Shown here piece by piece: positions 1-32,956 of a DNA stretch of 32,956 nucleotides; within the stretch, counting starts at the first letter, position 1; the number at the start of each line of letters is the position of its first letter. The notes below the pieces were generated by a model that was given only the letters and a program-made list of their open reading frames with translations, did not search any database and was not told where the DNA came from. The DNA is from a virus. The stretch is taken from the IMG/VR virus record IMGVR_UViG_3300045988_168513. The stretch is one strand, 5' to 3'. The position numbers and the translations under genes are program-made.

Positions 1-55
1 TAGTTTTTTATATAATTCTGTATTCGTTTCCATGTCGTTCATGTTACATTAAAGC
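1..55. repeat. Terminal 55-bp sequence identical to 32902..32956 (circular-closure overlap or terminal redundancy)
   Basis: Bases 1-55 (tagttttttatataattctg...catgttacattaaagc) recur exactly at 32902-32956. Minus-strand genes are contiguous across the junction: the erf ATG lies 1 nt after the stop of ORF 44..1246. Confidence 0.9.
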
Positions 56-1246
56 TCCACTCTCATGTATGTGCTTAATCATGTCTATGTACATCCAGTA
101 CTCCTCGATTTCTTTGTCCGAGTAATTATTTGAACGCCCTATATTTTCATAGTTAGACAGCCATTCGAAAATCGTATATTGCTTACAGCCGATTTGTATA
201 GCGTCGCAACCCCAATAAGTAATCGTATGACGGGAAGCGTGTATGCAAAGAGTATGTTTAACTTTGCAGCCGTTGCCCAGCTTGCAGCTGTCGCCCAGCT
301 TGCAGCCGTAGCCCAGCTCGCAGTCGTTGCCCAGCTTGCAGCCGTCGCCCAACTCGCAATCGTAGCCCAGCTTGCAATCGTAGCCCAGCCAGCAGCCGTA
401 GCCCAGCTTGCAGCCGTTGCCCAGCTTGCAGCTGTTGCCCAGCTTGCAGCCGTCGTCCAACTCGCAGCCGTAGCCCAGCTTGCAGCCGTCGCCCAGCTCG
501 CAGTCGTTGCCCAGCTTGCAGCCGTCGTCCAACTCGCAGCCGTCGCCCAGCTTGCAGCCGTCGCCCAGCTCGCAGTCGTCGCCCAACTCGCAATCGTAGC
601 CCAGCTTGCAGCCGTCGCCCAGCTTGCAGCTGTCGCCCAACTCGCAGCCGTCGCCCAGCCAGCAGCCGTAGCCCAGCTTGCAGCTGTCGCCCAGCTTGCA
701 ATCGTAGCCCAGCCAGCAATCGTAGCCCAGCTTGCAGCTGTCGCCCAGCTTGCAGCCGTCGCCCAGCTTGCAGCTGTCGCCCAACTCGCAGCCGTCGCCC
801 AGCCAGCAGCCGTAGCCCAGCTTGCAGCTGTCGCCCAGCTTGCAGCTGTCGCCCAGCTTGCAATCGTAGCCCAGCTTGCAATCGTAGCCCAGCTTGCAGC
901 CGTCGCCCAGCTTGCAGCCGTTGCCCAGCTTGCAGCTGTCGCCCAACTCGCAGCCGTAGCCCAGCTCGCAGTCGTTGCCCAGCTTGCAGCCGTCGTCCAA
1001 CTCGCAGCCGTAGCCCAGCTTGCAGCCGTCGCCCAGCTCGCAGTCGTAGCCCAGCCAGCAGCCGTAGCCCAGCTTGCAGCCGTCGCCCAGCTCGCAGTCG
1101 TTGCCCAGCTTGCAGCCGTCGCCCAGCTCGCAGTCGTTGCCTATCCGAATGTTGCGTATTGAAAATTCATGTGCTAAATCGGACAGAACATCGTATTCAA
1201 ACAACACCCATCCCTTGTCGGAATCATACAGATATAGCGTTTTCAT
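44..1246 (-). CDS. Cys-hexapeptide repeat protein, (C-x-L-G-x-x)x48, predicted left-handed beta-helix, with a Cys/His C-terminal domain shared with 30137..30751
   Basis: 400-aa ORF. Residues 39-326 are 48 consecutive hexapeptides C-[KEW]-L-[GD]-[DYN]-[GDS], fitting the hexapeptide-repeat consensus [LIV]-G-x-x-[small]-x with Cys in the small-residue slot. The N-terminus (38 aa) and C-terminus (74 aa, ..SRHTITYWGCDAIQIGCKQYTIFEW..) are unique. Confidence 0.8.
   Translation of the reverse strand: MKTLYLYDSDKGWVLFEYDVLSDLAHEFSIRNIRIGNDCELGDGCKLGNDCELGDGCKLGYGCWLGYDCELGDGCKLGYGCELDDGCKLGNDCELGYGCELGDSCKLGNGCKLGDGCKLGYDCKLGYDCKLGDSCKLGDSCKLGYGCWLGDGCELGDSCKLGDGCKLGDSCKLGYDCWLGYDCKLGDSCKLGYGCWLGDGCELGDSCKLGDGCKLGYDCELGDDCELGDGCKLGDGCELDDGCKLGNDCELGDGCKLGYGCELDDGCKLGNSCKLGNGCKLGYGCWLGYDCKLGYDCELGDGCKLGNDCELGYGCKLGDSCKLGNGCKVKHTLCIHASRHTITYWGCDAIQIGCKQYTIFEWLSNYENIGRSNNYSDKEIEEYWMYIDMIKHIHESGALM
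269..1144. repeat. 18-bp tandem repeat array (about 48 units, coding)
   Basis: The plus strand reads gcagccgtcgcccagctt and close variants (gcagctgtcgcccagctt, gcaatcgtagcccagcca, gcagccgtcgtccaactc, and others) head to tail. Variation is confined to a few positions. Blocks of units are duplicated internally (units 18-22 versus 26-30). Confidence 0.95.
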
Positions 1247-1248
1247 AA

Positions 1249-1587
1249 CTACTTAAAATATTTACGCAATTTATTGATGTTGAAATCATTGATTATTTCA
1301 TACCCTTCTTCAGCGTATGTGTGTACTTCGAGCCAGCACTGCCCAAGACTGTCGAACTCGCGGGAAAACTCTCCACCGGAAGTATTGCGGGTGTAGTGTA
1401 TCAAACCATAACCCGCAACAGACACAAACTGGTAACCATCGGCAGCGGAATCCGTTTCAAAACACACATCGGCTATCCTAAACTCGTCCGCCTCCGAATG
1501 CCAGCCCCGAATGTACGGCAGGGCATTATCTTCAATGTATTCAGCTATCTGCCGATAAATATCTTCCTCAATGTGCAGCGCTTCCAT
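1249..1587 (-). CDS. hypothetical protein (112 aa)
   Basis: ORF tightly packed between the methyltransferase and the repeat-protein gene on the same strand. No recognisable motif. Confidence 0.6.
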   Translation of the reverse strand: MEALHIEEDIYRQIAEYIEDNALPYIRGWHSEADEFRIADVCFETDSAADGYQFVSVAGYGLIHYTRNTSGGEFSREFDSLGQCWLEVHTYAEEGYEIINDFNINKLRKYFK

Positions 1588-1601
1588 AGCTTTCGTATAA
1601 C

Positions 1602-2465
1602 CTATTCCAATTCGGCGATAATTCGTTTTTCACGCTCGGATAATTCCCAGACGATGACCGTCGCTTGCTTCGCCGCCTGCTTCGCCGCCTGCTTCGCCGC
1701 CTGTTCGTAAGCCTCGATTTTTCGCGCCGTGGCCTTATCCGAAAGGAGATATCCGCCTCCATAAACACCTCCCCCTTTCTGGTTATCGAGTTTGCGGACC
1801 CTTCGACATTCTGACGCCCGCACCTCGAATTTGACGTAAGGGGCTATCTTGCCCAACAATGCGGCGGATACCACATTGTCCGGGTAAATGTATTTTGGCA
1901 AATCCATAAGTCGTCGCTTCGTTTTTGCGGCATTTTTGATGCGGGCGAGCAGGTCGGGCGCGGTCATTATACGGATGTCGCCGAAAAGGTTGCTGGCGAA
2001 CGACGTAGCGACGCATGCCCCGTTTTCGTATGTCACCCGAGCGGCGCATACTATGCCCGTCCAATTCATGTCGACCGGACAGAGCAACGTTAGATGCGGC
2101 GCGAACAGAAAAAAGGATATGTCGCGAGACTGAAAAAAGCGGCACACCTGCGTAAATATCGAAAAGGGAGGATTATCGACCACCACGCAGCCGTCCGGAT
2201 AATCGTAGTGTTCGTAATCGCCGCCAGGCCAGAAGGGCCGCACGATTTCCCGCCCTTCTATGTCAACATTTTCCCGGAGCCATCCAAGGACAGCATCGTA
2301 AACCGGAGGTGGCGTGTAGCAGTCATCCGTCGTTTTTCGGGGCTTGAATTTCGCCACAAAACCGTCATAGTCCTCGTGTATCTCCCGTCTCGATTTACGG
2401 GTCGCCGTATCCCGCCGTGGTTCATCGGCGAAGAGAGAACCTTGTATATTCACGTCGTTAATCAT
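1602..2465 (-). CDS. putative N6-adenine (amino) DNA methyltransferase, phage Dam-like, orphan
   Basis: 287 aa with VVDNPPFS (motif IV, [DN]PP[YF]) preceded by DDCYTPPPVYD. There is no neighbouring endonuclease gene. C-terminal (AAKQ)3 tract. Confidence 0.6.
   Translation of the reverse strand: MINDVNIQGSLFADEPRRDTATRKSRREIHEDYDGFVAKFKPRKTTDDCYTPPPVYDAVLGWLRENVDIEGREIVRPFWPGGDYEHYDYPDGCVVVDNPPFSIFTQVCRFFQSRDISFFLFAPHLTLLCPVDMNWTGIVCAARVTYENGACVATSFASNLFGDIRIMTAPDLLARIKNAAKTKRRLMDLPKYIYPDNVVSAALLGKIAPYVKFEVRASECRRVRKLDNQKGGGVYGGGYLLSDKATARKIEAYEQAAKQAAKQAAKQATVIVWELSEREKRIIAELE
1667..1702. repeat. 12-bp tandem repeat x3 (gcttcgccgcct)
   Basis: Three perfect copies at 1667-1678, 1679-1690 and 1691-1702, encoding AAKQAAKQAAKQ near the methyltransferase C-terminus. 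Confidence 0.9.
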
Positions 2466-2526
2466 TTTTTATTCGCACAATCCGTAAAAGCTCATGCAAC
2501 TCGTCGCCGTGTCGTCGTCGAACAGA

Positions 2527-2559
2527 CTGCATTTCCAGCCGGTAACGAAGACGCGGACG
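2527..2559. repeat. 33-bp direct repeat, left copy (ctgcatttccagccggtaacgaagacgcggacg)
   Basis: Identical in sequence and orientation to 3413..3445. Abuts the recombinase stop codon at 2561-2563. Confidence 0.95.
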
Positions 2560-2560
2560 G

Positions 2561-3211
2561 TTAATAGATACCGCGCTCCCATCTACCATTCCTTGATTTT
2601 GTTGGTGTTCTTAGCCCAGTGTATGCTAAATAGCGATATAGGGTTCCTCTTGCAATTCTCAATTTCTTAGCTATTTGTGGTACACTTATTCCTTTTTCCA
2701 TTTGACTCTCTATGTATTTGTGCTTAGCCACACATTTTGCGTTCAACTGTTTATTGCGTTGACCTTGACCTCTACCGACTGGATGTCCTTCCTTTTTTAA
2801 TCGAGCAAGGGCTTCTTTTGTTCGTTGAGAAATCAGATTACGTTCTATCTCTGCTGACAATCCAAAAGCAAAGGCAAGAACTTTACTTTGAATATCATCG
2901 CCAAGACGGTAATTATCTTTAATAGTCCAAACGCGACTCTCTTTGGTCATGCAAATGTTGAGTATTTCCATTATCATAAAAAGATTACGACCAAGCCGAG
3001 ACAGCTCCGTACAAATTATCAAATCGTCTTTGACAATTCGATTCAAAAGTTTACCAAGTGCTCGTTTGTTATAATTTTTAGTACCAGAGATAGTTTCTTC
3101 AATCCATCCATCTATAGTTAGACCTTCTTTTTTACAGAAACGCTCTATCTCGAAGCGTTGATTTTCCACCGTCTGTTTGTCTGTGGAAACACGGATATAG
3201 CCATATACCAT
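2561..3211 (-). CDS. small serine recombinase (resolvase/invertase family)
   Basis: 216 aa. N-terminal catalytic domain with YGYIRVSTDKQ (Ser nucleophile), ELSRLGRN and AEIERNLISQRTKEAL. C-terminal HTH ISVPQIAKKLRIARGTLYRYL. Confidence 0.9.
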   Translation of the reverse strand: MVYGYIRVSTDKQTVENQRFEIERFCKKEGLTIDGWIEETISGTKNYNKRALGKLLNRIVKDDLIICTELSRLGRNLFMIMEILNICMTKESRVWTIKDNYRLGDDIQSKVLAFAFGLSAEIERNLISQRTKEALARLKKEGHPVGRGQGQRNKQLNAKCVAKHKYIESQMEKGISVPQIAKKLRIARGTLYRYLAYTGLRTPTKSRNGRWERGIY

Positions 3212-3260
3212 TTTTAGATATATACCTCTTTTGTTTTGAAAAACAAAGGTTTTAGAGGCA

Positions 3261-3365
3261 TTATTTGTCGAACGCGAGAATCCTCGCCGGACGGCCGGCG
3301 CGCGTCATCACGGGGGCCCCGGCCTTGGCGGCCTCTAAATCGAAAGGTTTGAATTTATATTCCAT
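3261..3365 (-). pseudogene. 34-codon GC-rich ORF (MEYKFKPFDLEAAKAGAPVMTRAGRPARILAFDK), probable 5' remnant of a phage gene carried inside the cassette
   Basis: A GC-rich island inside otherwise AT-rich cassette DNA. The reading frame stops abruptly at TAA just upstream of the recombinase promoter region. Confidence 0.3.
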
Positions 3366-3412
3366 ATCTATTTCTTTATTAGATAAATAATCCTGTTCAT
3401 AATCCACCGAGC

Positions 3413-3445
3413 CTGCATTTCCAGCCGGTAACGAAGACGCGGACG
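3413..3445. repeat. 33-bp direct repeat, right copy
   Basis: Identical to 2527..2559. Confidence 0.95.
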
Positions 3446-3493
3446 TCTCTCCAATACGGTAATCCCTTCCATATTAATTTCATTTTAAACCTG

Positions 3494-3573
3494 CGGAACC
3501 GCGGGGATTCGAACCCCGACCTCACCCCAAAAATCTACCGAAAAAGGTGCGTGCCCATTTACACTTCGGTTCC
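3494..3573 (-). tRNA. tRNA-like gene with a canonical acceptor, D-arm and T-arm but a 17-nt anticodon loop (isotype not assignable)
   Basis: Minus-strand fold: a 7-bp Watson-Crick acceptor stem (GGAACCG/CGGTTCC), AA, D-arm GTGT-AAATGG-GCAC, G, stem CACCT/GGGTG enclosing TTTTCGGTAGATTTTTG, variable AGGT, T-arm CGGGG-TTCGAAT-CCCCG, discriminator G. No CCA is encoded. Confidence 0.45.
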
Positions 3574-3644
3574 ATTTCACCGCGGGCCTCGCGGATGACG
3601 GTGAAAAAATAATAACCTTCTTTTCTGACTATGGAACAAACGGT

Positions 3645-3977
3645 TTATCGTTCATTTCTCCAGTATCTTTTAAGTTCCTTGCCTGTAAAAACCTTCCTGC
3701 CTTTGGCATTGAAACTACACCTTATCCGCCCCGCCCTTAAATGAGTGCGTAATGTATGCGGACATATCCCGAGCACCTTCGCCGCCGCCGTTATGGGATA
3801 CCGTGCGCTGTCCGATATACTGGGGTCCTCGAATACCATAACCTTATCGTTTAAGACATTCTCGTAACAACAACTATCCGTTGTCCGAGCCCCGACGTGT
3901 GTTTGCTCGTTGTATATCTCCGGTCTAAATTTTGCGAAACCAGATAACATGAACTTTTTATCGTGGTGTACTTGCAT
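3645..3977 (-). CDS. helix-turn-helix DNA-binding protein (MerR/excisionase-type HTH), possibly the C-terminal part of a longer frameshifted product
   Basis: 110-aa ORF with ..YPITAAAKVLGICPHTLRTHLRAGRI... Its 5' end overlaps ORF 3851..4072 in the -1 frame. Confidence 0.6.
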   Translation of the reverse strand: MQVHHDKKFMLSGFAKFRPEIYNEQTHVGARTTDSCCYENVLNDKVMVFEDPSISDSARYPITAAAKVLGICPHTLRTHLRAGRIRCSFNAKGRKVFTGKELKRYWRNER

Positions 3978-4072
3978 TCGGAAAGGTTGAAAGCAACAGC
4001 CTCCCCCACTTCAAGCGCCCGTATCTGCCCCATCACATTGCCGCGAGTTATGTGTTCTTTGCTCATTCCCAT
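3851..4072 (-). CDS. first ORF of the leftward arm (N-terminal 39 codons look genuine)
   Basis: ATG at 4072 lies 40 nt downstream of a TAnnTTTG box. The sequence after ..ECKYTTIK looks non-protein-like, while the -1 frame continues as a plausible protein. Confidence 0.4.
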   Translation of the reverse strand: MGMSKEHITRGNVMGQIRALEVGEAVAFNLSECKYTTIKSSCYLVSQNLDRRYTTSKHTSGLGQRIVVVTRMS

Positions 4073-4111
4073 ATATTTATCATATTTGTATATCTCCCTT
4101 GATTACAGGAA

Positions 4112-4119
4112 CAAAGATA
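4112..4119 (-). promoter_or_regulatory. candidate Bacteroidota-type -7 promoter box (TATCTTTG) for the leftward arm
   Basis: Matches TAnnTTTG on the minus strand, 40 nt upstream of the ATG at 4072, in the AT-rich divergent intergenic region. Confidence 0.3.
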
Positions 4120-4207
4120 AAGCGTTGCTTTGAATTTTGCAAACAATTTTTCAAAAAAAAGATGCCTGCTACTGCTTTTTTTCGCTCATAATTATTGTTT
4201 TTATTTG

Positions 4208-4215
4208 TATTTTTG
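4208..4215 (+). promoter_or_regulatory. candidate Bacteroidota-type -7 promoter box (TATTTTTG) for the rightward arm
   Basis: Matches TAnnTTTG, 27 nt upstream of the terS ATG at 4243. Confidence 0.3.
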
Positions 4216-4242
4216 TAGTAAATAATAAGATAAAATAAAACA

Positions 4243-4692
4243 ATGGGAAAGTATTCTCAGGAGAAAATAGAAGAATGTGCCGCATGGGTACGCAAAAACG
4301 GGCTGATTGAATACGGAGGCGGCACGGTCGTCGCTTTATGTAAGGCATGCGATATCCATTTCTCGACCTATTACGACTGGCTCGAACGGCCCGAATTCCA
4401 CGAGGCTATAAAAAAAGCGAAAGAGGAATATCGCGAGGGGCTGGAAAAACGGATAGTGCATTCTCTTGCCACAGCCGCTGAGGGTTTTGAATGGACGCAA
4501 ATTGTTACACAAAAGACGGGAAACGGAGTGGTGAAACAAATAACCGAGAAGACGATGCGCGAAGCCCCCAATGTTGCTGCCTGTATTTTCCTTCTGACAA
4601 ATCTTGACCCGGAAAAATGGAAGAACAAGCAATCGAGCGAATTGGCCGGCCGCGTAGACGTTAATCAGATAACAGGTATGAAAGTAATATGA
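4243..4692 (+). CDS. terS: terminase small subunit (putative)
   Basis: 149 aa, the first gene of the late arm and directly upstream of terL. N-terminal HTH-like segment and a ..LLTNLDPEKWKNKQ.. segment typical of small terminases (pattern recognition only). Confidence 0.6.
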   Translation: MGKYSQEKIEECAAWVRKNGLIEYGGGTVVALCKACDIHFSTYYDWLERPEFHEAIKKAKEEYREGLEKRIVHSLATAAEGFEWTQIVTQKTGNGVVKQITEKTMREAPNVAACIFLLTNLDPEKWKNKQSSELAGRVDVNQITGMKVI

Positions 4693-4865
4693 TGACAGTC
4701 GTTTGGATAATATTACCGTTCGCCGTAATCGGTCTGGGAGCCATATGCGGCGCTGTCGCGCCGATAATATATCGCCGTATCGTCGGTGGATGGGAGGCTC
4801 ACTTATTCAAGCGCTGGAAGCGTCTTGAAGCGAGATACAGACGGAAATATGGAACTGACGTTTGA
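4692..4865 (+). CDS. small membrane protein, 57 aa (below the ORF-track cutoff)
   Basis: MTVVWIILPFAVIGLGAICGAVAPIIYRRIVGGWEAHLFKRWKRLEARYRRKYGTDV: one hydrophobic helix followed by a basic tail. Its ATG overlaps the terS stop (ATGA) and its 3' end overlaps the terL ATG at 4849. Confidence 0.3.
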   Translation: MTVVWIILPFAVIGLGAICGAVAPIIYRRIVGGWEAHLFKRWKRLEARYRRKYGTDV

Positions 4866-6195
4866 CACGCGCGGAAATGACAAGCAGAAAGAATGCGCTC
4901 GGCTGTGGTGCGACAACTCCGTAACAGAAATACTTTACGGAGGCGCCAAAATGGGCGGCAAATCTTTTCTCGGATGTTCTTTGATTTTTGGAGATGCGCT
5001 CACGTATCCTGAAACGTACTATTTTATTGCGCGGCAAAATCTCACCGACCTCGTGCGTTTTACAGTTCCGTCTATTCATGAAGTTCTGAATGCATGGGGG
5101 GTTGATTCTTCGCAGTATGTGACGTACAACGGGGCATATCACTATTTCGAGCTGTATAATGGTTCTCGCGTGTATTTGATTGAAGCGAGTTATAGGCCTT
5201 CCGACCCGCTGTACATGCGGTTCGGCTCGATGCAGATGACGCGCGGATGGATTGAAGAGGCTGGAGAATTTTGCAGGGCGGCTAAATCCAACCTTATGGC
5301 TACTTTGGGACGCAAAAATAACGAACGCTACGACCTGTCAATAAAATTGTTACAAACATGTAATCCGTCGAATAACTATTTGTACAACGATTATTACAAG
5401 CCCTACCGCGACGGGACATTACCGTCGCACATCCGTTTCATCCAAGCGTTTATTTCAGACAATAAGACGGCTACGCAGGAATACATCGAAAATCTGCGAC
5501 AAGCTCTCACCCCCGCAGAACGAGAGCGTCTGCTGTACGGACGTTGGGAGTTTGATACAGACACGAGATTACTGGTGGATTATGACGCCGTATGCGACGC
5601 ATTTACAAACGATTTCGTGAACGAGGGTGACCCATATATATCGGCAGACTTGGCCGGAGGCGGACGCGATACGTGCGTAATAGCTCTGTGGCATGGCGAC
5701 GTCTGCCGCTTTCCGTTCGTGAAAAATAAGACGGGCGGGAAAGATATTGAAACAGCGATACAGAGAATTGCGACAGAAAATAACGTGCCCAGGTCGCACA
5801 TAGTGGCTGACGCGGACGGTCTGGGATTTTTTCTTGAGAGCTATATGCGCGGCATAAAGGAGTTTCGCGGTGGTTCAAAAGCAATACATGACACATACGC
5901 TTCGCTCAAGGCCGAATGTGCATATAGATTGGCCGAAAAAATAAATAAACGTCAGATACGCATAGATTGCCCGCCCGAGTATGCCGAACGCATACGCACG
6001 GAGCTTATGCAGCTGAAAGCGGCTGACGTGAACACCGACAATAAGCGCGCTCTCATAAAAAAAGAGGAAATGAAACAGGCATTGGGGCATTCGCCGGATT
6101 TTTTAGACACATTAATTATGCGGCAGTTTTTCGACATACACGACAAAGCGGAGGGGGCTCGTTTCTCGCCGCTGCAAATACCTAAAAAAAGATGA
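4849..6195 (+). CDS. terL: terminase large subunit
   Basis: P-loop GGAKMGGKS and acidic WIEEAGE motif, with size and position typical of TerL. The track ORF opens at GTG 4786; the first ATG is 4849. Confidence 0.85.
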   Translation: MELTFDTRGNDKQKECARLWCDNSVTEILYGGAKMGGKSFLGCSLIFGDALTYPETYYFIARQNLTDLVRFTVPSIHEVLNAWGVDSSQYVTYNGAYHYFELYNGSRVYLIEASYRPSDPLYMRFGSMQMTRGWIEEAGEFCRAAKSNLMATLGRKNNERYDLSIKLLQTCNPSNNYLYNDYYKPYRDGTLPSHIRFIQAFISDNKTATQEYIENLRQALTPAERERLLYGRWEFDTDTRLLVDYDAVCDAFTNDFVNEGDPYISADLAGGGRDTCVIALWHGDVCRFPFVKNKTGGKDIETAIQRIATENNVPRSHIVADADGLGFFLESYMRGIKEFRGGSKAIHDTYASLKAECAYRLAEKINKRQIRIDCPPEYAERIRTELMQLKAADVNTDNKRALIKKEEMKQALGHSPDFLDTLIMRQFFDIHDKAEGARFSPLQIPKKR

Positions 6196-6722
6196 TTGGA
6201 AGCATAATATCATTTATCGGCGATTTTGCCAAAACGTGCAACGTCGGAGGCGGAGATGTGTATTTCGAGTGCGACAGTGTCGATTTGATTGCGGTTAAAA
6301 TCGATACCGTACCGCGAACGAATGACGATGGGCACGCAAATTTCTTTATATATGTCGAACCGCCTGTCTACTCTAACTATATATTGCCGCGAGGCCGTAT
6401 CCCTCATCAGCAAACTACAGTGCGTGTATATTTCTGCGGTTTTGTTGAGATGCACAGCCCGTATGAAAAAGGAAGCACGGAATTTTCCGATAACGATATG
6501 ACTACTCGTACGCGTCTTGCTGTGCAGGACACGATAGAGCGGCGGCTCGTCCGGCCATTTCTGCAGGCGCTGAAAAAATCGGACATGGCCGCACGATTTC
6601 CCGATTCGTTCGCAAATCTGCGTATTAACTACAGGGCGGAACCGCGGTTCGACGCGAACGAAATAAGCATTTATGTAGAATTTCAGTGGGAGGAGGGGCT
6701 GTGTGCCGAAGATTATGCGTAA
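6192..6722 (+). CDS. hypothetical protein (176 aa)
   Basis: ATGA overlap with the terL stop. No recognisable motif. Confidence 0.6.
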   Translation: MIGSIISFIGDFAKTCNVGGGDVYFECDSVDLIAVKIDTVPRTNDDGHANFFIYVEPPVYSNYILPRGRIPHQQTTVRVYFCGFVEMHSPYEKGSTEFSDNDMTTRTRLAVQDTIERRLVRPFLQALKKSDMAARFPDSFANLRINYRAEPRFDANEISIYVEFQWEEGLCAEDYA

Positions 6723-7188
6723 AGTAGATATCCGAGGGGGGCAGTTTACATACGGACAACGTATAGAACTCGGTCGCATTTTGCAGAACGCGAAACTGTC
6801 TGAGTTCGCCAAAATGGAAGCGTGCATGAAATGTCTTGTGCCAAAATGGTCGTTCCTGAATATCCGTGAAAGCATTGCTTGGTGGCCGGAAGTTATAGAC
6901 GGTTTGGCATACTGGATTAATCGTGAAAATAAAGAGCTTTATAAAGCCCCTACCACGGAAGAGAAAGCTGCAGGTATACTCGATATGCAGCGGAAAATCA
7001 GTTACATGGGAGTAATAACGTCTCTCGCAAAAGAGTTCGCGACGGACCCAGACACGATACTGTCATGGAAATACGCGAAAGTATTCAATATACTTTATAC
7101 CGATATGCAGCGGGCGATATTTCACGAGCGGCTGCATAAGAATCGCGAAGAAAAAGCCGCCCGCGCACGAAAAGCGAAAAGACGATGA
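6703..7188 (+). CDS. hypothetical protein (161 aa; alternative ATG at 6715)
   Basis: Same-strand packed ORF with a basic C-terminal tail (EEKAARARKAKRR). Confidence 0.6.
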   Translation: MPKIMRKVDIRGGQFTYGQRIELGRILQNAKLSEFAKMEACMKCLVPKWSFLNIRESIAWWPEVIDGLAYWINRENKELYKAPTTEEKAAGILDMQRKISYMGVITSLAKEFATDPDTILSWKYAKVFNILYTDMQRAIFHERLHKNREEKAARARKAKRR

Positions 7189-7679
7189 CAACAAGATTCG
7201 ACAGCGAGCTTCTTCAGCACTTGGAAATGCTGAGGGATGACATAATAGAGGCTTCTCGCCGTGCCGGACAGCAGGCAAGTGGACGGACGTATTCAGAAAC
7301 GACGGCAACGGTAGAGCGCACTGGGGATATTATCGAGGGAGCGGTAAAGGCTCCCGGATATTTCCATACTCTCATCACGGGGCGGGGGCCCGGACGCGTC
7401 CCGGCCAACTTTACCGACATTATCGAAGAATGGGCAGCCGCCAAAGGTCTTTATTTTATAGATGCGCGAGATGCCAGACGTTTTGCCAATGCGGTAGCAT
7501 GGAAAATACGCCGCGAAGGGTCGGAATTATACAGAAATCATCTATACGTGGATTTGGTCGACACGCCCGTAAAAAATTTTGAGGCGTGGCTTGAAACGGC
7601 ATTAGAGCAAGCGATGCAAATACTTATCAATGAAGCACTGTCCGTCCCTGCATCATCACAACACGGATATATATTATAG
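7185..7679 (+). CDS. hypothetical protein (164 aa)
   Basis: ATGA overlap with the upstream stop. Ends at TAG. Confidence 0.6.
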   Translation: MTTRFDSELLQHLEMLRDDIIEASRRAGQQASGRTYSETTATVERTGDIIEGAVKAPGYFHTLITGRGPGRVPANFTDIIEEWAAAKGLYFIDARDARRFANAVAWKIRREGSELYRNHLYVDLVDTPVKNFEAWLETALEQAMQILINEALSVPASSQHGYIL

Positions 7680-7682
7680 ATT

Positions 7683-10082
7683 ATGGCATACTGTCTGAAA
7701 AAACCGAAACCAATATGTTCAGCGTACGAGGAGACGGAACTCGTATTGCAAACTGACAAAGGACTGTATGAGTGGGCGCAAGCACATCAAAATGATACAG
7801 AAGGAGTTAATATTCTACCGTTAAAAACATCCAATGCAGATGTTGAAATGCCTGTGGGTAGCTCGGCTATGCCGGCCGGCCAACGTCAATTACCGACATT
7901 ATTTTCAAGAATAGATACGTCCGGACTTACCAGAATATCAACAAGTGGAGTGAGCAGCATAATACCGTTTACAATAGGGAAATATTACAGTCTTGGTATC
8001 AATAAATTAAGTATTAAAACGAGCCCCACAAATAACAATTTTGCGGGGGGACGCGTGGAATTGATAATAGACCAAACATTCGGTGATGCATTATGGAATT
8101 TAAACATAACGCCATCTCGCAACTTTGTCGATTATATAGAGCGAGCATATATCAATGCTAATCAATTATCTACCGTGAGATATCCGGACATGCAAGCTGC
8201 TTTATGTACACAATTTATTGTTCAAAATCCATTTAAGGATGGAACCAACGCATGGACAGGCCCTGGACTAACTGCATGGTTTAATTTCAGACATTGTATT
8301 GGTGTTCCTCAATCTTTTGACTGCACAAACAGACCTTTAGGGTACGTTGAAGTATCACAAATTATGCGCAATAGTAATTCGTTGGGAATAGAATTAGTGT
8401 TTAATATAGACAATATTGCAAATGATGATTTAGTACATCCTTTAGTAATTTATGAAGACGAACTGTCGCAACCAGTTGACGTAATAGGTTTTAAAAAAGG
8501 CAAATTAGTACGACACCAAGATTCATCTACTACTATTGACGTTGTTTTAAAAACATTAAATCATATTGTTATTTGGACAGACACAGCTGCAGTTACATCA
8601 GGAGGCGCAGGAATTATGCGTATCGATTTTAACGGAACCACTATTTATAATGGGGATGTTAGTTATAATGTTTATAGTAATATTAAAAAGATATGGTTAG
8701 GTGGCTCAGCTGACGGTAGTTTATACATGGGCGGTCATATTTATTATGTGCGTACTTTGAATACAAATTGGAATATAACCTATGTGCGGAGAAACATGTA
8801 TTACGATGGTAAAATGCTCGATACGATAATTCCTTATGCATTAACATCCCGATTTGAGGTAAGAGATATTTATAGATACGGTTATACGGGAGATTTTCAG
8901 CCATGGTTCTATTCCGGCGAAACGACAATGCGCTCATCTGTGTCTGACGGTTCGAGGCAAGCGATTCTTTATCCATACGACAATTCTTTTTTAGTAGATT
9001 ACAAAACGCCGGAAAGTCCCGGCGCCTCACCAAAAGGATTCCTGTTAATGTCGGTCACGGCTGGCAAAATAATGATAAATACCGGAAATGATTATTTGCC
9101 GTATCTTCCATCGCCTGCTGATTTGCTCGATTCATTATCGCCTACAGACACGACATTACCGACAATTACGGTGAATGTTAAACAATCTGATGAAAGTACT
9201 CATACTGTGATATTATCTTCAGAAGCGGACACAGCCGGTAAAGTGAGATATGATTTAGGATGGATATTTAAATCATCGTTTTTCAACATACGTTCCGGAT
9301 ATTCTGACAACAATTTATACGGGAATTACACTGTTAACAACATTCCTGGGGAAGATACAGCACAAGAAAATGCAAGAAGATTATTCATGCGCCACATATC
9401 TCAGTATGGACATATTAGCGATATGCAAACAGAAAATGCAGCAATGCTTATGTCTCCTGCATGTTGGGTATGGTATGAAGGATATCCGCTCGACATGGTT
9501 ATAAATACAAATACGTTTTCTTTCGGTCCATTTCTATATTGGAAAACGTTTAATAGTGCATATAAAGCTATGCAGATTCCTGTAGGGGTAAGTATGGTAG
9601 ATTTAACAGATACTGAAAGTTGGGAACTTAGAAATTCGTATATTTCATTCCAATATTTTACACCAAAATATCATTGCCGATTAGGATGTATTCCAGATAA
9701 CCCTTTTTATATAAGATGGATAAATGAAAAAGGAGGATACGATTTCTGGATGTTCAAGTCATATCCATCGGACGAACAGGAGATTGAAGATATCATAAAT
9801 ACACTACCCTATCCTTCCGACCAATACCGCATATGGCATCGCGCAAGTGCCATAGGTCGCAAGCGTATAACGGTAGGCGACGGATTGTTAACACGCGAAG
9901 AATTTGAGTGCTTGAAATTCATACCCCGCTCCCCTCTCGTTGAATGGTATGACGAAAGCATCGGCAAATGGCAGCCGGTCGTATTCGAAGATTCGATTTC
10001 CGTAACATGGAATAGCCGCTCAGGACTTGGGGATATAGAATACACATTTACGCTACCGCCAATCAGATTACAGCAGCTATGA
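7683..10082 (+). CDS. large virion structural protein (799 aa), candidate tail/host-recognition protein
   Basis: Long ORF in the structural arm. The central part is markedly AT-rich (about 35% GC) relative to its ends and to neighbouring genes. No catalytic motifs seen. Confidence 0.55.
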   Translation: MAYCLKKPKPICSAYEETELVLQTDKGLYEWAQAHQNDTEGVNILPLKTSNADVEMPVGSSAMPAGQRQLPTLFSRIDTSGLTRISTSGVSSIIPFTIGKYYSLGINKLSIKTSPTNNNFAGGRVELIIDQTFGDALWNLNITPSRNFVDYIERAYINANQLSTVRYPDMQAALCTQFIVQNPFKDGTNAWTGPGLTAWFNFRHCIGVPQSFDCTNRPLGYVEVSQIMRNSNSLGIELVFNIDNIANDDLVHPLVIYEDELSQPVDVIGFKKGKLVRHQDSSTTIDVVLKTLNHIVIWTDTAAVTSGGAGIMRIDFNGTTIYNGDVSYNVYSNIKKIWLGGSADGSLYMGGHIYYVRTLNTNWNITYVRRNMYYDGKMLDTIIPYALTSRFEVRDIYRYGYTGDFQPWFYSGETTMRSSVSDGSRQAILYPYDNSFLVDYKTPESPGASPKGFLLMSVTAGKIMINTGNDYLPYLPSPADLLDSLSPTDTTLPTITVNVKQSDESTHTVILSSEADTAGKVRYDLGWIFKSSFFNIRSGYSDNNLYGNYTVNNIPGEDTAQENARRLFMRHISQYGHISDMQTENAAMLMSPACWVWYEGYPLDMVINTNTFSFGPFLYWKTFNSAYKAMQIPVGVSMVDLTDTESWELRNSYISFQYFTPKYHCRLGCIPDNPFYIRWINEKGGYDFWMFKSYPSDEQEIEDIINTLPYPSDQYRIWHRASAIGRKRITVGDGLLTREEFECLKFIPRSPLVEWYDESIGKWQPVVFEDSISVTWNSRSGLGDIEYTFTLPPIRLQQL

Positions 10083-12106
10083 AATGGGATGTAAAAATAC
10101 GACATACAGAGGCGGAAGAATGGATATCGCTCGATTTGGGCGATGAAAATCCGTACATCACACTGCAGGCGTTCGACGTATCCGAACCGAGTGCTCGAAA
10201 CGTCACGTTTTCCCAGGCACTGACATTGCCTGTTACGGAAACGAACATTCGGGCTATGCAGTATTTCAACGGCATTAACGGACGATACGGGGATATATCG
10301 ACGCACGCGTGGCCCTGCCTGCTCCTTTGCGACGGGCAGAAATTCACCGAGGAGGATATGCTGCTGTACGTCGATTCCATGTCCGGCGGGGAGATAAACT
10401 GCCAAATCATAGGTGCAAACAAAGACTTGTTCGTATCTATGGATGATACGCCTATGTCGGCATTAACATTAAACAGCGCTGTAGATATCACACAAATCCG
10501 AACGTTTAGCCAGGCGGTTGGAGAATACGGCACGGTAAACGGTCTGTACCTGCTATCACAAAACGATATCGAACCTGGAGCTGTCAGCAATGCCGACACG
10601 CTCAGCCAGGCAGTAGATGTATGGAATGTCTTTCCGGCTCTCAGTGTTCCATCCGTACTCAGCGCTATTATGAAGTATCATGGATGGAATACTGAGTACG
10701 ACAAATCCTCTGGGTTGGATAAACACATCATTCCATGTGTTAGTTTAAAACAGTCTGGAAATTTTACATACGAAATGACAGGAGGAGTGCATGCTTCTAT
10801 AGTGATTCAGCGCCGAAATTTTGTTAAAGTATCAATATCTTTAGAATCCGATTCTTCAGGCAGGAGTGGGTATAGCGGCACTTCGGATGAAATGCGATTA
10901 CATTACAAACCAACATATTTCGCTCTTGATACGCAGAAATGCGACGTTGTAGTATCTGTAAAACCTGGCGCTCCTATCAATTATCCATACACGCCAGACA
11001 GTACGATAACAGCCTTGCAGGTTGTTGCAAATATTACGGACAACTCTGGTAATGTTATTGTATCAAAGCCATTAAAAGGCTATCAGTATGATGATATTAA
11101 TAATAATTATTGGCTTCCAGATATAGCCGCCGGCCAAACACACTTACTATATACAGAAAATCCATTTACAATCAATGCGGGGGAGCAGTTACGTTTTAGT
11201 TTCACATTCCAATCCTATGAGCGTTTTGACAGTACCAATACGTCTCCAATAAAAATGCCTATAGATATAGACCTATCTGTTAAGTTTACATCAGACCCCG
11301 ACAGCGAAACTGATTACGGCAGCATCACAATAGGCGCAAGCGCAAATCTGTTCGATTGCATGAACTTCGACACGCAGGGCGATTTTGTGCGTGCTGTAAT
11401 ACAGACTTTTGCCCTTTTCCCCGTATTCGATTATCGCACCAAGACCGTAACATTTGAAACTTTCCAAACCGTCATTGACAACAAGAATGCAGGTAATGTA
11501 ATGGACTGGTCGGACAAACTACTACAGGACGATGAACTCGAATTTAGCTATCAGCCCGACAATTTCGCCAAAATCAACGAAATCAATTTTAAGGAAGAAA
11601 ATGATTACCAAACCGGCTGGACATTCAGAATGCATTCTGCATCCTTAGAACAGGGGCCGGAGGAGTATATGGAAATACCGTTTGCCAGCGCGAAAAATCT
11701 AACATTTGATACTTACGGCCAAGTCGTCAATCTTCCACTATATGAGGTTTCACAGCAGGATAGCGGCATATCCAGAACATGGAAAGGAAGCGATACACCC
11801 TATCTATTACAAGCATTATTGCCGTTTAGCAAAACAATTCAGCAAGGTACTGTATCTGCTGTCAAGAATGTATATACAGGCAATTTTTACACAGAAGACA
11901 TCAAACAGAACTTTGATGGTTTAACAAATGCAATTGCTTTCCCGACCGTTTTACGGGCTTCTTTCGATTTGTCGCTGCTCGATATATACATGATAGATTT
12001 TATGAAGCCTGTTTGGTTAGAACAGTTTAGCGCATACTTCTATCTGCTGAAAGTCGAGAATTACTCCGGAGAGATTGTTACCTGTGAAATGATTAAAATA
12101 CAATAA
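10079..12106 (+). CDS. large virion/tail protein (675 aa)
   Basis: ATGA overlap with the upstream gene and 1 nt from the tape-measure-like gene. Function is inferred from position only. Confidence 0.5.
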   Translation: MKWDVKIRHTEAEEWISLDLGDENPYITLQAFDVSEPSARNVTFSQALTLPVTETNIRAMQYFNGINGRYGDISTHAWPCLLLCDGQKFTEEDMLLYVDSMSGGEINCQIIGANKDLFVSMDDTPMSALTLNSAVDITQIRTFSQAVGEYGTVNGLYLLSQNDIEPGAVSNADTLSQAVDVWNVFPALSVPSVLSAIMKYHGWNTEYDKSSGLDKHIIPCVSLKQSGNFTYEMTGGVHASIVIQRRNFVKVSISLESDSSGRSGYSGTSDEMRLHYKPTYFALDTQKCDVVVSVKPGAPINYPYTPDSTITALQVVANITDNSGNVIVSKPLKGYQYDDINNNYWLPDIAAGQTHLLYTENPFTINAGEQLRFSFTFQSYERFDSTNTSPIKMPIDIDLSVKFTSDPDSETDYGSITIGASANLFDCMNFDTQGDFVRAVIQTFALFPVFDYRTKTVTFETFQTVIDNKNAGNVMDWSDKLLQDDELEFSYQPDNFAKINEINFKEENDYQTGWTFRMHSASLEQGPEEYMEIPFASAKNLTFDTYGQVVNLPLYEVSQQDSGISRTWKGSDTPYLLQALLPFSKTIQQGTVSAVKNVYTGNFYTEDIKQNFDGLTNAIAFPTVLRASFDLSLLDIYMIDFMKPVWLEQFSAYFYLLKVENYSGEIVTCEMIKIQ

Positions 12107-12107
12107 C

Positions 12108-15086
12108 ATGGCTACCGAAACAAGAGAAACCGTATATAACATTAAACTGAATGCGACCGAGGCAATCGCTACAGCGGCAGAGCTACAGCAGAAAATAGAC
12201 GGAATTAAAGAAGCTATGAAGCAGGAGGCGGCGCAAAATGGGAAAGGCACTATCGCGTATCAGCAAAAGGCCGCCCAATTGAAAGTACTTACTGCCCAAT
12301 ACAACTCATACAGTAAGTTTGCTGTCAACTCTATGAAATTAGAGGGGCAACAGGCAGATGCGCTTAAAGCCATGCGTTTGCAAGTGTCATTACTTACACA
12401 GGAATACGACGGTTTGGGCAAGGCGGAAAGAGAAGCGGCGCAGGGAACTGAACTGCGTGACCGCATCGCAGGACTGACTGCGGAACTCAGCAAGCAGGAA
12501 CAGGCGCTGGGCAATTTTCGCCGCAACGTCGGTAACTACGGCAGTGCATATAATGGATTGAATATTCAGGCACAACAACTGGTACGCGAATTACCATCCC
12601 TCACTGTTAGCGCTAATCAGTTTTTCCTCGCCATCTCGAACAACCTACCGATGTTTTTTGACGAGATACAGAAAGTGCGTATGGAGGCTGCAGCCCTGCG
12701 AAAGGAAGGTAAGGCCGCACCGTCTGTGATAAAAACGGTGTTGTCGTCATTTCTGTCCATGCAGACATTGTTAGCAGTGGGCGTTACACTACTTGGGCAA
12801 TACGGAGGCGAAATAGTAAAATGGATAGGCGAACTGTTAAAGGGGAAAAACGCGGCGGACAGCACGGCGGCCTCCATGAAAGCATTAAATGAAGCAATGG
12901 ATTTCAGCGGGCTCGGCAAACAGATTGCGAATATCAATTTACTCGCCGATGCATGGGCGAGATTGGGCGATGATGCAGAAGCAAAAGCGGGATTCATACA
13001 AAAATACAAGGACGAGATAGCAGATACGGGACTTGCCATAAACGACGTGAACGATGCAGAGGCGGTATTCGGTTCCCCCGCATCTACGCAAAAAGTCATA
13101 GATGCAATGGTCGCACGTGCGCAGGCTGCTGCATCACTGAAACTGTATGAAGAGCAGATAGCGGAGGCTATAGAATATCAGGCAAGGGCACGGCAACTGG
13201 CACAAGAAAATAGCGAACGGGAGGAGAAACGAATACAGAATTGGGCTAACGCCAATACTTTGCTCGGTCAATCATTTGTATTCTTAGGAAATAATATAGG
13301 CCGTAATTTCGATTTGACAGCTGACCGCGCAGAAAGGCTGAACTACAATGCTGACAAGGCTTTCTCAAGGGCCGAAAATTATCTGACGTTCATAAACGAA
13401 CTTACAGCCACGGCCGCCGAAAAATCCTCGGAACTCGCTGTGGGCTTTGCAGAAGATGCAGAAGACGCGGGCAAGACCGTAGACCAGCTGGCTTCCAAAT
13501 TCGCAGGAAATATCGTAAAAATCCAACAGGAAATGGTTAAAACTCTCAATGAAGGGAGCAGACAGGGCGAGATACGGCAGCTAATGCACGAATATGCGGA
13601 AACTCTCAAGACGTTAGAGGATACGGTTGCCGAATATGAAAAAATAGATTTTGGCAACCTGTCCCAGGAGGAGGCTGCAGCCGCAAAAACAGCCTACGAG
13701 GAGGTGTTGGCAAATTTATTGGTATATCGCGACAAGTTAGCCGAAAACCTTGCAAAAGATATTTCCGAAGTCAATAAGAAATACGACAGGCAAGAATTCG
13801 AAGCACTGAGTATTCTTTACCGCCGGCGCATTCTGGAAGCCGGGAACAATGCCGCGGAACGTCTGAAAATCGAATTGGAGGCTTTTGAGGCAGAGAAGGA
13901 GATGCTGGAGAAGAACGGGGAGGAGACGATAGAAGTAGACGAGAAAATCGCCAAAAAGCAAAATGAAATCCTTAAGGAACGGCTGAAAACTTTGCAGGCA
14001 ATAGTATCGCAGGAGGCAGAAGAGATGAAGGAGGGTAGCATCGAGCGTCTGCAACTGGAACTACAGGGCATGCAGGAAGAATTACGCCTCCGTCAACAGC
14101 TCGGAGAAGATACCGTTTCGTTGCAGCGGGAAATAGCTAATCAAGTATTGGCTATCGAGCGTGCTGCATGGCTGGAGGGATATGAAATCGACAACAGCAA
14201 TTACGTAACCCGATATCGGACGACGAAAGAACGGTTGCTCCAGGAATTGGAACTCCATAAAGGAGAGGCGGAAGAGATAAAGAGAATCAGGCAGGAGCTG
14301 GCTCAAAACGAGGAAGAATTTCAAACTAAACTTCGGGACGATATATTCTCCATTGCCGACCAAATAAATGAAGTTTTCAATGGTATTACCGACCTAATTT
14401 CTTCGCAGGTAGAACAGCAAGTGGCATCTATCAACGACACGTATGATAAGGCAGAACAGAATTTGGCCGACATGTACGCACGCGGGGCCTATACGGAAGC
14501 CGAATATAACGCGGAAAGTATGCGGCTGCAAAAAGAGCGGGAGGATGCAATAGCCGAAGCCCGTATCAGAGAGGCGAAAGCCGAACGGGCTGCATCCGTA
14601 TTTTCAATTACGGTAAGCACTGCACAGGCAATCGTGCAGGCGTGGACACAGGCGCAGGCAAATCCCATAGTGGCCGGGATACTTACCGGGCTCATATCGG
14701 CGGCAAGCGCACTGCAAATGGCTGCCGTATTGTCTGCCCCGCTTCCTACCGCCTCCCGCGGCCGTTACATTCATGGACGCACCCATGCACAGGGCGGAGA
14801 AGTTATTGAAGCTGAGGCCGGCGAGGTAATTATCAACAGGCGTTCAACGGCCAGATTCCTCCCCCTACTGTCTGCCATCAATGAAGCGGGCGGAGGTATT
14901 CCATTTGCCTCCGCCGGATACGATGGCGGATATGTTATGAGACACGCAGGAATGGATATCAATCCTAACATCGAACAAGCTATTGCTAAAGCTCTTAATT
15001 CTGTGAAAATAGTAGCAACTATCCAGGACATTAAAAGACAGGAAGCAAACTATATGAAAATACAATCAAACAAAGTATTATTATAG
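12108..15086 (+). CDS. tape measure-like protein (992 aa)
   Basis: Largely Ala/Glu/Lys/Gln-rich coiled coil with hydrophobic segments (LLAVGVTLLGQYGG, IVAGILTGLISAASALQMAAVL) and a C-terminal GGEVIEAEAGEVIINRRS..LLSAIN motif resembling tape-measure C-termini. Confidence 0.6.
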   Translation: MATETRETVYNIKLNATEAIATAAELQQKIDGIKEAMKQEAAQNGKGTIAYQQKAAQLKVLTAQYNSYSKFAVNSMKLEGQQADALKAMRLQVSLLTQEYDGLGKAEREAAQGTELRDRIAGLTAELSKQEQALGNFRRNVGNYGSAYNGLNIQAQQLVRELPSLTVSANQFFLAISNNLPMFFDEIQKVRMEAAALRKEGKAAPSVIKTVLSSFLSMQTLLAVGVTLLGQYGGEIVKWIGELLKGKNAADSTAASMKALNEAMDFSGLGKQIANINLLADAWARLGDDAEAKAGFIQKYKDEIADTGLAINDVNDAEAVFGSPASTQKVIDAMVARAQAAASLKLYEEQIAEAIEYQARARQLAQENSEREEKRIQNWANANTLLGQSFVFLGNNIGRNFDLTADRAERLNYNADKAFSRAENYLTFINELTATAAEKSSELAVGFAEDAEDAGKTVDQLASKFAGNIVKIQQEMVKTLNEGSRQGEIRQLMHEYAETLKTLEDTVAEYEKIDFGNLSQEEAAAAKTAYEEVLANLLVYRDKLAENLAKDISEVNKKYDRQEFEALSILYRRRILEAGNNAAERLKIELEAFEAEKEMLEKNGEETIEVDEKIAKKQNEILKERLKTLQAIVSQEAEEMKEGSIERLQLELQGMQEELRLRQQLGEDTVSLQREIANQVLAIERAAWLEGYEIDNSNYVTRYRTTKERLLQELELHKGEAEEIKRIRQELAQNEEEFQTKLRDDIFSIADQINEVFNGITDLISSQVEQQVASINDTYDKAEQNLADMYARGAYTEAEYNAESMRLQKEREDAIAEARIREAKAERAASVFSITVSTAQAIVQAWTQAQANPIVAGILTGLISAASALQMAAVLSAPLPTASRGRYIHGRTHAQGGEVIEAEAGEVIINRRSTARFLPLLSAINEAGGGIPFASAGYDGGYVMRHAGMDINPNIEQAIAKALNSVKIVATIQDIKRQEANYMKIQSNKVLL

Positions 15087-15128
15087 TTTTTTTCTTATAT
15101 AAAACTAAAAATACGTATCTTTGTATAT

Positions 15129-16184
15129 ATGATACATATAGAAGTCATAGGAAGTATTGCTCCCGAAAATAGCTGGTTTGGCGACAACACATTTTCCGCC
15201 GAGAAACTGGCGGAGATATTGGCCGGAAATCCCGACCCTGATATTCTGTTGGATATAGACAGCGACGGCGGGAGCACGGAGGAAGGATTCAAAATATACG
15301 ATATGTTGCGAATGAGCGGGCGAAACATTTACGCAAATATTCGTGGGGCCTGTCATTCTATGGCAACTGTAATTTTACTTGCGGCTCCGAAAGGCAACAG
15401 GTCAGCTAACCGCAATGTCCGTGCGCTGATTCATCAGGTTCATACGGAAATGTTCGGATGCATATCGGCTGAAGAAGCTCGGAATATGTCCGATATACTG
15501 GAGATGGAGCAAGAAGCAATACTTGATATTTACACAGAACGCACCGGAGCAGATAGGAAATTTTTACGCAATGTTATCCAGCAGGAAAAAGTACATGATG
15601 CGAACTCCCTCCTCGAAATGGGATTTATAGACAGAATAAACCAATACACAACCAATCAACTATATAATTGCATTATGGCAGAAACAAAATCTTCGGCCTA
15701 TGTTTCGTTCATGGAACGAATGGCTAATTACTTCAAAAAACACGAAATTTTCAACTACGATTACAAAGACGTGGAGGGGAATATCGTGTTTTCAACATCC
15801 TCGTCCGACGACAGCCTCAGCGTTGGCGACCGTGTAAAAGTGGCAAAAGGCGACACCGAAGGCAAGTTCGTACTTGCTGATGGCCGCAAAGTCAACATCG
15901 AAGACAATGTAGTAACGGCGATAGAATCGCCTAATCAGCCTGGCGTGGGAGACATGGAGGAGCGCGTGCGGGAGCTGGAAGACATGCTGGAAGAAGCACG
16001 CAGGGTAATCGATGAGCAGGAAGCGGAGTTACGTCGTCTTCGAGGTAGCAGCGAAGTACCGCCTTCAAGACAGAACTATGTCCCAACATCTAAATCACCG
16101 GCCAGCCTCTCGAAGGAGGACATCATCAAGGAGGCGCGCGAGAAGCAGCGAAAGGCCGCTGAGGCTGAAAAACTCATTAAATAA
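15129..16184 (+). CDS. ClpP-family (S14) prohead protease fused to a scaffold-like coiled-coil tail
   Basis: DIDSDGGSTEEGFKIYDML, GACHSMATVILLAA (Ser) and ALIHQV (His) match the ClpP core. The C-terminal ~150 aa are acidic coiled coil (EERVRELEDMLEEARRVIDEQEAELRRL). Confidence 0.8.
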   Translation: MIHIEVIGSIAPENSWFGDNTFSAEKLAEILAGNPDPDILLDIDSDGGSTEEGFKIYDMLRMSGRNIYANIRGACHSMATVILLAAPKGNRSANRNVRALIHQVHTEMFGCISAEEARNMSDILEMEQEAILDIYTERTGADRKFLRNVIQQEKVHDANSLLEMGFIDRINQYTTNQLYNCIMAETKSSAYVSFMERMANYFKKHEIFNYDYKDVEGNIVFSTSSSDDSLSVGDRVKVAKGDTEGKFVLADGRKVNIEDNVVTAIESPNQPGVGDMEERVRELEDMLEEARRVIDEQEAELRRLRGSSEVPPSRQNYVPTSKSPASLSKEDIIKEAREKQRKAAEAEKLIK

Positions 16185-16215
16185 CCAACATCCACTAACA
16201 TTACACCCTATAAAA

Positions 16216-17277
16216 ATGGCAGCAGGAGGTTTTATTGACATGACTAAATTTACCTTCGAAGGTAAATTGGTCGATTCGCTTAGCGAAATGCTGTTCGAGG
16301 ACACGTTGCGTGCCCCCGATTTCACGTCCATTCATACGATATTCCCGGGTATCGTTACCAATACTGAGGTTGGGTTCATCGGTGAAGGCGACCTGGTGGG
16401 CGTTCCGGACACCGGATGCAATTCTTCTAATAATGAATGGAGCATCAAAACCCGAAAATTGGAGTGGAATCCAAAGACATGGGAAATATTCCTCAAACAG
16501 TGCTATACTGATTTGCAGAGCGCAGCCACGATATACTCTCTGCATACCGGCGTACGCATTCCCGATTTTACTGACACGGATTACGCAAACATCGTGCTCA
16601 CAGTTCTACGGAAGAGTGTACACGACTTCTTCTATCGGACCGTTTGGTTCGGCGATACGTCGGCACAGAGCGCGCCTACCGGCACGGTCGCCGTGGGGCT
16701 GGATACGAAATACTTCACCCTGCTCGATGGATTCTGGAAACAAGCTATCGCACAAGCGGGCGGGAATACGGAACAGCGCGTAACTATTACGGAAAATACA
16801 AGCGCATCGTATGCAACACAGAAGGTATTGCCGGAGAATATCGTGAACTATTTCGCGGGGCTGGTTTACGGCGCTCCGATAGAACTGCGAGGCATGGAAA
16901 ATCAGTTCATACTTGTGACGCAGAGCATCTACGACGCTTATACGCAGTATCTCGCATCCTCGCAATATCTCGAAAGCGCGCGCGTCATGCTGCTTGACGG
17001 ACGCTCCGCACTCTCCTATGACGGCATTCCCGTAATTGCCATGCCGATATGGGACAAGATGATTAAATCGTACTTCGACAACGGGACGAAATACGACAAC
17101 CCGAACCGCGCCATATACACTGCTCGGCCCGTGCTCGGCGTAGGCGTGGACAGCCTCGACAGTTTTGACCAGATTGAAATGTGGTACGACCGCAAGGACA
17201 AGGTAGTATTTACTCGTCTTATGGGACGTCTGGATGCAAAACTTACCAATCCCGAAATGTTCACCATAGCCATTTAG
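16216..17277 (+). CDS. major capsid protein (putative)
   Basis: 353 aa immediately after the protease/scaffold gene. The track ORF opens at 16012 inside the protease gene; the first ATG is 16216. Called from position and size. Confidence 0.65.
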   Translation: MAAGGFIDMTKFTFEGKLVDSLSEMLFEDTLRAPDFTSIHTIFPGIVTNTEVGFIGEGDLVGVPDTGCNSSNNEWSIKTRKLEWNPKTWEIFLKQCYTDLQSAATIYSLHTGVRIPDFTDTDYANIVLTVLRKSVHDFFYRTVWFGDTSAQSAPTGTVAVGLDTKYFTLLDGFWKQAIAQAGGNTEQRVTITENTSASYATQKVLPENIVNYFAGLVYGAPIELRGMENQFILVTQSIYDAYTQYLASSQYLESARVMLLDGRSALSYDGIPVIAMPIWDKMIKSYFDNGTKYDNPNRAIYTARPVLGVGVDSLDSFDQIEMWYDRKDKVVFTRLMGRLDAKLTNPEMFTIAI

Positions 17278-17288
17278 GAGGATAAGTT

Positions 17289-17876
17289 ATGGCAGTAGAT
17301 TGCAGCAAAATATCTGTAGGCTTCACGAGTGAAGACTGCTTATCTCAGGCTACTCCCGGTACCGCGGCACGTGTCATACTGATAAGCCATTCTGATATCA
17401 ACAAGGCAACTTCGGAAGTGACGAATAATGTTATTTCCGACCTGATTCTCAAAACAGGCGCAAAAGCATATGAGGTGGATTCTTTACCGGACGCAACCAT
17501 CGGCACTGATGAAATCAACGCTGGGACTTACGTAAATAGTCATACGCACAGTGTACAAGTGCGTATATTCCAGAAATCGGAGGCAGCAAAGAAATTCATC
17601 AACGGTCTTACCAATGCCTTAGTAGTGGCTATTGTGGAGAACAAAGACAGAGGCGCATCCGGAGACACTAAATATGAAGTGTACGGTTGGAATTCAGGTC
17701 TCAGCGTTTCGGCGCTGACAGTTTCGACAGAAATTACGGACGGCATAGCCTATGACGTAACTTTGTCCACAGGGGAAGATGGACGCGAAGACAGCCTGCC
17801 TAAATCATTTTTCAAGACGGACGAGGCGACGACAGACAAAGCTATTACGTCACTGCTCTCCTCCGCCGCAGGCTAA
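17289..17876 (+). CDS. putative major tail (tube) protein or other abundant virion protein (195 aa)
   Basis: AGGAGG lies 8 nt upstream of the ATG. The protein is Thr/Ser/Gly-rich and beta-type in composition. A GC hairpin follows the gene. Confidence 0.4.
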   Translation: MAVDCSKISVGFTSEDCLSQATPGTAARVILISHSDINKATSEVTNNVISDLILKTGAKAYEVDSLPDATIGTDEINAGTYVNSHTHSVQVRIFQKSEAAKKFINGLTNALVVAIVENKDRGASGDTKYEVYGWNSGLSVSALTVSTEITDGIAYDVTLSTGEDGREDSLPKSFFKTDEATTDKAITSLLSSAAG

Positions 17877-17893
17877 TTTTCTGATGCACGCAC

Positions 17894-17915
17894 AGGCGGG
17901 GTATCAACCCCGCCT
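17894..17915 (+). terminator. GC-rich hairpin after the abundant-virion-protein genes
   Basis: aggcgggg-tatcaa-ccccgcct, an 8-bp perfect stem. No T-run follows, so terminator function is uncertain. Confidence 0.4.
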
Positions 17916-17936
17916 CAATGCGTCAAATATATCGTT

Positions 17937-18449
17937 ATGGAAAAATCAGACATAGAAAAACTGAAAGCCTACCAAGCAGCATATAATAATCTGTCTCAAC
18001 AATACAGAAATCATTATATACAGACATTGGAAAGCAACCGCGCGGCGATGGAAGAAATTCGTTATCTCGCAAAAGTTTTTCTTGGCCGTAACCTTGCTAC
18101 GTGCATACACACGTATATCGAATCTCATATAAAACTCATGAAGTTACAAGGAATAGAACCAAAAACTACAGAATACGAAGTTTACCCAGGAACCTACAAA
18201 ACAGACCCTGTAAACATGGAAATTGATTGGGTACTAACACCTGCAACACTTCGGGCGAAAGGCGAGGAGATGGCATTACGCCATTTGTCCAATAATCCCG
18301 CCGTTCGCAAGTTCTTTAGCAAACTACCAGAGGATGTAGACGTTCGCATAGCATCTTACCGCAATAATGGTGGCATATCGTCGGAGGAATCCGGAACATC
18401 TGCCGACAAACCTAAGAAACCACGCAAACCGCGGGCAAAAAAATTGTAG
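17937..18449 (+). CDS. hypothetical protein (170 aa) with a basic C-terminal tail
   Basis: ORF in the structural arm ending ..KPKKPRKPRAKKL. Stop is TAG. Confidence 0.55.
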   Translation: MEKSDIEKLKAYQAAYNNLSQQYRNHYIQTLESNRAAMEEIRYLAKVFLGRNLATCIHTYIESHIKLMKLQGIEPKTTEYEVYPGTYKTDPVNMEIDWVLTPATLRAKGEEMALRHLSNNPAVRKFFSKLPEDVDVRIASYRNNGGISSEESGTSADKPKKPRKPRAKKL

Positions 18450-18452
18450 AAG

Positions 18453-19742
18453 ATGATAGCCTCGCAGATAAAGACGCGGCAGCAGTTTAAGTCATATGAC
18501 TGGCGGCAATGGCATATCCTTACCTACGGCGAGGATAACGATTTTCCGCAGGTAGTGAACGAACTCGTCACAACTTCTAAAACGGGATATGCATGCCTCG
18601 ACATCTACTCCGATTTCGTGAACGGCGAGGGATTCGGGGACAGTGCCGTTGGGGACATGATGGTAAACGCTACGGAAACAGGTACGCGCTTTCTCCGCAA
18701 AATCGTAGAGGACTACACCAAATACTGTGGCTTCGCAATTCATGTGAACTATACGCAGGATTTTCACATCAAAGATATGCACGTGGTACCGTTCGAATTC
18801 TGTCGTCTGGGAACTTCCGATAACGGCGACGAGATTACTCATATTGCGGTACATGCAGACTGGGGACGGCGTAGTGCCCGTTTTCGCATGCGTTGGTATC
18901 CTGACGACATAATTCGTTATCACCTTTTTGACCCGTGTCCCGAAACAGTGCAGTCCGAAGTGGACGAAGCCGGCGGCTGGGAGAGTTACCGCGGACAGGT
19001 GTTCTATCTATGCGGCTCGTCCGTAGGCGATTTGGCATATCCAATACCCAAGTACGTAGCAGAACTGACCGATATGCGTACCGAGGAAGGTCTTGCCAAC
19101 ATCGCGGGACGCAACGTGTGCAGCAACTTCATGCTGGCCGGCCTGCTCGTTGACATCATGGAAAGCGACCAGAACGAGGAGCAGTTAGCACGCAAGCAGC
19201 AGGAGCTGATGCAATTCCAGGGCGATGAGAATGCCATGCAATTGTGGTACACCACAGCGAAGAACAAAGATGAAATACCGCAGTTTGTATCGCTGTCCGG
19301 CGATAACTATGATAGCAAGTTTAAGACCACGCAGCAGGTCATCCCCGACAATATCGGCGAGGCATTCAAACAACCGCCGATTCTGCGAGCAAAGGACGTA
19401 GCTGGCAACCTTGGTGCCGACCTGTTCGTAAACGCTTACAAATATTATAACTCCGTCACTTACCGCGACCGCTCCATAATCACCGAGACGCTCGAATACC
19501 TGTTCAGCTTCTGGTGGAATGAAATCCCGATGCATTTTGATATCGTGCCGCTTGCGTACAATACCGGCGGCTCATATATAGAGACACACGGCGAGGCGGC
19601 TACAGCGCATGTAGTGGAAGTCATTACCAATGCCACGCTTACTATACAACAGAAGCGCAGCTCACTAACGATGCTCTTCGGTTTCACAGAAGAAGACGCA
19701 TTAAAACTCGTGCCTAATGCTACTGACAATACAGGATATTAA
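18453..19742 (+). CDS. putative portal protein (429 aa)
   Basis: This is the only unassigned ORF of portal-compatible size in the structural arm. No diagnostic motif was verified. Confidence 0.4.
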   Translation: MIASQIKTRQQFKSYDWRQWHILTYGEDNDFPQVVNELVTTSKTGYACLDIYSDFVNGEGFGDSAVGDMMVNATETGTRFLRKIVEDYTKYCGFAIHVNYTQDFHIKDMHVVPFEFCRLGTSDNGDEITHIAVHADWGRRSARFRMRWYPDDIIRYHLFDPCPETVQSEVDEAGGWESYRGQVFYLCGSSVGDLAYPIPKYVAELTDMRTEEGLANIAGRNVCSNFMLAGLLVDIMESDQNEEQLARKQQELMQFQGDENAMQLWYTTAKNKDEIPQFVSLSGDNYDSKFKTTQQVIPDNIGEAFKQPPILRAKDVAGNLGADLFVNAYKYYNSVTYRDRSIITETLEYLFSFWWNEIPMHFDIVPLAYNTGGSYIETHGEAATAHVVEVITNATLTIQQKRSSLTMLFGFTEEDALKLVPNATDNTGY

Positions 19743-20277
19743 CCGTGTCCGGCCCATTGCGGCTAACATTAACGCCAAGGAACGTCTCGAGCCATACCTT
19801 GCGGAGGCTGAACGGCTACGCCTGATGGACGTTCTCGGCGCGCCGCTGTACCGGTGGCTCGATGAGACGGACTTCAAAACCGGCGACGCATTCACCTACA
19901 CGCGGCCAGACGGAACGGAGACAACCATAACGGCGGACGACCACGATGCACTGATGAACGGCGGCTACTATGCGGGATGCTGTGGTGAGAAATATAGTAA
20001 CGGTATAGTCGCGGCTACGGCTTATATAGCATACAGCCGGTTCATTGTGAACAATCCTATCAATATCACGGCCTTCGGTGTCCGCTACAAAGACGGTGAG
20101 TTTTCGTCGAGAACCGAAGACAACGCGATAGTGCGCGCTTCTAACGATGCCCGCCGTATCGGTGAAGCATATTTCGAGGAAGTAACGGCACACTGCCGCT
20201 CGTTGGGACTGCTGGAATGCCGCCCGTACACTGAAGCTCCACGCCATATAGTACGCGTAGGACAAAGAAAACTGTAA
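19717..20277 (+). CDS. hypothetical virion-associated protein (186 aa), possible head-tail connector
   Basis: Overlaps the 3' end of the upstream gene by 26 nt. Called from position only. Confidence 0.45.
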   Translation: MLLTIQDINRVRPIAANINAKERLEPYLAEAERLRLMDVLGAPLYRWLDETDFKTGDAFTYTRPDGTETTITADDHDALMNGGYYAGCCGEKYSNGIVAATAYIAYSRFIVNNPINITAFGVRYKDGEFSSRTEDNAIVRASNDARRIGEAYFEEVTAHCRSLGLLECRPYTEAPRHIVRVGQRKL

Positions 20278-20290
20278 GACACAGGCTATA

Positions 20291-20659
20291 ATGGATATTC
20301 TGAACTGGATACTCTCGGCTGTCACGTGCATATTTGGAGGCACGTCGCTGTACACGCTGGTGTTATATCGGCGGCAAACGAAACGATTCAAGGATGCGGA
20401 GGCCTTTGAAAAGGAAGTCAAAGCACTGGAGGCAGCGCTCAACGTTATGCGTGAGCAAATAGATTTCTGTCAAACCCAAATAGAGACTCTCCAAAAATCC
20501 GTTTTACATAAAGACGGGCGTATTTCACGCCTAAACGGCGTAATCGTAGCAGCGCACAAGTGTTCGCATATCACCAACGTGACAGAATGCCCCGTATTAG
20601 TAAAAAAAACAGAATACGACGCATTGGATTATACTATAAACAAAAAAGCAGAGGAATGA
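20291..20659 (+). CDS. membrane-anchored coiled-coil protein (holin/spanin-like lysis accessory candidate)
   Basis: N-terminal transmembrane segment ILSAVTCIFGGTSLYTLVLY followed by a coiled coil. Lies immediately upstream of the endolysin. Confidence 0.5.
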   Translation: MDILNWILSAVTCIFGGTSLYTLVLYRRQTKRFKDAEAFEKEVKALEAALNVMREQIDFCQTQIETLQKSVLHKDGRISRLNGVIVAAHKCSHITNVTECPVLVKKTEYDALDYTINKKAEE

Positions 20660-20663
20660 TGGA

Positions 20664-20693
20664 AGCTACCAACTTCTTGTATGGCTGGTAGCT
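20664..20693 (+). promoter_or_regulatory. 8-bp stem hairpin between the lysis genes
   Basis: agctacca-(14 nt)-tggtagct. Function unknown. Confidence 0.25.
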
Positions 20694-20723
20694 CTCATTC
20701 CTTTATACAAAATATGTCACGCA

Positions 20724-21125
20724 ATGGGTAAGTATTTTACAATTCAAGAATTATGTCATTCCCGGACAGCTATCAAACAGGGTATAGACAATACTCCTCC
20801 TCCCAGTGCGAAAGTGAATTTGATAGTTCTTATCACGAATTGTCTCGACCCCATACGCGCATTATGGGGCGGTCCTGTAATTGTGAATAGCGGTTTTCGC
20901 ACGCCGATGCTGAACAAAGCAGTAGGCGGGACGGTCAATTCTCAACATATACAGGGAGAAGCAGCAGACATTACGGTAGGTTCACCAGACAAGAATCGTA
21001 GGTTGTTCAGCATGATTCAAGCAGCAGGGATTCAGTTCGACCAATTGATAGACGAAAGCAATTACGCATGGATACATGTTTCATGGAAAGCGACAGGGAA
21101 CCGGCAGCAGGTATTGCATTTATAA
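20724..21125 (+). CDS. peptidase M15 (VanY/L-Ala-D-Glu peptidase-like) endolysin
   Basis: SGFRTPMLNKAVGGTVNSQHIQGEAADI plus a distal WIHVS motif match the Zn-binding H-x6-D...H signature of M15 cell-wall peptidases. Confidence 0.85.
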   Translation: MGKYFTIQELCHSRTAIKQGIDNTPPPSAKVNLIVLITNCLDPIRALWGGPVIVNSGFRTPMLNKAVGGTVNSQHIQGEAADITVGSPDKNRRLFSMIQAAGIQFDQLIDESNYAWIHVSWKATGNRQQVLHL

Positions 21126-21241
21126 CCGACCGTTGCCCGGAGTGCGGCGCGTGGCTTATTCATCAATCCGGATGCGCAATATGTCCGGATTGCGGATGGA
21201 GTGCGTGTAGTCTTAAGGTGATGATTTATTTACTACTATAA
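21083..21241 (+). CDS. small Zn-ribbon ORF (52 aa; 57 aa if started at ATG 21068) overlapping the endolysin 3' end in the -1 frame
   Basis: MESDREPAAGIAFITDRCPECGAWLIHQSGCAICPDCGWSACSLKVMIYLLL, with a CPxC-x9-CxxCxxC motif. Below the ORF-track cutoff. Confidence 0.3.
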   Translation: MESDREPAAGIAFITDRCPECGAWLIHQSGCAICPDCGWSACSLKVMIYLLL

Positions 21242-21414
21242 TACATTGTATAGATAGTAATATTAAAATTCATTGTTATTTTAAAGATATTAGTAAATTT
21301 TTATATTTCAAAAATGATATAGAAAATATATTATATACTTATAAATTTAATATCAAAATTATTATTTCATCTGTAACCTCAACTATAGTTTAACATTAAA
21401 ATATAGAAATTATT

Positions 21415-21798
21415 ATGAAAATTGTCAATATAGTTAATATTCCTAATTATCCTAATTATACTATATACGGTAAGGATATAGAAACTTTAAAAATTTATGT
21501 TTCTGATTTATTGCCAAATGATAGTGAAGAATATAATAATGAAGATTTGTGTATTAATATAGATTATACTAATATTCAAGATGTAACATTTGGTGTATAT
21601 GATAATCCTAAAAATGATATTTATGATTATCGAATAAATATAAAGGAAAAGACTTTAGGTTATGTTGAACTTATATTTGAGAAATATAGTAGTTTTAATA
21701 GTGTAAAACTTTTTATATCAAATATGATAGATGATGATATTAATATGAATCCTATTCGTGAATATAAAGAAAGTATACGTATAAATAATAAATTATGA
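21415..21798 (+). CDS. hypothetical protein in a ~20% GC island (moron)
   Basis: 127 aa, Asn/Ile/Tyr/Asp-rich. It and the ~190 nt upstream are far more AT-rich than the rest of the genome. Two hairpins follow it. Confidence 0.6.
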   Translation: MKIVNIVNIPNYPNYTIYGKDIETLKIYVSDLLPNDSEEYNNEDLCINIDYTNIQDVTFGVYDNPKNDIYDYRINIKEKTLGYVELIFEKYSSFNSVKLFISNMIDDDINMNPIREYKESIRINNKL

Positions 21799-21812
21799 AA
21801 TAGGTAATAAAA

Positions 21813-21839
21813 AAGAGGCGGTGTCGGACTCCGCCTCTT
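21813..21839 (+). terminator. 9-bp stem hairpin after the moron
   Basis: aagaggcgg-tgtcggact-ccgcctctt. Confidence 0.5.
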
Positions 21840-21842
21840 AAT

Positions 21843-21863
21843 GAGACATAGCAATGTCTCTTT
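21843..21863 (+). terminator. second hairpin with a T-run
   Basis: gagacat-agca-atgtctc followed by ttt. Confidence 0.45.
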
Positions 21864-21906
21864 GCCAGATGGCATTTACAAAGATAGAAATTTTTATAAA
21901 ATATAC

Positions 21907-22140
21907 ATGATGGAAACAGACAAACTACTGCATGTATTGTGCGGATATGTTATTGCAGTTACTATCGGTATGTGGCTTCCGTGGCTCGGAGCTGTTGCCG
22001 GTATTGTAGCTGCGTTCGGTAAGGAGTTTTTGTGGGACAGGCTGCTGAAGCGCGGCACCTTCGAATGGGCGGATATAAATGCCACGCTCGTCGGCGTACT
22101 CATAGGTTTTTGCCTTGCCTTTCTTAGAAGTAATATATGA
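21907..22140 (+). CDS. small multi-pass membrane protein (holin candidate)
   Basis: MMETDKLLHVLCGYVIAVTIGMWLPWLGAVAGIVAAFGKEF...LVGVLIGFCLAFL contains hydrophobic helices. The track start at 21841 lies inside the terminator hairpins, so ATG 21907 is preferred. Confidence 0.55.
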   Translation: MMETDKLLHVLCGYVIAVTIGMWLPWLGAVAGIVAAFGKEFLWDRLLKRGTFEWADINATLVGVLIGFCLAFLRSNI

Positions 22141-22610
22141 AAGTATGGGGATACATAACCGCCGTACTGTTGTTCATCGGAGCATTCTTTGCGGGACGTG
22201 CTTCGAAACGGTGTGATATAACATCGAGCGAAGTGCGGCGCGACACCGTTACCGTAGTCGATACTCTCATTCGGAAAATTCCCATGCCGAATCCTGTCAC
22301 GGTCGTGCGTATCGATACATGCTACCTACCATCACCTACCGATACTGTCCGCATTCCGGTCGCCATGCCAATAGAACGGAAAACATACACTACGTCCGAT
22401 TATCGGGCCGTTGTCGAGGGATACCGGCCAAGTTTAGTAGAAATGCAAGTTTACCAAAAACAGCAGACTATAACGCAGACCCTTCCCGTATCCAGCAAAT
22501 CTAAACGCTGGGGAGTAGGCGTACAAATTGGATACGGTTATTTGCCAACATTAAATAGAGGTACTTTTTACATCGGAATTGGCACGCACTATAGTATATG
22601 GCAATGGTAA
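22137..22610 (+). CDS. N-terminally anchored membrane protein (lysis-module associated), last gene of the late arm
   Basis: Transmembrane segment GYITAVLLFIGAFFAG. ATGA overlap with the upstream gene. Confidence 0.55.
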   Translation: MKVWGYITAVLLFIGAFFAGRASKRCDITSSEVRRDTVTVVDTLIRKIPMPNPVTVVRIDTCYLPSPTDTVRIPVAMPIERKTYTTSDYRAVVEGYRPSLVEMQVYQKQQTITQTLPVSSKSKRWGVGVQIGYGYLPTLNRGTFYIGIGTHYSIWQW

Positions 22611-22746
22611 AACTATCGGAATTCTCCACCCATACATTGAGATATGTCCGTATGGCAACATCTCCGTTATTTTTGTGAATTAAATCGCCAACCACCCATT
22701 CTCCGTTGTTGAGGCGCTTGCCTCTGAATTTGATTTCACGTTCCAT
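22501..22746 (-). pseudogene. YopX-like N-terminal remnant
   Basis: MEREIKFRGKRLNNGEWVVGDL.. resembles YopX-family N-termini. The last ~37 codons are antisense to the 3' end of 22137..22610 (110-nt convergent overlap) and look non-native. Confidence 0.4.
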
Positions 22747-22754
22747 AATCTATT

Positions 22755-23441
22755 TTATTTTGCCAACTCAAACTCATAAACTATTACCCAAGGATTATTC
22801 TCCCACGTCCCTTTGCCGGAAACCTTGTCGATGAGGGAGGCAAAGGCGGCGCGGGGACTGTCAAAATCAAAATAAAAACCTTCTTCTCTATCCGGTCTTT
22901 CGAAATAATACACTCCGAGTTCTTCGATGTACTGCACGCCCTCTCTGAGACACTCGCTATCCGAAATATCCTGCAACCGCTCGCAGCGGACATCCGTTAT
23001 GCGAATTTGGTGAGGCATAAGTTCTGCTTTGGAGAACATCTTATTCTTCCAGCCGGGCAGATTTGGTATGGCTTCCAATTTGCATCCATATGCCTTTGAA
23101 AGCTGAAGCAAGAACGTATTTACGTCTGGATGCTTGTCAGATATGGATTTATAACTTTGCGCCACGGCTACGATATCGCCAAGTTTATATTTAGTATTAT
23201 AGTAATAGCCCGCTTCAAACCATCTTACGCCGTTGCCACAATACTTGCAATATATACCGCCTGTATCTCGCTCTACCTCCAAAGCCATAGGCTCATCCGA
23301 CCAATAAGCCCCCCAGTAATTTTTGTGATTGGCGGTGCAATCCTCCGGCATTGGATTAATTAACCGCCTCGTCATGGTTTTCCGCCCATCGATAACCGCT
23401 TGCGTGAGGCCGTAACGGTCGTTAAACATTATCTTTTTCAT
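22755..23441 (-). CDS. ASCH-like domain protein
   Basis: MKKIMFNDRYGLTQAVIDGRKTMTRR.. and C-terminal ..NPWVIVYEFE resemble ASCH/PUA-like proteins. The track ORF extends to 23483; ATG 23441 is preferred. Confidence 0.5.
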   Translation of the reverse strand: MKKIMFNDRYGLTQAVIDGRKTMTRRLINPMPEDCTANHKNYWGAYWSDEPMALEVERDTGGIYCKYCGNGVRWFEAGYYYNTKYKLGDIVAVAQSYKSISDKHPDVNTFLLQLSKAYGCKLEAIPNLPGWKNKMFSKAELMPHQIRITDVRCERLQDISDSECLREGVQYIEELGVYYFERPDREEGFYFDFDSPRAAFASLIDKVSGKGTWENNPWVIVYEFELAK

Positions 23442-23608
23442 AGTTTCACTCGTTTTACCTTTCCGCATTTGGTGCAAACCCATATTTCGGTCAGCCAGGT
23501 GTTCCCAAAATCAGGGTCGTGCCATGTAGTACGCCGCTTGCAACTCCAAGTATGGCAACATGTCGTTTTGATAAAAACACGTTTGATAAGTTCCTTTATT
23601 TTAGCCAT
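23438..23608 (-). CDS. small Cys-rich (Zn-ribbon-like) protein, 56 aa
   Basis: MAKIKELIKRVFIKTTCCHTWSCKRR...VCTKCGKVKRVKL. Its ATG overlaps the upstream stop (AATGGCTAA). Confidence 0.45.
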   Translation of the reverse strand: MAKIKELIKRVFIKTTCCHTWSCKRRTTWHDPDFGNTWLTEIWVCTKCGKVKRVKL

Positions 23609-24005
23609 TGAATTTGTCGATTTCCTCTTGAAATTGTCTTTTTGCATATTCAACCCACAAATGAGCGTCTTCAAGTGCGGCAAGCTCTTCTACAGTTTTT
23701 CGCGGACAGCCACGCAGCCAGTTTCGGTAATTCGGGGTGGTAATATCCTCCGAAATCATGTGCAAGCGCAAACAGTAGTCATACCATTCGCCAAAGGCCG
23801 TTTCCGGTGCCTGCATGTCGATATCGGCGATGATAGTATCCATATTCACAAACTCGTCGCCGACGGACGCAATGCCTCCTACATCTCCGGCTGCCCAGCT
23901 ATTGACGGCGTCGTCTTCATCGTATCCGTGCTTCTAGCAAAATGCTCGTAAGTAAGCATTGCAGGCATCTTCATAGTTCTTTCTCAATAATTCTCTGTCG
24001 TCCAT
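23601..24005 (-). CDS. hypothetical protein interrupted by one in-frame TAG (23934-23936); the standard-code ORF is 23601..23849
   Basis: From ATG 24005 the frame reads MDDRELLRKNYEDACNAYLRAFC-TAG-KHGYDEDDAVNSWAAGDVGGIASVGDEFVNMDTII..., protein-like on both sides of the TAG. Confidence 0.5.
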
Positions 24006-24008
24006 AAA

Positions 24009-24239
24009 TTATCTATTCTTATTCTTGAAACGTTTCACAATCTTTGCTCTCGAAACTCCCCGCCCACGGCCGCTTTTGCGCACCCGTTCGATAACGTCTA
24101 TGCGCCGAAGACGACCGATTATCTCAAAGGTATTCGGGTCGATAATGACCGATACGTTCTCGTTCAGCCAATCGTTCAGGTTCTCGCCCTCCGGGACATC
24201 ACACCAAATCCCGTCAATCATGAATCTGCCTGCCATCAT
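24009..24239 (-). CDS. hypothetical protein (76 aa, basic C-terminus)
   Basis: MMAGRFMIDGIW... The start overlaps the upstream stop (ATGA). The track ORF extends to 24323. Confidence 0.5.
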   Translation of the reverse strand: MMAGRFMIDGIWCDVPEGENLNDWLNENVSVIIDPNTFEIIGRLRRIDVIERVRKSGRGRGVSRAKIVKRFKNKNR

Positions 24240-24490
24240 TTTACTTGTCTGAAAATTATATCCTCGCCATCCTCTCTGTCCTCCGCGGCACAATGACCTA
24301 TTAAAAAAGCATGTATCCCGCAATGACGAATACTCGTAATATCTCCACGAGTATCTCTAACCCGCTCGTGGAAGTAGCAACTTTTACAATCAAAATTCGC
24401 GTCGGGAACAACCTCAAGCACTACATCGCCCAAATTGAACCGCTCCCCGACAGGGCGGAAGGGAATTTTATTTTTATCCATGATATCCAT
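24236..24490 (-). CDS. hypothetical Cys-containing protein (84 aa)
   Basis: Packed same-strand ORF. Contains CKSCYFH...HCGIHAFLIGHC. Confidence 0.5.
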   Translation of the reverse strand: MDIMDKNKIPFRPVGERFNLGDVVLEVVPDANFDCKSCYFHERVRDTRGDITSIRHCGIHAFLIGHCAAEDREDGEDIIFRQVK

Positions 24491-24507
24491 TTCTAACTGT
24501 TTTATTT

Positions 24508-24921
24508 TTATAATATTCCCGAATTACGTAATCTCACATAGCACGACACGACCTTGACGCACTCTTCCCTACTGTTCAAGTTTCCCGTATGATACTCTTT
24601 GCCGAGAGCTTCCGAGAGAGCCGAATACAATTGCTTTCTCTTGGCCCGGTCGGCATGCCCATCTCCCAACCAGTACGGGTCAATCACGTTATGAACCCAT
24701 TTTCTTTGGTCTCGCAGCTCCGGACTGGGAATAGTGCCCAACGAGCGACCATCTTTGTGAGTACCCACGTAATTACCGCATGTCGGACACATATAAAAAC
24801 GCTTGTCATCCAAATCCGGGCGACGTAGATAGATGTGCCGGCCATAGCACTCTTGCGCGGCAACATCTTGCTTACATACTGTGCAATATATCCAAATCGT
24901 TTTCATTCTAAATCTTTTCAA
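24508..24921 (-). CDS. Zn-ribbon protein (DUF3268-like)
   Basis: CTVCKQ...(26 aa)...CPTCGNYVGTH followed by ..RKWVHNVIDPYW, a pattern resembling a phage Zn-finger family (from memory, not searched). Confidence 0.5.
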   Translation of the reverse strand: MKRFRMKTIWIYCTVCKQDVAAQECYGRHIYLRRPDLDDKRFYMCPTCGNYVGTHKDGRSLGTIPSPELRDQRKWVHNVIDPYWLGDGHADRAKRKQLYSALSEALGKEYHTGNLNSREECVKVVSCYVRLRNSGIL

Positions 24922-25120
24922 GGTTATGCTGTATTATAGATTCAATCTCAGCATCAATCCACGATTTTAAATCTTCTAAACAGTGACGATACCCACTCTC
25001 CGCACCAGCAACATATGCCTCACACCAAGCATAGTAATCCTCGCCACCGTAGCAGGAGGGAACAGACTCCTCCGCCTCATTCTGAAAATCTCTCATATCA
25101 CTCACGCCTTTTGAAAACAT
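24908..25120 (-). CDS. hypothetical protein (70 aa)
   Basis: Packed acidic ORF. Confidence 0.45.
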   Translation of the reverse strand: MFSKGVSDMRDFQNEAEESVPSCYGGEDYYAWCEAYVAGAESGYRHCLEDLKSWIDAEIESIIQHNLEKI

Positions 25121-25157
25121 TTCAAAATCTCATCTCCCGTAGCCTTATGAATCGTTT

Positions 25158-25388
25158 TCATTCCTCGGTTAGTTTTTTGCAAAATTCATCTGCGATTTTT
25201 CGAGACATATCTCCTTGAAAAATACCGGCCATCATCTTCTCGATAATACGATGCGCTTTTGCCTGCATCCGTTCCTTGGCTTCTTTTTCAGCGCACGTTA
25301 CGCAATATCCCACATCTGCTTTTGTAAAGTCCAATGAACCCATGGATAGCCTATCGTTAATAAATCTTTGTGCTTTTTTACTTCTCAT
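25158..25388 (-). CDS. hypothetical protein (76 aa)
   Basis: Packed ORF. Confidence 0.45.
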   Translation of the reverse strand: MRSKKAQRFINDRLSMGSLDFTKADVGYCVTCAEKEAKERMQAKAHRIIEKMMAGIFQGDMSRKIADEFCKKLTEE

Positions 25389-25788
25389 CTGCGTTCAGTT
25401 TATAATGTCCTTTTTCATTCCGAACCAAAAGTCCTTTCTTCACCAACCGCAAACAGATTGGTGAAGCCCATGAGCTATGATGTGTAAAGCCAGCACTTCC
25501 AGTAACCGATGCGTGGCTTTTTCCTATCACCGTAGGCGACACGTAGTCCTTACCCTTAAGGTAGTCGAGTATCCATTGTTCATTTTTTGTCAGCTTCATA
25601 CTCTTGTTGTCATTATTGTAGTACGAGTTAGCATCGAATCCGCACCAAGTGCATATTCCGGACAAAACGTTCATGCAATAATTCTCGCGGCCGCATTTCG
25701 GACATCTACAAAGTGCTATACGTCCCGTTGTCTCGCGCCACCACAACCCGCGCGGAAGATTGTATTTATCCTTAGATTCATTTTTCAT
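25378..25788 (-). CDS. Zn-ribbon plus winged-helix-like protein (136 aa)
   Basis: CRCPKCGRENYCMNVLSGICTWCG followed by ..ICLRLVKKGLLVRNEKGHYKL. Confidence 0.5.
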   Translation of the reverse strand: MKNESKDKYNLPRGLWWRETTGRIALCRCPKCGRENYCMNVLSGICTWCGFDANSYYNNDNKSMKLTKNEQWILDYLKGKDYVSPTVIGKSHASVTGSAGFTHHSSWASPICLRLVKKGLLVRNEKGHYKLNADEK

Positions 25789-25959
25789 AGTTCGCTCTCC
25801 TCTATCGGTAGCCGAAGCCCCGTATCCGTGGCCGTTTCATGAATCGTCACTAGCCCTTCCTCCGCCATCTCCCGTACGACCGCCCGAAAGAACTACTGGC
25901 CAACAGTACGGTATGAGTACCTTGTCGCCATCTTCTGTGTATATATAATGACATTTCAT
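25785..25959 (-). pseudogene. interrupted paralog of 26894..27154 (needs a +1 shift, or TAG read-through from an internal ATG)
   Basis: ATG 25959 overlaps the dcm stop (ATGA) and reads MKCHYIYTEDGDKVLIPYCWPVV... The +1 frame then reads FFRAVVREMAEEGLVTIHETATDTGLRLPIEESEL and ends in an ATGA overlap with the next gene. That tail matches ..FRALVDELAGEGLITVHRTATDTGLRPNIEASEL of the paralog. Confidence 0.5.
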
Positions 25960-26897
25960 CGATTCAATTTATTAATCGCATCGAAAATTCTCCATGCTAC
26001 CTGCGGTACTATGGCATTTCCGAATGCTTTGATAGATTCCCGGCACCATGCCGGAAAGGTGATTCCGTCCAGTTCGGCGGAAATCCCATCATCTCCGCCA
26101 CATACCGGGGATTGAGTCGGAAACCCGCCCCAGCCCGGTATTCGCCGCTCTGCATCGCCACCTTGGCTATTCCGCTCTTGCGGGTGCTCAGACTGGCCGG
26201 AAGACTGGCATTCGTCGCATCGTTCACCGTCGGGGTCGGCAGGAGTCCGATTTTCGCAGCCATTGCCAGCGTCGGACGTTCCGACGCATTCGGGGACAGG
26301 CTTCGATTCATGCGTCCGCTTCCTGCGTCTATTGCCGTCGGAGTCGGCAGCATGGTTACCGGAAAAAACACCGTCCTGCCGTTCTCGCATCGCTTCAGAC
26401 CCTGCGTCTGAACGGTGGGCAACAACCCACACCCTGTCCCGGCGGTGGGGAGCGCCGACGGCAGCAGCCGGAAGTATAAACGCCCCGACCTGGTAGCCTG
26501 CATTTTCCATGTCAGCGCACATCGTGTCGAAAACCAGTCCGTTCGACCAATTAACGAATCCGTAAACATTCTCGCCCACGACCCATTCGGGACGAATCTC
26601 GCGTATTGCTCGGAGCATCTCCGGCCAGAGGTAGCGGTCGTCTTCCGTGCCTCTTCGTTTGCCGGCAAGCGAGAACGGCTGGCAGGGGAATCCCCCCGTG
26701 AGGACGTCGATGCGTCCCCGCCAAACTGTAAAGTCTGTTGTTCGTATGTCTGCATACTGTTGTGCATTAGGAAAATGATATTTCAGAACCTTTCTGCAAA
26801 ATCCGTCTATTTCGCAGTTGAACATGTTCGTCCAGCCTGCCCATTCGGCCGCCAGGTCGAACCCGCCGATACCGGAAAACAACGATGCGTGCGTCAT
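25956..26897 (-). CDS. dcm: DNA (cytosine-5) methyltransferase, orphan
   Basis: Motif I LFSGIGGF, motif IV GGFPCQPFS, motif VI VVGENV, motif VIII APHRRDRVWVVA, motif X FGNAIVPQV. Residues ~161-255 are low-complexity. Confidence 0.9.
   Translation of the reverse strand: MTHASLFSGIGGFDLAAEWAGWTNMFNCEIDGFCRKVLKYHFPNAQQYADIRTTDFTVWRGRIDVLTGGFPCQPFSLAGKRRGTEDDRYLWPEMLRAIREIRPEWVVGENVYGFVNWSNGLVFDTMCADMENAGYQVGAFILPAAAVGAPHRRDRVWVVAHRSDAGSEAMRERQDGVFSGNHAADSDGNRRRKRTHESKPVPECVGTSDAGNGCENRTPADPDGERCDECQSSGQSEHPQERNSQGGDAERRIPGWGGFPTQSPVCGGDDGISAELDGITFPAWCRESIKAFGNAIVPQVAWRIFDAINKLNR
26009..26767 (-). other. 252-codon stop-free ORF in the +1 frame of dcm, with methyltransferase target-recognition and motif-IX-like sequence
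   Basis: Reads ..GSWARMFTDSLIGRTDWFSTRCALTWKMQATRSGRLYF..GLLPTVQTQG..MLPTPTAIDAG..GLLPTPTVNDA..LNPRYVAEMMGFPPNWTE. See the finding for 25956..26897. Confidence 0.4.
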
Positions 26898-27154
26898 AAT
26901 TCACTAGCTTCTATATTCGGCCGCAGCCCCGTGTCCGTGGCCGTCCGGTGAACCGTTATCAGTCCCTCCCCGGCCAGCTCGTCCACCAGCGCCCGGAACT
27001 CGTCGAAAGTGCAGGCACAGCAGACCGACAGATACAGGTCGTCGCGGATGACCAGTGCGTGAACCGGCTCGATATAGGCCTCCGCTTTGCGCTCGCACAC
27101 TTCCCGAATGCGGGAAAGGATGGCGGCCTTCAGGTTATCTGCGGTAACTTTCAT
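26894..27154 (-). CDS. small conserved protein (86 aa from MKVTADN)
   Basis: The stop overlaps the dcm ATG (ATGA). The C-terminus is paralogous to 25785..25892. The track ORF extends to 27187. Confidence 0.55.
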   Translation of the reverse strand: MKVTADNLKAAILSRIREVCERKAEAYIEPVHALVIRDDLYLSVCCACTFDEFRALVDELAGEGLITVHRTATDTGLRPNIEASEL

Positions 27155-27836
27155 TTTCAAACGAAATTCGGTCGAACATCTCCTCAAACCGGTCGGTTAT
27201 CCTCGCGCCGTAACGCTGCTCGATTCCCTCATCATCCAGATTGCTCGTGATGATGGTGAGCTGCATCCTGTCGTACCGCCGGAATATCGCGTCGGCCACC
27301 GGCGTTGCCTCCGTGCCGTAGTGCTTCACGGTTGCCGGTTCACAGCCCATATCGTCGATGATGAGCATAGGCGCATCCACGATTTCCGCATAACGGCTGT
27401 CCGTTACCGGAATCCCGGCCAAATGCACGGCAGATACTTCCGTAGCAAGCGGCACGTGGCGGACTATCCGCTCGGCCTCCAGCCCCTCCTCCTCGGTCAG
27501 CCGCCAAAGTCCGTAGGCCAGCCGCTCCTCCGCCGCGCCGCGCACGGTGAGCAGAAAAAGCCTCATTGCCTTCGCCAGCGTCGTCTTGCCGTTTCCCAAG
27601 CCTCCGTAAAGGAGCAGCCCGGGCTTCATGCTTCCGGTAAACCACCGGGCCGCCTGCCGGATGTGCGCCGTCGTAGCCTCGTCCCGGCGGAACTCTCTGC
27701 CCCGGCCTGAAACTACCGCCGAATACGCCGCCGTAAGGCCTCCTATCACCTGTACTGCCGAAAAAGGCAGCCTATAGCGTGCTCCGACGTTTTTCCGGAC
27801 GCCCAACTGTTTGAGTGTCTGTTCGTAAAGATTCAT
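27135..27836 (-). CDS. DnaC/IstB-like AAA+ helicase loader
   Basis: Walker A GGLGNGKT, Walker B LIIDDMG, sensor ITSN. Lies directly downstream of the initiator gene. Confidence 0.85.
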   Translation of the reverse strand: MNLYEQTLKQLGVRKNVGARYRLPFSAVQVIGGLTAAYSAVVSGRGREFRRDEATTAHIRQAARWFTGSMKPGLLLYGGLGNGKTTLAKAMRLFLLTVRGAAEERLAYGLWRLTEEEGLEAERIVRHVPLATEVSAVHLAGIPVTDSRYAEIVDAPMLIIDDMGCEPATVKHYGTEATPVADAIFRRYDRMQLTIITSNLDDEGIEQRYGARITDRFEEMFDRISFENESYRR

Positions 27837-28632
27837 GCTCTTTTTCTCTTTTTGCGCAATTTTTCTCTTTTTCCCGGTTGGACCACGTAGCCAGACGACG
27901 GGCGGTCTCCCACGTTTTCTCCAGTTCGAACCGCATTTTCGTGCCCGACCGGTTCTTCTCCGTCCAGTAATCGAAGAAAGCCCGTATCATCTCCCGGCCG
28001 TAAGTCTCCACGTAGGGAATGAGAGACTTCCGAAAAGCTTCTTTCCGCGCGTTCGTAGCGGCGATAGCCGCGTCTTTCTTTCCTCCTACACCGTTAGGTG
28101 TAGGAGTTTCTTTTATTATTTCTTTCTTTAATTCCTTATTTTTGGTTCGCGTCTGGTTCGCATCTGGTTCGCGATTGGTCCGGTTTGCGGTTCGCGATTG
28201 GTCCGAAGACCGCGGTAAACTGCTGTAAATAATATTATTATGCGGTTCGGTTCGCGGTTCGTCGCTGGTTTTTCCGCCGGTATGCCTGTCTGTAACCAAG
28301 GGATTGTAAGTATCATAATTACACAATCTTATAACGGTATGGCCGTGCTCCTTTCTCGTTTCTATCATTCCCTGCGATTTAAGCATATCCAGAAACCGAG
28401 TCACTTTGCCTGCACTCCATCTCCAGCGATTCTCGAGAAATCTTCTGCTCGCGGCAAGTTCTCCCCTTCGGCTCTCTAGCGCCCGTCCATCGAGTATTAT
28501 GACCCGTTCCTCTATTCCCGCAGCTTGTATCAAATCAAGCCACGCTTCGGCACGTGAATACTCACGGGGTTCGACCCATAAGGGTTTTGCGAAAAACTTC
28601 CTGCTAAGCATTATGTAACCGTTATTCTCCAT
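27772..28632 (-). CDS. replication initiator / replisome organiser (lambda O-like role)
   Basis: N-terminal winged-helix-like region (GYIMLSRKFF..WLDLIQ..GELAASRRFLENRWRWSAGKVTRFLDMLKSQGMI), a low-complexity linker encoded by the iteron DNA, and a C-terminal domain. Followed by the DnaC-like loader. Confidence 0.6.
   Translation of the reverse strand: MENNGYIMLSRKFFAKPLWVEPREYSRAEAWLDLIQAAGIEERVIILDGRALESRRGELAASRRFLENRWRWSAGKVTRFLDMLKSQGMIETRKEHGHTVIRLCNYDTYNPLVTDRHTGGKTSDEPRTEPHNNIIYSSLPRSSDQSRTANRTNREPDANQTRTKNKELKKEIIKETPTPNGVGGKKDAAIAATNARKEAFRKSLIPYVETYGREMIRAFFDYWTEKNRSGTKMRFELEKTWETARRLATWSNREKEKNCAKREKEHESLRTDTQTVGRPEKRRSTL
28144..28262. promoter_or_regulatory. candidate replication origin: phased GGTTCGC-type iterons flanking an AT-rich tract
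   Basis: GGTTCGC or GGTCCGR starts at 28144, 28155, 28166, 28177, 28189 and 28200 (11-12 bp phasing). An AT-rich stretch follows at 28216-28240, then three more copies at 28244, 28249 and 28256. An 8-bp hairpin lies at 28084-28103. Confidence 0.5.
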
Positions 28633-28635
28633 ATC

Positions 28636-29037
28636 TCACCGTATCCCATAAACCAACATCGCCGCATCCCGGCCATGCGAAGAGGTAATGCCTGCGTACC
28701 CCGTGACCGTCCGGAATTGTTCGGGCGACAGTTTCGTGCGGTTCCGTTCGGGCGCCACAAATTCGGCCGTAACGCCATTCTCCCGACACCAGTCCTCCCA
28801 CACCGTAGCATCCCGGCACACGCTTCCCGCCCCTTTCAGCCGCTCGCGGCCCGTGGCACCGAACCACCGCCGCTGCCGGGCGTCCTCTATCCGCAGCCGT
28901 ACCGGCCCCTGCCGCATGTACCCGCGAACCAGCTCTATAGCCTGCGTAATCGTTACCGTGCGCACGGCAACCAACTGCCGCCCGTCCCATGCGGCAAATC
29001 CCGTATGCCGTCCTGTATCAATTCCTATCCAAATCAT
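28636..29037 (-). CDS. RuvC-like Holliday junction resolvase
   Basis: MIWIGIDTGRHTGFA (first catalytic Asp) and C-terminal ..SSHGRDAAML. Confidence 0.7.
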   Translation of the reverse strand: MIWIGIDTGRHTGFAAWDGRQLVAVRTVTITQAIELVRGYMRQGPVRLRIEDARQRRWFGATGRERLKGAGSVCRDATVWEDWCRENGVTAEFVAPERNRTKLSPEQFRTVTGYAGITSSHGRDAAMLVYGIR

Positions 29038-29048
29038 CGCCTATGCCG

Positions 29049-29483
29049 TCAAATGTAAATAGCCTGTCGCGCCGTCTCTTTCTCGATGACGCGCAGAAAA
29101 TCCGCCTCATCCGGTGCGGGAAGGTAGATGCCGCACTCCTTGGAAGACCACGCCCGGAACCGCTCTATGGCCGTTGTCAATTCCGCCGTCGTCACGTCCC
29201 GCGTACTGCGAAGCCGCTCCACCTCGCCCAGAAAGCGGTCGGGGCGGCGGACGCAGAACAAATCCGCGTTGCACAACCGCTTGAAGTACGCCTCCTTGAC
29301 GAATTCCAATGTGTCTCCGTACTCCAGCGCGAACCACCCTAAAAGCAGGTGGAGATACTTATTCTGGCTCAGCGTGCGGGGGCGACGTTCGGAAAGTTCC
29401 ACCCGCGCCCCAGTCCGCTCCAGTGCCGCGCACCGCGTCCGAAAACGCCGCATGTCCGTATCATCGCTCAGGTCGTACAACAT
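29049..29483 (-). CDS. NinB/Orf-like recombination mediator (tentative)
   Basis: ..RPRTLSQNKYLHLLLGWFA.. resembles the NinB-type R-x-L-x-QN motif. Sits in the recombination module. Confidence 0.4.
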   Translation of the reverse strand: MLYDLSDDTDMRRFRTRCAALERTGARVELSERRPRTLSQNKYLHLLLGWFALEYGDTLEFVKEAYFKRLCNADLFCVRRPDRFLGEVERLRSTRDVTTAELTTAIERFRAWSSKECGIYLPAPDEADFLRVIEKETARQAIYI

Positions 29484-29492
29484 CGCAGACCG

Positions 29493-29792
29493 TTAAAATG
29501 GAAGGTCGTCGTAAGTGCCGCTCCCGCCCTTGCCGTTGTTCTGCCGCGGGTACCTGTCGCCGTTGTTCTGGCCGGAGTATTTGCCGCCATTCTGAGTGTC
29601 GTCCTGTTCGTCGAACACCTGTACCGTGCCGTCCCATGCCCCGGTGGGGATGGCGTCGATTCTTAGAAATTCCGCCCCCGAATCCAGATAGAACGCCTTG
29701 CCTATCGTCTGCCACCGCGTCCGCTTCTGTCCGTCGCTCGTCGTATATTCATGCGGCACGACCAAATTCCGTCTATTGACTACTCTTGCCAT
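29493..29792 (-). CDS. ssb: single-stranded DNA-binding protein
   Basis: Short OB-like N-terminus, a Gly/Asn/Gln-rich linker and a C-terminal acidic tip ..GTYDDLPF, which is the canonical SSB tail. Confidence 0.8.
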   Translation of the reverse strand: MARVVNRRNLVVPHEYTTSDGQKRTRWQTIGKAFYLDSGAEFLRIDAIPTGAWDGTVQVFDEQDDTQNGGKYSGQNNGDRYPRQNNGKGGSGTYDDLPF

Positions 29793-29798
29793 AACTGT

Positions 29799-30074
29799 CT
29801 ATTTTATTTGAAAATTCTCCCTCGTTTCGAGCCGAGCGCCGGGAACATCTTCCCCGCCCTTAATCGTCTGCGCTATCAGCTTCCGGTCTGGCGTGCGGGT
29901 GGTTTTCGTCACCACGAACTGCTCCGGCAATGCCGCCTCGTCGTCGATGTGCACCGCGGTGGACGGACGCACCGAAAGAGCGTATTTGCCCGCGGCCAGA
30001 CGCCTCACGTCCAGCGCCACGAATGCCTCCGCATCCAGTATCGAGGCCGCCACGTACCGATTGCTGTAGCTCAA
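29799..30074 (-). CDS. paralog of the C-terminal half of the Gp157-like protein (91 aa)
   Basis: LAAGKYALSVRPSTAVHIDDEAALPEQF..IKGGEDVPGARLETRENFQIK aligns with LEAGKYRLSFCKSTQVVIEDEGSIPERF..ITAGEEVPGAVLQENSNIQIR of 31755..32240. Confidence 0.6.
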   Translation of the reverse strand: MSYSNRYVAASILDAEAFVALDVRRLAAGKYALSVRPSTAVHIDDEAALPEQFVVTKTTRTPDRKLIAQTIKGGEDVPGARLETRENFQIK

Positions 30075-30136
30075 GCAACTTACCCAATAGCTTTACGTTT
30101 TCTATAACTACTATTTTTTGATTAAAAACCTTTATT

Positions 30137-30751
30137 TTACGCCAGCCCGAACTTCACGCGGATAACATGCGCTATGGCCAGATATTCGCGGGCATACTGA
30201 CTATCGCCGTGCGTATGCCGTACTTTCGCCTCGAAAGCCTCTATATCGCCGTGGAAACAGCCGCATGTTATTTCGACACCGCCGTCCGACGTGCGGTAAG
30301 CGTGCGTATGCCTGCCTATGCTGCCGAATACGTCGAATCCGCAGTGGTCGTCATTGCCGGCTACCCGTGCATTGCCGTACACCCGTGCATTGCCGTACAC
30401 CCACGCATTGCCGGCTACCCGTGCATTGCCGTACACCCGTGCATTGCCGTACACCCACGCATTGCCGGCTACCCGTGCATTGCCGGCTACCCGTGCATTG
30501 CCGTACACCCACGCATTGCCGTACACCTGCGCATTTTCGTACACCCGTGCATTGCCGTACACCCGTGCATTGCCGTACACCTGCGCATTTTCGGACACCC
30601 ACGCATTGTCGGATAGGTTGTCCTCTTTTTCGATGAATCCGCCCAAGTCACCCGCATTTGCCCATTTGCAGTCACGCGTGCAGCGTATGCGGTGGAGGGT
30701 CTTGCCGTCCACTTCTATCGTTTCATCGGTCAGCTCGAAATTTTTTTCCAT
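30137..30751 (-). CDS. hexapeptide-repeat (N-A-x-V-x-G)x14 protein, beta-helix type, with the same C-terminal Cys/His domain family as 44..1246
   Basis: 204 aa. The N-terminus contains ..GDLGGFIEKEDNLSDNAWV... Fourteen units of NA[RQW]V[YA][GE] follow. The C-terminus GRHTHAYRTSDGGVEITCGCFHGDIEAFE aligns with SRHTITYWGCDAIQIGCKQYTIFEW. Confidence 0.75.
   Translation of the reverse strand: MEKNFELTDETIEVDGKTLHRIRCTRDCKWANAGDLGGFIEKEDNLSDNAWVSENAQVYGNARVYGNARVYENAQVYGNAWVYGNARVAGNARVAGNAWVYGNARVYGNARVAGNAWVYGNARVYGNARVAGNDDHCGFDVFGSIGRHTHAYRTSDGGVEITCGCFHGDIEAFEAKVRHTHGDSQYAREYLAIAHVIRVKFGLA
30356..30607. repeat. 18-bp tandem repeat array (14 units, coding)
   Basis: The plus strand reads ccgtgcattgccgtacac / ccacgcattgccggctac variants head to tail. 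Confidence 0.9.
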
Positions 30752-30776
30752 TTTCCTGTATTTTAATAAACCTTCG

Positions 30777-30833
30777 CGGGGCCGCGGGAGTCGAACCCGC
30801 CGCCGGTGTCGGACTGCCGGCCCACATGCCCCT
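30777..30833 (-). ncRNA. tRNA-like fragment (T-arm plus partial acceptor plus one extra hairpin) between two repeat-protein genes
   Basis: The minus strand has T-arm GCGGG-TTCGACT-CCCGC followed by GGCCCCG. The upstream hairpin GCCGG-(10 nt)-CCGGC is also present. No full cloverleaf can be drawn: only 5 of 7 acceptor pairs form and there is no D-arm. Confidence 0.3.
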
Positions 30834-30839
30834 TTCTAC

Positions 30840-31196
30840 CTACAGCCGCTCGACGTCCTGTCTATGGAACTCGTTGGCATAGTTCCTCAACTTCTCGAGA
30901 ATCTCCAGTTCGTCGGCATCGGCATTACCGGCATTTTTTATCCAACTTAAAAAATGAAAACACAACTGGACACGCAGCCGTCTGTCTGTGCGCGCCGTCA
31001 GGGAGCCGCACCACAATGGGAGGCACGACAAATCCAGGTTGGCACCGCTCAGGTAGGCACCGCTCAGGTCGGCTCCGCGCAGGTTGGCTCCGCTCAGGTT
31101 GGCGTCGCGCAGGTTGGCTCCGCGCAGGTTGGCGTCGCGCAGGTTGGCTCCGCGCAGGTCTTTAGACGCGACCAAATCCCTTAAATTATCGTCCAT
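30840..31196 (-). CDS. pentapeptide-repeat protein
   Basis: Nine consecutive A(D/N)LxG-type pentapeptides ([45 protein letters not shown]) followed by a unique 60-aa C-terminus. Confidence 0.85.
31026..31160. repeat. 15-bp tandem repeat (9 units, coding)
   Basis: caggttggctccgcg-type units on the plus strand. Confidence 0.9.
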
Positions 31197-31232
31197 ACTT
31201 TCTATTAATTAATTGATAATTAAGACTATCTT

Positions 31233-31264
31233 AAAAAACCCGGCGCGGCTCCCGCGTGGCCGGG
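31233..31264 (-). terminator. intrinsic terminator on the minus strand
   Basis: The plus strand shows aaaaaa then cccggcgcgg-ctc-ccgc(gtg)gccggg. On the minus strand this is a GC hairpin followed by T6, just after the stop at 31300. Confidence 0.6.
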
Positions 31265-31299
31265 GCTGAACTAAAATCACAAACAATATGAAAAAGTAC

Positions 31300-31750
31300 C
31301 TAATCGAAATAGTCCTCAGCTCCATCTACCTGCGTCGGGTCGAAGTCGCAGACAGCTACGGGCCATTGCAAGAAGAAGCGCTCGTCCCGGTACGCTTCCG
31401 GCGCCGCGGGCATTTGTCGGCATTCCCAGGAATCGAGGCGGACAACGCCGCGCCATGCCGGGCCATCGAAATACGAAGCCCCCGGCCCATCGTCCTCTGT
31501 GTCGCAAAAGCCCTCCACCGTGCCCTGGAGCAGCACCAGCCGCTCCTCCGGCCTACCCGCCGCATCGGTCGCCCGTCATTTCCAGCGCAAGAATGTTTTC
31601 ATACTGACTGCGCTCTGCGGTATACAGGTCATAGGTTGTAGCATCCAGAAGAAATTCCCGCTTGCGGAACACATTGCCGCCGCTGCGCGACGGCAGCTCC
31701 TCTGTCTGCCCGATGTACACGAGCCTGCCCGTGATTTCATTTTTTGCCAT
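31300..31750 (-). pseudogene. DUF3127-like small ssDNA-binding-type gene split by a +1 frame change at GGG-TAG (ORFs 31553..31750 and 31300..31536)
   Basis: Frame A reads MAKNEITGRLVYIGQTEELPSRSGGNVFRKREFLLDATTYDLYTAERSQYENILALEMTGDRCGG-TAG. The +1 frame continues RPEERLVLLQGTVEGFCDTEDDGPGASYFDGPAWRGVVRL..., the expected continuation of this family (recognition from memory). Confidence 0.5.
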
Positions 31751-31754
31751 AATA

Positions 31755-32240
31755 TTACCGTATTTGAATGTTGCTGTTTTCCTGTAAGACCGCCCCGGGG
31801 ACTTCCTCCCCGGCCGTTATGGCCGTTTTAAGCATCTGCTTGTCGTAGCCTATCGTAACCGTCCGAAACCGCTCCGGAATGCTTCCTTCGTCCTCGATGA
31901 CGACCTGCGTCGATTTGCAGAAAGAGAGTCGATACTTGCCAGCCTCCAACCGGTCTATGCCAAACAGCCGCAGCGCATCGGATAGCCGCCCGGACAGAAT
32001 ATCGATTTTCCGCTGTTCGCTTTTCTGCAATTTATTGAGTCGCGCCTTTTCGTCATGGATAGCTTTCAGTCGTGCTTTTGCGTCGAGTATCGACGCTGAA
32101 TAATCCTCCGCCTTCTGCCGCAGATTCTCCTCGTTGATGGACAGCGCCTCCCCCAGCTCCGGAGTGAGGACGCCTTCCGATGCCTCTATCGCATCGTTCA
32201 GCCACTGTTGCGTGGCAGTAATCTGATAAAGTGAACTCAT
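31755..32240 (-). CDS. Gp157-like protein (coiled-coil N-terminus, conserved C-terminus)
   Basis: 161 aa starting at MSSLYQITATQQW.. The track ORF extends to 32492 inside erf. The ATG lies 4 nt after the erf stop. The family call rests on pattern recognition only. Confidence 0.5.
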   Translation of the reverse strand: MSSLYQITATQQWLNDAIEASEGVLTPELGEALSINEENLRQKAEDYSASILDAKARLKAIHDEKARLNKLQKSEQRKIDILSGRLSDALRLFGIDRLEAGKYRLSFCKSTQVVIEDEGSIPERFRTVTIGYDKQMLKTAITAGEEVPGAVLQENSNIQIR

Positions 32241-32244
32241 GCTG

Positions 32245-32943
32245 TTATGCTGTTTGTTTCTGTTTATATTCCCTGTACAATTCTCCGACGCGGTTAATCT
32301 CGCCGGAAGTAATCCCGGCATACTGTGTTTCCAGCAGCCGGGCGATACTGAATGTATTCCCCGCGTCCCTGCTTTCTGCCTCCTTTTTATCCAGCCACTT
32401 GCAGACGATATTGACACTAACAGGGTCTTCAAGCACCTGCGGATTGAATGTCTTTTTGGACGGGTGTGTCTCCCCGGCCGGCATACTGCCATTCTTTTCC
32501 CGAAGAGCGTCTACATCATCCTCGTCGGTCGGAATATGGAAAAATTTCATCAGGAAATATCGTTCCCCATAGGTCATGGCCGAACCTGCTCCTTTATCCC
32601 AATCGTTCTGCCCGTTCGCTGCCCACTCGCACATCTCCTGCTGCCCGCTCTCCGCATCTATCCAGGTGAAGCGCATTTTTAGCGATGTATGCACCTCCGA
32701 TTTGTCGCGTTGTTCGCGCCCTACCTTGTAATCCTGCCTCGTGTTGACAATATCGACGATTTCAGATTTGAGAAGAAGTCCCAGCTCGTCCATCTTCGGA
32801 CGAACGACACTAAGCAGCTTGTTGCCGGAGACATATTTATAATCACCTGTCCCTCCCTGTTTCTCGGGGAAAAGACCGCGCACGGCCTTCTGCAACTCCA
32901 ATAGTTTTTTATATAATTCTGTATTCGTTTCCATGTCGTTCAT
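32245..32943 (-). CDS. erf: ERF-family single-strand annealing protein
   Basis: 232 aa. ..YKYVSGNKLLSVVRPKMDELGLLL.. and ..GSAMTYGERYFLMKFFHIP.. resemble ERF/SSAP core motifs. Adjacent to the Gp157-like and SSB-type genes. Confidence 0.6.
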   Translation of the reverse strand: MNDMETNTELYKKLLELQKAVRGLFPEKQGGTGDYKYVSGNKLLSVVRPKMDELGLLLKSEIVDIVNTRQDYKVGREQRDKSEVHTSLKMRFTWIDAESGQQEMCEWAANGQNDWDKGAGSAMTYGERYFLMKFFHIPTDEDDVDALREKNGSMPAGETHPSKKTFNPQVLEDPVSVNIVCKWLDKKEAESRDAGNTFSIARLLETQYAGITSGEINRVGELYREYKQKQTA

Positions 32944-32956
32944 GTTACATTAAAGC
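32902..32956. repeat. Terminal 55-bp sequence identical to 1..55
   Basis: Exact duplicate of the window start. Confidence 0.9.

Follow-up and report, generated by a model that had tools for sequence, protein, structure and literature searches.

We analysed a 32,956-nt stretch of viral DNA (IMG/VR record IMGVR_UViG_3300045988_168513; the whole stretch is hereafter called the window), which comes from a temperate gut Bacteroides/Bacteroidaceae phage (host assignment: Bacteroidaceae). The window is a circular contig whose actual size is 32,901 bp, as its first 55 nt (1–55) are identical to its last 55 nt (32902–32956), a terminal overlap that is the signature of a k = 55 assembly. The gene of main interest lies at 44–1246 on the minus strand, is complete (stop codon at 44–46), and appears in the list of open reading frames as a 400-aa repeat protein with strong matches to Pfam Hexapep (3.7e-63) and to PHROG 5353 (E = 1.9e-79). 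An earlier note on this DNA placed the gene 1 nt upstream of the SSAP gene erf (32245–32943, minus strand; Pfam ERF 1.2e-19, PHROG 155 8e-32), which is correct once circularity is counted: the erf start codon at 32943–32941 is equivalent to positions 42–40 and begins 1 nt past the repeat-gene stop across the circular junction. A terminator-like site on the minus strand was looked for at the repeat gene/erf junction and was not found.

On its upstream side, the repeat gene is preceded by a gene for an acidic 112-aa protein (1249–1587, minus strand; pI 4.5) that has no family match and whose synteny with the repeat gene holds within the close lineage. The operon also carries Gam-like/Gp157, NinB, and methyltransferase genes as well as a pentapeptide-repeat gene (30840–31196; Pfam), and the same phage encodes a YdcK-type β-solenoid protein at 30137–30751. 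A Gp157 duplication flanking the solenoid cassette was ruled out, the two ORFs in question having neither DNA nor protein similarity. The surroundings of the repeat gene are early and non-structural both in the window and at orthologue loci; in another clade, the gene order is integrase, MTase, HNH, and then the repeat gene, while genes of the broader Cys-hexapeptide family adjoin primase, helicase, SSB, and VRR_NUC genes. The adjacency to erf is a lineage-specific trait: erf lies directly downstream in just 5/69 related loci, such that the linkage drawn in the earlier note does not generalise. With SSAP adjacency not conserved, we also rejected the repeat protein as a component of an Erf-associated recombination module.

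The same note had described an uninterrupted C-[KEW]-L-[GD]-[DYN]-[GDS] array at residues 39–326, and we find exactly 48 in-register hexapeptides there, encoded by 48 tandem 18-bp units (269–1132, minus strand) that follow a C-x-L-G-x-x pattern and are predicted to form a β-solenoid of ~16 turns. Slots 1 and 3 are Cys and Leu, respectively, in 48/48 units, and slot 4 is Gly in 45 units and Asp in 3. Slot 2 is occupied by Lys (28), Glu (15), or Trp (5), slot 5 by Asp (24), Tyr (16), or Asn (8), and slot 6 by Gly (26), Asp (13), or Ser (9). The array is followed by a degenerate 49th unit (CKVKHT, residues 327–332; 251–268, minus strand), which is conserved in the close lineage and reads CDVPKS in the sister clade. 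At the DNA level, the tandem repeat is well past chance level (TRF: 264–1141, period 18, 48.8 copies, 83% matches, 0 indels, score 1119), with 10/18 positions of the unit invariant and 16 distinct unit sequences. The duplication of multi-unit blocks is real, but the numbering first given for it (units 18–22 equal to units 26–30) is off by one unit: units 17–21 (743–844, plus 12 nt of the next unit included) are identical to units 25–29 (599–700), giving a 102-nt exact repeat that starts at 599 and 743 on the plus strand, while unit 22 is not identical to unit 30. Further exact repeats of 74 nt (434/974) and 64 nt (464/1058) lie inside the array. The array has a net charge of −28 and a pI of 4.2, corresponding to −0.56 per unit or about −1.7 per 4.8-Å turn, and the whole protein has a net charge of −32.

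The earlier note did not recognise this repeat variant, which in fact falls within a known family. The match to PHROG 5353 pairs residues 203–396 with profile positions 65–249 of 256 and includes the C-terminal domain, PHROG 32789 matches residues 340–396, and arrays of the Cys type occur commonly among phage metagenomes. On sequence grounds, the repeat protein is a member of a large, widespread, and uncharacterised Bacteroidota-phage family. A word search returned 163 orthologues, whose lengths differ in steps of 6 aa, and a search among representatives of 50%-identity clusters gave 2055 matches at a threshold of E ≤ 1e-3, of which 430 reach E ≤ 1e-10. A homologue (ASD52775.1) is also present in the cultured Flavobacterium phage V156 (F. 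columnare phages). One 2071-aa match (P0310) was discarded as spurious, the sequence being eukaryotic and of low complexity. Neither experiments nor annotation were found to give a function for any family member, literature included, and a literature search on phage proteins of the Cys-hexapeptide, left-handed β-helix (LbH), or YdcK kind yielded no specific result.

The family shares an architecture of a ~36-aa N-terminal cap, a hexapeptide array, and a ~70-aa C-terminal α/β domain. In the window protein, the cap spans residues 1–38 (MKTLYLYDSDKGWVLFEYDVLSDLAHEFSIRNIRIGND; 1133–1246, minus strand) and is predicted by AF2 to be a β-hairpin followed by a helix (strands at residues 3–8 and 12–17, helix at 22–31). 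It is conserved across the family, with invariant or near-invariant columns in 80 orthologues and the same N-terminal domain in distant representatives. The C-terminal domain (residues 333–400, ..ASRHTITYWGCDAIQIGCKQYTI.EW...IG...YS..EIEEY..YID; 47–250, minus strand) is modelled as four short strands and three helices with high confidence (pLDDT about 88–92, and 83–94 in a short orthologue). Its invariant residues include C114, W122, Y135, D148, and H154 in P0125 numbering, with H100 nearly so. Since the C-terminal domain has no fold match in the PDB, the case for a function of the end domains is an argument from their conservation.

Several lines of evidence support a left-handed β-helix as the predicted fold of the array. 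The L-G-x-x-C-x register proposed from the sequence fits the profiles well: Hexapep (PF00132) scores 207.2 bits against a cut-off of 27 over nine stretches, and LbH_EIF2B (PF25084) scores 116.9 bits against a cut-off of 54, which places the protein above the Pfam gathering threshold for the tandem-hexapeptide/left-handed β-helix superfamily. A profile search of the PDB returned LbH proteins exclusively (eIF2B-epsilon, LpxD, LpxA, GlmU, and dynactin p25/p27). Structure prediction, which had been suggested as a check, yields a regular solenoid (AF2, mean pLDDT 81.5) with a 2-residue strand every six residues over 39–330 (pLDDT 72–91), a spacing that agrees with the hexapeptide register, whereas the array of a short orthologue is modelled with low confidence (pLDDT 55–65). 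In Foldseek comparisons with the PDB, the 50 matches listed for the full model include weak matches to long right-handed β-helices alone (TM ≤ 0.38), so we take the handedness from the sequence profiles; the short model has no match (E ≥ 2.6). Matches in BFVD are to unnamed or uncharacterised phage solenoid proteins. Covariation between slots i and i+4, described next, lends the predicted fold indirect support.

The earlier note singled out the regular Cys of the array, at a slot normally taken by Ser, Thr, Ala, or Val. Relatives within the family that share both end domains use Ala, Val, Ser, Thr, or Ile there (family shares: A 0.29, C 0.21, V 0.20), and the slot covaries with its partner residue, Cys being paired with Leu 212 times versus 90 times with Ile, whereas Ile is strongly preferred over Leu as the partner of Ala (393/7), Ser (81/10), and Thr (89/5). 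In LbH structures, positions i and i+4 face inward and leave no cavity. The covariation points to a variant of the buried core, and because the Cys slot is replaceable in relatives, the Cys ladder is better read as an alternative buried core than as a special functional site. In this sub-lineage, the core would consist of Cys (i+4) and Leu (i), in place of the Ala/Ser/Thr/Val and Ile of most relatives. A ladder of 48 stacked thiols that binds metal, holds Fe–S or Cu clusters, or serves as a redox or disulfide sink would be in keeping with the recurrence of Cys every six residues over all 48 units and with its persistence, encoded by TGC as well as TGT, in arrays that have diverged, but the substitutions in relatives with the same end domains, together with the covariation expected of a packed core, make such a function very improbable.

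Comparison among units further separates the core from the surface, with a pN/pS of 0.16 for core codons and 1.4 for exposed codons, the latter value being compatible with relaxed and diversifying selection alike. The exposed slots 2, 5, and 6, drawn from a small set of residues, would give an acidic rod (net charge of about −28) whose corners are acidic and whose faces carry Lys, Glu, and Trp; a face-specific charge pattern was looked for across the array faces and is absent. Targeted mutagenesis of the exposed codons by a DGR-type system, for which their NAC and RRC patterns were considered, was rejected: no reverse transcriptase (RVT) match was obtained in the nine large plus-strand ORFs scanned (149–992 aa), and the codon sets of the sister clade differ, its variable codons not being AAC-derived.

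The suggestion that the array expanded recently and is polymorphic in copy number is strongly supported by unit counts across relatives and by near-identical flanks in a phage with a different count. Orthologues have 3–18 units with a mode of 5 and show no preference for multiples of 3, and IMG/VR loci range from 4 to at least 33 units. One phage with 9 units has flanks 99.8%/99.3% identical to those of the window, and phages with 17 units have flanks that are 98.4%/96.8% identical; repeat number evolves at a pace well above that of the remaining genome. The modal orthologue has 5 units, and function would not require a giant rod.

The 48-unit array comes from one k = 55 assembly and is a singleton without corroboration: an exact-protein look-up did not find the 48-unit protein in other assemblies, and a search of IMG/VR and JGI metagenomes for exact internal blocks of 54 and 72 nt gave no match. 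This absence from all collections searched is in keeping with a short-read de Bruijn assembly (k = 55) that looped through or chained variants from co-occurring strains and inflated a shorter real array, an explanation that we consider unlikely. The internal exact repeats of 102, 74, and 64 nt are all longer than the k of 55 implied by the terminal overlap, 156/946 of the 55-mers are non-unique, and other paths through the graph would yield ~15, 18, 40, or 56 units. Units 34–48 also approximate the whole array of a common 16-unit orthologue (P0121), and several IMG/VR contigs end inside such arrays. However, every 127-mer in the array is unique, which puts its resolution within reach of 150-nt reads, and the array is perfectly in frame and free of junction anomalies. 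Independent assemblies, moreover, contain 25, 29, at least 26, and at least 33 units, and a related phage has ~40 units in its sister solenoid gene, which indicates that long arrays are real in this lineage.

Two further functional readings of the protein compete with the one that we favour below. By analogy with pentapeptide-repeat proteins that act on gyrase and with Gam, gp5.9, and Ocr, which act on nucleases, the acidic β-helix may mimic double-stranded DNA and block a host nuclease or a restriction or defence enzyme, shielding phage DNA and Erf recombination, in which case array length would tune the footprint. The charge of the array and of the whole protein fits this idea, as does the location of the gene 1 nt upstream of erf, alongside Gam-like/Gp157, NinB, and methyltransferase genes of the same operon, and in Ruminococcus phage phiRM10, a YdcK-type solenoid gene occupies an equivalent position upstream of Gam-like and SSAP genes. 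A precedent is provided by β-solenoid pentapeptide proteins, described as DNA mimics that dimerise via C-terminal helices (review, PMC10886550). Net-negative arrays make up 64–81% of the family, yet family arrays as a whole are only mildly acidic (median of −0.16 to −0.33 per unit) and the remaining 19–36% are not net negative. The modal orthologue of ~5 units has fewer than two turns, and some have 3 units, which is too short to mimic a duplex; the charge would lie on three straight corner ridges beside K-rich faces rather than in a helical, phosphate-like arrangement; and the proximity to erf is confined to the few loci noted above. Known defence and anti-defence models offer no match either: PADLOC-DB returned 0 families for the window protein, P0125, and the neighbouring genes, and the EVADES anti-defence survey makes no mention of solenoid or hexapeptide proteins. 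We regard DNA mimicry as possible but doubtful.

We give far less weight to a trimeric LbH acyl- or acetyltransferase that would use conserved His and Cys residues of the C-terminal region to modify a host or phage molecule. Such an enzyme is suggested by a resemblance to LpxD, LpxA, GlmU, and NeuD in NCBIfam and PDB profiles, by the automatic annotation of some homologues as acyltransferases by JGI, and by a near-invariant His (SRH) and an invariant Cys (IGC) directly past the last coil. The NCBIfam matches are confined to the repeat, though, and fall far short of the curated cut-offs (LpxD 145/207, LpxA 80/231, GlmU 68/367, and NeuD 112/161). An acyl-CoA groove would be out of reach for orthologues with 3–5 units, the number of coils is under no constraint, and Lys, Glu, and Trp are shuffled on all three faces, which leaves no conserved trimer interface or substrate face.

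When compared to known systems, the window protein is closest to PHROG 5353 (with PHROGs 2154 and 32789), a set of phage proteins with no annotated function that have the same repeats and C-terminal domain; the 256 positions of that profile differ from the 400 aa of the window protein because of the 48-unit array. LpxA, LpxD, GlmU, and NeuD/PglD share the [LIV]-G-x-x-[small]-x repeat, whereas the window protein lacks catalytic or flanking enzyme domains, scores below every curated NCBIfam cut-off, and combines a hypervariable coil number with a uniform Cys/Leu core and a phage early operon. The LbH domains of eIF2B epsilon/gamma and dynactin p25/p27 likewise serve as non-enzymatic structural elements, and eIF2B-epsilon, the best PDB profile match, has sporadic Cys at the same slot; unlike the window protein, these domains are eukaryotic, of fixed length, and part of larger complexes. 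The pentapeptide proteins Qnr and MfpA resemble the window protein in having a capped solenoid, an acidic surface, and a C-terminal helical module, but they form a right-handed quadrilateral helix of period 5, while the window protein has a period of 6 aa (18 bp) and no homology to them. Assignment of the window protein to this type, which has an A(D/N)LXX pentapeptide period, was rejected on its 6-aa period and on the lack of a Pentapeptide Pfam match.

The YdcK-type proteins (window 30137–30751, phiRM10 gp34, and L003 5986–7035) likewise consist of a small N-terminal domain, a hypervariable hexapeptide array, and a conserved C-terminal domain, and they are found in an early/recombination neighbourhood as well. 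Their repeat motif, [YSC]G[ND]A[RQW]V, differs from that of the window protein, and their C-terminal domain (GCF.G..EF..KV..HG) matches the P0002-type domain of the broader Cys-hexapeptide family at 94% in hhalign, with no detectable match to the C-terminal domain of the window protein. Homology between the latter and the C-terminal domain of the broader Cys-hexapeptide family, suspected by eye, was rejected at an hhalign probability of 0.2%. The insect antifreeze proteins TmAFP and CfAFP also have a regular Cys ladder inside a β-helix; they are secreted and disulfide-bonded, with coils of 12 or 15 residues and a Thr ice-binding face, and kinship with the window protein is not expected.

Considering these observations together, we favour, with moderate confidence, an early accessory or anti-host protein with conserved ends and an LbH rod of unstable length as a spacer. 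Operon position, family membership, domain layout, covariation of the core, and hypervariable copy number are established by the data above. We take the repeat gene to be genuine and translated, and to belong to the early genes of a temperate Bacteroidaceae phage. From the near-identity of the 18-bp units, we infer that whole in-frame units are gained and lost through unequal recombination or slippage during replication, much more rapidly than point mutations build up and possibly aided by the phage's own SSAP, with an extreme allele of 48 units and ~16 turns as the outcome here. Specific function would reside in the conserved end domains, and the presumably monomeric rod would provide a rigid spacer or surface, with hardly any constraint on its length or with diversifying pressure acting on it. 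The product may be an early accessory, anti-host, or anti-defence factor with a putative cellular target, expressed together with the methyltransferase and recombination genes.

We think it improbable that the unstable early-operon solenoids of temperate gut phages (Cys/Leu, YdcK-type, and pentapeptide) are contingency loci and decoys in an arms race with the host, with the 48 units being adaptive and not a product of drift. Gain and loss of whole units, possibly driven by the SSAP, would then rapidly retune the length and surface of rods that may be DNA-mimic or decoy inhibitors, or escape variants, directed against host nucleases or immune sensors.

A genuine 48-unit allele would provide a very long and near-idealised natural example of a predicted left-handed β-helix, with ~16 turns and an all-Cys/Leu core, and of interest to repeat-protein folding and design. 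A large family of Bacteroidota-phage early proteins shifts its repeat number between phages that are >99% identical, which points out a locus of rapid evolution, probably concerned with host interaction, that is apparently uncharacterised so far although the gut phages carrying it are abundant. We judge the significance to be moderate while the function lacks an assignment. Experimental access is offered by the homologue in cultured Flavobacterium columnare phages and by the analogous YdcK-type protein of phiRM10. A second solenoid gene in the same lineage also varies in repeat number.

The Cys-repeat gene (window 44..1246, minus strand) encodes a 400-aa capped solenoid in which conserved end domains, an N-cap and a C-terminal domain, enclose an acidic array of hypervariable length, and it lies in an early expression context. 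Residues 39-326 form 48 uninterrupted hexapeptide units of the pattern C-[KEW]-L-[GD]-[DYN]-[GDS], directly followed by a degenerate unit, CKVKHT, and the array has a net charge of -28 and a pI of 4.2. Both the ORF and Tandem Repeats Finder (264..1141, period 18, 48.8 copies, score 1119) agree with the array described in the earlier note, and the block duplication reported there is present as an exact 102-nt repeat, although it joins units 17-21 and 25-29 rather than 18-22 and 26-30. The 18-bp unit is invariant at 10 of its 18 positions; variation falls in codons 2, 5, and 6, at two synonymous sites, and in three G-to-D changes in codon 4, leaving only 16 distinct unit sequences. Alternative frames through the array are likewise open, and this frame alone links the conserved N-terminal segment with the conserved C-terminal domain. 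The same end domains are found again in 163 orthologues, whose lengths vary in 6-aa steps, while among the 48 units pN/pS is 0.16 for core codons (Cys, Leu, Gly) versus 1.4 for exposed codons. Together, the end-domain conservation and this difference argue strongly that the gene is translated in this frame.

The first 55 nt of the window exactly duplicate the last (1-55 and 32902-32956), and it is therefore a complete circular phage contig, assembled at k=55, with a true length of 32,901 bp. The artificial break falls in the SSAP gene erf (32245..32943, minus strand, Pfam ERF 1.2e-19). Across the circular junction, the repeat-gene stop codon (44-46) is separated from the downstream erf ATG by 1 nt, the spacing originally proposed, and no terminator-like site was found between the two genes.

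The left-handed beta-helix (LbH) reading of the array is favored by Pfam (Hexapep, 207 bits over nine stretches; LbH_EIF2B, 117 bits) and by a PDB profile search with 80 orthologues, which retrieves LbH proteins only (eIF2B-epsilon, LpxD, LpxA, GlmU, and dynactin p25/p27), every match running through the repeat. AlphaFold2 with a 78-sequence alignment (mean pLDDT 81.5) predicts two-residue strands that recur at six-residue intervals between 39 and 330, along with an N-terminal hairpin and helix; the C-terminal domain is predicted to contain four short strands and three helices (pLDDT about 90). The model of a 9-unit orthologue is less confident in the array (pLDDT 55-65), with a C-domain at 83-94. 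Since the 50 Foldseek matches listed for the long model include only weak ones, to long right-handed helices, the predicted left-handedness draws on sequence profiles and slot covariation. The protein belongs to the hexapeptide/LbH superfamily.

The earlier note did not recognize the Cys variant, but a match to PHROG 5353 (E 1.9e-79), to which the protein belongs, and our searches find it to be common in phage metagenomes. With an orthologue profile, HMMER recovers 2055 of 1.84 billion cluster representatives at E<=1e-3 (430 at E<=1e-10), most having the same N- and C-domains with canonical small residues in place of Cys, such as 'anigdsakigds', 'ssigdsssig', and 'ttignrttig'. Family frequencies in the Cys slot are 0.29 for Ala, 0.21 for Cys, 0.20 for Val, and 0.07-0.08 each for Ile, Thr, and Ser. 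The two predicted inward slots covary: Cys pairs with Leu (212 Leu versus 90 Ile), while the partner of Ala, Ser, or Thr is nearly always Ile (Ile/Leu 393/7, 81/10, and 89/5). Diverged Cys-type arrays (inter-unit DNA identity 0.62-0.72) retain Cys through both TGC and TGT codons. Because Cys is replaced in relatives, the slots covary, and Cys is kept with both codons, Cys and Leu appear to form an alternative buried core, maintained by packing selection and interchangeable across the family with Ala/Ser/Thr/Val plus Ile. This exchange of Cys and its covariation with a buried partner argue against a metal-binding or redox role for the Cys ladder.

Orthologues with near-identical end domains carry 3-18 units (mode 5) with no bias towards multiples of three, and thus how the two end domains are oriented and spaced with respect to each other appears unconstrained. 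Across 69 IMG/VR and genome loci, arrays range from 4 to at least 33 units, and independent long arrays have 25 units (in a Bacteroidaceae genome assembly), 29 units, and, in two arrays truncated by contig ends, at least 26 and at least 33. With 3 to at least 33 units among relatives, copy number is polymorphic, as had been anticipated. There are 9 units in one contig whose flanks match the window at 99.8% and 99.3% identity, and 17 in phages with flanks 98.4% and 96.8% identical. Whole-unit gain and loss are therefore far faster than point mutation. The window's 48 units are the extreme and a singleton; the exact 400-aa protein is not on record in an exact-protein look-up, and neither of two internal array blocks occurs in IMG/VR or JGI metagenome contigs. 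An array inflated or chimeric through assembly is possible, because the k=55 implied by the overlap is shorter than the exact array repeats (102, 74, and 64 nt); units 34-48 also almost equal the entire array of a common 16-unit orthologue. However, no 127-mer is repeated in the array, and long arrays are present elsewhere in the lineage. The 48-unit length is thus a candidate value.

The early operon, all on the minus strand, begins in transcription order with an HTH protein, a serine recombinase, a 287-aa protein (1602-2465, phrog_21498, no Pfam match), and a 112-aa acidic protein, followed by the repeat gene and erf. Next are a Gp157/Gam-like gene (Sipho_Gp157/Mu-Gam-like, 31755-32241), a pentapeptide-repeat gene (30840-31196, Pfam Pentapeptide 4.6e-16), a YdcK-type solenoid gene (30137-30751, Pfam YdcK beta-solenoid 4e-21), a short second Gp157-like ORF (29799..30074), a 99-aa ORF without a family match, NinB, and a Holliday-junction resolvase; DnaD-like and DnaC-like loaders and a C5 methyltransferase end the operon. 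The 287-aa protein carries DNPPF, a motif characteristic of N6-adenine or N4-cytosine DNA methyltransferases, and near its C-terminus a 12-bp repeat (1662-1707) encoding (AAKQ)x3. The close lineage keeps the order 112-aa gene, repeat gene, ERF, and Gp157, and erf lies downstream in only 5 of the 69 related loci. In the sister clade, the repeat gene either comes last in an operon that also holds integrase, methyltransferase, and HNH genes or lies after genes for C5 and Dam methyltransferases, and genes of the broader Cys-hexapeptide family also occur amid replication genes. From these neighborhoods, the repeat protein is therefore read as a cytoplasmic early accessory protein and not a virion component. 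The hosts are Bacteroidaceae, and cultured Flavobacterium columnare phages have a homologue with a degenerate array.

The YdcK-type protein (204 aa) has about 14 [YA]GNA[RW]V hexapeptides (18-bp DNA repeat, 30352-30608) and a C-domain (FGSIGRHTHAYR..ITCGCFHGDIEAFEAKVRHTHG) that hhalign (94%, E 1e-7) identifies as homologous to the one in the broader Cys-hexapeptide family. In a 98%-identical phage (L003), its orthologue (5986-7035, 349 aa), upstream of the Cys-repeat gene, has about 40 units, making this a second length-hypervariable array; repeat-number instability is thus common to both genes of this lineage. The pentapeptide-repeat gene, the third repeat-solenoid gene here (118 aa; 15-bp repeat, 8.3 copies, 31035-31159), is replaced by a DUF3127 gene in L003 and two further related phages (L004 and L005). 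Both genes are bracketed by the two Gp157-like ORFs, the shorter matching the C-terminal half of the Pfam model only; a recent duplication of these ORFs is rejected, as no similarity between them is detectable in either DNA or protein. In the cultured Firmicutes phage phiRM10 of Ruminococcus (MT980841.1), gp34 (2871-3689) is a 272-aa YdcK-type solenoid of about 28 near-identical hexapeptides with a GCF.G..EF C-domain, two genes upstream of Mu-Gam-like, Rad52-type SSAP, and NinB genes, and solenoid genes thus recur beside SSAP modules.

As a mechanism, near-identical 18-bp units would grow and shrink in number by unequal recombination or slippage, and the end domains, strongly conserved even below 50% identity, may carry the specific interaction, with the rod as a spacer or surface whose length would drift freely or face diversifying pressure. 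DNA mimicry by the acidic array is attractive given its charge, the adjoining erf and Gam-like genes, and, by analogy, the precedent of pentapeptide proteins (PMC10886550), but it is weakened by family arrays that are only mildly acidic and mostly under two turns, and by charge that lies on straight corner ridges beside Lys-rich faces. An enzyme role is unlikely: every NCBIfam acyltransferase score is far under its cut-off, and coil number is unconstrained. The protein falls outside the LpxA, LpxD, and GlmU enzyme families. PADLOC models gave no match to it, and a DGR is excluded so far, with no reverse-transcriptase match among the large plus-strand ORFs tested. In the literature searched, we found no description of the capped, non-enzymatic architecture of this family, of the Cys/Leu variant of its core, or of its extreme repeat-number instability.

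At 21001-22000, between the structural module and the early one, GC content falls sharply to 0.30 (genome, about 0.47); this stretch may be a moron or lysis cassette. Several IMG/VR viral contigs (those behind L029/L030, L041/L045, L054/L079, L071/L076, L072/L085, and L075/L081) contain the repeat-protein gene twice, the copies lying 10-40 kb from each other, and are either concatemeric assemblies or carriers of true paralogues.

Follow-up and report, generated by a model that had tools for sequence, protein, structure and literature searches.

The window analysed here (the whole stretch of DNA, 32,956 nt) carries a gene for an Mpi-family DNA invertase between two direct repeats of 33 bp. The arrangement probably goes back to a very recent illegitimate capture, in which a Bacteroidales phage took up a 0.7-kb piece of host DNA with the invertase gene as a moron and the repeats were left as a scar. 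The captured piece is nearly identical to host DNA with sharp bounds, is absent from this position in relatives and ends in joints of short microhomology, as is expected of a moron. With a coding sequence 100% identical to the host gene, both joints placed at single-base precision and an empty-site relative available, it would represent a clean and datable gene transfer from a host to a gut phage.

The first and last 55 bases of the window are identical, showing that the window is a circularly assembled genome of 32,901 bp. It is a complete Bacteroidales phage genome of 32.9 kb, in which terminase genes and genes for an ERF annealing protein, a Sipho_Gp157 protein and a C5 methylase were found. 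The features in and around the cassette are listed in Table 1.

Table 1 Features of the invertase cassette, its joints and the neighbouring phage genes (positions in the window)
Feature	Position	Strand	Basis or remark
287-aa conserved phage gene ("methyltransferase" in the initial annotation)	1602..2465	-	PHROG 21498, unknown function; DNPPF motif
61-bp alternative orf34 3' end (ending SVRRRHGDELHELLRIVRIKND, then stop), overlapping the start of the downstream gene	2466..2526	-	Identical in L112
Left 33-bp copy: fragment of an alternative ('type vi') orf34 allele, codons 10-20, without its own start codon	2527..2559		Exact match; directly adjoins the alternative 61-bp 3' end, an arrangement shared with L112 and L114
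Left joint	2554..2559		6-nt overlap CGGACG (CGTCCG on the gene strand), common to the host DNA and the end of the 33-mer
Host-derived segment: invertase gene with about 60 nt of host DNA upstream and 7 nt downstream of it	2554..3271	-	Identity to L098-L107; GC
Mpi-family small serine DNA invertase, 216 aa, catalytic motif YIRVSTDKQ	2561..3211	-	Pfam, NCBIfam, PHROG
Gene X, truncated: initial 34 codons (ATG at 3365), closed by a stop codon of host origin	3261..3365	-	Full-length in relatives
Right joint	3267..3271		Gene X homology from 3267, host homology to 3271; TCGA (3268-3271) common to both; 3267 phage-specific
orf34 (MEGITVLERRPRLRYRLEMQARWIMNRIIYLIKK), small gene, intact; stop 2 nt before the gene X ATG	3368..3472	-	Substitution pattern
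Right 33-bp copy: codons 10-20 (RPRLRYRLEMQ) of intact orf34	3413..3445		Exact match
tRNA-like gene upstream of orf34, anticodon loop oversized	3494..3573	-	Rfam tRNA, 43.2 bits; cloverleaf fold
ERF-family single-strand annealing protein	32245..32943	-	Pfam ERF, 1.2e-19; adjoining gene matches Sipho_Gp157

The invertase and its bacterial source

The initial annotation had described an AT-rich gene of the resolvase/invertase type between the repeats, and this description holds. The 216-aa product matches Resolvase (PF00239, 2.2e-33, residues 2-143) and HTH_7 (residues 172-196) in Pfam, and thus has the catalytic domain and C-terminal HTH of a small serine recombinase, and the GC content of the cassette is 0.33-0.41, compared with about 0.5-0.6 in the flanks. 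The protein scored 321.8 bits against the NCBIfam model of the Mpi master DNA invertase (NF009949), passing the equivalog cutoff of 272, and was assigned to PHROG 125 (DNA invertase).

The segment at 2554-3271 shares 98.9-99.4% nucleotide identity over 718-722 bp with ten bacterial loci (L098-L107), and the invertase coding sequence is identical to that of L098 at all 651 of 651 nt. Homology to these loci stops at 2554/2558 on the left and at 3271 on the right, and the rest of the region has no match to them. The exact 216-aa sequence was found in 9033 index blocks of a public collection, on bacterial contigs up to Mb-scale, and a search of GenBank phages and PLSDB plasmids gave no match to the cassette.

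In the bacterial loci, the invertase gene has a constant context, comprising DUF6043, HTH_17, DUF3987, Zn-ribbon/DUF6371, a Mob_Pre relaxase, the invertase, small ORFs, an Eco57I-like enzyme and an SNF2/PLD helicase. The neighbouring Eco57I-like enzyme (1126-1247 aa) is classified by PADLOC as a Type IIG restriction-methyltransferase. Beginning 3 nt past the invertase stop codon lies one arm of a perfect 17-bp inverted repeat (GTCCGTTTTTTGAAGAC), with its partner about 1.2 kb off, and the segment between the arms is in one orientation in L098, L099, L100, L104 and L106 and in the opposite one in L103, L105 and L107. Within this segment lie alternative cassettes for the C-terminus of the Type IIG enzyme; the repeat is itself coding and specifies VRFLKT. 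The inverted repeat, the two orientations and the alternative C-terminal cassettes together indicate that the native role of the invertase is that of a gene-altering inversion switch of a defence enzyme. Among species-representative genomes, the exact gene end together with the site is present in one Bacteroides and two Alistipes. The captured gene is a Bacteroides/Alistipes invertase gene that is carried by a mobilizable element and adjoins an invertible segment of about 1.2 kb, and its capture names Bacteroides and Alistipes as likely hosts of the phage.

Inverted repeats around invertible DNA, as known from the Mpi family, are confined to the host loci. A search of the window for the 17-bp repeat of the host, tolerating up to 3 mismatches, gave 0 matches, and the inverted repeats that the window does contain are weak and at chance level. 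The sequence ARACGTWCGT, which we take to be the Mpi core consensus, matches the window 4 times against 7.35 expected and is not enriched. The invertase is thus without a cognate site in the phage and, if functional there, would presumably act in trans on inversion sites of the host.

Composite make-up of the DNA between the repeats

The window contains two exact copies of the 33-mer (CTGCATTTCCAGCCGGTAACGAAGACGCGGACG), both in the same orientation. A search of the whole window on both strands, allowing up to 3 mismatches, found no third copy (chance expectation 0), and hence there is no inverted copy of the 33-mer. In these points, and in calling the repeat coding (the 33-mer corresponds to codons 10-20 of orf34), the initial annotation was accurate.

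Homology to gene X runs from 3412 down to 3267 only, and homology to the host begins there, which makes the DNA between the repeats composite. It consists of about 707 bp of host DNA and 146 bp of phage DNA, the latter comprising the 3' end of orf34 and truncated gene X. These 146 bp (3267-3412) are native phage sequence and stand beside the 33-mer in more than 20 relatives. At full length, gene X encodes 140 aa in relatives, counted from an upstream GTG (L001, 387..809 on the minus strand; also L004, L005, L006 and L009).

Both joints show short microhomology only, 6 nt (CGTCCG) on the left and 4 nt (TCGA) on the right, and the left joint coincides with the outer edge of the host 17-bp inversion site. 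Outside CGTCCG, agreement between the 33-mer and the native arm is limited to 5 of 12 positions. An assembly chimera between the phage and an abundant bacterial element was considered as the source of these joints, given that the segment is identical to very abundant host DNA and that other assemblies break inside it, one of them (L108) ending 118 nt, that is k-1, into the host-shared segment. This explanation is extremely improbable, as the junction overlaps of 4-6 nt are far below any k-mer size and the window contig spans the entire insert. Moreover, the left junction is reproduced at 100% identity in L108 (ENA ERZ27256395) and the right junction, also at 100% identity, in L109 (ENA ERZ825167, about 295x coverage), both from other samples. 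Since independent assemblies thus contain both joints without a mismatch, an artefact of assembly does not account for the arrangement.

To the right of the insert, the reading frames were compared across seven variant haplotypes of 3361-3490. The orf34 frame has 13 synonymous and 6 mostly conservative non-synonymous changes, with 16 of the 19 changes at codon position 3. The frame chosen in the initial annotation (MKLIWKG...) has 2 synonymous versus 12 non-synonymous changes and contains a stop codon in L116/L117. Judged by these substitutions, orf34 is the conserved real gene and the MKLIWKG... ORF is not conserved. The C-terminus of orf34 in the window is the same as in relatives.

The ORFs had nevertheless been translated correctly: the one at 3397..3525 (minus strand) contains MKLIWKGLPYWRDVRVFVTGWKC, the one at 2469..2582 (minus strand) ends in SLFDDDTATSCMSFYGLCE and stops 3 nt short of the ATG at 2465, and a second frame is open over 3368..3472 and 2458..2589. 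The conclusion that the cassette splits a small ORF has to be given up, since the ORF in question is unconserved (2 versus 12) and orf34 is intact. Deletion of the 886 bp would only swap the last 14 codons of orf34 for the alternative 22 codons of the 61-bp segment. Apart from L112, the 61 bp (2466-2526) were found in L114, with 2 substitutions, and the other relatives are without them. Exact-protein look-ups of the small ORFs created at the junctions gave no record.

The gene downstream of the cassette (1602-2465) had been named a methyltransferase, and its DNPPF motif is the one feature that suggests such an identity. Its product has no match in Pfam, NCBIfam, PADLOC or a PDB sequence search. 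The AlphaFold model is poor (pLDDT 50.8), and a Foldseek search with it gave no match at E<=1e-3, only weak matches to KsgA/Erm/T4-Dam. On the other side of the cassette, ARAGORN called no tRNA at the tRNA-like gene (3494..3573). A tRNA-linked island of the integrase type was considered and rejected: the tRNA-like gene lies outside the repeat, and there is no tyrosine integrase among the ORFs tested.

The empty site and the origin of the repeats

The exact 33-mer was found in 16 contigs, 15 from scans of IMG/VR and JGI/ENA metagenomes and one (MT835674) from a search of GenBank phages. All 16 carry a single copy, always with the left flank of the window's right copy, and the cassette is absent from all 15 contigs of the metagenome and IMG/VR scans. 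In most of the 16, read in the minus-strand direction, the 33-mer is followed by gene X (140 aa) and then by the gene at 1602-2465. The slot showed at least six arrangements, more than 20 relatives are without the invertase at this locus, and the left-edge breakpoint of the 33-mer is reused in L114. The captured DNA thus lies in a hypervariable slot directly behind codon 20 of orf34, in which many different sets of genes are found among relatives, and the 33-mer is common to two of the alternative arrangements.

The initial annotation had predicted the deletion of an 886-bp circle by repeat-to-repeat recombination. A Logan contig (L112, from ERR14295658) has the order downstream gene, 61 bp, one 33-mer and tRNA-like gene, and is 100% identical to the window across 2354-2559 and 3446-4062. 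It is the exact product predicted; the predicted junction is thus real, and compared with this genuine empty site the 886 bp are an insertion. L112 differs from the window at 17 positions, 13 of them third codon positions, all within 2208-2353, and these mostly third-position changes mark it as a separate lineage. It could be an excision product rather than an ancestor; as a separate mosaic lineage, it fits an ancestral arrangement equally well.

In the capture that we propose, the host piece would have been joined to phage DNA through two short-homology joints, CGTCCG and TCGA. The two joints would have been made with two copies of the phage genome at staggered positions, one copy having the gene X arrangement and the other the arrangement of orf34, the 61 bp and the downstream gene. 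The 33 bp common to both copies would thereby have come to lie on both sides of the insert. With staggered joints on two phage copies, the repeats would be a scar of the capture and not sites of the recombinase. Loss of the cassette may plausibly occur by ordinary homologous recombination of repeat with repeat, giving an L112-type genome in which the 3' end of orf34 is swapped, and the ERF protein of the phage is a plausible catalyst of this recombination. What weighs against the capture is that we infer both the succession of steps and which two phage molecules were the parents.

The cassette had initially been interpreted as a programmed element, in which the recombinase excises a circle at the 33-bp direct sites and thereby restores a small ORF that precedes the next gene. 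We regard this as very unlikely, although a recombinase gene does lie between direct repeats and L112 is exactly the product that such an excision would give. Moreover, CGTCCG, which makes up the outer 6 nt of both repeats, is also the outer edge of the enzyme's native site, and the native outer flank is retained at the left copy. The enzyme, however, is a 216-aa invertase that scored 24.3 bits against the XisF model, with its cutoff of 375. The phage lacks the 17-bp inverted repeat on which the enzyme natively acts, and at most one of the four half-sites here is native. The unit bounded by the repeats takes in 146 bp of ordinary phage sequence, the true ends of the element do not lie at the repeats, orf34 is uninterrupted and the ORF to be rebuilt is unconserved. 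L112, with its mostly third-position changes, belongs to a separate lineage. Site-specific integration by serine recombinases duplicates only the crossover core and not 33 bp, and the 33-bp identity is therefore unlike a product of such integration. The case corrects an over-interpretation, in that direct repeats around a recombinase gene need not be its sites.

Integration of a circle at the 33-mer was a further candidate that was rejected. The right copy is fully phage-type, with no hybrid site, and the duplication extends 27 nt beyond a plausible core.

A second allele in relatives and comparison with known systems

The most interesting aspect of this system is the capture of a second invertase allele by relatives of the phage at other positions. 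This allele shares 87% nucleotide and 97% amino acid identity with the window copy and is 99-100% identical to L014, which is colinear with the same bacterial element. The match of the second allele to this element-borne locus indicates that the gene was captured independently at least twice. The copies lie at other genome positions in the relatives, with downstream breakpoints at stop +2, +7 and +14, and the inverted-repeat arm of L010/L011 is interrupted by a tRNA-Thr module with imperfect arm repeats of 11-12 bp on its two sides. The clustering of the breakpoints means either that the site is recombinogenic in phage genomes or that selection trims captured genes to their ends.

The position of the left joint on the edge of the inversion site, together with other rearrangement breakpoints that cluster within 14 nt of that site in relatives, suggests that the invertase may itself have made or provoked the joint. 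The left joint would then have arisen by recombination of the native site with a look-alike in orf34 (AGACGTCCGC) or from a double-strand break, and the right joint would be illegitimate. As a corollary, the gene would favour its own transfer to phage genomes; the duplication of 33 bp would be derived from two phage copies in this case too. We give such a history a small but real chance. The joint falls within CGTCCG, the outer edge of the 17-bp inverted repeat, and it is at this position that the crossover lies in Hin-type systems. The independent breakpoints in relatives, the tRNA-Thr module within the arm and the repeated capture of the same gene also point this way. However, CGTCCG occurs 36 times in the window and is hence no rare target, and the flanks of the look-alike fail to match the native half-sites in register. 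Breakpoints just past the stop codon are also expected from selection for compact, intact genes.

In a broader, tentative reading that we consider unlikely, this phage clade repeatedly takes up the invertase that switches the specificity of a host Type IIG restriction-modification shufflon, the phage copy acts in trans on host inverted repeats during infection and the enzyme's own site promotes capture and shuffling within phage genomes. If so, the phage copy might scramble or reset the specificity of a defence system, or flip other Mpi-type invertons, for example those of surface structures. By way of the hybrid site at its 3' end, the 33-bp-flanked cassette could then also be cut out by the invertase at a low rate. 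As cargo, the phage has gained a regulator of a phase-variable anti-phage system, and the presence of the second allele elsewhere in relatives is a hint that control of host phase variation by phages is selected for.

The cassette resembles phage morons and captures of the specialized-transduction type in being a discrete host gene with its own upstream region, a differing GC content and sharp microhomology bounds, in a hypervariable slot where relatives lack it. It differs from usual morons in carrying a site-specific recombinase that stems from the shufflon of a host defence system and was captured at least twice in the clade. One of its joints, in addition, lies on the enzyme's own site, and the flanking duplication of 33 bp would come from two phage arrangements.

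The invertase itself is like Mpi of Bacteroides fragilis and related Bacteroidales shufflon invertases, both in passing the NCBIfam equivalog cutoff and in having inverted repeats with observed inversion in the host. In contrast to Mpi, it natively targets not capsule promoters but a local shufflon for the C-terminus of a Type IIG restriction enzyme, located on a mobilizable element, and the phage copy has no cognate inverted repeat at all. With Gin of phage Mu, Cin of P1 and Hin-type enzymes it has in common that it is a small serine invertase with a C-terminal HTH, here too carried by a phage. Unlike in these systems, the phage has no invertible segment, inverted sites or adjoining tail-fibre cassettes, and the flanking repeats are direct and, from their sequence, do not appear to be sites of the enzyme.

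The likeness to the skin (SpoIVCA), fdxN (XisF) and nifD (XisA) elements consists of a recombinase gene between direct repeats in a coding region and a precise deletion product that exists in nature. Those elements are served by a large serine recombinase (SpoIVCA, XisF) or a tyrosine recombinase (XisA), whereas the enzyme here is a small invertase. Their repeats also differ from those of the cassette, which are not the true ends of the element and flank a supposedly interrupted gene that is intact.

Direct repeats that involve the invertase gene were also observed in two of the other loci, with lengths of 146 bp in L004 and 881 bp in L012.

Genome closure and coding tandem repeats

The first 55 nt of the window (1-55) are identical to the last (32902-32956), an exact terminal overlap by which the assembled contig closes into a circle of 32,901 bp. 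One tandem repeat in the closed genome lies in a gene encoding a hexapeptide-repeat protein of 400 aa, while the corresponding gene in a contig of ENA assembly ERZ27256395 (L108, 1427-1873) encodes only 148 aa. The phage on that contig comes from another sample and, apart from the length of this gene, is identical to the window phage. The number of hexapeptide-repeat copies is therefore either highly variable or collapsed by assembly. Two further coding tandem arrays are present, the second of which is suggested to be of the pentapeptide-repeat type by the gene annotation of the same ENA contig. Shorter repeats also occur near the C-terminus of the conserved 287-aa phage protein (1602-2465), whose homologues range from 267 to 320 aa among relatives. 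In addition, the left-joint hexamer CGTCCG occurs 36 times in the whole window versus 18 expected from shuffles, none of which reached 36; this excess could result from codon or dinucleotide usage, or reflect a motif.

Repeats and tRNA-related features, with coordinates in the window or in the named relative.
Feature	Location	Strand	Description
Hexapeptide-repeat gene	window 44-1246	-	18-bp unit, ~45 copies; 400 aa
AAKQ-coding repeat	window 1659-1703		12-bp unit, three copies; near C-terminus of the 287-aa protein
Coding tandem array 1	window 30298-30657		18-bp unit, 14 copies
Coding tandem array 2	window 31020-31169		15-bp unit, 7 copies
tRNA-like gene	window 3494-3573	-	Rfam tRNA match, 43 bits
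tRNA-Thr module	L010 4652-4883; L011 1150-1381		~150 bp, inside the invertase's inverted-repeat arm
Direct repeat	L004 9695-9840 and 12785-12930		146 bp, perfect; consists of the 3' end of the invertase gene
Direct repeat	L012 3521-4401 and 5076-5956		881 bp, 95% identity; yields two invertase copies
Direct repeats	L013 3939-3982 and 4651-4694		44 bp, intergenic; one each side of the invertase gene

Repeats and tRNA modules around the invertase gene in relatives

Direct repeats that surround or include the invertase gene are recurrent in the phage relatives, being found in L004, L012 and L013. In two other relatives, L010 and L011, direct repeats of the arm, imperfect and 11-12 bp long (CCGACGTTTTTTTG / GGTCGTTTTTTG), border a tRNA-Thr module on both sides. 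The ~60 nt that follow the module belong to the host shufflon cassette and are 100% identical to L014, the IMG/VR contig with a second invertase allele. The module looks like a site-specific insertion beside the invertase.

The tRNA-like gene of the window folds into a cloverleaf with ~10 extra nt in the anticodon loop, and is kept by all relatives. By eye, the relatives bearing gene X have a second sequence of this tRNA-like kind (e.g. L009, ~3170-3290), which resembles the first but contains an internal insertion and is located between gene X and the homologue of the 287-aa gene. ARAGORN made no call on either the tRNA-like gene of the window or this second sequence.

Host shufflon loci

L014 (IMGVR_UViG_3300014794_000192) is listed as viral, yet its whole 8.6-kb locus is colinear, at 91-95% identity, with the mobilizable element on which bacteria carry the Type IIG system, and the viral listing may be a misclassification. 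Among the ten bacterial host loci (L098-L107), the shufflon contains additional internal inverted repeats (~5650-6900), of 65-100 nt at 71-80% identity and of 25 nt at 92%. Arm 1 is missing from one genome, L102, owing to a deletion (5645-5720), and another, L101, has a mixed shufflon arrangement, which implies more than one inversion.
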